The position numbers and the translations under genes are program-made. The notes below the pieces were generated by a model, which was not told the origin of the DNA, did no database searches, and saw only the letters and a program-made list of their open reading frames with translations. From an uncultured Spirochaetota bacterium (GTDB lineage Bacteria; Spirochaetota; Brevinematia; Brevinematales; JAOACQ01): a stretch of DNA of 64,000 nucleotides. This document shows positions 1 to 64,000 of the stretch, one piece after another. The stretch covers positions 192,001 through 256,000 of the forward strand of contig CAWIGG010000004.1 of assembly GCA_963835575.1 (NCBI GenBank). The letters run 5' to 3'. Each line of letters starts with the position of its first letter. The first letter of the stretch is position 1.

Positions 1-148
1 TTCAGCGGCTAAATGAAAACAGGGTGCTCACAATAGCCTGCCCTGAGCTTGCGAAGGGACGGTCTTAGTTTTTCATTAAACCTTCAATAATAACAACTTT
101 TACAATCGGAACTCCGTAACTTACTGAAAAATAAGCGGTAAGAAAATA

Positions 149-177
149 TTGACAGATTATTTTTAACCCCTTAAAAT
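149..177 (+). promoter_or_regulatory. sigma70 promoter of rimP-nusA-infB operon
   Basis: TTGACA(149-154)-17 nt-TAAAAT(172-177). Confidence 0.75.
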
Positions 178-204
178 ATTAAAGATGATTGAACGGATAT
201 GACT

Positions 205-238
205 AAAAGGGAGTCGGATGAGCCGACTCCTTTTTTAT
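205..238 (+). promoter_or_regulatory. Leader terminator/attenuator hairpin upstream of rimP
   Basis: ggagtcgg-atgag-ccgactcc stem followed by a T-run, between the promoter and the rimP start. Confidence 0.65.
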
Positions 239-259
239 TAGCCTTTTTCAGGATCGTTT

Positions 260-733
260 ATGAAAGACAAAATCCTGGCCCTGGCCAGGGATACTGTAGA
301 GACACTGGGTTTTATTTTTGTTGAAGCGAAGATACTTATTGGAAAAAGCAGTAAAACCCTCAGGGTCGTTATTCATAAAACCGGCGCGGATGTCTCGATG
401 CAGGATTGTTCCTCGGCTTCAAATGTCATGCAGAGGCGGATCGAAATCGAGGTCCCCGGATTTTCGGAAAATTACGGCCTTGTCGTGGAATCACCCGGAG
501 CGGATAGAAAGCTCTCTTCTTTACAGGAAGTGGAGATTTTTAAAGATAGAGAAATGCGTTTTGTGCTGAAAGAGCCGGCAAAGCACGGCATGAAAGACGG
601 ACTTGCTGTAGGCCGGGTACAGAATATAACAGGCAATACACTGCGCGTCCTGACTGACGGAAAGGAACTGGAGTTCAATTGGGAGGAAATTGCCGGCGTG
701 AAGCTCTATTTTGATATGAAGAATTACCTATAA
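260..733 (+). CDS. rimP: Ribosome maturation factor RimP
   Basis: DCS...LVVESPGADRKL motif; directly upstream of nusA. Confidence 0.9.
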   Translation: MKDKILALARDTVETLGFIFVEAKILIGKSSKTLRVVIHKTGADVSMQDCSSASNVMQRRIEIEVPGFSENYGLVVESPGADRKLSSLQEVEIFKDREMRFVLKEPAKHGMKDGLAVGRVQNITGNTLRVLTDGKELEFNWEEIAGVKLYFDMKNYL

Positions 734-747
734 CTGGAGGCAATGGA

Positions 748-2109
748 ATGGCTATAGTGGATTATATTACAGAGTTTGCCAAGGAAAATAAGATCTCGAA
801 GGACCTGGCTACTCAAATTTTGAGGGAAGCTCTCATCAGCGTTTATAAAAAGAAATTCGGCAAGGAATATGATAATGTCGAGATTGAACTGGAAAAGAAA
901 CTGACCATTCATCAGATCAAGGAGATCGCCGAGACTGTCGAGAATAATGTCACTCATATCACTCTGGACGAGGGCAGGAAATACTCAAGAAAGAAAAGCC
1001 TGGGTGTAGGCGATAAGGTAAAAATACCCTTAGATATTGACAGCTTCGGCCGGCAGATCGCCCAGATTGTCAAGCAGATTTTAAAACAGAAGGTCAGCGA
1101 GATCCAGAAAGACATTATTTACAATGAATACAAGAATAAAGTCGGTGAAATCGTCGTCGGAAAAGTCAAATCCAGAATGGAGGGAAGAAATAACGGTTAT
1201 TTCGTGTCCATCGAGCCGAAAGAGGCGGAAGCTTTTCTTCCCGCTTCAGAGACAATTCCCGACGAGATTTTTGAAAGAGGGGATTTCCTTAAAGCGCTTT
1301 TGCTGCAGGTGAATGAAGTCTCAAGCCGGGAGGAATCCCAGCTCATTCTTTCCAGGGCAAGCGAGGATTTCGCCAGGCAGATGCTGCGGACAAATGTCCC
1401 CGAAATCTCGGACGGGACATTTACCATAAAGGCCATTGCCAGGAAAGCGGGCGAAGTGACAAAAGTCGTGCTTTATTCCAATGTGGACTCAATCGATCCG
1501 GTAAGTGTTACCATCGGCAAGCAGGGTTCGCGTATTAAACCCATCCGCGCCGAGCTCGGTTCTGAAAGAATTGAGATTATCCGTTATAATGAAGACTCGA
1601 AAACCCTGATAAAAAATGTTATCGCCGCGAGCCGTGTTCTCAAAAACAGGATAGCCGAAGTTTACAATATTGACCTGAACAGCGAGACAAAGAACGCGTC
1701 GGTTGTTGTCCCGAACGAATTTGTCGCCCCTCTTATAGGGAAAAAAGGCGTTCATCAAAGAATGCTTGAAAAAATCACGGGATGGCGCATCCGGTTTACG
1801 CCCTATTCCGAATATGAGATCAAGATCGCCGAAAAGCAGAAAGAAGTCGATCAGATCCTCGGTATTACCGGGAATGAAGAGGTTGAATTCATTGAGGAAG
1901 AGCAGATCCCTATTTCAATGCTTCCTTTCAGTCCCGGACAGGTCGTGATACTGCAGAACGCCGGGTTTGAAGATGTGGCTGAGATTATAGAGTATTCCAT
2001 TGAAGAGCTGGCCCGGAAATGCGAGATCAGCCTGGATGAAGCGATGATCATCTGGAAAGTGATAGAGGATAATGTGGATATTGAAGAGGAGGCTGATGGA
2101 AATGAATAA
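748..2109 (+). CDS. nusA: Transcription termination/antitermination factor NusA
   Basis: S1 and KH domains (ILSRA, VPEI.DG, ARKAG, IGKQGSRI); operon context. Confidence 0.95.
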   Translation: MAIVDYITEFAKENKISKDLATQILREALISVYKKKFGKEYDNVEIELEKKLTIHQIKEIAETVENNVTHITLDEGRKYSRKKSLGVGDKVKIPLDIDSFGRQIAQIVKQILKQKVSEIQKDIIYNEYKNKVGEIVVGKVKSRMEGRNNGYFVSIEPKEAEAFLPASETIPDEIFERGDFLKALLLQVNEVSSREESQLILSRASEDFARQMLRTNVPEISDGTFTIKAIARKAGEVTKVVLYSNVDSIDPVSVTIGKQGSRIKPIRAELGSERIEIIRYNEDSKTLIKNVIAASRVLKNRIAEVYNIDLNSETKNASVVVPNEFVAPLIGKKGVHQRMLEKITGWRIRFTPYSEYEIKIAEKQKEVDQILGITGNEEVEFIEEEQIPISMLPFSPGQVVILQNAGFEDVAEIIEYSIEELARKCEISLDEAMIIWKVIEDNVDIEEEADGNE

Positions 2110-2233
2110 AGTATTTAAATATTTAGATACTTTATTCGAGTTTTTGATGATTATGAAAAATTCTGGTTTATCTGTATGAACTGACTGAAATACAGATTTT
2201 GAGTAATTATATGGCCCGTAAGGAGGCTTGGTT

Positions 2234-4570
2234 ATGTCTGAAGAGCAGAAAAAGAAGATCATAAAAAAGATCATAAAACTGAAAGCGCCCGGCGGAACCG
2301 AGAAAAAAGTTGAATCGGTAAAAACCGCGCCTAAAGAGGCTGGCGTAAAGAAACATACAGGCCCTGCTGACCCTGCTGGAGCCGCCGTGAAAAAAACCAA
2401 GCCTGTAAAAGAAATAACCCCTCAGCCTCAGCAGAAGGAATTCAAGCCCAACGAAGCCGCCAGACCGGCCGGACAGCCGCCCCGCAGGTTTGAATATCAA
2501 AAACATAATAAAGATAACAGGGTGGAAAGACCGGGACAGCCATTCAGGCCCGGCCAGGGTTTCCAAAAACGTCCGAATCAGGGCGGCCCTTTCAACAGGG
2601 ACAGGTTCGGTTACAAGCCGTCCGAAACACCCATTGTTGAAAAAGAACAGGCGGGCAAAGGCATGCACAGGAATGTGTTTTATGACCGGCCCAAAAGCGC
2701 TTTTGACATCAAGGAAAAAAACAAAAGCAGGGAAGAGGAAATACTTCTCTCTAAAATGGAAGATTCCATCCGTAAAAAATCAAAAAAAGGCGAGGCCGCG
2801 ATACCTCCCGAAATTGAAATCGGCGAAATAATAAAGATTACCGACATGGCGAAGAAAATGAACCTGAAGGCCAGCGAGATCATACAAAGGCTGGTCGACC
2901 TCGGCGTTCAGGCCACAATAAACGATACGATAGACGCCGATACGGCTTCCATAGTCGCTTCGGAATTCAGCTGCAAGGTTAATGTAAAAAGCCTGAAAGA
3001 GGAAGTGGAAATAAAAGAGGAAGAGGATAAAGCCAAAGACCTCAAGCCCCGTTCGCCGGTGGTGACCATTATGGGGCATGTGGACCATGGCAAAACCAAG
3101 CTTCTGGACGCCATCCGGAATTCCTCAATCGCCGAGCATGAATCCGGCGGCATCACACAGCATATCGGCGCGTACCGCGTAAAAACACCCAAAGGCGAAA
3201 TTACATTCATAGATACACCCGGCCATGAAGCCTTTACGGCCATGCGCGCCAGAGGCGCCAATGTCACCGACATTGTCATTCTTGTCGTTTCAGCCGTGGA
3301 CGGGGTCATGCCCCAGACTATTGAAGCGTTAAATCATGCCAAGGCCGCCAAGGTGCCTATCATTGTCGCTGTCAATAAAATCGACCTTCCCGACGCGAGC
3401 GTTGACAGGGTCAAGCAGCAGCTTTCAGAGCATGGCGTCATGTGGGAAGAATGGGGAGGCGAATCCATTTATGTTAATGTTTCCGCTCTCAAGAAAATGG
3501 GCATTCAGGAACTCCTGGATTCCATTCTTCTGCAGGCTGAAATGATAGAGCTGAAAGCCAACCCGAACAAAAAAGGAATGGGCTATGTCATCGAATCCAA
3601 AATGGACATCGGAAGGGGCGCCGTTGCCACAGTCATTGTCAAAAACGGCAGTATCAAGACCGGGGATAATTTTGTGGCCGGCACGACAATGGGCAAGGTG
3701 AGAGGAATGTTTGACGAAAGCGGCGCCAAAATGGACATTGCTATGCCTTCCTATCCCGTTGAGATCATGGGTTTTGATGAAGTCCCCAATGCCGGCGATA
3801 AATTTTATGTTGTCGAAAACGAGGAAACGGCAAAATCCATCTCATCGAAAAGACAGGACCTAAAGAGAAGCGAAGACACTGCCAATATCAAGCGGGTTCA
3901 GATGCAGAATGCCATGGAAGCCATCACTTCCGGAACTGTAAAAGAAATAAAAGTGGTCATCAAAGCGGATGTCCAGGGTTCCGTCGAGGCGATAAAGACA
4001 TCGCTCGAAAGGGTTTCCGCGGGCGACATAAAAGTAACTGTCATCCACGCGGGGGTCGGCGCCGTGATTGAAAGCGACGTCCTTTCGGCAACAACGACGG
4101 CAAATACGGCCGAAACAGGCGTTGTCATACTGGCGTTCCGCGTACGGGTCGATTCCATAGCAAAGGAAAAAGCTGAATCGGAAGGCATCATCATAAAAAG
4201 ATTTAATATCATATATGAGCTCATTGATTATGTGGACGGACTGGTAAAAGGCATGATCAAGCCGGAAATTATAGAAAAAGTCATCGGAAGCGCCGAAATC
4301 AAAGAAATATTCAAGATCAAGGATATCGGTAAAATCGCGGGCTGTATCGTTAAAGATGGCTTTATCCGCAAGAGCGAGAAAGTGCGCCTGTTCCGCGACG
4401 GGGTCCAGGTCTGGGAAGGAAAAGTAAAGGACATCCGCCGGTTCAAAGATGAAGTGAATGAGGTCCAGGAAGGTTTTGAATGCGGGATTTCCTTAGTTAA
4501 TTACGAAAACTTCAAGAAAGGCGATATCATCGAGTGCTTTACATCCGAAGAAAAAATAAACCTGAAATAG
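2234..4570 (+). CDS. infB: Translation initiation factor IF-2
   Basis: [16 protein letters not shown] and NKID GTPase motifs; SD AAGGAGG favours ATG 2234 over TTG 2228. Confidence 0.97.
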
Positions 4571-4579
4571 GAAGATTGA

Positions 4580-4954
4580 ATGGCTACAAATAGAAGGATA
4601 CAGAGAATTAATAAAACGCTCATGAAGGAAATCAGCGAGGTGATCCTGCGGGAAGTCAAGGATCCGAGAGTGATTTCGCTGGTTTCAATAGTGGACGCGA
4701 ATATGGCGAGCGATATGAAATCCGCCAGGATTACAATCAGCATCTTCGGCAAAGACGAGCTGGAAAACCTGAAAACCCTGGAAGCGCTCAACAGCGCCGC
4801 GGGTTTTATCTCATCCGTGGTCAGTAAAGGGCTCCGTCTGAGATTCGCGCCCCATATTACTTTTGAAAGGACCCATGCGATTGAGCAGGGTGTTTCAATG
4901 TACTTCAAATTAAAGGAAATAACCGGCAATGAAGAACAAATTCAAAATCCTTGA
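4580..4954 (+). CDS. rbfA: Ribosome-binding factor A
   Basis: KDPR and LRFAPHITF motifs; follows infB. Confidence 0.93.
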   Translation: MATNRRIQRINKTLMKEISEVILREVKDPRVISLVSIVDANMASDMKSARITISIFGKDELENLKTLEALNSAAGFISSVVSKGLRLRFAPHITFERTHAIEQGVSMYFKLKEITGNEEQIQNP

Positions 4955-5933
4955 ACAAAACGCCCTTAAAAACAAATTAATAGAACTTTATAATCTGATC
5001 CTGAATTCCAGAGGCGTTATCATCGCGGGGCATGTGACGCCCGACGGCGATGATGTGTCCAGCCAGATCGTACTGGGGGAATTTCTCCAGTCCATCGGCA
5101 AAAAGTTCGTCATAGCCTGGAGCGAGGATGTTCCGAAATCCTTCCATTTTCTGCCCGATGTCAAATCAATAAAAAATATTCATAAAGAGCCGGTAAATCC
5201 CGATGATTATGACCTTTTTATCATTGTCGACTGCGGCGACATTGAAAGGATCGGCGATGTCAGACAGCTTATAAGAAGCGGCCATACCATAATAAATATT
5301 GACCACCATAAGATCAATTCAGAATTCGGGGCCATGAACATTGTCGCGGAAAACGCATGCAGCATCGGGGAAATCCTGTATTATTTCTTTATCGTCAATA
5401 AAATCCCGGTCACGCGCCAGATGGCCGTCAACCTTTACGTGTCGATTGTTACCGATACGGGTTCCTTCAGCTATGACTGCATGCATACGGAGGTCCATCT
5501 GATCGCCGCCGACCTGCTCGAGAGGGGAATCGTCCCGTCCGATTTTAACATTTTCCTATACCAGAGTAAATCCTACTCTTATATTAAACTGCTGACATCC
5601 GTCCTGTCGCGTCTCGAGCTCATCGAAAACGGGAAAATCGCTTTTTCTCATTTACCCTTATCTGATTTTGCCGGAAACATAGAGGATGAAACGGACGGCA
5701 TTATCGAATATCTCGGCATGCTGGAAAGCGTTTCCGTTTACGTCCTGATAAAGGAAAAAACGCCGGGAGTCTTTACGGCCAGCATGCGGAGCAAATTCAA
5801 TGTGGATGTGGCGAAAATCGCGTCCCGGTTCAACGGCGGCGGCCATATGCGCGCGGCGGGATGCCGGACCGAAAAATTGAGCTATGATGAATTCAAGAAC
5901 AAGATCATTTCACTTATCAAAAAACAGCTTTGA
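4929..5933 (+). CDS. DHH/DHHA1 phosphoesterase (NrnA-like oligoribonuclease/pAp phosphatase)
   Basis: H..PDGD, DHH, TDTGSF and GGGH.RAAG motifs. Confidence 0.9.
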   Translation: MKNKFKILEQNALKNKLIELYNLILNSRGVIIAGHVTPDGDDVSSQIVLGEFLQSIGKKFVIAWSEDVPKSFHFLPDVKSIKNIHKEPVNPDDYDLFIIVDCGDIERIGDVRQLIRSGHTIINIDHHKINSEFGAMNIVAENACSIGEILYYFFIVNKIPVTRQMAVNLYVSIVTDTGSFSYDCMHTEVHLIAADLLERGIVPSDFNIFLYQSKSYSYIKLLTSVLSRLELIENGKIAFSHLPLSDFAGNIEDETDGIIEYLGMLESVSVYVLIKEKTPGVFTASMRSKFNVDVAKIASRFNGGGHMRAAGCRTEKLSYDEFKNKIISLIKKQL

Positions 5934-5947
5934 ATCATAAGAATCTT

Positions 5948-6033
5948 CCGCTAATCCACGCGAATTCACGCTAATTTATTATTTTCTTCCAAATCACTCA
6001 ATTTTCTTCGCGTCCATTCGCGTGAATTAGCGG
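5948..6033. repeat. Intergenic inverted repeat built from ~10-nt tandem units
   Basis: ccgctaatccacgcgaattcacgctaa ... ttcgcgtccattcgcgtgaattagcgg. Confidence 0.75.
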
Positions 6034-6238
6034 ATTATCCGTTCTTCAGAAAAGCAATACCTCATCCTTCAGCAGGCTCGGGAACCAGGCATAACATTCC
6101 GGAGGAACACGCCAAATTACATCAAATTTAAAATTCAAAATCTTGATTTGACAGCTTCCGAAATCCTTTTTAGATTGAATATTTTTCATATTCTTATTAA
6201 AATATCCAGATGAATACAGAATATACGGAGGTCCCATT

Positions 6239-7525
6239 ATGACATTTAAAGTAAAGGCCGCTGCTATCGGCGGGCTCTGTCTGATTCTTTTCTCAGCATC
6301 CCTTCTTTTCAGCGAAAGCACAGAGATAAAAGCGGATTTCTCAAAGCTGACTGTCAAAATAAAGCCGGAATCGATCCGCGGCGTTAATGTGAATAATTCC
6401 ATGCAGATCGCCGCCGTCAGGGATAAAATAAAGCTCATGAAAATACCGACGATCACTTATCCCGCCGGGAATATAGGCGATGAAAGCGATATGAACAACA
6501 AGGCCAATTTGAGCTTCTTCTCGCTTCAGCAGGGAATGCTGGGGAACCCGTTCACGTTTGTCCAGGTACGCGTTTTTAACGGAACCGTCGAAGGCGCAGT
6601 CAATTCAATCCCGTCAGCCGCCACTAACGACGTCCGCGTGGATGTCTGGAGCATCGGGAACGAGCCGGACCTTTACTACCGGAACAACGCGCCCGACTGG
6701 ACCTCTGATAAATACAACAAGGTATTCCGGGAATATGTCACCGCCATGAAAAAGACCTATCCGAACCTGAAAGCCGCCGGACCGATGGTCAGCCAGCCGA
6801 AAGACGACTGGATCAAGAGTTTTATAAAGGAAAATGGGGACCTTGTGGACGTCATGGCCTGGCACTGGTACCCGACTGACGGCAGCTGGTCGGACCCGGC
6901 GGCGATCGGTACGGCGCCCATGATTGTCGATCAGATCAAACGCTACAGGGAATGGCTCAAGGACCCGGCCATGAACCCGAAAGGCTATAACAGGGATATC
7001 AAACTGGCCCTGACGGAATACGCCATACACTGGAATACGCCGAAGGCCACACAGCTTGCCGATATGACCGGCGCGATCTGGACGGCGGAAGTGATGGGCT
7101 ATTTAGCGCAGAGCCAGATAGACTATTCGCACTATTTCTGTCTGGGCGCTTACGGCGGGCATGCTGTTTTTGAGCCCAACTCTAACATCCGCAGGCCTGT
7201 TTATTACGTCTTCGCTTTTTACGGCAGCCACTTCGGGGACCAGATGGTTTCCGCTTCTTCTTCGGATAATGAAGTCAAAACATTCGCGAGCATCGACAGC
7301 GACGGCATAAAGCATCTGATTGTTATTAACGAAAACGCTTCCGACAGTAAAGAATTATCAATCACACTTGAGGGATTAACCCAGAATATAAAGAACGTAA
7401 AAGGCTTTCTGCTGAGCAAGGAATCGAACGGCAAGGATATGGACCCCAAGCTGATAAAGAAAGCTTTTAGAAAATTGACGGTAAGCATGCCGGCTTTTTC
7501 AGTGGCCGCGTTTGATATTGAATAA
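6239..7525 (+). CDS. Secreted clan GH-A glycoside hydrolase (GH44/51/79-like)
   Basis: Signal peptide, WSIGNEPD acid/base motif, ALTEY nucleophile motif, C-terminal beta-sandwich. Confidence 0.7.
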   Translation: MTFKVKAAAIGGLCLILFSASLLFSESTEIKADFSKLTVKIKPESIRGVNVNNSMQIAAVRDKIKLMKIPTITYPAGNIGDESDMNNKANLSFFSLQQGMLGNPFTFVQVRVFNGTVEGAVNSIPSAATNDVRVDVWSIGNEPDLYYRNNAPDWTSDKYNKVFREYVTAMKKTYPNLKAAGPMVSQPKDDWIKSFIKENGDLVDVMAWHWYPTDGSWSDPAAIGTAPMIVDQIKRYREWLKDPAMNPKGYNRDIKLALTEYAIHWNTPKATQLADMTGAIWTAEVMGYLAQSQIDYSHYFCLGAYGGHAVFEPNSNIRRPVYYVFAFYGSHFGDQMVSASSSDNEVKTFASIDSDGIKHLIVINENASDSKELSITLEGLTQNIKNVKGFLLSKESNGKDMDPKLIKKAFRKLTVSMPAFSVAAFDIE

Positions 7526-7544
7526 GATTTGGATAAAAATACTT

Positions 7545-7575
7545 AAGGCGCATCTTTCCGGATGCGCCTTTTTTA
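7545..7575 (+). terminator. Rho-independent terminator
   Basis: aaggcgcatc-tttccg-gatgcgcctt plus T-run. Confidence 0.8.
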
Positions 7576-7665
7576 TTATTGATTAAATATTATTAAACAT
7601 CCCTCTTTTGCTGACCCCAATTCGGCAGGATCAACAGGATTGAACAGAATTTTCAGGATAGGGTA

Positions 7666-7779
7666 TTAGCCACAGAATGTCACGGAAAAACACTGAACTT
7701 ATTCCATTTGTGTCAGTATGTTAAACTTATAATTTTATATGTTTTATTTCCGTGTACTTCTGTGTCATTCTGTGGCTAA
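7666..7779. repeat. Intergenic inverted repeat of ~10-nt tandem units
   Basis: ttagccacagaatgtcacggaaaaacactgaa ... ttccgtgtacttctgtgtcattctgtggctaa. Confidence 0.75.
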
Positions 7780-7863
7780 CCCCGTGATTTTACTCAATAC
7801 AATCAATAATAAAACACAAAGCCAGTTTCCATTATATTGCGCTCTAACCGTCCATAGCCTATA

Positions 7864-8832
7864 ATGATATCTATGCAGAATAATTATTCATTCACCATTA
7901 CAAAAGAGCTGGAAAGCTTGCGCCTTGATTCGGCTATAACGGCATACTGCCTTGAGAACTCCATCGAGCTGTCGAGGAGCGCTTTAAAGGCGCGGGAGAT
8001 GCCCGTCTCCGTCAACGGCCGGGGTGAAAAGCTCAGCTTCAAAGTCAGGGAAGGCGATAAAATTGAATTCACATTTATCGGGCCTAAAGCTCTAAATGCG
8101 ACCCCTCAGCCTGTCGAATTCGGCATAGTATACAGGGACGAAGACATCGCCGTGATCAACAAACCGTACGGGCTGACCGTTCATCCGGCCAGGGGGCATG
8201 AAGACCGCACCCTTGTGAACGGCCTTCTGTATTACTTCGATCAGAAATTACCGTCGCATGGAGGCGACGAGCGCCCCGGAATAGTCCACCGCCTGGACAA
8301 GGACACGGCCGGGCTGATGATCGTGGCGCTCAATGAAAAAGCGCATCACCGCCTGACTGAGGATTTTAAAAACAGGAAAATCGGCAAGATATACCATGCC
8401 GTTCTGAAAGGGACGCTTGATAAAGAAGGCCGGATAGAAGCACCCATCGGCCGTTCAAAGAGAGACAGAAAAAAAATGGCTGTCATCCCGGCCGGAAGGC
8501 CGTCAGTTACGGAATACCATGTCCTTGAGTACCTCAAAGACCACAGCTACATCGAAATCAACCTGCTTACCGGAAGGACGCACCAGATCCGCGTTCATTT
8601 TTCCAGCATCGGCCACCCTGTCGCCGGAGACCCTCTTTATTCCCGCGGCTTTAATCAATATGGGCTGACTGGGATCGCCCTCTGTTCGAAAAAGCTTTCT
8701 TTTACCCATCCGGTCAGCGGAAGGCCTCTGAATTTCGAGATCGACCTTCCTGAAGAGATGCAGAATCTTATTAATAAGTTAAGGACCGAACAAACCCCTT
8801 TTAAAATTGAGAATTCCATCAATAAAGCTTAA
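7864..8832 (+). CDS. RluA/RluD-family RNA pseudouridine synthase
   Basis: S4-like N-terminus, NKP.G..VHP, HRLDKDTAG, TGRTHQIRVH, GDPLY. Confidence 0.93.
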   Translation: MISMQNNYSFTITKELESLRLDSAITAYCLENSIELSRSALKAREMPVSVNGRGEKLSFKVREGDKIEFTFIGPKALNATPQPVEFGIVYRDEDIAVINKPYGLTVHPARGHEDRTLVNGLLYYFDQKLPSHGGDERPGIVHRLDKDTAGLMIVALNEKAHHRLTEDFKNRKIGKIYHAVLKGTLDKEGRIEAPIGRSKRDRKKMAVIPAGRPSVTEYHVLEYLKDHSYIEINLLTGRTHQIRVHFSSIGHPVAGDPLYSRGFNQYGLTGIALCSKKLSFTHPVSGRPLNFEIDLPEEMQNLINKLRTEQTPFKIENSINKA

Positions 8833-8871
8833 AATAATGCAGAAAATAAATATAATAGGAAAAATCAACTT

Positions 8872-9537
8872 GTGAGCATATTAAATAAAATTTATCACAA
8901 TAGATTATTTTCAATGCTTTTTCATACATTACTGTATACATTGAAAAAAGAGCTGTCTGACTGTAAGACTGTGCTCGACCTGGGGTGCGGCCCTTCCTCC
9001 CCGCTTCAGCATTGCGGAAACATACAATACAGCGTCGGTGTGGAAGCGTTTAAGCCTTATCTCGATGAGTCCAGGAAAAACAAAATCCATTCGGAATATC
9101 TGCAGAAAAACATCCTGGAATTGGATTACCCCGATAACAGCTTCGACGCCGTAATCCTGATAGAAGTGCTTGAGCACCTGCCGGAAGAACAGGGCCTGGA
9201 AATCCTGAAAAAGGCTGAAAAATGGGCCGGGAAAAAAGTTGTTGTGACATCGCCCAACGGTTTTGTCAGCCAGAAGGAACTCGATAATAACCCCCTGCAG
9301 AATCATCTTTCGGGCTGGGATGCCAAAAAAATGAAATCCCTGGGTTACAGGAGCCGCGGGTTGGCCGGACTAAAAGGACTGAGGCAGGAAGCGCAGTCTG
9401 ACTCCATGGATGAAATCACCTCAACCATCCGGTTCAGGCCCAGGTTTTTCTGGTTTATCATCGCGACCCTCAGTCAAATATTTACTTATTTTATACCGGG
9501 GCTGGCCTTCGAATTATTCAGCGTAAAAAAGAAATGA
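8872..9537 (+). CDS. Class I SAM-dependent methyltransferase
   Basis: VLDLGCG, FDAV...EVLEHL, TSPN. Confidence 0.85.
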   Translation: MSILNKIYHNRLFSMLFHTLLYTLKKELSDCKTVLDLGCGPSSPLQHCGNIQYSVGVEAFKPYLDESRKNKIHSEYLQKNILELDYPDNSFDAVILIEVLEHLPEEQGLEILKKAEKWAGKKVVVTSPNGFVSQKELDNNPLQNHLSGWDAKKMKSLGYRSRGLAGLKGLRQEAQSDSMDEITSTIRFRPRFFWFIIATLSQIFTYFIPGLAFELFSVKKK

Positions 9538-9549
9538 CCCGGCAGACGC

Positions 9550-10572
9550 CTAATTCTTAGGTTCGCTGATATTGTATTCAAACCGGATATGCTTCAGGAA
9601 TTGAGAATAGAGTTTCTTTTTATACCAGTCAACCATCGGGATCAATATAAAAGCCGGCAATATAATACATCCCAGGCTGAAAAACCAGAAACGGAGCGAC
9701 AGAAGATTTTGAGGCCTGTATTTGATCAAATAAAAAATCTCCCTTAAAAGATACCTGTATTTCCCATAGTTCCTGATCTGCACCAGGCCGACATAATTTT
9801 TAGAGGCGATATTTTTGATACAGAATTCCTTTATCTTCTTAAACTCCGGTTCGCTGTAAACCGACTGAAACATCTCAACCCAGCTTTTCACCGGGGATTT
9901 TTTGTAAATCGAGGACAATAAACGGGTCTGGCTGGTCGCTATTCTGACGGCTATGGTGTAGTCCTTGAGAAAAACGACCGGGCGCTTTTTCAAAATGGAA
10001 GCAAATGGATAGATGTGGCATGGAAATATGTCCTCATGAAACGGAAGGTCCATAAATTTCTTCCTGAAAGCAAGGCCCGACAGCTGTCCCAGGGTATCAA
10101 ACATGCACCGGATCCTTTCCGGACTGTCATGGATGGAAACTATTTCATCCGCGTCCGGGTTCAGCTGCCCGGTTGCCCTGACCGGCCGGTCGATAGATTC
10201 CTGGAACCAGTAATACGGTCTTGTCACAGCCCCGATTCCGGCATCCTTCCTGAATATTTCACAGGTCCTCATCAGGGCATCTTTGGCCAGAATATCATCC
10301 TGACCCATTAAGAAGAGTATATCCCCGTTAGCTTTTTTGCGGCATTCCTCCAGGTTTTTCGGATAGCCCAGATTGACGCTGTTCTTATAAAAATGAATCC
10401 TCTTGTCCTTTATGGAACGGACAACCTCTTCGGTATTATCTTTTGAGACGTCATCCTGGATGATGATTTCATAATTTGTAAAGCCTTGGTTTAAAATGCT
10501 GTTGAGGGTCTCTTTCAACACGTAACCGCCGTTATAGGTCGGTATGAGAATACTGAAAAACAAACCATCCAT
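9550..10572 (-). CDS. Glycosyltransferase family 2
   Basis: SILIPTYN, DDVSKDNT, QDD motifs. Confidence 0.88.
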   Translation of the reverse strand: MDGLFFSILIPTYNGGYVLKETLNSILNQGFTNYEIIIQDDVSKDNTEEVVRSIKDKRIHFYKNSVNLGYPKNLEECRKKANGDILFLMGQDDILAKDALMRTCEIFRKDAGIGAVTRPYYWFQESIDRPVRATGQLNPDADEIVSIHDSPERIRCMFDTLGQLSGLAFRKKFMDLPFHEDIFPCHIYPFASILKKRPVVFLKDYTIAVRIATSQTRLLSSIYKKSPVKSWVEMFQSVYSEPEFKKIKEFCIKNIASKNYVGLVQIRNYGKYRYLLREIFYLIKYRPQNLLSLRFWFFSLGCIILPAFILIPMVDWYKKKLYSQFLKHIRFEYNISEPKN

Positions 10573-10589
10573 CCTTTTTTATCCTTTCA

Positions 10590-11486
10590 TTACTTATTTT
10601 TTCTGAGAAAGAACCTGGTCCCGACCATAAACCGGAGAAAGTACATCCCGGATGTGAGCAGCGGATGGGATAACAGCTTGATCCATTTTCCTTTTTCCAG
10701 AAAAACCCCCAGGAAGCGGTAGAAAAACCCGAACTGTTTTTTGATGTCCGGGTTGTTCCTGCCCCATTTCCGGATATAGCCGTCAAAACTCCGGGCATAA
10801 TAACCCTTCTTGGCCAGGTATTTCTTTAAGTCAAATTCCGATTCATTGTGGTATATCACATTTTGATATTGCAAGGGGTCCACACCATTATTGTTAATAA
10901 AATCCGCCATGTCCCATTTCAGAGCGCCGCCGGGCTTTCCCGGCAGTAACAGGCCGATCCTGCCGTTTTGCCTGATCTTTTTATCCATGTCCCAGTCTTC
11001 CGGGCCGCTCATGGCGGTATCAAATCCGCCTGTTTTAACAAAAGCTTCTTTTAAAAAAAAACGCACTCCGTCAATGACAGTTCCGTTATAAAAACTCCTT
11101 TCGAAACGCCGGACTTTGCTCCAGTAGCTTCTTCCCAGCACAATTTCCGGAATATGCAGAGCGGAGTATGGGCCGGTATTGATAAAAGCCAGGCAGTTTT
11201 CAATAAGACCGGGCGACAAAACCATATCCGCGTCGGCATACATTACGTATTTGCCGCCTGACTGATCGATCATTCCATAGTTCCGCTGGGCTGAGCGCTC
11301 CGGCCCTTTATTGAAAACGCGGGCATTATGGGCCAGGGCTATTTCCCTTGTTTTATCGGTTGAGCCGTTGTCGACAACAATGATTTCAATGTTTTTATAA
11401 GTCTGAAGTTCAATGCTTTTAATGCAGTTACCGATATTTTTTTCTTCGTTTTTTGTTGTGATTATGATGGAAACCAGATCAGCCAT
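10590..11486 (-). CDS. Glycosyltransferase family 2
   Basis: SIIITTKNEE, VDNGSTD, DAD, EDWD motifs. Confidence 0.9.
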   Translation of the reverse strand: MADLVSIIITTKNEEKNIGNCIKSIELQTYKNIEIIVVDNGSTDKTREIALAHNARVFNKGPERSAQRNYGMIDQSGGKYVMYADADMVLSPGLIENCLAFINTGPYSALHIPEIVLGRSYWSKVRRFERSFYNGTVIDGVRFFLKEAFVKTGGFDTAMSGPEDWDMDKKIRQNGRIGLLLPGKPGGALKWDMADFINNNGVDPLQYQNVIYHNESEFDLKKYLAKKGYYARSFDGYIRKWGRNNPDIKKQFGFFYRFLGVFLEKGKWIKLLSHPLLTSGMYFLRFMVGTRFFLRKNK

Positions 11487-11559
11487 TATTCATCCTTTAA
11501 TTCATGAATTATCAATTTATTATACTATATCAGTAATTTTATATCCAAAACTATTCGGA

Positions 11560-12774
11560 TCATGATTTGCAATACTTCCGGATCAGCTCCAATTCTTCAT
11601 TGAAAAGCTTGTCCCAATTGTAGCTTTGTATGCGCTCCAGCCCCGCATTTTGATATTTTTTATAGAGGCCGGGGGCTTCCAGCAGTTCAAGGATTTTCCC
11701 GGCAAACAGCTTTTTATCAAAACCGGGGCAGTAATCCACCGAGTCGCCGTAAACCGAATGGTAAGCCGGCAGGTCATACGCGACAACCGGAAGCCCGCAC
11801 GCGAAGGCTTCGCCGATGGCGATCCCCCAACCCTCCTCATGGGAAGGTGCGATAAATAAACGGGCGGATTTCAGTATTTTGAATTTCTCCTCATCCGTTA
11901 CCATTCCGGGATACTCTACATTGCCCGCCAGATTATATTTTTCAAATTCCTTTGTTAAACGGACCCGGTCGTCTTCGGATATTTTCCCTATCAAACTTAT
12001 TTTAATATCAGGGTATTTTTCCCTTACGGGCCGCAAGATCTCAGGCAGGTCATAGATTCCTTTGTTCGGGCGCATACCGATATGGATGATGTCCCGCTTC
12101 CGGCCGCCGGATTGTATTTCCTTTATCTGATCGATATTGAGGCCGCATTTGACAAACAGAATATCCTTTGGAAAACCCATGGATTTGACCGTTTCGCCTG
12201 CCTCTTTTCCCTCAAGGCTGTCCAGGATCATGCACTCGTCAAAAAACCCGGAAATTAATTTGAAAGACCGGAGCTGGAGGCGGAACACAAGCCAGTTAAG
12301 GAAATAATTGCCCTTTCTTTTTGACGGTTCAGGATAGCGGTGATAAATAGAAGAGAACAATACCCTGATCCTCTTTTTCTTTTTCATTAAAACCAGCGGA
12401 TAAATATCAAACAGGAAATCGCTGAACGCGTAGGCCAGGTCAAAATCGCCGGGACGGCCGAACCGGATCTTGAGGATAAAATGTATGATAGATATGAAAT
12501 TCGACCAGTACCGGAACATCCGGAAAGGCTCATTTTTAATGAACAGGGATGCTTTCAGAAGCACTACTTTCACTTTTTTTATAATATCCGGCCGGTCATG
12601 ATAATAGGTTAAAAACGAATTATACCCGCCTGAAGTCGTTACAAAAGTGATATCAAAACCGCCGTCTGATAGAAGCATCCTGATAAACTCAAACTGGCGG
12701 GTTTCACCGCCCGAGAATTCGGTCACCAGGCCGTTGCCCAGGCATGGCAAAAGGATTTTGATTTTATCTTTCAT
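11560..12774 (-). CDS. Glycosyltransferase family 4
   Basis: KG..DL and PSHEEGWGIAIGEAFACGLPVV motifs. Confidence 0.9.
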   Translation of the reverse strand: MKDKIKILLPCLGNGLVTEFSGGETRQFEFIRMLLSDGGFDITFVTTSGGYNSFLTYYHDRPDIIKKVKVVLLKASLFIKNEPFRMFRYWSNFISIIHFILKIRFGRPGDFDLAYAFSDFLFDIYPLVLMKKKKRIRVLFSSIYHRYPEPSKRKGNYFLNWLVFRLQLRSFKLISGFFDECMILDSLEGKEAGETVKSMGFPKDILFVKCGLNIDQIKEIQSGGRKRDIIHIGMRPNKGIYDLPEILRPVREKYPDIKISLIGKISEDDRVRLTKEFEKYNLAGNVEYPGMVTDEEKFKILKSARLFIAPSHEEGWGIAIGEAFACGLPVVAYDLPAYHSVYGDSVDYCPGFDKKLFAGKILELLEAPGLYKKYQNAGLERIQSYNWDKLFNEELELIRKYCKS

Positions 12775-13000
12775 GAACGGCCGCTCTTCTTTTTATTATT
12801 TAATCGGCAGGAATTTTATAAATTCCTGCCGGGATAGTGTAACTGAAAGTCAGAATAACCGCAAAAATCGCCGGTTTTTCCCGATACGGATCTCAAGTCC
12901 TGAAGGGATTATCTTGAAAACTTTAAACGGATAAGCCGAAATAATTTTCCGGAAAGAATTTACTCCGGATATCATTATAAAGATACTCGTCAAAAGGAAT

Positions 13001-13030
13001 AAAAAACCCCTCCTGGCCGGGAGGGGTTTT
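13001..13030 (-). terminator. Rho-independent terminator after asd
   Basis: aaaaaacccctcc-tggccg-ggaggggtttt. Confidence 0.8.
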
Positions 13031-13036
13031 AATTTA

Positions 13037-14119
13037 TTATTTCGCTGTAATATACCCTTCGGCTTTTAAAAGCTCAGCGATCAGCACTGCCCCGCCGGCC
13101 GCGCCGCGGATGGTATTATGCGAAAGGCAGACAAACTTATAATCGAAGAGCTTGTCTTCACGGAGCCTGCCCATGGAAACTCCCATGCCCTTTCCAAGGT
13201 CCCTGTCCGGCTTTATCTGCGGCCTGGTTTCCTCATCAAAATAGGTAAGGAACGGCACCGGCGCACTGGGAAGCTTTAATTGCTGCGGCTTACCGGTAAA
13301 GGCTTTCCATCTTGAAAGAATTTCCTCTTTCGACGGCTTTTTTTCGAACGATATAAAAACCGCCGCCAGATGCCCGTCGGTCACCGGGACGCGTATGCAC
13401 TGCGAAGTGATGACAGGGCCCGCCGCATTGACAATTTTACTGTCTTTGACATCGCCCCAGATCTTAAGCGGTTCGTTTTCGCTTTTCTGCTCCTCTCCGC
13501 CGATGAAGGGTATCACATTATCAACCATTTCCGGCCAGCTTGCAAAGGTTTTTCCCGCGCCGGAGATGGCCTGGTAGGTGCAGGCCAGCACTTTGACCGG
13601 CTTGAATTCCATCAGGGGGTGAATCGCCGGGACATAGCTCTGGATCGAGCAGTTCGGCTTGACAACGATAAAGCCCTTTTTTGAGCCCAGCCGCTTTTTC
13701 TGCGCGTCAAGAACGGCAAGGTGCGCATGGTTGATCTCAGGGATCATCATCGGCACATCGGCAAAACCGCGCGCCGCAGAATTATTGGACACAACCGGGG
13801 TTTCATGCCGGGCGTATTCTTCCTCGAGCTTTAAAGTATCCTCTTTAGGCATGTCAACAGCGCAGAAAACAAAATCCACCAGACCGCTGACTTTATCCAC
13901 ATCAGACGCGTTATATACCGTCATTTTTTCGACATTTTTGGGAATAGGGCCTGACATGGCCCAGCGTCCCTTAACGGCTTCCGCGTAAGCCTTTCCGGCC
14001 GACTGCGGACTGGCCGCGACAAGAGTCACGTCAAAATAGGGATGGTTCTCAAGTAAAGTAACAAACCGCTGGCCCACCATTCCAGTGGCGCCGAGGACGG
14101 CGACTTTGAGCTTGCTCAT
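13037..14119 (-). CDS. asd: Aspartate-semialdehyde dehydrogenase
   Basis: [38 protein letters not shown]; start set at MSKLK. Confidence 0.95.
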
Positions 14120-14439
14120 AACTTTTTTCCTCCGAACTCTTTTCTTCCGTCCCGGTCTGGACGGAAATATCTTACTTATATACAAAGCTGGATATTATAG
14201 CAGAAAATACCATATTTCTCAAAATATTTTTCACTGACTACCATTAGGATTTTTTCCGGCAGACTGCCAGGGGTTTTGCGTACTTTTTTTCTTTTCAAAA
14301 AGAAAAAAAGTACGCCCGAAAAAAAGAAAACAGGTCGAGGCCATTTTCATACGAAGCAATCTGATCGTATTGATGTGTGTTATCCGGTTTTAATAAAAAC
14401 GATTCTATAATTTCATAGCCGCCTTAAAACGCTATCCTT

Positions 14440-16256
14440 GATACCGCTGAAAAATGGCACCTTTACAAAAACCGATTTCCTTAGATAACTTCAAGATTTA
14501 AAAAATTGAACACTTGAAGACACAAAAACAAAAATGACGCCAAATCCAAATAAAAGTAGATGATTCTACTTCATAATTCCCTTAATTCATCTCCAAAACT
14601 AACTTTTTGACAAATCTCTTTAAATTTAAAGCACAGGCTGCCATGTAATATTGCTGAGAACGGCCTGATTCCCCTTTATATTTCATCATTCTTAAACCAT
14701 GAAATCGAACCAGTGCGCTTATCGTCGATTCAACTTGTGCCCGAACTTTCATTTCTTCTTTAAATTTATCGGTCTTTTGTTCTTCTCTCCGCTTGCACAA
14801 AGTTGTGTATTCTTTTGTGATACATAATTTTCGCCCCCCGCACTTTTTACTTGTTCTTCTGACACATAACCCATAATTTATACAATTTCCGCATGTTTTC
14901 ATGTGAAAGGACACTTGATACGAATTACTTTTCTCACTAAAATTCCAGGAATCATTCGTCTTTCCTGCCGGACAGACAGCTTTCCGGTTTTGAATATCTA
15001 TTGAAAATTTATCCAATCTGAATTCTGCCGGAACTTCGTTTGAAGTTTTTTGTATATATCCCATCAGTACCTGGTCTTTATCTTCATATTCTTTAATCGC
15101 GCTGCTGCTGATATAATTGCTATCCGCAAAGATTTTCTTCGGATTTAATTTTGAATTTTCATTCCTTCTATCCAATTCCGGTAATATTTTATTGTCATTT
15201 TCCTTGTTTGATTGTGGTATCATATCAACTATGAAATTCACCTCGCCTTTGTTTGCTGTTTCAACGATATGGCATTTCTCGCCTGACCAGCTTGTTTTTC
15301 CTTTCTTTCCTAATTGAATGGTTGTATCCCGCGGGTCAATTACGCTCTGCATCGGCTTTTCTATTTCATCCACTTCTATAAACACTTTTTCACCTACTTC
15401 TTTTTCTCGAATGATCACATTTTCCTGAAATACGGTTTTCATTATTTTTAGCTGTTTCAAGACTTCTTCATTTTCTATCTTAGAACCCTCAATCATCCGC
15501 GTTATTCGATAGCCATCTTCCACAATCTCCGCCTGCTTGTCCGATCTCTTCCCCTTTGACATCCCGAATGAACTGAATTTCTTTGAGTAGCGTTCAATCA
15601 AATCCGCTGGAATATTTTCTTCATACCACACGGGATTATTTCTTTCTAATACTTCCAGTAATACTCGCACAGTTCTGAAGAGTAGTTCTGTCGTTGATAT
15701 CCGGTTTAAATGTTTTACAATATGAGTCGCGTCAATACGCTGGTGTGAATTACTTTTAATCAAACCTTTTTCCCGGCAAAACTCCACCATTTTCTTAAAG
15801 GCGTTATTTTCTTCTCCATTATTCCGAAAACGCTTTCTGAAATTACAGAGTGTGCTAGAGTCAAAAATGAAAACTTTCTCGATCGGCAAATGTAATGCGT
15901 ATTTCCAATCCAGCCGCAAATACACAGCTTCCGCTGCTTCTGAGTCTGACAGAGAATCAAAATATTGCAGAATGGTAACCATTGATAGAAATGCCGGTGA
16001 TATTCCATTGCGTCCTTTCCTGGAGTATAAATGTTTAAAATCCCCATCATGAAATATGGGATATATTTCCCTGGAAAATATCTTTAATGGGTTTGTTTCT
16101 TCAAGTAAATCCGACATCAAATTAGTTACCGAATATAGTTCATCCTGGCTATGTCTTTTTAAACTCATTTTATTACCCTGCAATTAATTATGTTAAATAT
16201 TATGACACATTAATATAATTACAGCAATGTATGTTAATGCATTTTTCAGCGGTATC
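14440..16256 (-). mobile_element. IS1182-family insertion sequence
   Basis: Perfect 17-bp terminal IR gataccgctgaaaaatg (14440-14456) / catttttcagcggtatc (16240-16256); no TSD visible. Confidence 0.85.
14582..16183 (-). CDS. IS1182-family DDE transposase
   Basis: LSD.EA...DWKYAL...DSSTL..FRKR N-terminus, IDATH, ADSNY, CPAG..C..C..C, R.QVES. Confidence 0.88.
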   Translation of the reverse strand: MQGNKMSLKRHSQDELYSVTNLMSDLLEETNPLKIFSREIYPIFHDGDFKHLYSRKGRNGISPAFLSMVTILQYFDSLSDSEAAEAVYLRLDWKYALHLPIEKVFIFDSSTLCNFRKRFRNNGEENNAFKKMVEFCREKGLIKSNSHQRIDATHIVKHLNRISTTELLFRTVRVLLEVLERNNPVWYEENIPADLIERYSKKFSSFGMSKGKRSDKQAEIVEDGYRITRMIEGSKIENEEVLKQLKIMKTVFQENVIIREKEVGEKVFIEVDEIEKPMQSVIDPRDTTIQLGKKGKTSWSGEKCHIVETANKGEVNFIVDMIPQSNKENDNKILPELDRRNENSKLNPKKIFADSNYISSSAIKEYEDKDQVLMGYIQKTSNEVPAEFRLDKFSIDIQNRKAVCPAGKTNDSWNFSEKSNSYQVSFHMKTCGNCINYGLCVRRTSKKCGGRKLCITKEYTTLCKRREEQKTDKFKEEMKVRAQVESTISALVRFHGLRMMKYKGESGRSQQYYMAACALNLKRFVKKLVLEMN

Positions 16257-16366
16257 GTCCGTGCCCAGCACCACTTTGAGAACAGGCAATCAAAGTGGTG
16301 CTGGGCGTCGGTTTTGACATCCGTGTCAAAAGTATGTGCTTCCTCTCTTCTATTATATAGCGGATG

Positions 16367-16476
16367 ACACAACTTGATATTGAGATATTTAATCTGCCGA
16401 TTATGGTTAAGAGGAAAATGGCCTCGGGAACGGATGTTTATTTACGGAGGAGCGGAACGTCTACGCCGAGTTGTAC
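16367..16476 (-). other. Degenerate attC-like recombination site downstream of the HEPN cassette
   Basis: Minus strand GTACAAC ... GTTGTGT core sites ~110 bp apart; inner palindrome weak. Confidence 0.45.
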
Positions 16477-16527
16477 GAAGGAACGTGCCAATTTTTATAA
16501 TAAGCAAGGCACGGATGCCGTTGGTTT

Positions 16528-17466
16528 TTAACAGTTCTTTAAATCTCTTAAAATTTCTTTATTATAAATTGAATATATTATTAAATGTTTAACTATAAGA
16601 TTTAAAAAACTAAAACTCTTTTCTGGCGATTGAATAATTTGAAGATCTTTTTTAAAATCATGAGTTTCTCCATGTGCTAAACAATTTCTATAATCGTAAA
16701 GTTTATTTAAGATAGAACTTACATAACAAGAAGTATCATTTTCTTTATTGAAGTATTCTTTTATATCAATTGTATTATCACTTTGATTATTTAATAAAAT
16801 TATTTTGTTTACAAATTGATTCCTTAATGAATTTTCATTTCCTTTTGAATTATGAGTCAATAACAAATCTATAATTGTAAACAATGATAGAGTTTTTAAT
16901 TCACCATCAGGAAAATCAAATGTATTTTGATAATCAAGCAGAGCTTTATTTATGAAATTAAATTCATCTTTTAATAAATCCGATTTGATTAATTTAATTT
17001 GATCAAAATACTTCTGTATGTTTATAACATTTTTTAAGTTTAAATTGGAAATTCTTTTTCTTTTTTCATAATTTAAGATTCTTTGCTGGAAAAAATAATT
17101 TTTTCTATTATTTAAATCTCCTGAAATTTGAATTGCCCAGCAAATATCGTCATTTAATAATAATGATAAATATAAATCATTATCAATTTCTTCATCTGGG
17201 TGTTCAATAATCCAATATTCCCATTCCTCAATATTTAAAAATTTCATCACATTTTGATCAAGTTCATTTTTTTCAATTTTCCATTCATGATCAAATCTAA
17301 AAATACTTAACTTAAGAAAGGTTTTATAAAAATCTTCGATTATTTTTAAATGGTCTAATTCTGCTTTTTTTAGGAAATGATTTGGTATTAATTGAAAATT
17401 ATTTAAGTTTGAATCAAAAAAATCACCCAAGACAATAAAATTCATAATCATTCCTATTACTGCCAT
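16528..17466 (-). CDS. HEPN-domain protein (ApeA-like), putative RNase toxin
   Basis: LYDYRNCLAHG RxxxxH motif near the C-terminus; very AT-rich; bounded by 21-bp inverted ends. Confidence 0.7.
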   Translation of the reverse strand: MAVIGMIMNFIVLGDFFDSNLNNFQLIPNHFLKKAELDHLKIIEDFYKTFLKLSIFRFDHEWKIEKNELDQNVMKFLNIEEWEYWIIEHPDEEIDNDLYLSLLLNDDICWAIQISGDLNNRKNYFFQQRILNYEKRKRISNLNLKNVINIQKYFDQIKLIKSDLLKDEFNFINKALLDYQNTFDFPDGELKTLSLFTIIDLLLTHNSKGNENSLRNQFVNKIILLNNQSDNTIDIKEYFNKENDTSCYVSSILNKLYDYRNCLAHGETHDFKKDLQIIQSPEKSFSFLNLIVKHLIIYSIYNKEILRDLKNC

Positions 17467-17514
17467 TCAAGGATGAGTGACTGACATTAAAATTTTAAAC
17501 TGGCACGTTCTTTC

Positions 17515-17648
17515 GTACAACGGTCGGCGTTTGCGAAGCCGCTGGGAAGCCGTACAGCTCCGCTGTAGGCGAAGCGGTTTGGTGAGCCCTGCGTTGCGCT
17601 TCTCCGGCCTACCCGCGGCAGGGCGAGGAACGGAGCCGCTGTTATTAG
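17515..17648 (-). other. attC-like site between two gene cassettes
   Basis: Minus strand CTAATAAC-AGCGGC...GCCGACC-GTTGTAC; GC-rich imperfect palindrome between AT-rich genes. Confidence 0.6.
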
Positions 17649-17667
17649 ATGAAGGTTGCGCCAAATG

Positions 17668-18138
17668 TTATTTCCATAAATTACCGGTTATTGACAGAAT
17701 TATTAAGGTAATTGGTATTAAGATATCCGGAATAACAGTAATTGCATTATAGGGTTTAAAATTCTTTTTTACAACCATTTCTTTTATATGGATAATAGCT
17801 GCTCCTAAAAATAGAGAAGAAAAGGCAATAATTACCGCAAGCCAAAAATTTCCCTTGAAATAATTGCATAGAATGCCAGTTACTATAAACCCTAATTCTG
17901 CAAAACCGAGCTCTTTTTGGAAAGGATTGCCTTTCGCCCAGCCAATTGATTCTGCAATTTTGTCAGAAAAGAATACATGCCCAAAAAATCCAGAAATTCC
18001 GGACATAGTAACACTTAAAGTTAATTGATAAAACAATAAATTGTTTGATATTGAAGTAATGTCTCTCAATGATGGATTTAAAATTGTTGTTACTATTCCA
18101 ACAATTAATCCAATAATCCAAAATAATAAGAATATCAT
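17668..18138 (-). CDS. Membrane protein, DUF6790-like (gene cassette)
   Basis: GH.F..D..A.SIGW..G.PFQ.E.GFA.LG motif; about 4 TM segments; SD AGGAG. Confidence 0.7.
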   Translation of the reverse strand: MIFLLFWIIGLIVGIVTTILNPSLRDITSISNNLLFYQLTLSVTMSGISGFFGHVFFSDKIAESIGWAKGNPFQKELGFAELGFIVTGILCNYFKGNFWLAVIIAFSSLFLGAAIIHIKEMVVKKNFKPYNAITVIPDILIPITLIILSITGNLWK

Positions 18139-18427
18139 ACAAAAGTCTCCTATAAATTTATTTTAATATAAATAAGCTTGGCAACTTTCATCTAACTTGT
18201 TATAAATGAATTAATCCATTTAAAATCATCATAATGAACTGCTGAAAATAATTCAAGCTTTGATATGTATTTAAGCTTTTATTCAGGAATTAGACAATCC
18301 GTGAAAATCCACCCTAATCCGTGCCAATCAGTGTGGACAATCGGATATTATAAAAAAGAATTCATCTATAAAAAGCATAATCGTACAAAATCTTCAGTAT
18401 TAAATCAAGCCAATGATTTAAAAAATC

Positions 18428-19021
18428 CTACTTATCGTTCCCGTCCCCCATGACCTGCTTTTTGACATAATCCTCAAATTGAGGAGCCAACAGGTCCTGA
18501 GGGCACCATATCGGATAGCTGATCTCATGGATCCCTAAAAACTTGTGCCTGTGATGGACGTCGCAGAGTACCCAGAGATTGTCCTCGGAATGATCGACCC
18601 AGTCCTTGATTTCGTCCAATGTCATATCCTTTTTATAGACCGGGTTGTCCGGGTGGCGGTGAGCGAGATTGGGGCGCAGCGCCTTATTGAACCGCGCGGC
18701 GTCAATGGCGTTGGCTAGGGCCCATTCTATGATGTGATGGTGCGTCTCCATCGCCCGCGCGCCGTAGGTGTTTTCCTCCGGGTTTTTAAGCGTCGAGTTT
18801 TTCACTCCGCAAACCATACAGGGCAGATCGAGATCAATGCAGAGCTTTTTGTGCACCGCCGAATACTTGCTCGACTCCGTCCTCTTATCGTGGGCGGGAT
18901 AGAACGCCCGTTCATCAAGCTGCCTCCGGTTCTCATGGATATCCTTGACAACCTGCTGTGTCGCCAGCTGGTCATGGACCACCCTGGAATTGTCTGTGTA
19001 CCGGGAATGACTATTCTTCAT
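18428..19021 (-). CDS. Hypothetical protein with HNH/zinc-finger-like motifs
   Basis: PCMVCG ... ETHH ... NLWVLCDVHH; SD GGAGG. Confidence 0.55.
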   Translation of the reverse strand: MKNSHSRYTDNSRVVHDQLATQQVVKDIHENRRQLDERAFYPAHDKRTESSKYSAVHKKLCIDLDLPCMVCGVKNSTLKNPEENTYGARAMETHHHIIEWALANAIDAARFNKALRPNLAHRHPDNPVYKKDMTLDEIKDWVDHSEDNLWVLCDVHHRHKFLGIHEISYPIWCPQDLLAPQFEDYVKKQVMGDGNDK

Positions 19022-19255
19022 ACCGCACCTCCGTTATTTATGATTAACTGAAATCTGATTTTCTAATAAGACGGAGCTAATCTGATTCATTAAATATACT
19101 CTTAAAATTTGAAAAATGGAAATAAGGATGTTTTATTTTTTTGCCCATGGTAAGACTGCCTCTGCTTACTTTGGCGGCCACTGTAAAAAAAGTCATGACC
19201 CAATTAGCATATTACAATGCGAATCAAGTCATGACTCTTGAATAATAATTTTAAT

Positions 19256-19537
19256 TTACTCCTTTGCCATTCTGGAGATCCTGAACGTTACATATCCATG
19301 CGGGCAGAAGATGTCAAAATCGTCCTTTTCTTCCCATTCCAGTTTATCGGTCATCATCTTGGCAAAAGCCATAGGAAATATCGCCCCGAATGCCGTACTG
19401 CAGATTCCTTTTGAACCGCCGGGCGTCCTTCCGTCGATAATGTACTTTTCATCTTTTTGGGTCTGCGCTAATCCCGGGCATATCCCTGTTTCCGTTCTGA
19501 CTTCCACCGCCTCACACTTGATCGGATGTACTTTCAT
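19256..19537 (-). CDS. TIGR04076-like Cys-rich small protein
   Basis: GICP, IC..AF..I.P, CP.G.VTF.I; SD AGGAGG before ATG 19537. Confidence 0.65.
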   Translation of the reverse strand: MKVHPIKCEAVEVRTETGICPGLAQTQKDEKYIIDGRTPGGSKGICSTAFGAIFPMAFAKMMTDKLEWEEKDDFDIFCPHGYVTFRISRMAKE

Positions 19538-19559
19538 GTTTATCCTCCTTACTTTATGG

Positions 19560-20084
19560 TTATTCAACACTATTTATTTTATAATTCTTTTTCGATAAAT
19601 AATTACCTAATAATATTGAGGAAATAATAATGAGCGGAATTGAAACAACATAACGGATTATGGTAAATTTAACTCCCAGATAAGAAGCTTCGAATACGGT
19701 CATTGGTATTCTGCAGGCGGAAGCCGCTCCGATAAAGGTAAAAATGACGCTTAACCGTGCTCCCTTCTTATGTAAAGATTGCGCTATCGGAAACGCGACA
19801 AACACCGGACCGACAATAGTCCCGCCTAATAAAACGGCCCAGATAAACCCTTTAAAACCTGATTTTTCACCTAAATGCTTTTTGATTATATCGCTGTCAA
19901 CCCAGACTTCGAAAAGTCCGATGAGAATGAAAGCGGCCGGCAAGACCTTCAGCAAATCCAGTGAATAATTTAAAAAATTATTACCGATATCTTTTCCCGG
20001 TTTAAAATTATTAACAAAAGATAAAATAATGAATACTATATAGGCAGCCGAAGCAAAAATTATCATAAAATATTTTTTCTTCAT
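19560..20084 (-). CDS. Permease subunit (DUF318/ArsP-like)
   Basis: GP...AFPIA..L..KGA motif; multiple TM segments. Confidence 0.75.
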   Translation of the reverse strand: MKKKYFMIIFASAAYIVFIILSFVNNFKPGKDIGNNFLNYSLDLLKVLPAAFILIGLFEVWVDSDIIKKHLGEKSGFKGFIWAVLLGGTIVGPVFVAFPIAQSLHKKGARLSVIFTFIGAASACRIPMTVFEASYLGVKFTIIRYVVSIPLIIISSILLGNYLSKKNYKINSVE

Positions 20085-20563
20085 AAAAAGACCTCGCCGA
20101 AGAATATTCCAATGAATACAGCTACAATCAATGCTATTAAAAAAGATAAAATATTTCTTATTAAAGCCGCTTTAAATCCAAGATAAGCCTTTTCCAACGG
20201 AAAAGTGAGGACCCCCACCATCATCAATGTTGTGGTAAACGCTGAAATGACCATGTAACTCACGCCATTTCCCCTTAATATTCCTCCCAGCGGAAATGCA
20301 ATATAGCCCGGCATTAAACTGATGGAACCGATTAAGGCCGCAATTAAGGAACTGATGTAAATATTTTTATCATTGAAATATTTTGAAACAATATTTTGAG
20401 GAAATAAATAAAGAATAATTGATAATGTTATGATCATTGTTAATAAAGAAAGTGATATTCCCAGAAAACGTTGTAAAGCTATTTTCAATCCTTTCAATGT
20501 TTTCTTTTTATCCATTATGAATGACAAGATTACAGTAGCAATCGACATAATAATTAATATCAT
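20081..20563 (-). CDS. Permease subunit (DUF318/ArsP-like)
   Basis: GSISLMPG.IAFPL...L motif; ATGA overlap with the next gene. Confidence 0.75.
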   Translation of the reverse strand: MILIIMSIATVILSFIMDKKKTLKGLKIALQRFLGISLSLLTMIITLSIILYLFPQNIVSKYFNDKNIYISSLIAALIGSISLMPGYIAFPLGGILRGNGVSYMVISAFTTTLMMVGVLTFPLEKAYLGFKAALIRNILSFLIALIVAVFIGIFFGEVFL

Positions 20564-20617
20564 TACATTAACCTTTTTTAGTTTATTTGCATATACTTAT
20601 ATTGTATATAAAAAAAA

Positions 20618-20989
20618 TTACGCTTCTTCTTCAATACAATTTATGGCATCGGAATTTGTTTTACATTGGTCCTTCATCTCGCAATCGACACTCAATTTCG
20701 AAATAACTTCATTGACTCTTATACCAAGCCTGTCCAGCGCTTCATTATTCACAGAATAGTGAATATGATATCCGATTCTATCCGCCTCAACCAGCCCGGC
20801 ATTTTTGAGTATCTTTAAATGTTGGGATACCGCCGGCTGGGTTATTCCCATTTTTTGAGCCAATATTCCCACACATAAGTTATTCTGATATGTTTTGATC
20901 AGCATTACCATCTTCAGCCTTGTCGGATCACTGAGTGCTTTAAAAAGGGCAGCCAATTCTTTGATATTTTTTTCCATAAAAATCTCCAT
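20618..20989 (-). CDS. ArsR/SmtB-family transcriptional regulator
   Basis: FKALSDPTRL, LCV, QPAVSQHLKILK; Cys-rich tail; alternative start at 20977. Confidence 0.92.
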   Translation of the reverse strand: MEIFMEKNIKELAALFKALSDPTRLKMVMLIKTYQNNLCVGILAQKMGITQPAVSQHLKILKNAGLVEADRIGYHIHYSVNNEALDRLGIRVNEVISKLSVDCEMKDQCKTNSDAINCIEEEA

Positions 20990-21144
20990 AAGTATATAAT
21001 AATATACCTATATTAATTTAATAAAATTATTTTGTCAAGAGTTTTTTAAAATATTTTATAAGTTTTTTATTTATTGAATTATAATCCTTCGTTAATTATA
21101 ATTATTCCAATCAATTAACAAAAATATATAATCGTGAGGTTTTT

Positions 21145-21942
21145 ATGCTGAAAAAACAGAGTCAGATTGCCCTAATACTTGTTTTAATAACTTTCACTTA
21201 TCTTTGGTCTCAAACTTTACAGGGCAAAAATACCCATCCGGTTTATTATTATATTTACAATGACCCGTTTGCAAGCCTTGAAGATATCATGCATCTTGTC
21301 TGCCCGCTGTACCCTGATGTTACAAACTTTCGTGTAGGGGAGTATTTATATGATCTCAATCCCGGAAAGCTTCGGATTTTTCCTCTCAACGACATAAAAA
21401 TAGATAATCAATCCCATGAAGGTATACTTGTTATAGGTTATTTGCCCAATAAAAATACCAATCAATGCGGACTGAGCTATTATATTGTCGCAAAAGTCAA
21501 CTGGAAACTCAAAATAGCCGCCAGCCTTGATGAAATATATCCCGAACCGGCAGGGGAAATTCGGCTGCTACCTGATTACTTATATAATCATAATGAATAT
21601 ATGTTTGCCCTGGGTTTTTATAACAATAACGTTGGTAACAAAGGCGGTACCCGGGAGGAAGAGGTTATCTGGTATCGTATTATTAATGAGCGTATAACAG
21701 AAGTGCTCCGGTATGAAAGAGAGCTCTATGAACATTATTATGACGGATTCCATGATAGACAATCATATACAACCTTGGATATAAATAATGGCACATATGA
21801 CAATTTTGGTTCTGCGGATTATGTAATGTACACAGTTAGCTACATTCTCCCGGACGATGATATATCGTTGAAGCCTGTGATAAAAACACAAATTTGTACC
21901 TGGAATGGAAAATATTATGAAAAGAAAGAGATTAAGAAATAA
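21145..21942 (+). CDS. Hypothetical exported protein
   Basis: Long ORF, SD GAGG, hydrophobic N-terminus. Confidence 0.6.
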   Translation: MLKKQSQIALILVLITFTYLWSQTLQGKNTHPVYYYIYNDPFASLEDIMHLVCPLYPDVTNFRVGEYLYDLNPGKLRIFPLNDIKIDNQSHEGILVIGYLPNKNTNQCGLSYYIVAKVNWKLKIAASLDEIYPEPAGEIRLLPDYLYNHNEYMFALGFYNNNVGNKGGTREEEVIWYRIINERITEVLRYERELYEHYYDGFHDRQSYTTLDINNGTYDNFGSADYVMYTVSYILPDDDISLKPVIKTQICTWNGKYYEKKEIKK

Positions 21943-22029
21943 AAATATTATATTGTTTTTCAGCCCAATTTTCCGGATAGATATGACAAACAATCCGCGC
22001 TCATCCGCAGCCCGCCCCTTCCTGTGAAA

Positions 22030-22101
22030 TCATACCTTCCTGCTCTTGATAAACCACCCTGCCGCGGGAACGCAGAAGGCCGCAAAAATGGCTGTCAGCA
22101 T
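22030..22101 (-). pseudogene. Displaced 3' end of an MFS gene paralogous to 23709-24857
   Basis: Encodes MLTAIFAAFCVPAAGWFIKSRKV* vs ISMALFALFCVPAAGLFIRKKS*; shared downstream cctgtgaa. Confidence 0.7.
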
Positions 22102-22109
22102 TCTCATTC

Positions 22110-23465
22110 TTATTTTAAAAGATTTTTTAGATCAGGAGAAGGATAATAATATTTATTTTTCCCTTGTTTTTCTGTGAGAAGGAAACCATGTGCACTTAAT
22201 AATTTTAAGTCATTTATCGCTGTTAATTTTGAAATCATATGGGTGTTTTTATGGATTGTCGGCGTTGTTTTTTCTTCCGGGTGCTCTATGAAATATTCCA
22301 GTAAATCCAACTGACGGGCATTGAGTCCGTATGTAATCTTAACATTCAGCATCGATTCACTCTGTTTTATTTTTTCCCGAGATTTTTTTAAGAAATAACC
22401 AAGGGAATCATTAATTTTTTGGATATTATAATTTATAAAATAGGTCAGGTCATTATCGTCCTGTTCGCTGTAAAGATAAGCGTTTTCATACTGCTTCCTG
22501 GATCTTAAAATCAAGTAAGAAAAGGACAGATAGGTAAAAATCCAGTAATCTTTTTTTATGAGGTGCCAGTAGAATAAAATCCGGGCTAGCCTTCCGTTTC
22601 CGTCGCAGAAAGGATGCAGATATCCAATCCAGAAATGGATCATGACCGCTTTTGCCACTGGATGGATAAATGACCCCGGATCCTCATCATTGGCAAACAT
22701 GATCAGGCGTTCTATCTCTTTCTCAACAAAATCCGCTTTCGGCGGTATAAAATAGATCGTTTCTCCATCATTTCCCATGACAACAATATTATCGGAGTCA
22801 TTCCGGAACCTTCCGATATCTTTTTGTTCCAGAGTATTTTTAGTCAATGTATCATGCATTTCCAGGAGCAGTTCTTTCGATAATTTCTTGTCCTTGTACT
22901 CTTCCTCAATGGACCGCATGGCCTGATAATTATTAAGGATCATCTGTTCCGACTTGTTAATCGGCTTTCTTCCGGATTTTATCAATTCCTTCGCCATTCT
23001 TCGCGTCGTGTTGGCACCCTCAATCTGGGAGGAAGTTATGGCTTCCTCAAGGATTCCCCGGGTTTTAAATCGATTCATTGTTTTTTTATCTAATTTTGCC
23101 TGTCCTAACACATCCGATCCGAAAGAACCGGCGAACTGTAAGTCTATAAAGTGAAAAAACTCCTCATAATGGGGAAGTTTTACCCACCTAAAGAATTCAC
23201 CTTTTTCATTTTTTACCGGCACTTCAACGGATGCCTCTTTCCTGTATTCTTTGATAGCTATCCATAAATCCTCTTTAACAACATCCGGCAGTTTGTATTT
23301 CAGTTTATCCCAGTAAAGATAATCCGGTCCAAAAGCTAAGGATTTGTATTCTTTATACTTTTGAGCTATTGCATATCTTAAAGCTGGTTCATCACTGGCT
23401 TTATAATCAGGAGGGAGCCTGAGATATTTTTTTAAATCAGGTTTTTCTATCTGGTATAACTTCAT
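22110..23465 (-). CDS. Fic-family protein with inhibitory motif and C-terminal HTH
   Basis: HPFCDGNGRLAR Fic motif; SSQIEG (S/T)xxxE(G/N) motif. Confidence 0.92.
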   Translation of the reverse strand: MKLYQIEKPDLKKYLRLPPDYKASDEPALRYAIAQKYKEYKSLAFGPDYLYWDKLKYKLPDVVKEDLWIAIKEYRKEASVEVPVKNEKGEFFRWVKLPHYEEFFHFIDLQFAGSFGSDVLGQAKLDKKTMNRFKTRGILEEAITSSQIEGANTTRRMAKELIKSGRKPINKSEQMILNNYQAMRSIEEEYKDKKLSKELLLEMHDTLTKNTLEQKDIGRFRNDSDNIVVMGNDGETIYFIPPKADFVEKEIERLIMFANDEDPGSFIHPVAKAVMIHFWIGYLHPFCDGNGRLARILFYWHLIKKDYWIFTYLSFSYLILRSRKQYENAYLYSEQDDNDLTYFINYNIQKINDSLGYFLKKSREKIKQSESMLNVKITYGLNARQLDLLEYFIEHPEEKTTPTIHKNTHMISKLTAINDLKLLSAHGFLLTEKQGKNKYYYPSPDLKNLLK

Positions 23466-23495
23466 ATAAGCCCCAATAGGTACAATAATATTTTA

Positions 23496-23524
23496 ATTAT
23501 ACCTATACTATACCTATTTGTCAA
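23496..23524 (-). promoter_or_regulatory. Consensus sigma70 promoter of fic
   Basis: TTGACA-17-TATAAT on minus strand. Confidence 0.75.
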
Positions 23525-23708
23525 TATTCAACAGGTATATTTTTATATATAACTTACCTATTATATACCAATAAAAGGATAATCAGCGCAAATCCGCCGT
23601 ATCCATGTCATCAGTGTTCACAATCGGATATTATAATGAAAGAATCTCTGATTTTTATTTTACAAAAAGAAATATATTTCCTTTCCCGTCTTCCCGACTT
23701 CCTGTGAA

Positions 23709-24857
23709 TTAACTCTTTTTCCTAATAAACAACCCTGCCGCGGGGACGCAGAACAACGCAAAGAGCGCCATGGAGATAAAGATCGATACCGTGCCGAAAA
23801 AGTCTCCGACAAGCCCGAACAAGGTGGAAACAAAAACGGTGCCGAATGTATAAAAAGCGATGAATGTATTGTTAAGGGAGAATTTTTCCCTGTCATGGCC
23901 TGAATCCACAAAGGCCGCACTGAGGACGGGATACAGGATCGAATGGCCCAGACCGTATAGAAGGCCGATGCCGTAGAGCTGCCATGGAAAATGAAGGACG
24001 GCCGTCAAAATCATCGAAAAGAATACCAAACCTGAGCCCAGCATGACAAGGTCCCTTTTCGAAGTCCGGTCGATAAACCTCGAAAATACCGCCCTGGAAA
24101 GAAAGGCGATCAAGGCGTTCGCAATAAAATAGGCCGAAAGGTTCGCCATCCCCAGCCTCTCTTTCGTGAAATTGGGAATAAACGTGGCCAGGACGCTCCA
24201 GCCTCCACCGACCATGATCCCGGCGATGATGAGAACAAACAGTTCTTTCCTCTTTATGACATCCCAGAATGAAATGCTGATATGGTCCTCTTTCTTCTGC
24301 TTTTCTTTCTGGATAAAGAAGACCAAAATAAGCGCCAGCAGGCAGAATAGCCATGAAAGCGCAAATAAATAGCGCGGATGAAGATATTTGACAATCAGTT
24401 CGCCGAAATAGGAACCGGCCGGGCCGGCCAGGACGCCTGAAAGGCCGAAGATCGCGATCCCGCCCGTCCTGTATTTTTGGGGGATGATCTCAAAGGCAAG
24501 GCCGGCGTTTATGGTAAATCCGAAAGCGTAGGAAAACGAAGCCAGAAACTGCATAAAGAGAAGGAACAGGAGATTCTCAGGGAACAGGAACATGAAAATG
24601 AGGGCGAAAAACTGCAGGATAAAGCCGGTGAGCAGAAGCTTTTTTTTATCCGCCCGGTCGGCCATTTTTGTGAAGAATACGACAAAAATGACCAGGACAA
24701 GCGAGCTCAGGTTCATGAAAAAACCGATAAAGCCTTTTGTCGCCCCCAGAGTGGTAAGATAAGGCGGCAGCATATTGAGAGAATTCCGCGTTGTAAAAAA
24801 GAAAAAATTCTCGAGAAACAATATTAAAAAAGCCGGGCTGAACAGAACTTTTTTCAT
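23709..24857 (-). CDS. MFS transporter
   Basis: About 12 TM segments, motif-A-like KMADRADKK and RFIDRTSKR. Confidence 0.88.
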   Translation of the reverse strand: MKKVLFSPAFLILFLENFFFFTTRNSLNMLPPYLTTLGATKGFIGFFMNLSSLVLVIFVVFFTKMADRADKKKLLLTGFILQFFALIFMFLFPENLLFLLFMQFLASFSYAFGFTINAGLAFEIIPQKYRTGGIAIFGLSGVLAGPAGSYFGELIVKYLHPRYLFALSWLFCLLALILVFFIQKEKQKKEDHISISFWDVIKRKELFVLIIAGIMVGGGWSVLATFIPNFTKERLGMANLSAYFIANALIAFLSRAVFSRFIDRTSKRDLVMLGSGLVFFSMILTAVLHFPWQLYGIGLLYGLGHSILYPVLSAAFVDSGHDREKFSLNNTFIAFYTFGTVFVSTLFGLVGDFFGTVSIFISMALFALFCVPAAGLFIRKKS

Positions 24858-25029
24858 AATAAATGTTAAAACCTGTATAACTGTATAATTTAATTATTGA
24901 GAATTAATGTGATTAAAAAGCTCAAGAGGAATAGTTTAAGATAAACGGCTTAAAATCGCAAAATAATACTTCTTGCCCGTCTGTTCTGATAGATTTTATT
25001 ATTAAAAGCTTATCAATAACCCTTTTTTT

Positions 25030-25058
25030 TTGACAACCGGTTAAAAGATTCTTAAAAT
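25030..25058 (+). promoter_or_regulatory. sigma70 promoter of ankyrin gene
   Basis: TTGACA-17-TAAAAT. Confidence 0.65.
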
Positions 25059-25086
25059 CATATCTTATGATTCCGGAGGTCGATCT

Positions 25087-25926
25087 ATGAAAAGAACAAT
25101 GATACTATTTCTGGCAATATTAATCCCGGCGGTATACGGATTTTCGCTGACAGCCGATGAGGACCAGCTGCTCAAAGCGGCGAAAAGCGGCGACACGGTA
25201 TTACTAAAGCAATTGATTAAAAAAGGCATCAACCTGAACGTCAGGGAACAGGACGGCACAACGGCATTGATGTGGTCTGCCTGGAACGGACAGGCGGAAG
25301 CGGTGGACGCGCTGCTCAACACACGGGGTTTTTTCGAGAAGCTTTCCCGCGGAGGAGTTGATGTAAACGCTCAAAATGGTTATAAAGTCACGGCGCTGCT
25401 TATGTCCGCGGGGACCAACAACTGGGATACCATCGACAGATTAAAAATAATGAATTTGCTCCTGAAAGCAGGGGCCGATGTGAACGCCAGGGACGATTCG
25501 GGCTGGACGGCCCTTATGGGAGCCGCATATGCCGGACGGCTGCAGGCTGTAAAACTCCTGCTGGAAAGCCGGGGATTTTTCTCAAAAATCACCGGCCAGG
25601 GAATTAAGTTAAACGTGATCAATAGTTACGGCATGTCCGCCCTGCTTCTTTCGACCGGGACAACAGTCTGGGGTTCCGATGAGCAGCTGCAGATTTTAGA
25701 CTTGATCCTGAAAGCGGGAGCGGATCCGGATATTAGAGACAGGAACGACCTGACGGCTTTGATGACCGCAAGTATGACCGGAAGGATTGAAGCGGTTAAA
25801 CTGCTTCTTAAGGCCCATGCCAATATAAATTTGACGGCCCACAACAGTAAAACGGCCTTGATGTTTGCCCTGGACAATAAACACAATGATATAGCCAATC
25901 TGCTTAAAGCGCTTGGAACAAAGTAA
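25087..25926 (+). CDS. Exported ankyrin-repeat protein
   Basis: Signal peptide; repeated G.TALM.AA..G....V.LLL..GAD.N. Confidence 0.9.
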   Translation: MKRTMILFLAILIPAVYGFSLTADEDQLLKAAKSGDTVLLKQLIKKGINLNVREQDGTTALMWSAWNGQAEAVDALLNTRGFFEKLSRGGVDVNAQNGYKVTALLMSAGTNNWDTIDRLKIMNLLLKAGADVNARDDSGWTALMGAAYAGRLQAVKLLLESRGFFSKITGQGIKLNVINSYGMSALLLSTGTTVWGSDEQLQILDLILKAGADPDIRDRNDLTALMTASMTGRIEAVKLLLKAHANINLTAHNSKTALMFALDNKHNDIANLLKALGTK

Positions 25927-26043
25927 TTAGCTGTTAGCTTTTAGCTTTTAGCGGTTGGCGGCTAAAAGCTAGATGCTAACTAACAGCACGGAATGAAGTA
26001 AAAATACTGGAATATATATAATTTATTTAACAGCTTAAGATTT

Positions 26044-26088
26044 CACACACTAAGTCCGTCATTGACGGACTTAGTGTGTGTTTTTTTC
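26044..26088. terminator. Long perfect hairpin, likely terminator
   Basis: cacacactaagtccgtca-t-tgacggacttagtgtgtg plus T-run. Confidence 0.65.
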
Positions 26089-26096
26089 AGCAAGCC

Positions 26097-26552
26097 CTAT
26101 TTATAAAAAATAGAACTGAGAGCCAATACTATTGACAGACATGAAATGGCCAGAATGCAGACGACGGAAAAGATATTCGCCAGTTTTGAATTCACATATT
26201 CGCCCATCACCTTCCTGTCATTAATAATAAAGAGCATGGCGATCAGGACAACGCTGTTGACAAACTGGGAAAACCACATGATCATAATAAGCGGAAGGTT
26301 TGGAAAAAGGACCACAACAGAACCGATAACGATGAGGAATGTATAAAGAAGATAAAACTGCGGCGCCTCTGAAAATTTTTTATCCACGCCTGTCTCCCAG
26401 CCGAAGCTTTCGCTGACGCTGAACGCCGTCGACAGCGGCAGAATGGACGCGGCAAATAAGGACGCGTTCAGTAGCCCGAAGGCGAATAAAAGCGCGTTGT
26501 ATTCCCCGGCTATGGGCTTGAGGGCGATTGCCGCGTCGGCGGCTGTCTGGAT
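26097..26552 (-). pseudogene. 3' fragment of an Nramp-family transporter (paralog of 28000-29268)
   Basis: Startless frame IQTAADAAIALKPIAG...FGWETGVDKKFSEAPQFY aligns to IDEAKDAALALKPLAG...FGFEAGINKKFSEAPQFY. Confidence 0.8.
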
Positions 26553-26713
26553 ATATTATAAAATGGCAATATTGTTTATCAAGCTCATAAATCAATTATT
26601 TTTTAATAGTTTGAAAATTTATTATCAGCACATTAGAATAATACTGTAGGTTTTCCTCACATTAATTAATTATTATCTAATTAAAGTTTGCTTTTTGCTT
26701 GAAGGTAATCAAA

Positions 26714-27991
26714 ATGCATTATGATAAAAATTCTGTTTATCTTTCAAACCTGATCCAATTTTCTATAAAAGTCGGCGCTCACAATAAAAAAATCGGCAGG
26801 GTTATTGACGTTTCTGCAAGCCTTAAACAGGCTTATCCTAAAGTATCCGGCATCATGATCAAAAGAAAAAAAAATGAAACCTTATATATTCCCTGGTCAA
26901 ATGTAAAAAAAGTATATATTAAAGGGAAAACTATTTTTATAAAGGATGTTCCTTTAAAATCCAATCTTCCGAAAAACTTTTCAGAAAATGAAATTATGAT
27001 TAAAGCAACTTTTCTGGATAAGCAGATAGTTGATATTTCGGGTTCCAAGGTAGTCCGGGTAAATGACCTTCATTTTTTTATTGAGAATGAAAACTTATGG
27101 CTTATTCATATTGACGTTGGAATTAAAGGATTATTAAGAAGACTGGGCTGGCTTAAATTTTTTAACGGTTTAACGCAATGGCTTCTTTCCAGGGAAATTA
27201 AAGACAAATTTATTCCATGGAAATATTCTCAGCCTATCGGCACGACAAATATCCATGGGGCCCTCTCCCTGAAAATATCCTCAGCGAGTTTATCTGAAAT
27301 CCATCCGGCCGACCTGGCTGATATATTAGAGGACCTTGGATATGACGAAAGGCTTCTTTTATTTCATTCGCTTGATTACCCGACCTCTGCGAAAACCTTA
27401 CAGGAATTGCCTCTTTCAATGCGCACCCAAATAGCAGAAGAAATACCGCCGGGGCGTTTCGCGAATATTATTAATGAAATGGCGATAGACGAGGTCGTTG
27501 ACCTTCTTGACAAACTTCCGCAAGAGAAAATTGAGCAGTTATATATGTCGCTTCCGATGGAAAAGGTTGTTGAAATAGAAGAGCTGTTGTCTCAATCCGG
27601 AAGCGGCGCCGGCAGCCTTATGAATACGGAATTTATCGCGGTGAATAAAAAATTCACCGTCAAGAAAGTTTTGAATTTGATCAAAAAAGAATACAGTAAG
27701 GCCGAATCCATATATTATATTTATGTCGTTGATGACAATCAAATCCTTATCGGCGTCGTCACGCTCAGGGACCTCCTCATGTCAGGGCCTGAAACAGCCG
27801 TTTTTGACATTATGCGGGAAAGCATAGTTAAAATCGATATTCATGAAAAAGTCAGAAGGATCGCAAAAATTTTTTTTAAATATAATTTCAATGTTGTTCC
27901 GGTTGTTGATAAACATGGTGTGATAAAGGGAATCATTTCCATGAAAGATGCTCTGGAACAGGTTTTCCCGGAAATGAGGGATGATTCTTAA
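26714..27991 (+). CDS. PRC-barrel / MgtE-N / CBS domain protein (soluble MgtE-like)
   Basis: LDKQIVD..G.KVVRVNDL, HPADLADILE, AGSLM, tandem CBS; TTG 26699 is an alternative start. Confidence 0.85.
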   Translation: MHYDKNSVYLSNLIQFSIKVGAHNKKIGRVIDVSASLKQAYPKVSGIMIKRKKNETLYIPWSNVKKVYIKGKTIFIKDVPLKSNLPKNFSENEIMIKATFLDKQIVDISGSKVVRVNDLHFFIENENLWLIHIDVGIKGLLRRLGWLKFFNGLTQWLLSREIKDKFIPWKYSQPIGTTNIHGALSLKISSASLSEIHPADLADILEDLGYDERLLLFHSLDYPTSAKTLQELPLSMRTQIAEEIPPGRFANIINEMAIDEVVDLLDKLPQEKIEQLYMSLPMEKVVEIEELLSQSGSGAGSLMNTEFIAVNKKFTVKKVLNLIKKEYSKAESIYYIYVVDDNQILIGVVTLRDLLMSGPETAVFDIMRESIVKIDIHEKVRRIAKIFFKYNFNVVPVVDKHGVIKGIISMKDALEQVFPEMRDDS

Positions 27992-27999
27992 AAAAATAT

Positions 28000-29268
28000 T
28001 TATTGTTTTGTAAGCGATTGTATAATCGGCGAAACAAATAAAACCACACTCAGTATGATGAGAACAATTGTGGTAGTCCACCCTGTGACATTCTGGAATA
28101 AATTATTCCGGTGTTCCCCCATCACATCTTTTCTCCCGATTATAATGATCATACAAATCAGGACGACGGGCAGGAGTACTGCATTAAGAACCTGCGACCA
28201 TATTGTAATCAAAATGAGCGGCGCGTTTGGCAATAAAATAACAATAACCGCAATGACAATAATCGCTGTAAATAATGCGTAAAACTGCGGGGCTTCACTG
28301 AATTTTTTATTGATGCCCGCTTCAAAGCCGAAAGCTTCGCATACATAGAATGCCGTCGCTATGGGAAGGATGGCCGCTGCAAATATCGAAGCGACAAAAA
28401 GCCCGAACGCAAAAAGCGCCGAGGCAAAAATCCCTGCAAGAGGTTTAAGAGCAAGTGCAGCGTCTTTCGCCTCATCTATTTTCACGCCGTTTACATTCAG
28501 CGTTGCCGCACAGGCGACAACAATAAAAAAAGCGACAATGATAGTAACAGTACTTCCTATTATAACATCCCACACCGTGAATTTATAATCATCAATCTTA
28601 ATGCCCTTTTCTATAACCGCTGATTGCATATAAAACTGCATCCACGGCGCGATGGTCGTACCGATAATCCCAAGCACCATGCTGATATAATCGGGATTCC
28701 ATTGTATAGACGGGCTGATCAGCCCTCTCCCGACTGCATTCCAGTCGGGTTTTGATAATAAAGCCGATACAATATAAGAGAGCAGAAAAAAACTGAGAAC
28801 CAAAAATATCCTTTCTGAAATTTTATAATTTCCTTTAACAACAAAAATCCAGACCAGCAGGGCCGCTAATGGAACGCTGATGTATTTACTGATCCCAAAA
28901 ACCATCATACTGCCGGCCACGCCGGCAAACTCAGTGGCAGTATTGCCGATATCCGCGATCAGGAGAAAAACGAATATTAAAAAAGTGATCTTGACGCCGA
29001 AATTTTCCCTGATGAGGTCCGCCAGCCCTTTGCCCGTCACAATACCCATACGGGCATTCATTTCCTGGACAACTATAAGAACAATAAAAGACGGAATCAG
29101 CACCCATAACAGATGATATCCGTATATCGCACCGGCAACCGAGTAAGTGGTAATACCGCCGGCATCGTTATCCACACTGCCCGTGATAATACCCGGGCCC
29201 ATAATGCTAAGAAATATCAATATATTCCTTAATGCGGGATTTTCTTTAATCTTTTGAAAGAATTTCAC
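28000..29268 (-). CDS. Nramp-family divalent metal transporter
   Basis: GPGII...DNDAGGITTYS, QEM.ARMG, GTTIAPWMQF. Confidence 0.9.
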   Translation of the reverse strand: MKFFQKIKENPALRNILIFLSIMGPGIITGSVDNDAGGITTYSVAGAIYGYHLLWVLIPSFIVLIVVQEMNARMGIVTGKGLADLIRENFGVKITFLIFVFLLIADIGNTATEFAGVAGSMMVFGISKYISVPLAALLVWIFVVKGNYKISERIFLVLSFFLLSYIVSALLSKPDWNAVGRGLISPSIQWNPDYISMVLGIIGTTIAPWMQFYMQSAVIEKGIKIDDYKFTVWDVIIGSTVTIIVAFFIVVACAATLNVNGVKIDEAKDAALALKPLAGIFASALFAFGLFVASIFAAAILPIATAFYVCEAFGFEAGINKKFSEAPQFYALFTAIIVIAVIVILLPNAPLILITIWSQVLNAVLLPVVLICMIIIIGRKDVMGEHRNNLFQNVTGWTTTIVLIILSVVLFVSPIIQSLTKQ

Positions 29269-29347
29269 CTAATCCTCCGTTTAAGGAGTTAAGTTAATTT
29301 TTGTTTTAATGAATATTTTTTTGAATTTGACGCATTTATAAGCTTGT

Positions 29348-30529
29348 CTATTCCTTGGTAATCAGCTTGATTTCCACACGCCTGTTCAAACTTCTGCCTT
29401 CGTCTGTTGTGTTCGGCGCTAACGCGTTTTTGCTTCCGAGGCCTATGTAGGATAGCCTAGTCGGGCTGATACCTTTTTTTATCAGGAAATCCGCGACAGT
29501 CTTTGCCCTGTTTTCGGATAAAAGCAGGTTGTAGTTTTCCGATCCGACATTGTCCGTATATCCCGATACGGCAATATCGATCTGGGGATATTTCCTGAGA
29601 ACGTCCGCGACAGATTCCAGTTTTTTCTCAAACTCGCTTTTAAGAGAATATTTATTAAAATCAAATAATATGTTCCCGAGGCTTAAAATTATCCCGTCCG
29701 CGACATCTCTTATGGAAATCCCGCTGTTTTTAGATATTTTATTGCTCATCTCGGTAATAATTTCCTTTTTCTGGTCGCCGCCGATATCGCTTACCAGTTC
29801 GCCCTTGCCTTCCGATTGCCCGGTATAATAAACGGTCTCGCCTGTATGAAGCGTATAGAGGAAAGCGTAATCTTCATTATAAAAAGCGGGGCAGCTGTTC
29901 GAAATATCCCAGTAATAAATGGAATGGGAATAACCCGTAAAGCTGAATATGTTCGGGTCGTTCTTGGGGTAGTGCATGATATGATAATCAATTGAAAATT
30001 TCGAGTACATCTTGTTTTCTATCAATTCATCGCCGAGGTAAATATAATAAACAGGGAAATCGGCCTTCATGATATTATTACGGGTCAGAATCCCTTCATG
30101 AATTTCCTCCCCATCCGCCTTCCATGAATCCCCCGGCTTTAGATCATTGGTCGGGAAGGTCGGGACGCTCCGTAGAACCGGCATTAAAACATCAGAGGAA
30201 ACTATCATTTTTCCCAATTCATCCTGATAAAAACTGCTTCCGTATTCATTTTCAAGTTTATAGGACTCGTTTAAATTAATGTTTTTTTCATAATAATCGT
30301 ATTTTCCCTGATAGAGAGCGTAATCATTGCTTAATTTTATCACCTCAAGCATTGCTTTATCCATCGATTCAACGCTCCTGTTTATGACCCCATTGACAAA
30401 CACATCCTGCTTGATAAGATTTTTAATCCTGTATTTTCTTCCAACAGTATTGTCATAGCGGAACACTGTACCAAAGATGAGACAGGGGATAAAAAAAGCA
30501 ATCAATAGAAAAATTGCTCTTTTTTTCAT
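29348..30529 (-). CDS. OmpA-family protein
   Basis: ILFDFNK, GYTDNVG, N..LSE.RA, NRRVEI; signal peptide. Confidence 0.9.
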   Translation of the reverse strand: MKKRAIFLLIAFFIPCLIFGTVFRYDNTVGRKYRIKNLIKQDVFVNGVINRSVESMDKAMLEVIKLSNDYALYQGKYDYYEKNINLNESYKLENEYGSSFYQDELGKMIVSSDVLMPVLRSVPTFPTNDLKPGDSWKADGEEIHEGILTRNNIMKADFPVYYIYLGDELIENKMYSKFSIDYHIMHYPKNDPNIFSFTGYSHSIYYWDISNSCPAFYNEDYAFLYTLHTGETVYYTGQSEGKGELVSDIGGDQKKEIITEMSNKISKNSGISIRDVADGIILSLGNILFDFNKYSLKSEFEKKLESVADVLRKYPQIDIAVSGYTDNVGSENYNLLLSENRAKTVADFLIKKGISPTRLSYIGLGSKNALAPNTTDEGRSLNRRVEIKLITKE

Positions 30530-30575
30530 CTTTTCCTCCCTGAAAAGAAAAAACGGGGAGCAAGTCCCCGTTTAT

Positions 30576-30809
30576 TTACTGATGACTTTTAATATAATTT
30601 ACCGCATCACCAACATTCTTGAGGTTTTGAGCCTCTTCATCGGGAATATCAATACCGAACTCTTCTTCCAGAGCCATAATTAAATCAACAATATCCAGAG
30701 AATCGGCTCCTAAATCTTCAATAAATGAAGCTTCGGGCTTAACAGCACCTTCATCCACTCCCAGCTTGTCCACAATAATCTCCTTTACCTTGTCAAAAAC
30801 ATCAGCCAT
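30576..30809 (-). CDS. acpP: Acyl carrier protein
   Basis: DLGADSLD motif; SD GGAGG; TTGACA-17-TAAAAT promoter at 30878-30906. Confidence 0.95.
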
Positions 30810-31035
30810 AAAAACCTCCTCTATTAATAACAACATTACGCAGGGTGCTCATTGATCCTAAAAAACCACTCTTCATCATTTTATTAGTTCAAAATAATTC
30901 TGTCAAGATATCTATAAATAGTTTTTCTTTAAGATATTATCTGATTTTTTTTTATAAAACCATACATTTGCCGCTGAAAATATGAAATAAACGCTGTATA
31001 TTGTCGATAAAGATAATAAATCGGACAGGGAAAAC

Positions 31036-31671
31036 ATGAAGAAAATTATATATATATTATTTCTATCTTTAATCATCAGCCCGGGTTTTTCTCAGGATGA
31101 AAGAGTATCTGCCTTTTATTCTCAGGTGGTCAGGATCGCGAAGGAATCCATCGGATTAAAAAGGGTGCCTCCCATTAACGGTAAATATTTCACATCCGAC
31201 TGCATCGGCTTCGTACGGTATGTTTATTACAGGGCCGGCTTTGATCTTGTCAGCGCATATGGGGGCAACGGCAGGGGCGGGGTCAGCCTGCTCTATAACG
31301 GACTGGCAAGATACGGATTTACTTATAAAAGCAAACAGGCGAATCCGGGCGATCTGGTATTTTTTGATAACACCTATGATGTTAACAGGAATGGAAAATG
31401 GGATGATCCCTTAAGTCACATCGGTATAATCACAGGCGCCGGAGAATATAACACTTTGCATTATATCCATTTCGCCAACCATGGTGTTGCGGAGGACGAG
31501 CTTAATCTCTATTACCCCAATACGCACGCGTTCCGCCAGCCGAACGGGAACCTTTTTGTCATCAATTCCTATCTCAGGGTCAATAGAGGGGAAGGCTACG
31601 CTAAAAAGGATTATGTCGCTGCGTTCTTTTACCGGGCTTTTGCCCATATCAGGCTGAAGGCCAAAGATTGA
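31036..31671 (+). CDS. NlpC/P60 (CHAP-like) cell-wall hydrolase
   Basis: DC.GFV, PGDLVFF, SHIGI; signal peptide. Confidence 0.8.
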   Translation: MKKIIYILFLSLIISPGFSQDERVSAFYSQVVRIAKESIGLKRVPPINGKYFTSDCIGFVRYVYYRAGFDLVSAYGGNGRGGVSLLYNGLARYGFTYKSKQANPGDLVFFDNTYDVNRNGKWDDPLSHIGIITGAGEYNTLHYIHFANHGVAEDELNLYYPNTHAFRQPNGNLFVINSYLRVNRGEGYAKKDYVAAFFYRAFAHIRLKAKD

Positions 31672-31756
31672 GTTATACAAAAAGTCTTTCGTTCTCACAC
31701 ATCCGTTAATTCATAAGAATAAACCCGGCAAAAATTAGAACTGATTTACGGGAAAG

Positions 31757-31868
31757 CCCGCTAATGACGCGAATAGATGCGAATGGGTACGAATGATATT
31801 AATTTGTGTTCGTGGTAAAACCCGCTTATAAAAAATATAAATTAGCGTTAATTTGCGTGATTCGCGGG
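31757..31868. repeat. Intergenic inverted repeat of ~9-10-nt tandem units
   Basis: cccgctaatgacgcgaatagatgcgaat ... attagcgttaatttgcgtgattcgcggg. Confidence 0.7.
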
Positions 31869-31981
31869 AAGAAAACCCATTTAGTCAGTGAATCTTGGTG
31901 TTCGGAGCCTGTCCTGAACGAAAGCGAAGGATGTCTTGGTGGTAAAAGAAGAAGGGATTTTTGGTTATAAACAGCCGCTCA

Positions 31982-32563
31982 TTATTCCAGCATCTTTCTC
32001 TGAACGCGGGCAGACTGCTCCGGGTCCATAAGCGAAAGTAGATAAGGCACCTGGGATTTCCGTCCCGTTTCCTGGGCATGGGCATCCATTCTTTTAAAAA
32101 TATCAATGATCATCAGGTCATCCTGCTTTTCCAGGATTTTTACCGAGGCCTGCGGAGGCATGTTTTCAATCTGCAGCGCCACTTGGTCCACTCGTTTATC
32201 ATAAGATTCTTTTTCAGCTTTTTCTTTCTCGAAGTTATCGATCATATTCTTAACATCTTCTTTTTCACGGGCGACATTTTCCTTATCAATGGCTATTTTT
32301 CTGGATTCTTCCTCAAGCTTTTTCTTTTCCTCATCAAAATTCCTGATCCTTTCATCCAGCGTCTGCCATTTCTTCTCCAGCTCGACTTTTTCAAGCAGAT
32401 AAGGATCTTCTATTTTAACGGCATAGGTCTGCCGGATGAAAGGCACCTGGTTGATGATCTGCCTGTAATCGATAATCTGAAGCAAATCCAGAAGGTATAT
32501 AGCCAGAAACGCCAGACCCAGATTGATAAAAAGCAAAAATAAAATCCTTCTATTTCTGGTCAT
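31982..32563 (-). CDS. FlbB/MotE-like flagellar protein
   Basis: N-terminal TM, coiled coil, MPPQ.SV.IL and LSLMDP motifs; next to fliJ. Confidence 0.7.
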   Translation of the reverse strand: MTRNRRILFLLFINLGLAFLAIYLLDLLQIIDYRQIINQVPFIRQTYAVKIEDPYLLEKVELEKKWQTLDERIRNFDEEKKKLEEESRKIAIDKENVAREKEDVKNMIDNFEKEKAEKESYDKRVDQVALQIENMPPQASVKILEKQDDLMIIDIFKRMDAHAQETGRKSQVPYLLSLMDPEQSARVQRKMLE

Positions 32564-32584
32564 AATAATTTCTTCTCCGCTTTT

Positions 32585-33289
32585 TTATTTAAAATTATTA
32601 TATTCATTATAATACTGCAGCACATTTTTAACATAATTTTCGGTCTCTTCAAAAGGAGGGATACCGCCGAATTTATCCACCGCTTCAGGACCGGCATTAT
32701 AAGCGGCAAGCGAGAGGTTCAGATCATTGTCATATTTATTGAGAAGGGCCTTAAGGAACCTGGTGCCGCCCATCACGTTTTCCCTGACATCAAGAGGATT
32801 ATTCACGCCGAGGACTTCCGCCGTCTGCGGCATGAGCTGCATGAGCCCCATTGCGCCTTTCGATGAAACAGCTTCCGGATTATACTGCGATTCCTGCTGA
32901 ATGACCGCTTTAATCAGTGATTTATCCACATGATAAAGATGCGAGGCCTCGTCAATCACCTGGCTGACATTTGAACTGCCGTCTTTCGTCTTGAGATTTT
33001 TATACAGCAATTCCAGGAGCTCTTTATTATCGTTCTTTGTCCCGGCGAGCTGGTTTATTTTATTATAATCCAGCAGGTTGTCCTGACCGGGAAGGCTGTT
33101 ATTCTCATCCAGCACCTGCTGAAGTATCTCGCTGAACTTAGGGTCTTCCTGTGTTTTGTTTTCCTGGTTTTCCTTTGTACTGAGATTGACCGGATTGATT
33201 GTCGGGTTCTTTCCTATAGAGCGGATTTCGTCGATCCGGGAATTTATTTCCCCGATCCGGCCTATAACGCCGCTCAGTCCTTCTATCAT
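32585..33289 (-). CDS. Lytic transglycosylase (SLT domain)
   Basis: QES, AVSSKGAMGLMQLMP, AAYNAGP, ET..YV; SD GGAGGG before ATG 33289. Confidence 0.92.
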   Translation of the reverse strand: MIEGLSGVIGRIGEINSRIDEIRSIGKNPTINPVNLSTKENQENKTQEDPKFSEILQQVLDENNSLPGQDNLLDYNKINQLAGTKNDNKELLELLYKNLKTKDGSSNVSQVIDEASHLYHVDKSLIKAVIQQESQYNPEAVSSKGAMGLMQLMPQTAEVLGVNNPLDVRENVMGGTRFLKALLNKYDNDLNLSLAAYNAGPEAVDKFGGIPPFEETENYVKNVLQYYNEYNNFK

Positions 33290-33390
33290 ATTCCCCTCCA
33301 CGAAAGTCGGCAGTCAGCAGACAGATCCCGGCAGAAAATTGAATCATTTTCTGTTTTGGGCTGTCAACTGTTAACTATCGACTGTATATA

Positions 33391-33855
33391 TTAATTGTCG
33401 GAAGTTATTCGATTCTCTTTATTTCTGACAAACTGGTCTTTTCCTATTTCATCAATGAGTTTCTGCTCATCTTTGGAAGCTTCATCCTCGTACCGTTTGT
33501 AGGCTTTTTCCTTCAGGATTTCCACAACCCTCCGCTCCCTTTTTAAAGCGGCGTATTTATCGATATGCTCCTGCATGATCTTACGCTTCTCTTCAATCTC
33601 AACTTCAAGCCTTTTTACCGCCACGTCGGCGTCTTTTACCATCCGGTCATAAGCCTGCAGGTCTTTCAAATTTAGCTTTGCTTTATTCTTTCCCAGCGCC
33701 GCAAGCGTTGTCCTGACATTATCAACAATCTTCTCTTTCTTATTCAAAATATACTGATAAGCGCCGCTTGCCCTGCCCAGTTCTATCTTCTCCTGATCTT
33801 CCTTCTTCTGCCGGATTTCAAGAAGTTTCTGGAGCTTAAATTCAAACTTTTTCAA
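33391..33855 (-). CDS. fliJ: Flagellar export protein FliJ
   Basis: KKFEFKLQKLLEIR N-terminus, EQK.IDE C-terminus. Confidence 0.85.
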   Translation of the reverse strand: MKKFEFKLQKLLEIRQKKEDQEKIELGRASGAYQYILNKKEKIVDNVRTTLAALGKNKAKLNLKDLQAYDRMVKDADVAVKRLEVEIEEKRKIMQEHIDKYAALKRERRVVEILKEKAYKRYEDEASKDEQKLIDEIGKDQFVRNKENRITSDN

Positions 33856-34095
33856 GAGCCTCTCCCGTGTTTATTTTACATTATTTTTTTTTATACTGCC
33901 AGAAATTGAGTAAGTTAAATTATATCGGTTTTTTAGGCCATAAAATATTTAACCGTTTAATAATTATGAAAATTGTTTTTTATAAACACATATCGTCCGT
34001 TGACTTTTGGCATGATTTGTTTTAGAATCTTCTCATTATTGACCGATCGGCGGGACCGGCCGGTCGGGGCAAAATTTTTAAAAACGGAGTGAAAA

Positions 34096-36048
34096 ATGAA
34101 AATCTTAAAGCGTATTTTATGGATTTCTCTCGCTGTTATCGGTGCTTTTGCCTTTGCCGTGCTGACAAAACTCGTGAACATCTCAGAGCACGTCAACGCT
34201 CTCTGGATGATCGTCGCGGCCGCATGCATTTATATCATTGCCTACCGTTTTTATTCGGCCTTTATCTCCGCAAAAGTCCTTGTTTTGAACGATAAGAACA
34301 AAACGCCCGCGGTCATTTTTAACGACGGCCACGACTACGACCCAACCAACAAATGGGTGCTTTTCGGGCACCATTTTGCCGCCATCGCCGGGGCCGGCCC
34401 TCTGATCGGGCCCGTTCTGGCGGCGCAGTTCGGCTACCTGCCCGGCATGCTCTGGATTCTGATCGGCTCCGTGGCGGCCGGCGCCGTGCATGATTTCATC
34501 ATTCTCGTTTTCTCCATCCGGAGGAACGGAAAGTCCCTGCCTGAAATAGCCAAGGCGGAAGTCGGGCCCATCGCCGGGTTCACGGCGATGCTGGCCACGT
34601 TCTTTATCGTCATTGTGGCGCTGGCCGGGCTCGGGATCGTCGTTGTCAAGGCCCTCGCGAACTCGCCATGGTCGACATTCATCATCGCCATGACCATCCC
34701 GATCGCCATTTTCATGGGATTTTATCTCCGGTTCATCCGCAAGGGAAAGGTCGGCGAAGTCTCCATCATCGGCGTGGTGCTTCTACTTTTAGCGGTGATT
34801 TTCGGAAAAAACATACAGGGTTCGTCCCTTGCGCAGTTCTTCACGTTCAATGAACAGCAGATCACATTCCTCTTGATGGGCTACGGTTTGATCGCCAGCG
34901 CGCTTCCCGTTTGGATGCTCCTCGCTCCCCGGGACTATCTTTCAACCTACATGAAAATCGGCACCATCGCGCTTCTGGCCGTCGGCGTCTTTTTCATGGC
35001 GCCCAACATCGTTTTCCCGCCGGTCACGCAGTTTGCCGCCGGAGGCGGACCCATCATTCCGGGAGCGCTTTTTCCCTACCTGTTCATCACCATCGCATGC
35101 GGAGCGATATCGGGCTTTCATTCCCTGATATCCAGCGGTACGACGCCGAAGATGATCAAAAAGGAAAGCGAGGCCCGCGCGATCGGATACGGCGCCATGC
35201 TTGTCGAGGGCTTCGTGTCCATCATGGCGTTGATCGCCGCGACGACCCTCTCCACGGGCGACTACTTTCTGATCAACAGCCCCCTGACGCAGGACGCCCT
35301 GGCAAAACTCGGCTTTATTCCCGACAAGCTCCAGTGGTTCGAACAGCAGATCGGCATCTCGCTTGCCCACAGGACGGGCGGCGCCGTGACGCTCGCCATC
35401 GGCATGGCCAATATACTTTCCTCCATACCGGGAATGAAGGCGCTTGTCGCCTACTGGTACAACTTCATTTTAATGTTCGAGGCGCTCTTTATCCTGACGA
35501 CCATCGACGCGGGAACGCGCGTGGCCCGTTTTATCGTCCAGGAATCGGCGGGCTATTTTTATAAACCCCTCAAGAATTACACATGGATGCCCGGCCTTAT
35601 CGTCACGAGCGTTTTCGTGGTCCTCTGCTGGGGCTATCTTATCCTGACCGGCAGCATCGCCACCATCTGGCCGATGTTCGGCATTTCGAACCAGCTCCTG
35701 GCCGGCATCGCGCTGATCATCGGTTCGACCATCCTGATCAAGATGAAAAAGCTCCGCTTCGTATGGATCACCATCGTACCGGCGGCCTTTGTCCTTGCCG
35801 TGACGCTGACGGCGTCTGTCCTCGAAGTGCTGAAGTATATCAAGCTTTTAGCCGCTCCGGGGCTGACGTTCATCCAGCAGCTGACATACCGGCTGAATAT
35901 GATCCTCATCTGCGTCATGGCGGTCCTTGCCATAGTGATCGTAGTTGACTGCGTTTCGAAATGGTCCGGCTTTGCCAAAAAACCCTATAAGGAACCGGTT
36001 TCCGGCGGGCAGAAGAGCGAGATACCGGTGATGGAAGTCCCCGATTAG
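34096..36048 (+). CDS. cstA: Carbon starvation protein A (peptide/pyruvate transporter)
   Basis: FGHHFAAIAGAGPL.GP, LAPRDYLS, IACGAISGFH, WPMFG.SNQLL; TTGACT-17-TAGAAT at 34000-34028. Confidence 0.95.
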   Translation: MKILKRILWISLAVIGAFAFAVLTKLVNISEHVNALWMIVAAACIYIIAYRFYSAFISAKVLVLNDKNKTPAVIFNDGHDYDPTNKWVLFGHHFAAIAGAGPLIGPVLAAQFGYLPGMLWILIGSVAAGAVHDFIILVFSIRRNGKSLPEIAKAEVGPIAGFTAMLATFFIVIVALAGLGIVVVKALANSPWSTFIIAMTIPIAIFMGFYLRFIRKGKVGEVSIIGVVLLLLAVIFGKNIQGSSLAQFFTFNEQQITFLLMGYGLIASALPVWMLLAPRDYLSTYMKIGTIALLAVGVFFMAPNIVFPPVTQFAAGGGPIIPGALFPYLFITIACGAISGFHSLISSGTTPKMIKKESEARAIGYGAMLVEGFVSIMALIAATTLSTGDYFLINSPLTQDALAKLGFIPDKLQWFEQQIGISLAHRTGGAVTLAIGMANILSSIPGMKALVAYWYNFILMFEALFILTTIDAGTRVARFIVQESAGYFYKPLKNYTWMPGLIVTSVFVVLCWGYLILTGSIATIWPMFGISNQLLAGIALIIGSTILIKMKKLRFVWITIVPAAFVLAVTLTASVLEVLKYIKLLAAPGLTFIQQLTYRLNMILICVMAVLAIVIVVDCVSKWSGFAKKPYKEPVSGGQKSEIPVMEVPD

Positions 36049-36412
36049 GGTATTAATAACATTCCCTGGATTGTTAAGTCGCTTACGAGGGTTTTAACAC
36101 AGAGGACACGGAGGGGATCGGAGAGCACTGAGAGCTGTCGGGTTAATACTGTCCATGTAATTGTAAAAGGTTCCCTGGATTGTTCCGATTCCTTTACATT
36201 AAACACGAAGACACGAAGAATCACGAAGAGTGGAAAATCCGGACGAAACATGCCGGGGTTCCGGGTGAAACATGCCACCCAATCCGTGTGAAACATGCCG
36301 GGTAATCCGGATGAAATGTTACCACCTACCATAAGAAAAAGCGAATCAAACACGAAGAATTCCTCCGAGAATGTTAAGCTAATCCTTCTTGAAAAAATAA
36401 GAAGGAGTTGGT

Positions 36413-37969
36413 ATGCCGAACAGGAGGAAGCCTATGAAGAAAATCCGGGAAGTGATCCGGATGATCAAAGAAAACGGCCTGAGCTGCCGTGTGACATCAA
36501 AGGCCCTGGATATTTCCAGGCCAACCGTGCAAAGATATATATCCAGGTTTGAAAAAAGCGGCCTAACCATCGCGGAAATTTATGAAATGAGCGATTCTGC
36601 TTTAATTGAAATTTTCGAATCGATGGCAGAAGGTGACAGTCAGGAAGAAACCGAAAAGGATAATCTGTACAATGAATTCCCCGAATACAGTAAGGAACTA
36701 CTGCGTACAGGCGTCAATCTGAGATTGCTTTGGGAAGAATACCTGAGAAAATATCCAGGAGGCTATCGCTATTCTCAATTCTGCTATCACTACGGCATCT
36801 GGAAAGGTTCTCTTGAAATATCCATGCACCAGGAATACAAGGCCGGAGACAAGCTTTTTGTTGATTTTACCGGCGCGAAATTTCCGATTGTAGACCGTTC
36901 CACAGGAGAAGTTATAGAGAAAGAGGTATTCGTAGCCATTCTTGGAGCAAGCCAGTATACATATGTGGAAGCGACGGATAGCCAGAAGAAAGAAGACTTA
37001 ATCAGGGCTATCGAGAACGCGTTGTATTACTTCGGAGGATCACCAAGAGCCATAATACCCGATTGTTTAAAAAGCGCTGTAACGTTGGGCAATAAATATG
37101 AACCTGCAATTAATTCTGAATTTCAGAATTTTTGCAGACATTATTCTATGTGTCCCCTCCCTGCAAGACCATATAAACCGCGAGATAAAGCACACGTTGA
37201 AAACGCCGTAAAAATCACCTACAGCTGGATATTTGCCGTTCTCAGGAATAGAGTTTTTTATACTCTGGGAGAATTGAATATTGCTATACGGGAACAATTG
37301 GGAATCTATAATTCAAAGAAGATGCAGAAGCTCAAAGTCAGCAGGCGGGAATTTTTCGAGGAAACAGAACGGAAAGAGTTAAAACCGCTTCCGAAGGAAA
37401 GATACAGTTTTAAAAGCTTCTCAAAAGCTAAGATCCAATTCAACTATCATGTCTGTCTCAAAGAAGATTCTCATTACTACAGCGTTCCATATCGATATAG
37501 AGGCAAAATGGCAGATATTGTTACTTCCGATCGGACAGTGGAAATATTTGTTGATAATATCCGCATTGCAGCCTATCCACGGGACCGTAGAAAGCAAGTT
37601 TATACAACCACACATGAACATATGCCGCCCCATCACAGGTGGGTCGGAGACTGGAATCCGGAGAAGTTAACACATTGGGGTAAGTCGCTTGGTCCGGATG
37701 TTGAAGAAATGATAAAGAGAGTCCTGCAAAGCAGGGATTATCCAGAACAGGCATATAAGGTCTGTCTGGGCATCTTAAGCCTGGCCAAAAAACTCGGAAA
37801 AGAAAGGCTCGATAAAGCCTGTAAACGGGCGCTTGATTTTCAGTATTATTCATATCAGGGAATAAAGCGGATTCTGGAGAAAGGCCTGGATAATTTTGAG
37901 GAAGAATCGGTACTGTTTCCGGCCGTTAAGATGCATGAAAATATCCGCGGAAGAGAATATTTTGAATAG
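36413..37969 (+). CDS. istA: IS21 transposase
   Basis: HTH, FVDFTG, PDCLKSAV, KPRDKAHVE, YYSVPY. Confidence 0.93.
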   Translation: MPNRRKPMKKIREVIRMIKENGLSCRVTSKALDISRPTVQRYISRFEKSGLTIAEIYEMSDSALIEIFESMAEGDSQEETEKDNLYNEFPEYSKELLRTGVNLRLLWEEYLRKYPGGYRYSQFCYHYGIWKGSLEISMHQEYKAGDKLFVDFTGAKFPIVDRSTGEVIEKEVFVAILGASQYTYVEATDSQKKEDLIRAIENALYYFGGSPRAIIPDCLKSAVTLGNKYEPAINSEFQNFCRHYSMCPLPARPYKPRDKAHVENAVKITYSWIFAVLRNRVFYTLGELNIAIREQLGIYNSKKMQKLKVSRREFFEETERKELKPLPKERYSFKSFSKAKIQFNYHVCLKEDSHYYSVPYRYRGKMADIVTSDRTVEIFVDNIRIAAYPRDRRKQVYTTTHEHMPPHHRWVGDWNPEKLTHWGKSLGPDVEEMIKRVLQSRDYPEQAYKVCLGILSLAKKLGKERLDKACKRALDFQYYSYQGIKRILEKGLDNFEEESVLFPAVKMHENIRGREYFE

Positions 37970-37981
37970 GAGGAACTGAAT

Positions 37982-38725
37982 ATGACCAATGAAGCAACTA
38001 TTGAAAAAATGCAGAAGATGAAACTGCATGGGATGTCCAGGGCGTTTGAGGATATCATTGCCGGTAAAACGCCTGACGGCCTGACTGCCGATGAAACAAT
38101 TGCGCATCTTGTGGATTCGGAATGGGACGAAAGGTATAATCGGAAACTGTCATCTTTAATCAAAAGAGGGCGTTTCAGATATCAGGCTGGTCTGGAGAAT
38201 CTTTCTTACCGTGCGGATAGAGAACTGGATAAAAATCTGATATTGAGGCTTTCGAATTGTGATTGGATACGAAAGAAAGAAAATATGATTATTACAGGCG
38301 CTACCGGCAGCGGGAAAAGCTATCTTGCATCAGCTTTCGGTAATCAGGCTTGCCGGCAGGGCTACAGGACCCTTTATTTCAACTGTTTGAAGATTTTTAC
38401 CCGGTTAAAATTCGCAAAAGCGGAAGGTAGTTACTCAAAAGAAATGAATTTTATCCAGAAGCAGGATTTATTGATACTGGATGATTTTGGTCTTGAAATT
38501 CTTGATACACCCTCAAGATTGTCTCTTCTGGAAATGCTTGAGGACCGGCATGGTAAAAACTCTACTTTGATAACTTCTCAGCTGCCGGTAAAAGATTGGT
38601 TTGAAAAAATCGGTGATCCTACGATAGCTGACGCAATCTGTGACAGGATAAATCATTCTGCTATTAAAATCGAATTGAAGGGGGTTGATTCTATGCGTAA
38701 AATTTATGCTAAAGATTCTGGATGA
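37982..38725 (+). CDS. istB: IS21 helper AAA+ ATPase
   Basis: GATGSGKS, LLILDDFG, TSQLP..W, ADAICDR. Confidence 0.95.
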   Translation: MTNEATIEKMQKMKLHGMSRAFEDIIAGKTPDGLTADETIAHLVDSEWDERYNRKLSSLIKRGRFRYQAGLENLSYRADRELDKNLILRLSNCDWIRKKENMIITGATGSGKSYLASAFGNQACRQGYRTLYFNCLKIFTRLKFAKAEGSYSKEMNFIQKQDLLILDDFGLEILDTPSRLSLLEMLEDRHGKNSTLITSQLPVKDWFEKIGDPTIADAICDRINHSAIKIELKGVDSMRKIYAKDSG

Positions 38726-38967
38726 AACATGCCACCTGCCTTAAAATGTTTTGGGAATTTTAGTGTTTTGAAAAGTGGTAACATTTCGCCCGGAACCCCG
38801 GCACATTTCACCGGAATACGCAAAGAGCACAAAGGGTGTTTAGCATTTCTTTTTTGTTCAATTATAGATATTCATAAGCTTTTCTTTATTATTATATCTG
38901 ATTGTTCACGCGGATCGGCGCGGATGGGACGGATTTGCGCGGATATTGTTTAATGTAATTTCAATTT

Positions 38968-40008
38968 TTATGAATCACCTTTTATTTTATTTGTTTTTAA
39001 ATAATGTTCGAAATATTCTAAAAGCTTTTCATGCCTATTTTGGATTTGGTACCTTTCACCTGGAGCATTATTAAGATGTGATTTAAATATGTATAGTTCT
39101 TTGTTTTTTCTATCAAAACCTGCTTTATCTTCTTCTTTTATTCTTTTCCACAATTTAATAACAAACTCTACAAATTTAGGCATTTTCTTATCAATTACAT
39201 TGTCCGCATTCATTATAAATTCTACAAATAAATATATTGATAATATCAAAGATCGATTTTTTATTTCAGCAATCTTCTCTCCGAAATATTTTTCTAATTC
39301 ATTTAAAACTTTTAAAATAGATCTACATTTTTTTTTAAAGAATATTAGATCATCACCTTCCGGTTTTTGATATTGTTCAAAAAAGATTTTTAGATCTTCA
39401 TATCTTGTTCCAGAAAATTGATCAATTTTTTCTTTGTAAAATGAATTTATCACTATTTGAGCACATAGAGTTTGCTTTGCATATCTATGATTTGGAATTT
39501 TTATCAATTGAATAAATTTATGAGAATTCATTTCGTTAAAAACAAAATCTTTCATGTACCCAACTTTTGCATGTAATTTTTCCCCGGTTATTAATAATAA
39601 ACCTAACTGTAATCTTAAAAAAAGTTCTCTTAAATAGTCTTTTGTTGCCCCTTTTATTTCTACAATCTGTATTTCATAATTTAAAAATTGAAGCTCAATA
39701 TCATTATTTAAATCTCTAAATTTATAACTTTTACTATTTAATTTACAATCATATTCATTATCGATAAATTCCCAAATAGCCCATAAACGTTGTTGACCAT
39801 CTATAACTTCATATTCTTCTTTTCCAATTTTTGAAAAATAAAGTTTTGGAATATCAATGTCATTGAAAATTGAATCAATAAGCAGTTGTTTATCTCTTAT
39901 CTTCCATAATTTTGGTTCTCTTTGAAAGTCAGGACATGAAATAGAATCTCTTTTTTGATAAATTTTTTCTATTGACCAAGGTATAACAACTCTTTCTACA
40001 TTCTTCAT
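38968..40008 (-). CDS. DUF262 (ParB-like, GmrSD N-terminal) protein
   Basis: PDFQR...W, LIDSI, IP, IDGQQRL motifs; no C-terminal HNH visible. Confidence 0.85.
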   Translation of the reverse strand: MKNVERVVIPWSIEKIYQKRDSISCPDFQREPKLWKIRDKQLLIDSIFNDIDIPKLYFSKIGKEEYEVIDGQQRLWAIWEFIDNEYDCKLNSKSYKFRDLNNDIELQFLNYEIQIVEIKGATKDYLRELFLRLQLGLLLITGEKLHAKVGYMKDFVFNEMNSHKFIQLIKIPNHRYAKQTLCAQIVINSFYKEKIDQFSGTRYEDLKIFFEQYQKPEGDDLIFFKKKCRSILKVLNELEKYFGEKIAEIKNRSLILSIYLFVEFIMNADNVIDKKMPKFVEFVIKLWKRIKEEDKAGFDRKNKELYIFKSHLNNAPGERYQIQNRHEKLLEYFEHYLKTNKIKGDS

Positions 40009-41084
40009 TTTTCAATTACTTCCTTTAAATAACTTCCTTTTTTTAGATTAAATTCACCTTTCTTTAAATGATTCATACTTTTTATTTTAAGCCAATAACT
40101 AAAAATATTACTTAAAGCTGATTTTTCAATTTCCCCCTCGTCACTGAGATCTTTGTATAATGAAAAGTCGCCATCTGTATTATTCCCTAATGGAACGATA
40201 TTATTTAGAAATGAATATTCACTATTTATCCTTTTTTCTGCATTTTTATCAATAATTAATTCTATTGTAAAATTCTTTCCATTACAACAATAATTTTTAT
40301 ATTGAGCATTAAACAACAAAGAAATTATATTCCAGTCATTTTGACTTAATGAACAGCCAATTATTCTTAAAATATCACAATTTTTTACTAGTAATTCATA
40401 AGCAATACCCATTAGCTTATTGTATGGATATTCTTTAGATTCTTTTAAAATTGTCGGTGGAATCCATTGTATATTAGGATCGTATTTACTATCAGTATTC
40501 AATGGTACAACTTTTATAGGTATATCATGAAGCCAATCAAAAGAACCATGCAATTTTATTATTGGGGGAATACTAGTTTTATATTTATAATAATCAGATT
40601 GAAAATTAAATCCTAAGTTTAAACCACCATATACCTTGTGTGATGCAACTTGAAATAAATTATCATGATTTAGGCTAATAATACCTTCCAGCTTTTCAAC
40701 ATTTTTTAAAAAATAGTCATTATGATGCATTTCAAGTAAAGCTACGGTTAGTTGAGGATTATTTAAGATATTTGCTTTAAACAAACTATTTAAAATTTCA
40801 TTAAAATAGAATTCCCTTAATTTTTCCGCCACTTCAATATTTTTTTTTAAACCAGTGGCAGTAAATAAACTTATTAATTTTTCAATATCTATATCTTGAC
40901 CTTTTTTAATAATCAAAGCCCATTCTCTACTAGATTTGGCTCTTTTTATTATACGTGAACTGATTCCCTCTCCATGGATTTTACTATCCTTCATAAGCAA
41001 ATTAATTTTTTCACCACCTTTATTATCTGCTTCAGCTTGTGTTGCTCCAGCACCAATTAAATAAACAATCTTTTTAGCTGCCAT
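40005..41084 (-). CDS. SIR2-like (SIR2_2) protein
   Basis: YLIGAGA, SLNHDNL, KLHGS.DW, IPPT..K, IIGCSL...D. Confidence 0.75.
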   Translation of the reverse strand: MAAKKIVYLIGAGATQAEADNKGGEKINLLMKDSKIHGEGISSRIIKRAKSSREWALIIKKGQDIDIEKLISLFTATGLKKNIEVAEKLREFYFNEILNSLFKANILNNPQLTVALLEMHHNDYFLKNVEKLEGIISLNHDNLFQVASHKVYGGLNLGFNFQSDYYKYKTSIPPIIKLHGSFDWLHDIPIKVVPLNTDSKYDPNIQWIPPTILKESKEYPYNKLMGIAYELLVKNCDILRIIGCSLSQNDWNIISLLFNAQYKNYCCNGKNFTIELIIDKNAEKRINSEYSFLNNIVPLGNNTDGDFSLYKDLSDEGEIEKSALSNIFSYWLKIKSMNHLKKGEFNLKKGSYLKEVIEK

Positions 41085-41091
41085 AACTTTC

Positions 41092-42318
41092 CTATTTTTT
41101 CCACACGATTAGACTTTCTCTGGTAGGTTCTCTTTTATATTCCGCCATTTGCTGGGAACTGTTCCCTCGATATCTCAATACATGGATGCTCTCTGAAGTT
41201 AATCCGACCTGCTCTCCTATTTCACTGAGAATAATATCAACCGGAATCCCTATTCCGGCATAGCGGACATTGCTTACAACAAGGCCGATATATCCATTAT
41301 CCTTTAAAACCGAGCCCATTTCTTTAAGACACAGATACATATCTTCAAAATAACCGTTTAAAGTGGAAATTATCTGCGGATTATTCAATTCTTTTTTTCC
41401 CAGTTCACTAATGATATTTTTTAAAACATCGGGGGCTTCATATTTTTCCGCTTCAAATCTCTTTCTTGCTTCGACATGCGATCTGAGCGTATTATATCGT
41501 AATTTTTTAATGGATTCATTATCATTTAAAAAACCCACCAAAAGCTCTAATTGATATATTCTTGTATAATCGTGCCTATTTGGATATGGAGGAGAAGTCA
41601 AAACCGCATCGAATTTCTTTTCTTTTATTTCTTCGGGATATTGCCGCGAATCGCCAAGAAATGCGGTTGATGTCGATTCTGAGAATTGAATTCTATTAAA
41701 ATCTTTAATATAACTGTTTATTGTTGAGTTAAATAAATTTTTTACTATCTCGGAAGGAACCCTTCTTTGTTCGGTTATCCTGAGAAATCCCCCCGATTTT
41801 TTCGCTTTGCTTACTTTATTCAGTATGCTCAGCAAAGACAATAAAAATAGGTCTTTTTCCTGTTCATCAATTTTATTGATAGAATCCTTTAGCGAAAATA
41901 TATATTTCAATGTATCATTAGAAAATGACTTTTGGAGCAGAGGCACATCCGGTATTTCAACCCGGGGATTTGTTTTATGAGAAATCTCTTCGGCTAACCG
42001 ATTTATTTTTGACTCTTCATATTTTGTAGTTAATGCCTTTGATATGAAAACAGAGAAAGGAGAAATATCCAATCCAGTGGAATTGTAGCCGTCTATTTTT
42101 GATTGAATTAAAGTTGTGCCCCCTCCGCAGAAGGGGTCAAGGATTGAATCACCTTTTGAAAGGTTGAACATCGAAAATATTTCTTTTATTAATTTGCTTC
42201 CGAATCTGTGTTTAAATCCATACCAGTTGAATGGCGGATTATCTCTGTCGGAAATTGGTGAAACATAATTGCCCCAATCCAGTCTTTCTAAAATTTCCAC
42301 TTTATTTTCCTTATGCAA
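41092..42318 (-). CDS. Amino-DNA methyltransferase (probably N4-cytosine)
   Basis: DPFCGGGTT (motif I) precedes TSPPY (motif IV); RESLIVW C-terminus. Confidence 0.9.
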   Translation of the reverse strand: MHKENKVEILERLDWGNYVSPISDRDNPPFNWYGFKHRFGSKLIKEIFSMFNLSKGDSILDPFCGGGTTLIQSKIDGYNSTGLDISPFSVFISKALTTKYEESKINRLAEEISHKTNPRVEIPDVPLLQKSFSNDTLKYIFSLKDSINKIDEQEKDLFLLSLLSILNKVSKAKKSGGFLRITEQRRVPSEIVKNLFNSTINSYIKDFNRIQFSESTSTAFLGDSRQYPEEIKEKKFDAVLTSPPYPNRHDYTRIYQLELLVGFLNDNESIKKLRYNTLRSHVEARKRFEAEKYEAPDVLKNIISELGKKELNNPQIISTLNGYFEDMYLCLKEMGSVLKDNGYIGLVVSNVRYAGIGIPVDIILSEIGEQVGLTSESIHVLRYRGNSSQQMAEYKREPTRESLIVWKK

Positions 42319-42414
42319 TTATATTAGCCAATGTCAGCAAACAATTTTAAACACAAATTTAATTTAAAATTCGTCAATGAGTTACAAATTTAATTCTCAC
42401 AAATTATTACGGAT

Positions 42415-42443
42415 ATTATAATTATGGATGAACAGATTGTCAA
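42415..42443 (-). promoter_or_regulatory. Consensus sigma70 promoter of MTase-SIR2-DUF262 operon
   Basis: TTGACA(42443-42438)-17-TATAAT(42420-42415). Confidence 0.75.
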
Positions 42444-42636
42444 ATATATTTTTGTTTTCACTTATTAAATACTTAATTAGATTTTCGAGTTACATTTAAA
42501 AATTGAATACATAAACACCACCCGTGATGGCAACATAAGAAAAGTATAATTTATATTATCTCCGTGCCCGGCGCCTGTCCTGAGCGAATGCGAAGGATGT
42601 CTCTGTGGCAAATAAGAAATAGAGTTTTGGGGAACC

Positions 42637-43220
42637 TCACTCGAAATCATGGACATGCGGCGGCAGATGATCATAGAAATGTTCTGCAGATTCATGTACA
42701 AGCCTTTTTAACCGGTTTAGATGATCGAAATGGACCGTTACATGCGAAAGACAGGGAACATGGTGCATCATCTTATGCCGGGTGTCCAGAGCGATACTGT
42801 GGGCTTTTTCCACATTCAGCTTCGGGTTTAACGCGATGGTCAATTCAGCGTAAAGCTGGTGCCCCGGCCGCCGTACGCGAAGGGATGAAAAACCTTTCAC
42901 TTTCCGGACATGGCTTAAGGTATGTAAAATTTCATCAATGATATCAGGGTCAAAGCAGTCAATCAGACTTGTAAAACCGACTTTCCGGAATTCCTGAAAA
43001 TTTATAAAATCTTGAGTATAATAATGGGCCTGATCATCGACTCCGCCTATGGGAAGCCGGGATTAACCCCGGCGGTTCCGGCAAACACAAATTCCTCCAG
43101 GCCAGTTAATCCGTTGATCCGGGCATGACAGCCGCCGGCGTTAAGAGCGGCGCTGCCGGCTGCCCCGCCCGTTTTTTATTTTATAAACCCGGCAGGCTCA
43201 CGGCCAGTGAAACCATTGAT
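42637..43220 (-). pseudogene. Decayed 3' copy of the CDF transporter 45175-46203
   Basis: KGFSSLRVRRPGHQLYAELTIALNPKLNVEKAH...DHLPPHVHDFE matches the intact gene; frameshifted similarity continues to ~43220. Confidence 0.85.
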
Positions 43221-43334
43221 AAAGTAAGCTCCTGCCGGTTGAACTAAAAATATTTCTCATAATGGGATTGATATTTTGCATCTAAATGAAATTTTATTAT
43301 CTTATATATTAAGATATCAGACCGGAGGCGTAAT

Positions 43335-45041
43335 GTGAATGAAAATTCTCTTTCTCTAAAAATAAAAGGACATTTGAATCAGGTTTATTCCTTTCTAAAA
43401 GAATATATCAATCCCGGTTATCTGGTCTTATTCCTGTTTATTTTATTTAATGGGCTGAAGAATCTTTATTTTCATTCAATTGTCGTGTATCAGCAATTTA
43501 CATTTAACAATTTGATTTTTCATCTGGTCGTTATTTTTTCATGGGCGGTATTATTGGCAGGTGTTGCCGTATTTTCAAGGTCCCGTCTGCTTTTTTCCGC
43601 ATTATACCTGCTGCAGTTCATTTATAATTTTGTCAATTTAACCTATTTCCTTTATTTCAGGAATTATTTATTCGTTAATGTCCTGCTTCTGCTGACCGGT
43701 CAGGTCTTTGAGATCGCAAAAGTGGGAGTGGTCCCAATGTATTATCAAGCGTTTCTGATGCTGCTGGATCTTCCGTTATTTATATTATTGATAAGAATCC
43801 CATTTTTCTTCGGCCGTACACTGAAGCAAAAAAGATGGCTGAATTTGCCGGTTGTATTGGTTCCTATTCTAATTTTAGCGGGATCGTATTACTGGCGTAC
43901 CAAACATACGGACCTTGCGTTTACGGGCGACGCAAAGTATGTTTTTGAATATGACCTGCCGATCGCTCAAATACATAAATATTTAAATAGTTTTGAACCC
44001 GGAGAAGATCATATCAGCCAGCTTCATACCAGCCGGAGAGTATTGACTATCGATGGAAGAGGGAAAAAACAGAATATTTTAGTCATTCAGGTAGAGGCGA
44101 TGGAAAGCGGGGCTGTTCTTGCCAGGTATGACGGGAAACCCGTTATGCCATTCCTTTATGAACTACGGAATAAAGCCGTTTATTATCCTTTTGTACTGTC
44201 CTATCACCTCGGAGGCGGAACTTCAGACTCCGAATTTGCCAATATTAACAGTGTTCAGCCTCTGATCGATTATCCCGTATTTAAAGTTGACAATTATGAT
44301 TTCAATAATTCATACCTTAAGGTTTTGACCAACAGCGGTTTTAAAACTTATGCTTTCCATGGAAACACGGGCACGTTCTGGGACCGCGTCAGGACATTTC
44401 CAAAAATGGGTTTCGAGGAATTTTACGATATGATCCGGATGCACCTTAATAAAGTGGTCTGGGGATCTCCCGACCATGTGGTTTTTGAAAAAGTAGCGAA
44501 TATTATCAGAAAAGAAAAAGGGCTTTCACTGAATTATATTATCACAATGTCCACCCATTCCCCTTATAATTTTATGGGGAGTTATTACACGAACAACCGT
44601 TATACTAATATCGCGAACATCGAAGTAAGAAATTATTATACGGCAATGTCATATTTTGATCAGGCTTTACAGAAATTTTTAAGCAATATCAAAGATATAT
44701 CAAACACCACAATTTTGATCAACGGCGACCATGGAAGCCTGGAAGCGGAAGGGTATCAATGCTCTTCATTTACTGAAAATTCCGTCCATTATGAATTCGT
44801 CCCGCTGTATATCCTGACCCCCTCTCATGATAAATATTTTGATCATAAAACCGCGGCCAGTTTATTGGATATTGCGCCGACCGTATTATATTTGTCGGGA
44901 ATTTCGGCCGGATATCATACCGAAGGAGAAAACCTGATGAGGCCCGATAGCGCAACGAACAAAATTCCTTTCAAAGGAAAATGGTATGACAGGCAGGAAT
45001 TATACAAAAAGATTATCGATAAGACAGGTTTAAACCCTTGA
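43335..45041 (+). CDS. LtaS/phosphoglycerol transferase-family sulfatase-fold membrane protein
   Basis: N-terminal TM segments; QVEA, GGTSDSEF, THSPY, GDHG, DIAPTVL. Confidence 0.82.
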   Translation: MNENSLSLKIKGHLNQVYSFLKEYINPGYLVLFLFILFNGLKNLYFHSIVVYQQFTFNNLIFHLVVIFSWAVLLAGVAVFSRSRLLFSALYLLQFIYNFVNLTYFLYFRNYLFVNVLLLLTGQVFEIAKVGVVPMYYQAFLMLLDLPLFILLIRIPFFFGRTLKQKRWLNLPVVLVPILILAGSYYWRTKHTDLAFTGDAKYVFEYDLPIAQIHKYLNSFEPGEDHISQLHTSRRVLTIDGRGKKQNILVIQVEAMESGAVLARYDGKPVMPFLYELRNKAVYYPFVLSYHLGGGTSDSEFANINSVQPLIDYPVFKVDNYDFNNSYLKVLTNSGFKTYAFHGNTGTFWDRVRTFPKMGFEEFYDMIRMHLNKVVWGSPDHVVFEKVANIIRKEKGLSLNYIITMSTHSPYNFMGSYYTNNRYTNIANIEVRNYYTAMSYFDQALQKFLSNIKDISNTTILINGDHGSLEAEGYQCSSFTENSVHYEFVPLYILTPSHDKYFDHKTAASLLDIAPTVLYLSGISAGYHTEGENLMRPDSATNKIPFKGKWYDRQELYKKIIDKTGLNP

Positions 45042-45174
45042 TCTCAACCTGGAAAGCGGTTTTATTCAAGACAGTGGGAATGAGAAACAAAATCAATATT
45101 CTCTTAACTCAGAAAAAATCTGCTTTCTGAAACCCGTTTTTTTAATGCGGGGTGGTAATAGTCAGGTTTAAGCC

Positions 45175-46203
45175 TTACTCAAAATCATGGATATGCGCCG
45201 GAAGATGATCATGAGTATGTCTTTCCGGCTTTTTCTTAAGACTTCCGGCCGGAATAAAAGGATCGACATGGACCGTCGCATGAGAAAGATAGGGAACATG
45301 GTGCATCAACTCATGCTGGGTTTCCAGAGCTATATTGTGGGCTTTTTCCACATTCAGTTTTGGATTTAATGCAATGGTCAGTTCGGCAAAAAGCTGGTGT
45401 CCCAGCCACCGCACGCGTATGGATGAAAAACCTTTTACTTCCGGGACATGGCTTAAGGCATGCATGATTTCGTCTATAACGTCAGGGTCAACACCGTCAA
45501 TCAGCCTTGTAAAAACGGACTTTCCGGAATCCCAGACGATTTTTAAGATCATGAAGGTAATGAGAAGGCCGATGACCGGGTCCGCCATTGGAAAACCGAG
45601 GCCCACCCCTATGGCCCCGGCAAAAACCGCCAGGCTCGTTAATCCGTCAATCCGGGCATGATGGCCGTCGGCGACAAGCGCGGCGCTGCCGATCTTCCTG
45701 CCCGTTTTTATCCTCATCAGCGCGGCCGCCTCATTCCCGGTAAAGCCGATGATGGAAGCGGTCATAACCGCCCAGAGATTTTTAACGGCCGCCGGCTTAA
45801 TGATTCTTTCAATAGACTCATAGCCCGCTATGACCGCGCTCGCGAGTATGATCAATACTATAAAAACTCCCGCCAGGTCTTCCATACGCCCATAGCCGTA
45901 TGTAAAGCGCTTTGTCGGCTTCTTTTTTGAAAGCGCAAAGGCGATCCAGAGGGCTATTCCGGTCAAAGCATCGCCGGCATTATGGATCGTGTCCGCGAAA
46001 AGCGCGATACTTCCGGAATAGAATACAATAAAAATTTGAAATAACGCCGTGGAGAGTAAAATCACAAAAGACAATTTGACAGCCCGGATGCCCTGCTCCG
46101 TATTTATTATGGAAGGATCAATAAAGCCATGGATGTGTTCATGTTTGCCGCTTTTTTTTACAGGATTATCATTATTCATAATTTTCTGACAGCCAATTTT
46201 CAT
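45175..46203 (-). CDS. Cation diffusion facilitator transporter
   Basis: SIAL.AD.IHN.GD, TYGYGR.EDLAG, ADGHHAR.D; His-rich termini. Confidence 0.92.
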   Translation of the reverse strand: MKIGCQKIMNNDNPVKKSGKHEHIHGFIDPSIINTEQGIRAVKLSFVILLSTALFQIFIVFYSGSIALFADTIHNAGDALTGIALWIAFALSKKKPTKRFTYGYGRMEDLAGVFIVLIILASAVIAGYESIERIIKPAAVKNLWAVMTASIIGFTGNEAAALMRIKTGRKIGSAALVADGHHARIDGLTSLAVFAGAIGVGLGFPMADPVIGLLITFMILKIVWDSGKSVFTRLIDGVDPDVIDEIMHALSHVPEVKGFSSIRVRWLGHQLFAELTIALNPKLNVEKAHNIALETQHELMHHVPYLSHATVHVDPFIPAGSLKKKPERHTHDHLPAHIHDFE

Positions 46204-46224
46204 ATGTCAGCAGAATAATAGGCC

Positions 46225-46650
46225 TCATTCTTCTTTCAGCAGTTTTTCCTTTTCGCCTTTTTCCTCATCAATGACGTTCTTGAGCCAGGCTTTTGCGGCT
46301 TCTTCATCATCCGAATCAAAAGTCTTGATATACCGCTTGTCCCTGCCCGCCATGGACAGCGCCACATTATACAGCACCTGCATTTCTTTTGTCATCCCGA
46401 CAACGGCGGTCGCTTTTGAAAAATCGGAATTATAGCGGGAAAAATTGGTAAAATCCCTGATTGTTTTCATATTATAATGCATACCATGCACATTGACTAA
46501 AAAAAGGACGCTTTCATGTTCGCATTTCGCGACAAAAGCCTTGCAGATGCTGATAAAGTCGGGTATTTCCTCATTTTGTATCTCTTTAAAGTCCAGATAA
46601 AGAAGATTCAAACCCTCATACTGAATATAAAATGGTTTTCTTTCCGTCAT
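46225..46650 (-). CDS. STAS/SpoIIAA-like protein
   Basis: LYLDF...FLVNV...ATAVVG...F.S..EA.AWL pattern; start uncertain (46650 or 46671). Confidence 0.55.
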   Translation of the reverse strand: MTERKPFYIQYEGLNLLYLDFKEIQNEEIPDFISICKAFVAKCEHESVLFLVNVHGMHYNMKTIRDFTNFSRYNSDFSKATAVVGMTKEMQVLYNVALSMAGRDKRYIKTFDSDDEEAAKAWLKNVIDEEKGEKEKLLKEE

Positions 46651-46710
46651 TTTACCCCCCTGAAATTTCATATATACAAAATTAATCCGGTCTTTTTAAT
46701 TCGGCCTTTA

Positions 46711-47691
46711 TTATATTTCCACATCAATCTTCGGCAATCCTATCTTAAACCCGGCCATTGTCCAGTCGCCCTGGTTCCTCGGCGTGAATATCTTTCCATA
46801 AGTCCCGTACAGGCTCCGGTTCGCTTCGATCACAAATGCGCACTGGATATAGCCCATACCCGCCGAAAAATGTTTTTCACCGGGATCTTTTTCCCTTTTT
46901 AATTCCGCCCTGAGCTGGCTGTATGCTAAGGCAAAATAAGGATAAAAAGATGAATGCACGCCGTTTACTATCATCATAAAATACAGGGAGAGATTCCAAT
47001 AATCCTCAAAGTTTTCCTTGACGGCGTTATTCCAGAGCTTTTTAAATTCTTTTTGATGATAATCCTGTAGAAAAATTTTTAAAATCGTGTCGGAACAATC
47101 GCTGAAGTTCTTCATTTCGAACTCCTGCCGGAGGTCAAACTGGGCTATCGCCTGCCCCGCCTCAATCCTTTTCTGGATCATTGACTGGGTCTGCTTCTGG
47201 ATATGCCCATAGTTCTCAATCTCAATATGAAGCTCATTCTCCTTGACCTGCATATGAACAATGACATGGATTTCAGGATACTTATAAAGCAGAGGCGTAT
47301 TTTCTCCCTTCAAACAATATTCTTCATTCAATATTTGACGCATCAGCGAAAGCGGGGCGCATTCGGCATCTTCTTTTATAAGGCCCAGCTTTTTTGCGAT
47401 AAGGGTGATATTTTCTTTTTCACCGTTTTTGACTATTTCCCTGAGAAGGGTATCGATCTTCTGCGATACATCAGGAATAAACGTGTCGCAGATCGCGTGA
47501 ATCCTTTCAAAAACGAATGGCGGCTGCGAAGAGAAAAAAGCCAGCGCCAATTCCTTTTCTTTCTTGGCAAGCTGCATGATATCCAGGAATTTTTTCCCTT
47601 TAACAGGTATATCATTCAAAATAAACTCATTAGGACCAACTGTAAGAATCAAAGGAAAATGGACCTTTTTGTCAACAAATTTTTTTAACAC
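46711..47691 (-). CDS. Hypothetical protein with divergent GHKL/HATPase-like boxes
   Basis: LREIVKNG (N-box-like), IEIENYG, SAGMGY (G2-like). Confidence 0.45.
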   Translation of the reverse strand: MLKKFVDKKVHFPLILTVGPNEFILNDIPVKGKKFLDIMQLAKKEKELALAFFSSQPPFVFERIHAICDTFIPDVSQKIDTLLREIVKNGEKENITLIAKKLGLIKEDAECAPLSLMRQILNEEYCLKGENTPLLYKYPEIHVIVHMQVKENELHIEIENYGHIQKQTQSMIQKRIEAGQAIAQFDLRQEFEMKNFSDCSDTILKIFLQDYHQKEFKKLWNNAVKENFEDYWNLSLYFMMIVNGVHSSFYPYFALAYSQLRAELKREKDPGEKHFSAGMGYIQCAFVIEANRSLYGTYGKIFTPRNQGDWTMAGFKIGLPKIDVEI

Positions 47692-47951
47692 AATTTTCCT
47701 TCCCTTACGGGTTTTTTATATTTTAAATCATAACTTACATTCCCGCAAAATTATTTTATCTTTTTATTTCGGGTAAAACATTGTAGAATATATTCAGGAA
47801 TTTTAAAATACATTATCTCCTTTTTAAAAATGGAGGAAAATATGGAAAAATTCCTGAAATATATGGCCGTCACTGGATTTGTTCTATTTATATTTATCAG
47901 GAAAATTAAAAAAAGGGGGTGTAAAATTTATTCAACGCCCCTTTTTTCATT

Positions 47952-48100
47952 TAGCTTCCACATTTTGGACACGCCATAAGATCCACTTCAATGACTTTCT
48001 GGATGAGCCGCACCCATGCTTGATTAGTTTTTTTCTTTTTAGCCCCAACATCTTCCGGACTTTTTTCTTCCGTCGGAATATCTTGAACTGTATCCGCCGC
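47952..48100 (-). pseudogene. C-terminal remnant of an IS91-family transposase
   Basis: Minus frame ends NQAWVRLIQKVIEVDLMACPKCGS*, resembling W.RLI.KV.EVDP..CP.CG. Confidence 0.6.
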
Positions 48101-48165
48101 CTTAAATTTTTCCAGCCTGTCTTCCGCCGTATTTTTATCAGAAGCCCGTCGAACTTAAATCAGCT

Positions 48166-49044
48166 TTATAATACCTGTTTTTGAAGAAAATCCATAACAA
48201 GAGAGATGAAATTTTTATTGGTGGTTGGAGATACAATGTCCCCCGCAAGGATATGATCTTTAGCTTCGCTGAAATTAACAATTGATTTTCGTTCGCTCCC
48301 TAAAAGCTCAAATACACGCTTTATATCCGGGATAGATAATACATTATCATTTTCCGTATATACACATAATACAGGTATTTTTATAGATTTAAGATTTATT
48401 TTTTTTACTAAATTTACAGTTTTCATCATTGATTGAACTGCCTGTGACCTGTAACGCGGCGTCCAGTACCTTCCATGCAGCTCATTGACAGGTTCAAATT
48501 GAGTATAATATTTACCGAGTATCATCCGGGCCAAAAGCCTTCCGCCTGGTAAAAGAAAGAGATTTGATCTTTTATCAGCCAGCCCAAAATTGGGAGACAG
48601 AATAATGAGCGCCGCACTCTTTTTATCATCAGCAGCAAGCCAGGCTGCAAGCGGGGCACCCGTTGAATATCCGACCAATATTACCTGATTTCCTATTGCA
48701 TTGCCGATGGCATACGCCTCATGAACGTCGTAAAGCCAATCCTTCCATTTTGCCTCTTTTAAGGCATCCCCATTCAGGCCGTGGCCTTTCAGACGTGTAT
48801 AAAACAGATTCGCTTTAATTTTTTTTGCGATATCATCAAAAACCGGGGCAGTCTCCTGACGGCTTGCCGTGAATCCATGGATGTAGACAATAGAGAAAGG
48901 AGTCTTTTTTCCTGCTCCCGATGCCCAATATATTATTTTCTCTGTTCCAGGAATAATACCGGGAATTGATGCTTCCCCTTTTTTTAACCAGTCATCCAGA
49001 GCCTCTATCTCCGGTAAAGCCATCTTATCACTTTCATTCTTCAT
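48166..49044 (-). CDS. Alpha/beta hydrolase (carboxylesterase/lysophospholipase-like)
   Basis: HGFTAS, GHG, GYSTG nucleophile elbow, D and H of the triad. Confidence 0.88.
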   Translation of the reverse strand: MKNESDKMALPEIEALDDWLKKGEASIPGIIPGTEKIIYWASGAGKKTPFSIVYIHGFTASRQETAPVFDDIAKKIKANLFYTRLKGHGLNGDALKEAKWKDWLYDVHEAYAIGNAIGNQVILVGYSTGAPLAAWLAADDKKSAALIILSPNFGLADKRSNLFLLPGGRLLARMILGKYYTQFEPVNELHGRYWTPRYRSQAVQSMMKTVNLVKKINLKSIKIPVLCVYTENDNVLSIPDIKRVFELLGSERKSIVNFSEAKDHILAGDIVSPTTNKNFISLVMDFLQKQVL

Positions 49045-49482
49045 GCATAGATTTTATAACTGTGTGTAATATTAAGCAATCAATTCAAAAAAAATTTCAA
49101 AGCAGGATGAATGGCTGTTTTTAGCGATCACTAAGACCGGAATAAATGTTAGAAATTGTTATCACCGCCGGATGTGGCGGCTCAAAGAAAACCAGCCCGC
49201 TGTTGATGTACCCCAAATTGGGAGTTTTAAAACGGGAGCGCCGGTCGGGTTTCCTGTTGACGATAAAAATATATACAAAGAACACGACGAGAATTAATAA
49301 TTGTTAGGAAATATTATATTCAGAGGCGGGTAAAAAACGTAATAAATAATCGAGAAAAACCAAAAAAAGTCGATTTTTTAATAAAAATGAACTGTTAAAA
49401 AAAACATTTAATTAACCACGGAGTTCACCCTTCGGCAGGCTCAGGACAGGCGCCGAACACAGAGATATTATAATTTATTGTA

Positions 49483-50878
49483 GAGTTTTTGTCAAATGTT
49501 GTGTATGACATACCCTCTCATTTTTTTATGCTGCCTTTTTTACAAGCTCTCCGTTCTCAAAAACAGCGCCTTCCAATACAAGGCTAATCTTTTCATAACC
49601 TCTTAATTTTCTCCATCGCCTGGATGCCTTATCCAGTAATTTATAGACCATTATTAGAATCGTTTCCCTGGTTCCGCAGCCTCTCATCTTTTTAGTTCTT
49701 AATCGAACTGTAGAGAAGGTAGATTCTATTACGTTTGTCGTACGGATATGTACCCAATGTTCCGCCGGACAGTTATAAAATTCGATCATAAGCTCCCAAT
49801 CCTTTTCTAAACATTCGACAGCTGCTGGATATTTAGGATTAAAAACCGCCTGGAATAATTCAAAAGCTTTGATAGCATTATCCTTATCAGGAGCATTGCA
49901 TATCTCATGAAGCATCTCTTTTGCCTTTGACTGTAATACTTTGGGCAGCTTGTTTAGAATGTTCTTTATCTTATGAACCCAGCATCTCTGCCATCTGGAT
50001 TCAGGATATACTTCTTTGGCTGCTTTCCAGAATCCAAGGCTTCCGTCTCCGATAAAAAGAATAGGACCTTTCAAACCTTTTTCTTTTAGGTTTCTTAATA
50101 TCCCTAACCAAGTCTCGGAATTCTCTCTGTAACCTTCTTCAACAAGAATAATCTCCTTTTCACCATTCTCATTGGCTCCGATCATTACAAGAGTGCATAA
50201 ACGGTCTTCGCTGCCCTGTACATTGAAGTAAATGCCGTCAACCCATATATAGCAATACTTTTTATCGCTTAAATCGGATGTCCGCCACTCATCATATTCT
50301 TTACCCCATCCTTGTTTCATTCTGCTTATACTTGAGGCTGATAATCCTTTCGCTTCTTCACCAAGCAATCCTCTCAAGGCATTCTCCATATCCATCTCTG
50401 AGACTCCATAGAGATACAACAATGGAATGGCTTCCTCAATTCTCAGGCTTTTTCTCATATACGGCGGTACTATTAGGCTTTGAAAATTGTCGCCTCCGAG
50501 TCGGTTCCTTGTTCTCGGAATACATACATCAATAGCCCCTCCACCAATGAGAATCTGACGGGCTTTATGATACCCATTTCTTACTATTGCCTTTCTCCCG
50601 TCTTCGATAGTTAAATGCTCTCTCTCCTGAAGAAACCCATTAATTTCATCTTCCAGAGCCTTCTTGATTATTTCCCTGGCCCCGATCCTTGCCAATTCTT
50701 CAAGACATAAAAATTCTACTGTTTCATCTTGATTAAAAGCCTGTAAGAGCTTAAAATCTTCGTTGTGCTTCGGCATATGGCGTATTCCTCCTTTTGTTTA
50801 TTGTCGTAAATAAATTATAGAGGGTACGCCATCTTTTTTATAATATTTATTCCTATACACAACTTTCTATTATAACTC
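49483..50878 (-). mobile_element. IS256-family insertion sequence
   Basis: Imperfect IRs GAGTTTTTGTCAAATGTTGTGTAT / GAGTTATAATAGAAAGTTGTGTAT; 9-bp TSD TTTATTGTA (49474-49482 / 50879-50887). Confidence 0.92.
49526..50776 (-). CDS. IS256-family (Mutator-like) transposase
   Basis: RNGY, WVDG, GDG..GFW, QRCWVHK, RTTN.IES.F. Confidence 0.95.
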   Translation of the reverse strand: MPKHNEDFKLLQAFNQDETVEFLCLEELARIGAREIIKKALEDEINGFLQEREHLTIEDGRKAIVRNGYHKARQILIGGGAIDVCIPRTRNRLGGDNFQSLIVPPYMRKSLRIEEAIPLLYLYGVSEMDMENALRGLLGEEAKGLSASSISRMKQGWGKEYDEWRTSDLSDKKYCYIWVDGIYFNVQGSEDRLCTLVMIGANENGEKEIILVEEGYRENSETWLGILRNLKEKGLKGPILFIGDGSLGFWKAAKEVYPESRWQRCWVHKIKNILNKLPKVLQSKAKEMLHEICNAPDKDNAIKAFELFQAVFNPKYPAAVECLEKDWELMIEFYNCPAEHWVHIRTTNVIESTFSTVRLRTKKMRGCGTRETILIMVYKLLDKASRRWRKLRGYEKISLVLEGAVFENGELVKKAA

Positions 50879-51059
50879 TTTATTGTAAGTCAATGAGTTA
50901 AAACAATTCACTCTTTGCGCTCCGTCTCCGTGGTGAAATTTCAGGTTTTGGGTATCTGCGCACAGTTAATTTAATAGTTTTCACACAGTCTGTGAGCTAG
51001 TCGAAGTGTTGCCGAAGCATTGCCGAATTTATATCATAAAATATAGTCTACGGCTGAAG

Positions 51060-51205
51060 GTTGCGTTATTATAGCAATGATTTTCATTTTGCTGTCCGCG
51101 TTATTTATCTTTATTTTTAAAACCGGGTCCGTAGGCATCATGATCGCCAATTTCATTGACGAATCCTGGCGGGCCGTTGTGAATTATCTGCGGTTTCATT
51201 TTAAG
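51060..51205 (+). pseudogene. Possible MATE-transporter 3' fragment
   Basis: GIMIANFIDESWRAVVNYLRFHF; near-identical to 63621-63689. Confidence 0.45.
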
Positions 51206-51557
51206 AGAAGTATTTAGCTGAAACATCTTATTTTAATGGCACTCGACCCTTATTTTTTAAACCGTTTCCTTAATCTTCCGGCTTCGCTATGTTTGCCCTG
51301 TTTTTCATATAATTTACTACTATATTTATGGACTTTTCACACTGTCTGTGGACCCATCGAAGCATATTGTGATAAACTATTCCCGGTTTTTTCATCGAGT
51401 GATAATATCTGTTCAGAATTGTCTGCAGAAAATCCGGGTTCATTGAAAAAGCCCGCTTTTTTTTATCACAGAAATCATAAACAACAAAGCTTTTATATTG
51501 ATAATCCGCTATAAAAAACCGTCATTATTTTTTTATATTTTATGTATAACTGAAGCG

Positions 51558-51666
51558 GGAAGAGAAGTTCGATGGGAAGTTCATGATCAGTACTTCAATG
51601 ATTCGATACAGCTGGAAGATATCGCATTGGGGTATAAGCAGATGTTAAAGATTGATCGGGTATTCA
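51558..51666 (+). pseudogene. IS1634-like transposase remnant (second copy ~61514-61622)
   Basis: EEKFDGKFMIST...EDIALGYKQ.LKI.RVF. Confidence 0.55.
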
Positions 51667-51704
51667 GTGGAAAATTCCATTCCGGGCCGATGAACGTGAA
51701 TAGC

Positions 51705-51747
51705 AAAGAAAAGGGGCATCGGGAAACACCCGAAGCCCCTTTCTTTA
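51705..51747. terminator. Bidirectional terminator after the ice-binding gene (also ~61662-61703)
   Basis: aaagaaaaggggc.tcggg-aaaca-cccga.gcccctttcttt. Confidence 0.75.
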
Positions 51748-51797
51748 CGCCAAGTATTAGTTATGAGTATCCCTGCCTGGGAACCGAATCCCTCAGC

Positions 51798-52592
51798 TTA
51801 CGGTTGGGTCACAGTATTCATTTGTAATGTTACCGCAGTCTGTGCCAACAGCCTGCCGTTCACTGTCGCGCCGGTAATCAGGGAGATCGCTGTAGAAGAA
51901 AGTACTATTCCCTCGATGTGCGATGCCGCACCAAGCGTACAGGAAACGGTCTGCCAGAAAATGTTCTTGGCCTGTGCGCCGCCGGTCAGGATTACTTTTA
52001 CATTAGCAGCCATAGAAAGAACGCCCGCACTCTGGAAGATCCAGACATCATCAGGACCGCCATTGAGAGTGACATCACTGTTTATCAAAACCCCTGTGCC
52101 CCACTTGTAGAGCCCGGGAGTGAGAGTTAACCCGCTAATATTTCCAGCTCCAAATTCGATGAAATTGGGATTTGTACGCCCGGCAGCATCATTGCACGCT
52201 GTCAGCATGTCGCTTACAGCAATGGTCAGGATAGAAGGAGTTGGCGACGTATAGTCTGCCGCATACACCTTTCCGGTAACCTGACTGGAAGTTGAAAATG
52301 TACCTGTGCTATCCAATATTAATCCGAATCCCGTAATGGCGCCGGAAGCGATCGGGCTCACGCCGATGTCGCCGGTTATTACTGAGGTCGGAACGGTAGT
52401 GATCCCTGATCCTGCCAGAACCACAAAATTGCCGGCTGTTCCAAGGCTTACCGGCGCCTGGCCTGTCGAGTAACTTGCCTTTAAAGTGGAACTCGCGGTG
52501 CTCGCGGCGGGCGTAGATGCGTTAGGCGTTGTTGAACAAGCTGTTAAAGCGAACGCGCAGACTAACAAACTGATTGTAATAATTTTCTTCAT
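51798..52592 (-). CDS. Ice-binding DUF3494 lipoprotein, copy 1
   Basis: Lipobox LTAC; LGTAGNFVVLA, TGDIGVSP, LTPGLYKW, VWIFQ, AKNIFW, GRLLAQTAVTL. Confidence 0.92.
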   Translation of the reverse strand: MKKIITISLLVCAFALTACSTTPNASTPAASTASSTLKASYSTGQAPVSLGTAGNFVVLAGSGITTVPTSVITGDIGVSPIASGAITGFGLILDSTGTFSTSSQVTGKVYAADYTSPTPSILTIAVSDMLTACNDAAGRTNPNFIEFGAGNISGLTLTPGLYKWGTGVLINSDVTLNGGPDDVWIFQSAGVLSMAANVKVILTGGAQAKNIFWQTVSCTLGAASHIEGIVLSSTAISLITGATVNGRLLAQTAVTLQMNTVTQP

Positions 52593-52658
52593 AATTTTCT
52601 CCTAAATATTTTTTATACAACACAAAAACCGAAACCCTAAAAACAAAAAGAACCCTGA

Positions 52659-52667
52659 TTATCTCAT
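52659..52667 (-). promoter_or_regulatory. Minimal uORF ATG-AGA-TAA with strong SD
   Basis: GAAGGAGAAATAAC-ATG AGA TAA; copy 2 has ATG AGG TAA. Confidence 0.45.
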
Positions 52668-52774
52668 GTTATTTCTCCTTCAATAATAATTAATTCACGT
52701 CAACTTTAAAATAAAACTCTCATGTTCGTTCATGCCGATTTTTCCTTTAACGAATGGTGAACAAGCTTATATAG

Positions 52775-52790
52775 GCAATATCCATGCCAG
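52775..52790 (-). promoter_or_regulatory. sigma54 -24/-12 promoter for ice-binding gene 1
   Basis: CTGGCATG-GATA-TTGC with consensus spacing. Confidence 0.7.
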
Positions 52791-52962
52791 CATATTCCTT
52801 TATGGTAAAAAAGGAATTATACAAACATATTACCGGATGAAAATAATTCACCGGCAGAAGCAATGATATGTAAAAAAGCATCGGAAAAAGCGAGTAACTT
52901 TGGAGACTAAAAATAATGCGTATATGTCTGTATATTAAAGAATAATGCCAATAATCAAACAT

Positions 52963-53013
52963 AATTTACCCCAATAAACAGTCTCAATTTCAGACGCTTT
53001 TTTGGGGTAAATT
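52963..53013. promoter_or_regulatory. Candidate enhancer (UAS) palindrome
   Basis: aatttacccca-...-gtctcaatttcagac-...-tggggtaaatt, ~200 bp upstream of the sigma54 site; identical in copy 2. Confidence 0.5.
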
Positions 53014-53307
53014 AAGAAGCTTAAATTCAAACGGTAAGCGGATTAATGTTTTTTAATAAATTACTTCAGGAGATTACCGGTATCAGGTTTTAATTCCCGA
53101 ATGTATGTTATCAGACAACACTGCGCATGTATTCATACGGGATTAAAAAATTTCAACGGCTTAATTCCTCTTATTGTTCCAAAGAAATGAAAAAATCGAT
53201 ATCTTATTTGTATAAATTAAATATTTTTATTATATTTAATTATTGAAATTGAAAAAGTTGCGGTTAGCGCAGGTAATTCCTGAAATTGATTAAATTGGGG
53301 GATTGTA

Positions 53308-54888
53308 ATGAGCGCTGATGTAAAAAAAAACATCCTGGTTGTTGAGGACGAAGAAAATATCTTAAAAGACATATCTCAGACGATCGGGGGCTTCGGTTAT
53401 GGCGTTTTTACCGCTAATACCGGTGAAAAGGCCGTTGAAATCGGGGTTAATAACGAATCAATCAACCTCATTATCATGGATATCAATCTCGGCAATGGGA
53501 TTGACGGCACCGAGGCCGCGCGGATAATTCTATCAAAAAGGAATGTTCCTATTGTCTTCTTTACTTCAACCATTGATCAGGAGCTGGTGGAGAAAGTAAG
53601 CGGTATTACCCGCTATGGATATGTTCTCAAGAATTCCGGGGAATTTATCCTGAAATTATCCATAGAGATGGCTTTTGAATTGTTTGAAGCGAACAGGAAA
53701 AATGAAGAAACAATGGAGTCCCTTTTACTTTACCGCAATAATCTGGAAGAACTGGTACTGAAAAGGACGCAGGAAGTGCAGGCCAGCGAGGCCCGCTACC
53801 GGCTGATCGCCGATTTCGCCGTTGATTGGGAATCTTACTCCAATGTATCAGGTGAAATTACTTATTTGAACAAAGGGTTTGAGAGAATAACCGGTTATAC
53901 CGTCGAAGAACGGCTGTTAAATAAAGTTACATTTGAAGACCTCTGTTTTACGGAAGACCTGCCGGCCATTCAGGAAAAAATGGACGAAGTTTTTGTGCAT
54001 AAAAAGATAATCACCAATTTCCAGCACCGGATCAAGCATAAAAACGGGTCTGTCCGTTATGTGTCATTATCTTCAACACCGGTAATAACTGATACCGGCT
54101 CTTTCGCGGGGGTCAGGTCCAGCATCCGCGACATAACGGAATTGAAAAAAATGGAACACGAAAAAATGATCCGGGACAATTATTTTATCAATATCCAGAA
54201 GCTTGTGTCGCTTTCATCGCTTTCATCGGCAATTGCGCATGAAATCAGGCAGCCTTTGCAGCTGATTAAGGTACTTACCGATACCATTTTACTCAGGTAC
54301 AAAAAAAACTCGGCTTTAAACGAAATGGACCGGAAAAACCAGGGTAATTTAATAGAATTGTCGAATGGCGTATTGAGAATAGACAAAATCATCGACAGTA
54401 TGTACCGGTTATTCAAAACAAGCGATAAGGTGGATTTGCAGTATCTCAACATCGATTCCATAATGGAAAATATGGTCAAAAGTTACAAGCTGAAAAATAA
54501 CATCCTTCCGATTGAGATAGAATTGGTCATGCAAAAATATCCGTCTCGAATTTACGGGGATGAGATATTGATCGAGCAGGTTGTCACAAATATCATCAAC
54601 AACGCCGTTGATGCGCTGAATTCCGTTCAAGATGACGGGAAAAAGATAACCATCCGGACATGGAGCGAATCCAATGATGTAATTATGGAAATCAGCAACA
54701 ATGGGCCCTTAATCCCCGAGCATATTAAAGATAAAATATTTGATCCGCTGATCACCACGAAAAAAAATCCGGATTCCATGGGTATGGGGCTTTTTCTGGT
54801 CCAGAATATTGTCAAGGCAATGAATGGGAAAATTGAGGTTTACGTGAATGAATTGAATGAAACAACCTTCCGGATTGTCTTTCATTAA
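53308..54888 (+). CDS. Hybrid sensor kinase REC-PAS-HisKA-HATPase
   Basis: VVEDE/IMDI receiver, PAS/PAC (SIRDITE), AHEIRQPL, NAVDA, G.GLFLV. Confidence 0.9.
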   Translation: MSADVKKNILVVEDEENILKDISQTIGGFGYGVFTANTGEKAVEIGVNNESINLIIMDINLGNGIDGTEAARIILSKRNVPIVFFTSTIDQELVEKVSGITRYGYVLKNSGEFILKLSIEMAFELFEANRKNEETMESLLLYRNNLEELVLKRTQEVQASEARYRLIADFAVDWESYSNVSGEITYLNKGFERITGYTVEERLLNKVTFEDLCFTEDLPAIQEKMDEVFVHKKIITNFQHRIKHKNGSVRYVSLSSTPVITDTGSFAGVRSSIRDITELKKMEHEKMIRDNYFINIQKLVSLSSLSSAIAHEIRQPLQLIKVLTDTILLRYKKNSALNEMDRKNQGNLIELSNGVLRIDKIIDSMYRLFKTSDKVDLQYLNIDSIMENMVKSYKLKNNILPIEIELVMQKYPSRIYGDEILIEQVVTNIINNAVDALNSVQDDGKKITIRTWSESNDVIMEISNNGPLIPEHIKDKIFDPLITTKKNPDSMGMGLFLVQNIVKAMNGKIEVYVNELNETTFRIVFH

Positions 54889-54979
54889 GGTGGTCCTAAA
54901 AATCGCGCAAACTTGTACCTTTAGAATAAAATAGCGTATAATCATAGTTGTACGAAAGTTACCGGGAACGGGGTTGGCG

Positions 54980-55053
54980 AACCACGGAAGGCACTGAATA
55001 CACGGAATGAGAACGTGATAGTTTTTTCTGTGCTTTCCGTGTTTTCCGTGGTT
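54980..55053. repeat. Intergenic inverted repeat of 9-nt tandem units
   Basis: aaccacggaaggcactgaatacacggaa ... ttctgtgctttccgtgttttccgtggtt. Confidence 0.75.
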
Positions 55054-55083
55054 ACACCTGCCGTTAAGAAAGAGGATGGTTGA

Positions 55084-56535
55084 ATGAAAGCGTTGATAGT
55101 GGATGACGAAGTAAAACTTTGCGAGGCTTTAGAGGGTTATCTTCAGGAAATTGAAGGGCTTTCGATAGACAAAAGTTACGACGGCAAAGACGCGTTGGAG
55201 AAAATCTGGCTCAATAATTATGACCTGGTTATCAGTGATATAAACCTTCCCTATATCAATGGCCTGGAATTGTTGAAAAAGGCCCGGAAAATGAACCCTA
55301 AATTGAAATTTATCCTGATATCCGGGATCGATAGCGTTATTGAATCCATCAATTCCATTGAGCTTGGCGTAACTGATTTCCTGACAAAACCAATCGATAC
55401 GGGCAAATTGGCGGGTTTGATTGAGACTATCAAGAAGGAAGTTTCTGTTTCCGGAAAAAATGACCTGGCGGGTGGTTGGCCGGAAATAGTGAACAGGCGC
55501 TTTATCAGCCAATTTGAAGAGAATAGCGGCGCTTTTATTCATATTAGCAATAACCATAACCTCATAGCCGCTTCGCTGCCTATGAAAAACATTTTAAAAA
55601 AACTCGACAAACTTCGTGATTACCCTGAAATTCCAGTTTTAATAGAAGGAAAAACGGGTGTCGGCAAGGAAGTGGCCGCCCAATACCTGCATTTCGGCAT
55701 AACCGGCGGCGATAAACCCTTTGTTGCCCTCAACTGCGGGGCCATTTCAAAAAACCTGTTTGAGTCGGAGCTTTTCGGTTATGATAAAGGGGCTTTTACA
55801 GGCGCGGACCCAAAAGGTAAAGACGGCAAAATAAAGCTCGCGGAAAACGGAACGCTGTTTCTGGATGAAATTACGGAAATCTCCCTGGAAATGCAGGTGA
55901 AATTGCTCCGGGTAATCCAGGAGAAGGAATATTACAAAGTGGGGGGCACAAGGCAGTATCCGGTGAATGCCAGAATTGTTTGCGCCGGCAACCGTTCCAT
56001 ACCAAAACTGATCCATGAGGGAGAATTCCGGGAAGATCTTTATTACAGGCTGAATGTCTGCAAAATCCTGGTCCCATCGCTTAAACAAAGGAAAGAGGAT
56101 ATTGCGCCATTGGTATTTCATTTTATGGAGCAATTCAATCATCAAAATCATACCAACATCTGGGAAATTACAGGGGAAACACTTGTATTCCTGGAAAATT
56201 GCGAATGGCCGGGCAATATCAGGGAATTAAAGAACGCGGTATTTAAGGCGCTGCTTTTTAATGAAAAAAGTTACATGTCGCTGGACAACTTCAATTTTTT
56301 AGGACAGCGTAAAAAGGCAGACGCAGAGACGCAGAATTCTGCGTCTCTGCGTCTGGACGCAGAAAAAGTTGTCCTTCCCGAACTCCCTTTTTCTCTTGAG
56401 GAATTCAACCATAAAGTCATTGAAGCCGCCCTGGTTAAATTCGGCAATAATAAGACAAAAGCGGCGGAATTCCTGGGGCTGAACCGGGTCCAGATGTATT
56501 ACCGCTATAAATCAAGAAAAGACAAGAAAGAATAA
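55084..56535 (+). CDS. NtrC-family sigma54-dependent response regulator
   Basis: REC, GKTGVGKE, ESELFG...GAFTGA, LFLDEI, WPGNIREL, Fis-type HTH. Confidence 0.95.
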   Translation: MKALIVDDEVKLCEALEGYLQEIEGLSIDKSYDGKDALEKIWLNNYDLVISDINLPYINGLELLKKARKMNPKLKFILISGIDSVIESINSIELGVTDFLTKPIDTGKLAGLIETIKKEVSVSGKNDLAGGWPEIVNRRFISQFEENSGAFIHISNNHNLIAASLPMKNILKKLDKLRDYPEIPVLIEGKTGVGKEVAAQYLHFGITGGDKPFVALNCGAISKNLFESELFGYDKGAFTGADPKGKDGKIKLAENGTLFLDEITEISLEMQVKLLRVIQEKEYYKVGGTRQYPVNARIVCAGNRSIPKLIHEGEFREDLYYRLNVCKILVPSLKQRKEDIAPLVFHFMEQFNHQNHTNIWEITGETLVFLENCEWPGNIRELKNAVFKALLFNEKSYMSLDNFNFLGQRKKADAETQNSASLRLDAEKVVLPELPFSLEEFNHKVIEAALVKFGNNKTKAAEFLGLNRVQMYYRYKSRKDKKE

Positions 56536-56670
56536 ACCCGTAGAGACGTGATTAAAGCTGCTGAATAGTACCCGGAACTTCGCCCATAATGCGCCCATAA
56601 ATTTGGAAATTTTTGCCGGCCCGTTAAGCCACCGGGATTATTTTATTCGGTTCATTATAATTTTTCCACT

Positions 56671-56748
56671 GTGCGGCCGGGCAAGGCCGGCCGGTCCAGC
56701 GGGTGGAAACCCCGCTTCGGAAGGCAGGTCAGCCGCCGAAAAGCAAGG
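56671..56748 (+). ncRNA. Structured leader resembling the 5' end (domain I start) of a group II intron
   Basis: Starts GTGCG; GGGTGGAAACCCC hairpin, then GAAGGCAG...TCAGCC...GCAAG; no intron ORF or domain V seen. Confidence 0.45.
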
Positions 56749-56757
56749 AGGTAGAAA

Positions 56758-58351
56758 ATGTTCGGGGAAAAAACCGTAACAAAATCCCAGGAATACGCCG
56801 AAAGCATCATCAACACCGTCCGTGAACCCTTAATTGCTCTGGACCAGGATTTAAGGGTGGTCTCCGTCAGCCGTTCCTTCTATGAAGTCTTTAAGGTAAA
56901 ACCTGAAGAGACCGTGGGACAGCTTATTTATGACCTGGGCAATAAACAGTGGGATATCCCCAAGCTGCGGGAACTGCTGGAAACCATCCTTCCCCAAAAA
57001 GCAACTTTTGATAACTATGAGGTTGAACACGATTTTGCCACCATTGGCAGGCGCATAATGCTTTTGAATGCCCGGCAAATTCAAAGAGTGCTGGGAAAAG
57101 AGCGGATCATTCTCCTGGCCATCGAGGATATTACCGAGCGCAGGGAGATAGAAAACGGGCTGGAAAAAGCCCGTAAAGAACTGGAAGCAACTAAAATATC
57201 CGAAGATGAAGCCCGCGAATACGCCGAGAGCATCATCAACACCGTGCGTGAACCCTTAATCGCTCTGGACCAGGATTTAAGGGTGGTCATCCGTCAGCCG
57301 TTCCTTCTATGAAGTCTTTAAGGTAAAACCTGAAGAGACCGTGGGGCAGCTTATTTATGACCTGGGCAATAAACAGTGGGATATCCCCAAGCTGCGGGAA
57401 CTGCTGGAAACCATCCTTCCCCAAAAAGCAACCTTTGATAACTATGAGGTTGAACACGATTTTGCTACCATTGGCAGGCGCATAATGCTTTTGAATGCCC
57501 GGCAAATTCAAAGAGTGTTGGGAAAAGAACGGATCATCCTCCTGGCCATCGAGGACATCACCGAGCGTAAGGAGATAGAAAATGGTCTGGAAAAAGCCCA
57601 TGAAGAGTTAAAGGAGTTGGCCGCCGAGTTAAAACGTACCGCCCGGGTAAAATCTGAATTTTTGGCCAACATGTCGCATGAGCTCAGGACCCCGCTTAAC
57701 TCCATTAACGGTTTCTCTGAGGTATTATACGACGAGACTTTCGGACCGCTTAATGAGAAGCAGAAGAAATACGTTAATAATGTTTTAACCAGCGGAAAGC
57801 ACCTTCTCTTACTGATAAATCAGATACTTGATATGGCAAAAGTTGAAGCCGGAAAGATGAAGCTGGCATTATCCAGCTTACCCATGAAAAGCTTGTTAAA
57901 TGAGATTTCAATGCTGGTAGCGGATATGGTCAGTAAAAAGAAGCTTCAAATGTTGCTTGAAATAGCCGAAGATCTGCCGAATATTGAGGCGGATGAGCTC
58001 AAGGTAAAAGAGATAATTTACAACCTGCTTTCAAACGCAGTTAAATTTACCCCCGAGGGTGGTAAAATTGGCATGCGGGCGAAGAAAGCCGATTCCGAGA
58101 TAGAAATAGTGGTCTGGGATACGGGGGTCGGTATCGCACCTGAAAACATGGGGAAAATATTTGAAGGGTTTTTCCGTGTCGATACTCCATATTCCCGGGT
58201 AACTGAGGGGACCGGACTCGGTTTACCGCTCTCTAAAAAGCTGGTTGAGCTGCACGGCGGGAAGCTTTCTGTAGAATCAGAGGGGCTAAATAAAGGCACC
58301 TCGGTCCGGTTTACTTTGCCTATTATATCCAGAGAAGGTGGTGTGAGATGA
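56758..58351 (+). pseudogene. PAS-PAS-HisKA-HATPase kinase split by a +1 frameshift at ~57289 (ORFs 56758-57312 and 57341-58351)
   Basis: Copy 1 reads gtggtctccgtcagc, copy 2 reads gtggtcatccgtcagc; FLANMSHELRTPL, NAVKFT, GTGLGL. Confidence 0.8.
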
Positions 58352-58713
58352 AGAAGAAAGCATTAGTTGTCGATGATAATGGAAACAATCTGATGCTGGA
58401 AAAAGACCTTTTGGAGGTCGCCGGCTTCGAAGTATTTGAAGCTGAAAATGCTTCCAGCGGAATTGCCATTGCCAGGAAAGAAAAACCGGATATTATAATT
58501 ATGGATGTGCGGCTTCCGGATATGCGCGGTTCCGAAGCCGCCAGGATATTACGTCAAGACAAAGAGACGCGCGATATTCCCATTGTTTTTGTAACTGCTT
58601 CTGTAATGGCGGAAGGCAGGGAAGAGATAAAAGACATAACTAACACCGGATTTATAGGTAAGCCGATAAATACGCGCACCTTTGCGAAAGAAATCAGTCA
58701 ATTTATTAAGTGA
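58348..58713 (+). CDS. Single-domain response regulator (DivK-like)
   Basis: VVDDN, IMDV.LP, VTAS, KP. Confidence 0.9.
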   Translation: MKKKALVVDDNGNNLMLEKDLLEVAGFEVFEAENASSGIAIARKEKPDIIIMDVRLPDMRGSEAARILRQDKETRDIPIVFVTASVMAEGREEIKDITNTGFIGKPINTRTFAKEISQFIK

Positions 58714-58756
58714 GTTTTCTAATATGTTGAAAAGTCAAATTCAAAAGAGATAGAGG

Positions 58757-60103
58757 ATGAAAGACAAACCGGTAATCTTAGTTGTTGATGACCAGCCCCA
58801 AAACATTGAACTTCTCGAAGCATATCTTGTTCCGCAGGGTTATGAAATTGTCAAGGCGGCAAACGGTGAAGAAGCGCTGGGGAAACTTTCCGGTAATCAA
58901 ATCGATCTGATTCTGCTGGACGTAATGATGCCCGGCATGGATGGTTTTGAAGTTACCCGCAGGGTCAGGCAGGATAATACACATCGGCTGCTTCCGATAA
59001 TCCTGGTTACCGCATTGCGGGAAACGGAAGACCGGGTAAAGGGAATTGAAGCCGGTTGTGATGATTTTATTTCAAAGCCTGTTGATAAGATGGAGCTTTT
59101 AGCCCGGGTCCGGTCCCTGCTAAAGGTCAAGGCCTACAACGACTTGATGAGTAATTACCGGAAAGAGCTGGAAGCAACTAAAATATCCGTAGATGAAGCC
59201 CGCGAATACGCCGAGAGCATCATCAACACCGTGCGTGAACCCTTAATCGCCCTGGATCAGGATTTAAGAGTAGTCAAAGTCAGCCGTTCCTTTTATGACG
59301 TCTTTAAAGTAAAACCTGAAGAGACCATGGGACAGCTTATCTATGACCTGGGCAATAAACAGTGGGATATTCCCAAGCTGCGGGAACTGCTGGAAACCAT
59401 ACTTCCCCAAAAGACAACCTTTGACAACTATGAGGTTGAACACGATTTTGCCGCCATTGGCAGGCGTATAATGCTTTTGAATGCCCGGCAAATCCAAAGA
59501 GTGTTGGGAAAAGAGCGGATCATTCTCCTGGCCATCGAGGATATCACTGAACGCAAGCAGGCAGAGGAAAAGATCCAGCAGATGGCCTTCCATGATTTCC
59601 TGACGGGTCTTCCCAACCGGAAGCTCTTCTTCGATCGCCTGGGCATTGTCTTGGCCCATGCCCGGAGAAATAAAAAAAAAGTAGGAATCGCGATGCTCGA
59701 CCTCGACAATTTCAAGGATGTGAATGATACCTTTGGCCATGATGCAGGGGATATACTTCTCAAAGCAACGGCAGAGAGGCTAAGTGTGGCGCTGAGAAAG
59801 GGTGATACCGTTGCGCGCTTCGGCGGCGACGAGTTTGTACTGATCCTTCCTGACCTGGAGGTAATAGAAGATGTGATCCGGGTTGCACAGAAGATCGTTG
59901 ACAGGTTTCGTGAGCCCATCCTTATTAACACTCATCAACTCGTTGTGACAATGAGCATCGGCATCGCTGTCTATCCCGATGATGGAATGGATGAAGGTAT
60001 CCTCCTGAAAAATGCCGATATCGCCATGTATCAAGCCAAGCAGGCAGGGCGGGCCCGGTACCAGCTCTGTAAAAAGTCTAATTCAAAAGAGGATAGAAGA
60101 TGA
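58757..60103 (+). CDS. REC-PAS-GGDEF diguanylate cyclase
   Basis: HD.LTGLPNR, DLDNFK.VND..GH, RFGGDEF, AD.AMY.AK. Confidence 0.93.
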   Translation: MKDKPVILVVDDQPQNIELLEAYLVPQGYEIVKAANGEEALGKLSGNQIDLILLDVMMPGMDGFEVTRRVRQDNTHRLLPIILVTALRETEDRVKGIEAGCDDFISKPVDKMELLARVRSLLKVKAYNDLMSNYRKELEATKISVDEAREYAESIINTVREPLIALDQDLRVVKVSRSFYDVFKVKPEETMGQLIYDLGNKQWDIPKLRELLETILPQKTTFDNYEVEHDFAAIGRRIMLLNARQIQRVLGKERIILLAIEDITERKQAEEKIQQMAFHDFLTGLPNRKLFFDRLGIVLAHARRNKKKVGIAMLDLDNFKDVNDTFGHDAGDILLKATAERLSVALRKGDTVARFGGDEFVLILPDLEVIEDVIRVAQKIVDRFREPILINTHQLVVTMSIGIAVYPDDGMDEGILLKNADIAMYQAKQAGRARYQLCKKSNSKEDRR

Positions 60104-61248
60104 AAGACAAACCGGTTATCTTAGTTGTTGATGACCAGCCCCAAAACATTGAACTTCTCGAAGCGCATCTTGTTCCGCTTGGTTATGAAATTGTCAGGGC
60201 GGCAAACGGTGAAGAAGCGCTGGGGAAACTTTCCGGCAATCAAATCGATCTGATCCTGCTGGACGTAACAATGCCCGGCATGGATGGTTTTGAAGTTACC
60301 CGAAGGGTCAGGCAGGATAATACACATCGACTGCTTCCGATAATCCTGGTTACCGCATTGCGGGAAACGGAAGATCGGGTAAAAGGAATTGAAGCCGGTT
60401 GTGATGATTTTATTTCAAAGCCTGTTGATAAAATGGAGCTTTTAGCCCGGGTCCGGTCCCTGCTAAAAATCAAGGCCTATAACGACTTACTGAGCAAAAA
60501 GCAGCGAGAGATCGATTCGGATTTCCAGCAGGCGACACTGGTCCAGAAGACCATCCTGACGCCGAAAAGCGTCTACGGTTCGATCGAAGGCCTGGAGATC
60601 GGCATCCATTACCTGCCGATGAATGGAAACATCAGCGGGGATTATTACAATATCAGCCCGATGAAGAACGGGATTGCCTCAATACTGATCGCGGACGCTT
60701 CGGGCCATGGCATCCATGCGGCTTTATCGACCATGCAGATTGACCTGTTGAACCGGGATAGTTTGTCGGTAAAGTATCCGGATGAGCGGATGGAACAAAT
60801 CAACCGGCAGATGGTGGAACGGCTTTCCAGTAAGAACTTCTTCACCGGTTTCCTCGCCCATGTGCACCAGGACAGGCTCTATTATTCATCTGCCGGCCAT
60901 CCCACCCAATTCCTGGTGCATCCATCCTCCGGTGAGATTGTCCCTCTGAAAACCCGTGGTATGGTGATCGGAATGTTCGATGATTGCGTTTATGAAATGA
61001 AAGAGGAGAAAATCACTAAAGGGGACGGACTGTTCCTCTTCACGGACGGAATATTCGAAGAGTTCAACAGTAAATGTGAGGAATGGGGTGAAGCCGGTCT
61101 TAAGTCATTTCTGAGCGGCAGAATGGGAAAACTGGCCGGGATGCCGGTAAATCAGTGGGGTCAGATGCTGCTGGATGAAATGAACCGCTACCGTGAGGAT
61201 ATCCTGATCAACGATGATATCACCATTGTCTGTGTCAGAATGATCTAA
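60100..61248 (+). CDS. REC-SpoIIE (PP2C) phosphatase
   Basis: SGDYY, ADASGHG, AGH, FTDG, DDIT. Confidence 0.9.
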   Translation: MKDKPVILVVDDQPQNIELLEAHLVPLGYEIVRAANGEEALGKLSGNQIDLILLDVTMPGMDGFEVTRRVRQDNTHRLLPIILVTALRETEDRVKGIEAGCDDFISKPVDKMELLARVRSLLKIKAYNDLLSKKQREIDSDFQQATLVQKTILTPKSVYGSIEGLEIGIHYLPMNGNISGDYYNISPMKNGIASILIADASGHGIHAALSTMQIDLLNRDSLSVKYPDERMEQINRQMVERLSSKNFFTGFLAHVHQDRLYYSSAGHPTQFLVHPSSGEIVPLKTRGMVIGMFDDCVYEMKEEKITKGDGLFLFTDGIFEEFNSKCEEWGEAGLKSFLSGRMGKLAGMPVNQWGQMLLDEMNRYREDILINDDITIVCVRMI

Positions 61249-61347
61249 TACCAAGTTGCAATCAATATAGAGCAACTTTTGTGCAGAACTCAGCTATGCT
61301 GAGGAGGGAGCACAACCTATAGTTGCTCTTTGATTGCAACTTGGTAT
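61248..61347. mobile_element. MITE-like ~100-bp inverted-repeat element
   Basis: ataccaagttgcaatcaa..agagcaact ... agttgctct.ttgattgcaacttggtat. Confidence 0.55.
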
Positions 61348-61754
61348 AAAAGCAATTCTCCCCATTCCGGGATAAAAACAAACTCCCTATTATGTATGAA
61401 GTCCAAGGCTTTGTATTTAGTACCTGTGCGGAAATCGGCATTTCAAATTCATAAAACAAAAATTTGCCGCATACAGTCCGGATTTTCTAAAAATTCCATT
61501 TATAACTGAAACGGGAAGAGAAGTTCGATGGGAAGTTCATGATCAGTACTTCGGATGATTCGATGCCTGTGGAAGATATCGCATTGGGGTATAAGCAGAA
61601 GTTAAAGATTGAACGGGTATTCAATGGAAAATCCCATTCCGGGCCGATAACCGTGAATAGCAAAGAAAAGGGGCATCGGGAAACACCCGAAGCCCCTTTC
61701 TTTACGCTATATATTAGTTATGACTGTCCCTGCCTGGGGACCGAATCCCTTAGC

Positions 61755-62540
61755 CTACTTTTGAGTCACTGTACTGGAGTCTAATGTCACAGCAGTCTGT
61801 GCCAACAGTCTGCCGTTCACTGTCGCGCCGGTATTTACCACAATCGATGTTTGATCCAGAATATTTCCATTGAAAACAGATGTTGTGCCAAGTGCCGTTT
61901 GGCCGGCGACTACCCAGAAGATGTTCTTCGCCAGTGCACCGCCGCTTAGGATAATATGTTTAGCAGCGCTGATATCGAGAGTCCCTGCTATCTGGAAGAT
62001 CCAGACATCATCAGGACCGCCGTTGAGAGTGACATCGCTGTTTATCAAAAGTCCGGTGCTCCATTTGTAGAGACCGGGAGTGAGTGTCATCCCGCTAATA
62101 TTTCCGGCTCCAAGTTCAATATAATCCGGTAAAGTCCGCCCGGCCGCATCGTTGTACGCAGTCAACATGTCGCTTACAGCAATGGTCAGGATAGAAGGAG
62201 TTGGAGACGTATAGTCTGCCGCATACACCTTTCCGATAACCTGGCCGGATGTCGAAAATATACCCGTGCTATCCAGTATTAATGAGAATCCCGTAATGGC
62301 GCCGGAAGCGATCGGGCTCACGCCGATATCGCCGGTCACTACGGAGGTTGGAACGGTTGAGATCCCTGATTTTGCAAGAATCACAAAATTACCGGCTGTT
62401 CCAAGGCTTACCGGTAATGGACCTGCCGCTATAGCTGCCATTGTTACGGAACTCGCAGGCGCAAATGCGGAAGGCGTTATTGAACAAGCTGTTAAAGCGA
62501 ACGCGCAGGCCAGCAAACCGATTGTAATAATTTTCTTCAT
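61755..62540 (-). CDS. Ice-binding DUF3494 lipoprotein, copy 2
   Basis: Same motifs as copy 1; lipobox LTAC. Confidence 0.92.
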   Translation of the reverse strand: MKKIITIGLLACAFALTACSITPSAFAPASSVTMAAIAAGPLPVSLGTAGNFVILAKSGISTVPTSVVTGDIGVSPIASGAITGFSLILDSTGIFSTSGQVIGKVYAADYTSPTPSILTIAVSDMLTAYNDAAGRTLPDYIELGAGNISGMTLTPGLYKWSTGLLINSDVTLNGGPDDVWIFQIAGTLDISAAKHIILSGGALAKNIFWVVAGQTALGTTSVFNGNILDQTSIVVNTGATVNGRLLAQTAVTLDSSTVTQK

Positions 62541-62768
62541 AATTTTCTCCTAAATTTTTTCATAAAACACATAAACCGAAACCCTAAAAACAAAAAGATT
62601 ACTGATTACCTCATGTTATATCTCCTTCATTATTATTTAATTCCCTTACCGCCGCGTCACACACAAGCGTGGCGCGCAGAACAATCTAATTCACGGCAAC
62701 TTTAAAAAGAACTCTCATATTCGTTCATGCCGATTTTTCCTGTATCGAATGGTGAACAAGCTTATATA

Positions 62769-62785
62769 AGCAATATCCATGCCAG
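62769..62785 (-). promoter_or_regulatory. sigma54 promoter for ice-binding gene 2
   Basis: CTGGCATG-GATA-TTGCT. Confidence 0.72.
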
Positions 62786-63213
62786 CATATTCCTTTATGG
62801 TAAAAAAGGAATTATACAAACATATTACCGGATGGTAATAATTCACCGGCAGAAGCAATGATATGTAAAAAAGCATCGGAAAAAGCGAGTAACTTTGGAG
62901 ACTAAAAATAATGCGTATATGTCTGTATATTAAAGAATAACGCCAATAATCAAATATAATTTACCCCAATAAACAGTCTCAATTTCAGACGCTTTTTTGG
63001 GGTAAATTAAGAAGCTTAAATTCAAACGGTAAGCGGATTAATGTTTTTTAATAAATTACTTCAGGAGATTACCGGTATCAGGTTTTAATTCCCGAATGTA
63101 TGTTATCAGACAACACTACGTAGGGTTTCACACGGAATTAAAATTTTCAACGGCTTAATTCCTCTTATTGATCCAAAGAAATGAAAAAATCGATATCTTA
63201 TTTGTATAAATTA

Positions 63214-63372
63214 ATAGTTGCCGCAATCAAGGAACCGTTCCACGGATTCTGAAATCCTTTCGAGGTTGAACTTACCGTATTTTCCCGAATAATCCGCGTC
63301 ATAACCGAACTGGAATTCCGGAAAGTGCTCCTTCAGGGTATCCCGGACCGCGCTTGGTACATAACCAGGCAT
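63214..63372 (-). pseudogene. N-terminal remnant of an IS91-family transposase (Zn-binding domain start)
   Basis: MPGYVP...LKEHF.EF...Y...YGKF.L..I...VERFLDCG, cut at the repeat boundary. Confidence 0.55.
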
Positions 63373-63469
63373 AAAGGCTCCTGTGGAAAATCCCGCAATA
63401 GCCTTGTTGTTATATGGTGTTAAAAATGAGAGGAAATGGGGGAAATATTGAAGTGTTAACAAATATTTT

Positions 63470-63700
63470 TCTGATTCATGAGTTTATGCTCTGGTCCGGC
63501 CCACAGGCCGTTCTGGCCGCCATGCTCAACTCAATCGATAAAATGTCGGCCGGTTATTATGGAATGATGAACCTTCTCATCCAGATGCCGGTCAATCTAT
63601 ACTGGGGCATCGGCTTTGCCGGCATTATGATCGCCAACTTTATAGACGAATCCTGGCGGGCCGTTGTGAATTATCTGCGATTTCATTTCAATCCGAAAAA
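63470..63700 (+). pseudogene. Possible MATE-transporter 3' fragment
   Basis: YWGIGFAGIMIANFIDESWRAVVNYLRF. Confidence 0.45.
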
Positions 63701-63757
63701 GATATCTTTATTAAGCGGCCAAATAAAAAAAGGGGGTTATAATCAATTTATAAATTT

Positions 63758-64000
63758 TTATTCTACTATAATAATAGAATTGACGCTTTTACCGCCGTCG
63801 GATTCTATGTCCGGATTATCCGGATCGGGGATCCAGTAGCCGTCCAGCACGAACTTATAGAGATAACGCCCCTTCCTCAGCGGAAGCTTGACGCTCCAGA
63901 GCCCCGTCTCATCTTTCTTCATTTCGGTGATGATGCCGCTCCAGCCGTTGAATGTCCCGGCCAGCGTGACAAGAACCGCGTCCGGCGCATAGAGCTTGAA
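63758..64000 (-). CDS. 3' part of a protein ending in a CBM48/AMPK-type glycogen-binding domain (runs off the window)
   Basis: FKLYAPDA..V.LAGTFNGW...W...L.L..GRY.YKFVLDG.WIPDPDNP...NSII.VE*. Confidence 0.8.
   Translation of the reverse strand, partial: FKLYAPDAVLVTLAGTFNGWSGIITEMKKDETGLWSVKLPLRKGRYLYKFVLDGYWIPDPDNPDIESDGGKSVNSIIIVE

Follow-up and report, generated by a model that had tools for sequence, protein, structure and literature searches.

The window analysed here, a stretch of 64,000 nucleotides, carries a compact operon for a DNA methyltransferase (MTase), a SIR2-like protein and a DUF262 protein, and this cassette is conserved and present in many unrelated microbes. A role in defence with a NAD+-depleting output is its most likely reading. 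As for the mechanism, the leading proposal, to which we give somewhat less than an even chance, is a horizontally spread, nuclease-free defence keyed to N4-methylcytosine (m4C), in which the DUF262 protein would read the self mark and the SIR2-like protein would provide the NADase output.

The operon and its three proteins

The features of the locus are the following:

41092..42318, minus strand: MTase gene, an open reading frame of 408 aa counted from TTG
40005..41084, minus strand: SIR2-like gene, an open reading frame of 359 aa
38968..40008, minus strand: DUF262 gene, an open reading frame of 346 aa
42415..42443, minus strand: predicted consensus sigma-70 promoter, TTGACA-17-TATAAT, 12/12 match
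36413..38725, plus strand: istA-istB of an IS21 element (Pfam rve and IstB_IS21), a neighbour outside the system
42637..42900, minus strand: orphan 3' copy of a cation-efflux gene (ZT_dimer match)

The layout given in the preliminary description is all present on the minus strand: the three genes are co-oriented, with a 7-nt gap between MTase and SIR2 and an ATGA overlap between SIR2 and DUF262, and the perfect promoter sequence is the sole 12/12 site between 37500 and 44000; the 26 promoter-like sites of this region are at chance level (27.2 expected), and only the perfect one stands out. The MTase likely starts at the GTG at 42300, behind AAGGA, which matches the 402 aa of the protein on record. 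The genes had been called markedly AT-rich, which suits SIR2 (26.5% G+C) and DUF262 (24.5%) and less so the MTase (35.3%), against 41.8% for the genome. The IS21 element is indeed beside the operon, but only as an incidental neighbour: the genome has eight copies of it, 99.96-100% identical, so that it says little on how the operon moved and was rejected as its carrier. The orphan efflux copy has 76% nucleotide identity over 544 nt with the cation-efflux gene at 45175-46203, and it is possibly a scar at the upstream edge of the cassette; the same-genus genomes are distant from the host (cstA 53-57% identical), and the efflux gene was found in one of four. Within the operon, the open reading frame list, Pfam and PADLOC revealed no restriction nuclease, in agreement with the preliminary description. 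Elsewhere, on contig C2, the host does have a BsoBI-family MTase-REase pair.

Regarding the MTase, it matches Pfam PF01555 and PADLOC MTase_II (PDLC03224, 1e-76), a family that also includes the partner MTases of BsoBI-type nucleases; it is 30% identical to one of these, from locus L002. Its motifs have the alpha order, with motif I (DPFCGGG) near residue 60 and SPPY at residues 243-246. SPPY is typical of N4-cytosine MTases. This motif is the active site of an m4C enzyme (PMC10406627), and it predicts m4C imperfectly, since a DPPY enzyme is also likely m4C (PMC2890505). From SPPY and the kinship to the BsoBI partners, the protein is predicted to be an amino-DNA methyltransferase of the N4-cytosine type. 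It belongs to a group of its own at about 52-66% identity, clade A, that has a segment of the putative target-recognition region in common with the BsoBI-partner MTases; a second group, clade B, is 18-19% identical to both and differs in that region. Motif IV is SPPY in 64 of 67 long copies, and three clade-B MTases have SSPY or SPAY and were not used as evidence. In NCBIfam, the MTase has no family above cut-off, and the other two proteins have no match at all.

As for the middle protein, its SIR2_2 match (E 0.002) falls short of the Pfam cut-off, but its AlphaFold2 model (pLDDT 90.1) superposes on PsSIR2 of SIR2-HerA (PDB 8w9l) with Z 20.8, rmsd 3.8 over 291 aligned residues and 16% identity, and Foldseek matches it to 8sub with E 4e-10; the nearest SIR2 structures, those of SIR2-HerA and PD-T7-2, give Z 16.9-20.8. 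The model thus confirms the sirtuin Rossmann fold that had been proposed, and not that of a nuclease. A sequence-profile search of the PDB found no sirtuin with the close SIR2 alignment, whereas the distant alignment did find one, and the ESM Atlas offered nothing beyond SIR2_2 clusters without names and a single AbiH cluster. The protein has the motifs GAGAT, NHD (N139) and KLHGS (H179), and a profile of distant relatives (A6) aligns the N and H motifs to N112 and H152 of ThsA. Fold and motifs predict an NADase effector; this output stays an inference because the predicted catalytic histidine of HGS, H179, is Tyr in 9 of 120 homologues, among which N139 is invariant (120/120). Speculatively, the invariant H140 may stand in for it.

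The third protein matches Pfam GmrSD_N above cut-off (8e-13), and its best PADLOC match is NsnA (4e-23). It was described as HNH-less, which is borne out: Pfam gives no DUF1524 HNH match, the model is all helical past residue 123, and the conserved neighbours include no DUF1524 HNH gene. The model (pLDDT 90.6, pTM 0.65) finds its best folds in BrxU (Z 10.0, with rmsd 7.8 over 292 aligned residues) and SspE (Z 8.6), and DndI gives Z 6.4; Foldseek gave no DUF262 match below E 0.001. In the DGQQR motif, D70, G71, Q73 and R74 are invariant in 57 sequences. The protein is therefore predicted, from its model, to be a ParB/Srx-fold DUF262 NTPase with helical middle and C-terminal parts, and to act as the sensor.

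Conservation of the cassette and exchange of the methyltransferase

The linkage of the three genes is observed in a set of 88 dereplicated loci with this SIR2 family, so that the trio is conserved elsewhere, as the synteny search proposed earlier was meant to establish. DUF262 lies directly downstream of SIR2 in 81 of the 83 clusters with enough flank, a DNA MTase is beside the pair in 63 of 66, and 47 clusters are tight, abutting MTase-SIR2-DUF262 trios; the MTase comes with no recognised nuclease in 54/66. A HEPN gene is an additional module in five of the 66 clusters, absent from this operon, and no HerA cluster occurs among the conserved neighbours. The MTase gene is first in most loci; in L004 and L016 it lies downstream instead, and in L080 it is divergent. 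In L034, the contig breaks off just after an intact SIR2 gene and the start of DUF262, and the 5 kb upstream contain no MTase. Nor is there one within 3.6 kb in L064 and L065, which have short flanks, or in L071, which has a beta-type MTase 5.5 kb away. One gene is split in L044 and whole in its twin L042, and many such breaks look like assembly errors, for which reason broken genes were not counted as evidence on which part is toxic.

Searched in reverse, 301 genomes yielded five clade-A MTase matches, four of them strong; all four strong ones are in trios, two of which are new, with divergent SIR2s. Over 49 loci, pairwise identities correlate more closely for SIR2 with DUF262 (Spearman 0.82) than for DUF262 with the MTase (0.60). 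The spread is patchy, the cassette occurring in none of 60 relatives. Core SIR2 relatives were found neither in viral contigs nor in plasmids, and the distant SIR2 profile gave one weak 47-residue match in viral contigs and only its seed genome among 301 genomes. Viral contigs revealed no clade-A MTase; of the 18 viral loci of clade B, 14 tie it to DUF262 genes, and its search over 401 genomes returned the seed genome only. No description of the trio was found in the literature covered, and the view that it has no name holds within that coverage.

The MTase is exchanged between lineages only 17-30% identical, while the SIR2 motifs and those of DUF262 (DGQQR, RR[YF]AK, RTRYEDL and APGE[KR]YQI) are the same regardless of the MTase present. 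L094, with a BsoBI-family restriction-modification (RM) pair, and L096, with a clade-A MTase, have SIR2 proteins 87% and DUF262 proteins 83% identical, against 30% for the MTases; they are sisters in the SIR2 tree (FastTree) and in the DUF262 tree (a quick tree), both without a clade test. In L022, a BsoBI-family pair is inserted, and behind it 111 aa remain from the C-terminus of a clade-A MTase; between clades A and B the median identities are 44% for SIR2, 49% for DUF262 and 19% for the MTase. Such swaps are occasional, since on the whole the MTase clade still agrees with the SIR2 tree, which needs 8 changes of clade compared with 20.9 after shuffling. Whole RM pairs occupy the MTase position at core-family SIR2s, from the BsoBI (L002/L030, L022, L094) and XhoI (L037) families, with an XhoI-family REase before SIR2 in L081, and at distant SIR2s, from the XcyI (L226) and MvaI/BcnI (L020) families. 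Among the partners are MTases of both alpha and beta order, and REases from four Pfam families. The nuclease-free character ascribed to the system applies to this operon but not to that minority of loci.

The restriction of the partners to SPPY-type motifs is equally observed: a census of 102 loci, independent of the MTase queries, counted 58 SPP and 1 DPP; for the host genome the counts are 2 SPP and 10 NPP, and beside generic viral DUF262 genes they are 4 SPP, 4 DPP and 1 C5. It should be noted that the SPPY occurrences are not independent of one another, as clades A and B, the BsoBI type and the MTase of L060 are all related enzymes of the alpha type, so that the independent families number about three. 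With the MTase swapped, the sensor motifs fixed and nearly all partners SPPY, the conserved requirement looks like the m4C mark itself.

Proposed mechanism and competing readings

In the favoured mechanism, the MTase would put m4C on host DNA, and the DUF262 protein would bind DNA and read m4C itself, needing no more than a short stretch of sequence around it; its NTPase cycle and its release would be driven by the mark, the part that phosphorothioate plays with SspE and DndI. When unmarked DNA accumulates, by phage replication or a blocked MTase, or when marked host DNA is destroyed, DUF262 would stay in its other state and switch on the co-translated SIR2, as HerA gates the structurally closest SIR2; the latter would hydrolyse NAD+, and the infected cell would stall. 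We infer the reading of the mark from the DUF262 fold and the pattern of MTase swaps. Self-mark reading by DUF262 proteins has a precedent for phosphorothioate (PMC9646914 and PMC11662687); none was found for a self base methyl group, SspE and DndI reading backbone sulphur.

A wider version, plausible but with odds clearly against it, makes the cassette the NADase branch of an unrecognised m4C-dependent surveillance family, consisting of an SPPY MTase, DUF262 and an exchangeable SIR2 or HEPN; m4C would be a private genome-integrity label instead of a shield against a nuclease, read sequence-independently on DNA or as released m4dCMP, and any m4C MTase would arm the system, even one from an ordinary RM system. 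One partner MTase clade serves also the DUF262-HEPN sister system.

It is improbable, though the best of the alternatives together with the one below, that the cassette works like Metis, with phage nucleases releasing m4dCMP, or its phosphorylated form, from m4C host DNA to the DUF262 pocket or SIR2, which would then deplete NAD+; the MTase would serve activation and not protection. This explains most simply the any-sequence, m4C-only partners, and it suits the flexible MTase position and the SIR2 of L034 with no MTase nearby; it poses no establishment problem in naive hosts, which fits the patchy spread, and the Metis preprint foresees versions that have a methylase of their own and sense methyl-cytosine. 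However, the conserved neighbour clusters include neither a MisA, MisB or MisC domain nor a phosphatase for clean-up, the helical part of DUF262 keeps invariant basic motifs resembling the DNA-binding ParBDB of NsnA, and characterised DUF262 proteins read DNA polymers (PMC10952713).

The main model of the preliminary description was RM-like in the strict sense: DUF262 would bind a single site when it is unmethylated, perhaps CTCGAG or a site within CYCGRG, m4C would block binding, phage sites would trigger SIR2, and all the MTases would cover the site. The sites of BsoBI and XhoI both include CTCGAG, and those of the BsoBI, XhoI, XcyI and MvaI/BcnI families are nested or overlapping. Therefore, with the first two families both at core SIR2s and the others at distant ones, one fixed site of the CTCGAG type is possible; the putative recognition segment common to clade A and the BsoBI partners and the leading position of the MTase gene in most loci point the same way, as does the toxicity of DndI without its mark (PMC11662687). 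Against it, clade B serves the same sensor motifs, the beta-type partners of L071 and L076 adjoin other unclassified ORFs and not an XhoI-family gene, and CTCGAG and CYCGRG are not depleted in the SIR2/DUF262 genes (observed/expected 0.91 and 0.97, a weak test). CCWGG reaches 0.69 of expected there, but it was not taken as a target because the flanking genes are also low (0.86) and the genes are related. In short, the MTase as partner stands (63/66), but not as a fixed cognate, being exchanged among distant lineages with constant sensor motifs; mark reading fits this better than a classical one-site reading of unmethylated DNA, and the strict model is as improbable as the Metis-like one.

The same description also allowed for sensing of foreign-modified DNA, which leaves the retention of nuclease-free MTases at most loci unexplained. 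A related reading, which we consider quite unlikely, has SIR2-DUF262 as a self-sufficient pair, like Dazbog or type IV systems, that senses phage-modified cytosines or guards RM, with the MTase as passenger or remnant. A phage cytosine methylase sets off Dazbog (DUF262), BrxU reads modified cytosines, and PD-T4-2 defends as DUF262 plus HEPN, with no methylase mentioned in the passages covered; a few loci, moreover, have no nearby MTase. It is opposed by the 54/66 clusters with an MTase and no recognised nuclease, the 64/67 SPPY copies, the strong clade-A matches found only in trios (4/4), and the tie of clade B to viral DUF262 genes. Finally, that the sensing is the same but the sirtuin, at least in part of the family, ADP-ribosylates a target or scaffolds and is no bulk NADase is very improbable: H179 is Tyr or Phe in 6/56 loci, including intact-looking clade-A and BsoBI-type operons, and the NHD of the core family is replaced in distant relatives by NYD, together with an invariant His, but the operon protein keeps both N139 and H179, the former invariant in the family, and the nearest folds are defence NADases.

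If the favoured mechanism is true, the cassette would tell self from non-self by methylation and respond with NAD+ depletion instead of DNA cutting; it would extend self-mark reading by DUF262 from phosphorothioate to base methylation, explain what one class of orphan N4-cytosine methyltransferases does, and suggest a mechanism, open to testing, for the MTase-ParB-HEPN operons that were noted in 2013. The Metis authors predict systems with a methylase of their own that sense methyl-cytosine, and the cassette is a concrete candidate for these; with MTases already swapped in nature, an experiment to decide the matter would cost little.

Comparison with known systems

PADLOC matched the MTase to MTase_II and the DUF262 protein to NsnA, and no described system corresponding to the trio was found. 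SspABCD-SspE and IscS-DndBCDE-DndI are alike in coupling a DUF262 NTPase to their own DNA-modification genes, and in reading their self mark; however, their mark is phosphorothioate, with phosphorothioation genes linked, and their effector a fused HNH nickase, whereas here the conserved neighbour is an amino-MTase acting on bases and the sirtuin is separate. The MTase-ParB(DUF262)-HEPN operons of the MAE_28990 type and PD-T4-2 have a HEPN RNase in place of SIR2, and a DUF262 of a different subfamily (26-33 bits to the profile of the cassette); the HEPN of MAE_28990-type operons has no PADLOC match at E 0.001, and no functional study of the MTase-linked DUF262-HEPN form was found in the literature.

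SIR2-HerA (Nezha) and PD-T7-2 have in common a stand-alone SIR2 followed by an NTPase gene, and the nearest SIR2 structures; the partner of SIR2-HerA is the P-loop ATPase HerA, while the cassette has a ParB-fold DUF262 and an MTase gene. Metis (types I and II, and the predicted type III) is alike in its methylation-dependent abortive defence and in NAD+ depletion, proposed here, but it has no domain in common with the cassette: its sensor is PUA-like, its other proteins are a HAD phosphatase and either a calcineurin-like NAD+ diphosphatase or a membrane protein, and its nucleotide is m6dAMP; the Metis domains PF00149 and PF13419 gave no match in the three proteins. As for type II RM systems, those of the BsoBI family have an MTase of the same broad family and a cognate REase, which this operon has not. 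Menshen and Dazbog are alike in having an HNH-less DUF262 sensor with a separate effector, NsnA being the best PADLOC match, although the Menshen proteins NsnB (ABC ATPase) and NsnC had no match to the MTase and SIR2 proteins. Solitary methylases occur near some Menshen operons (PMC12065111); the cassette differs from both systems by its SIR2 effector and its nearly constant MTase.

The operon and its surroundings

The cassette consists of three minus-strand genes, for a DNA methyltransferase (MTase), a SIR2-like protein and a DUF262 protein; on rechecking the sequence, its reported layout was confirmed, namely the 7-nt gap between the first two genes, the ATGA overlap of the last two, the perfect promoter consensus and the neighboring IS21 element, while the other flank is a partial duplicate of a cation-efflux gene:

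36230-38823: IS21 element, one of 8 copies (99.96-100% identical, five contigs), with short-repeat arrays at each end
38968-40008, minus strand: DUF262 gene
40005-41084, minus strand: SIR2 gene
41092-42318, minus strand: MTase gene
42443-42415, minus strand: promoter consensus, TTGACA-17-TATAAT
42637-43176: partial duplicate of the 3' part of the cation-efflux gene at 45175-46203 (76% over 544 nt), immediately upstream of the operon promoter

The MTase probably starts at the GTG at 42300, yielding the recorded 402-aa protein. The near-identity of the IS21 copies indicates a recent expansion within the host. As for G+C content, it is 35% in the MTase, 27% in SIR2 and 25% in DUF262 against 42% for the genome; the cstA gene of the same window (34096-36048) has 56%. 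The SIR2 family was found in none of the 60 relatives searched and the DUF262 profile gave a single distant match among 300 other genomes of the phylum, which fits a horizontal acquisition of the cassette.

The three proteins

The window SIR2 protein scores under the Pfam SIR2_2 cut-off; the structural matches of its model (pLDDT 90.1) are sirtuins, the best being the SIR2 subunits of SIR2-HerA (Z 20.8, rmsd 3.8, 291 residues), so that the predicted fold upholds the SIR2-like assignment of the preliminary description. In a profile from distant relatives, its Asn and His motifs aligned to those of ThsA and PsSIR2; among 120 homologues N139 is invariant and H179 is replaced by Tyr in nine. The predicted catalytic His is Tyr or Phe in the SIR2s of L024, L029, L031, L041, L094 and L096; this family has an invariant His in NHD, and distant relatives have NYD instead.

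The third protein is modeled as a ParB/Srx-fold DUF262 with a DGQQR motif and a helical remainder, closest to BrxU (Z 10.0, rmsd 7.8) and then SspE (Z 8.6); neither Pfam nor the model gave an HNH domain, in agreement with the HNH-less protein of the preliminary description.

The MTase has the alpha order as defined in PMC2890505, motif I preceding SPPY, and is assigned to PADLOC family PDLC03224, like MTases that partner BsoBI-family nucleases. SPPY generally indicates N4-methylcytosine (m4C), with exceptions. Of the 67 long alpha-type copies, 64 carry SPPY as motif IV and three carry SSPY or SPAY instead; these variants are seen in the clade-B MTases of L019, L095 and L084, adjoining full-length SIR2 and DUF262 genes. 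A regular-expression census of 102 loci counted 58 SPP enzymes and one DPP, compared with SPP in 2/12 in the host genome and 4/9 beside generic viral DUF262 genes, a signal that is real but modest because only about three protein families here are independent. A characterized m4C enzyme has SPPY as its active-site motif (PMC10406627), and BcnI is given as m4C in a title cited by PMC2890505.

The host genome also encodes, apart from the operon, a BsoBI-family nuclease with its SPPY-bearing MTase (contig C2, ~414225-416584, minus strand), from its sequence a putative second m4C source in trans; seven large NPPY MTase ORFs (940-1210 aa) and three 234-aa NPPF ORFs, alike in length and motifs, lie on contigs C2, C4 and C5 and mark the host as rich in restriction-modification (RM) genes.

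Distribution, MTase exchange and a sister system

The cassette is real and widespread. Homologue searches returned 491 SIR2, 1316 DUF262 and 3896 MTase matches, and a profile search 360 clusters (50% identity). Pattern-based scans gave 102 loci, 22 of them in genomes and 80 (out of 87) in metagenomes; grouping at 90% nucleotide identity reduces them to 88 clusters. Among the taxa given in record titles and tree labels are Nitrospirota, Acidobacteriota, Pseudomonadota, Gemmatimonadales, Myxococcota and two archaea. DUF262 adjoins SIR2 in 81 of the 83 clusters whose downstream flank reaches 300 nt, the misses being L021 (poor sequence) and L022 (DUF262 1.6 kb further along), and an MTase lies within ~3.6 kb in 63 of the 66 whose upstream flank reaches 1 kb, the other 22 being left out as too short on that side. 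Tight MTase-SIR2-DUF262 trios number 47 clusters, bearing out the expected conservation.

In the 66 clusters, the partner is clade B alone in 38, clade A (the lineage of the window MTase) alone in 11, clade B with an extra DUF262-HEPN module in five, other or mixed in nine and none in three; six MTase queries drawn from the loci were used, with BsoBI and XhoI as the only nuclease queries, so that other nucleases at greater distance could be missed. In reverse, the clade-A profile matched 5/301 genomes of one phylum: the four strong matches are all trios (two already in the set, two new with divergent SIR2) and the fifth, weaker one is not. In the same genomes, a distant SIR2 is preceded by an SPPY MTase, broken into two ORFs, with an XcyI-family nuclease, and is followed by DUF262.

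The MTase is exchanged between loci while its type stays constant. SIR2 and DUF262 pairwise identities correlate (Spearman 0.82; 49 loci whose alpha-type MTase is complete, related loci not being independent). L094, with a BsoBI-family RM pair, and L096, with a clade-A MTase, are sisters in the SIR2 and DUF262 trees alike (56 loci), with identities of 87% for SIR2, 83% for DUF262 and 30% for the MTase; L022 keeps the scar of an MTase replacement. Among the other partners, beta-order MTases stand beside an XhoI-family or unclassified neighbor, and an archaeal MTase accompanies an MvaI/BcnI-family nuclease. Such swaps are occasional, and the MTase clade broadly tracks the SIR2 tree; in L034 the 5 kb upstream lack an MTase.

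Single loci show further arrangements: in L081:379-1978 an alpha-type MTase fragment is separated from SIR2 by a PDC-S64-like gene and a nuclease of the XhoI family; L071:3656-7570 is a three-gene group directly upstream of SIR2-DUF262, whose last gene is superfamily-1 helicase-like and recurs in L064:1-1107, the other two having no Pfam match; and L216:3957-8080 pairs a more distant clade-A relative with a HerA/mad8-like ATPase gene in place of SIR2-DUF262.

Of 18 viral loci with clade-B MTases found independently of SIR2 (three near-duplicate pairs included), 13 have the MTase followed by a distinct DUF262 and by a HEPN of the MAE_28990 type; the rest are one DUF262 with an unknown gene, three contig-edge cases and one MTase alone. 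The same annotated order occurs on a plasmid record and is listed in a HEPN survey (PMC3710099). These sister loci reveal a pattern of MTase, DUF262 and exchangeable toxic effector; some loci have two modules behind a single MTase. The HEPN operons (L109-L126, L106) are common in viral contigs, and no functional study of them was found in the literature. In L124:2046-5064, the clade-B MTase and DUF262 are followed by a 216-aa protein, unmatched in Pfam and PADLOC, that is possibly a third effector.

Mechanism and relation to known systems

From its domains, linkage and patchy spread, the cassette is very probably a defense system. SspE and DndI, the characterized DUF262 proteins associated with host modification genes, recognize the self mark: it promotes hydrolysis of NTP and their dissociation from self DNA (PMC9646914, PMC11662687), and without it DndI is harmful (PMC11662687). 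By analogy, m4C made by the MTase would be read on DNA as a self mark by DUF262, which would thereby gate the putative SIR2 NADase. We tentatively favor this reading, because a classical RM-type sensor should vary with the MTase target and DUF262, its motifs constant whichever partner is present, apparently does not. Thus, of the RM-like sensor first proposed, the coupled DUF262 sensor is kept and the classical target-specific version is disfavored. Counting against m4C reading are the occasional nature of the swaps, the MTase-SIR2 tree agreement, L034 and the site-depletion tests, which gave no MTase target signal.

Metis-like sensing of released m4dCMP, an unlikely alternative, would explain the swaps equally well, but Metis, so far as its available description goes, has no domain in common with the cassette. 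A fixed-site RM-like sensor, likewise improbable, survives because the BsoBI and XhoI sites both include CTCGAG. Very unlikely is a self-sufficient, modification-dependent SIR2-DUF262 pair, since the MTase is retained so regularly; an output other than bulk NADase, for which the His variants of SIR2 leave room, is hardly to be expected.

Regarding novelty, the cassette is apparently undescribed: PADLOC 2.0 (2023) has no named system for the trio and no description was found in accessible full-text literature, supplements of large screens, where it may be listed, excepted, and to that extent the preliminary description was right. In their accessible portions, the Menshen paper (PMC12065111), the GmrSD phylogenomics paper, the embedded-systems and ParA preprints and the PD-T4-2 paper do not describe it, and the papers in which DUF262 and SIR2 were found to co-occur treat them, in such portions, in separate contexts only. 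The cassette would therefore be a modification-coupled DUF262 defense, new in its predicted sirtuin output.
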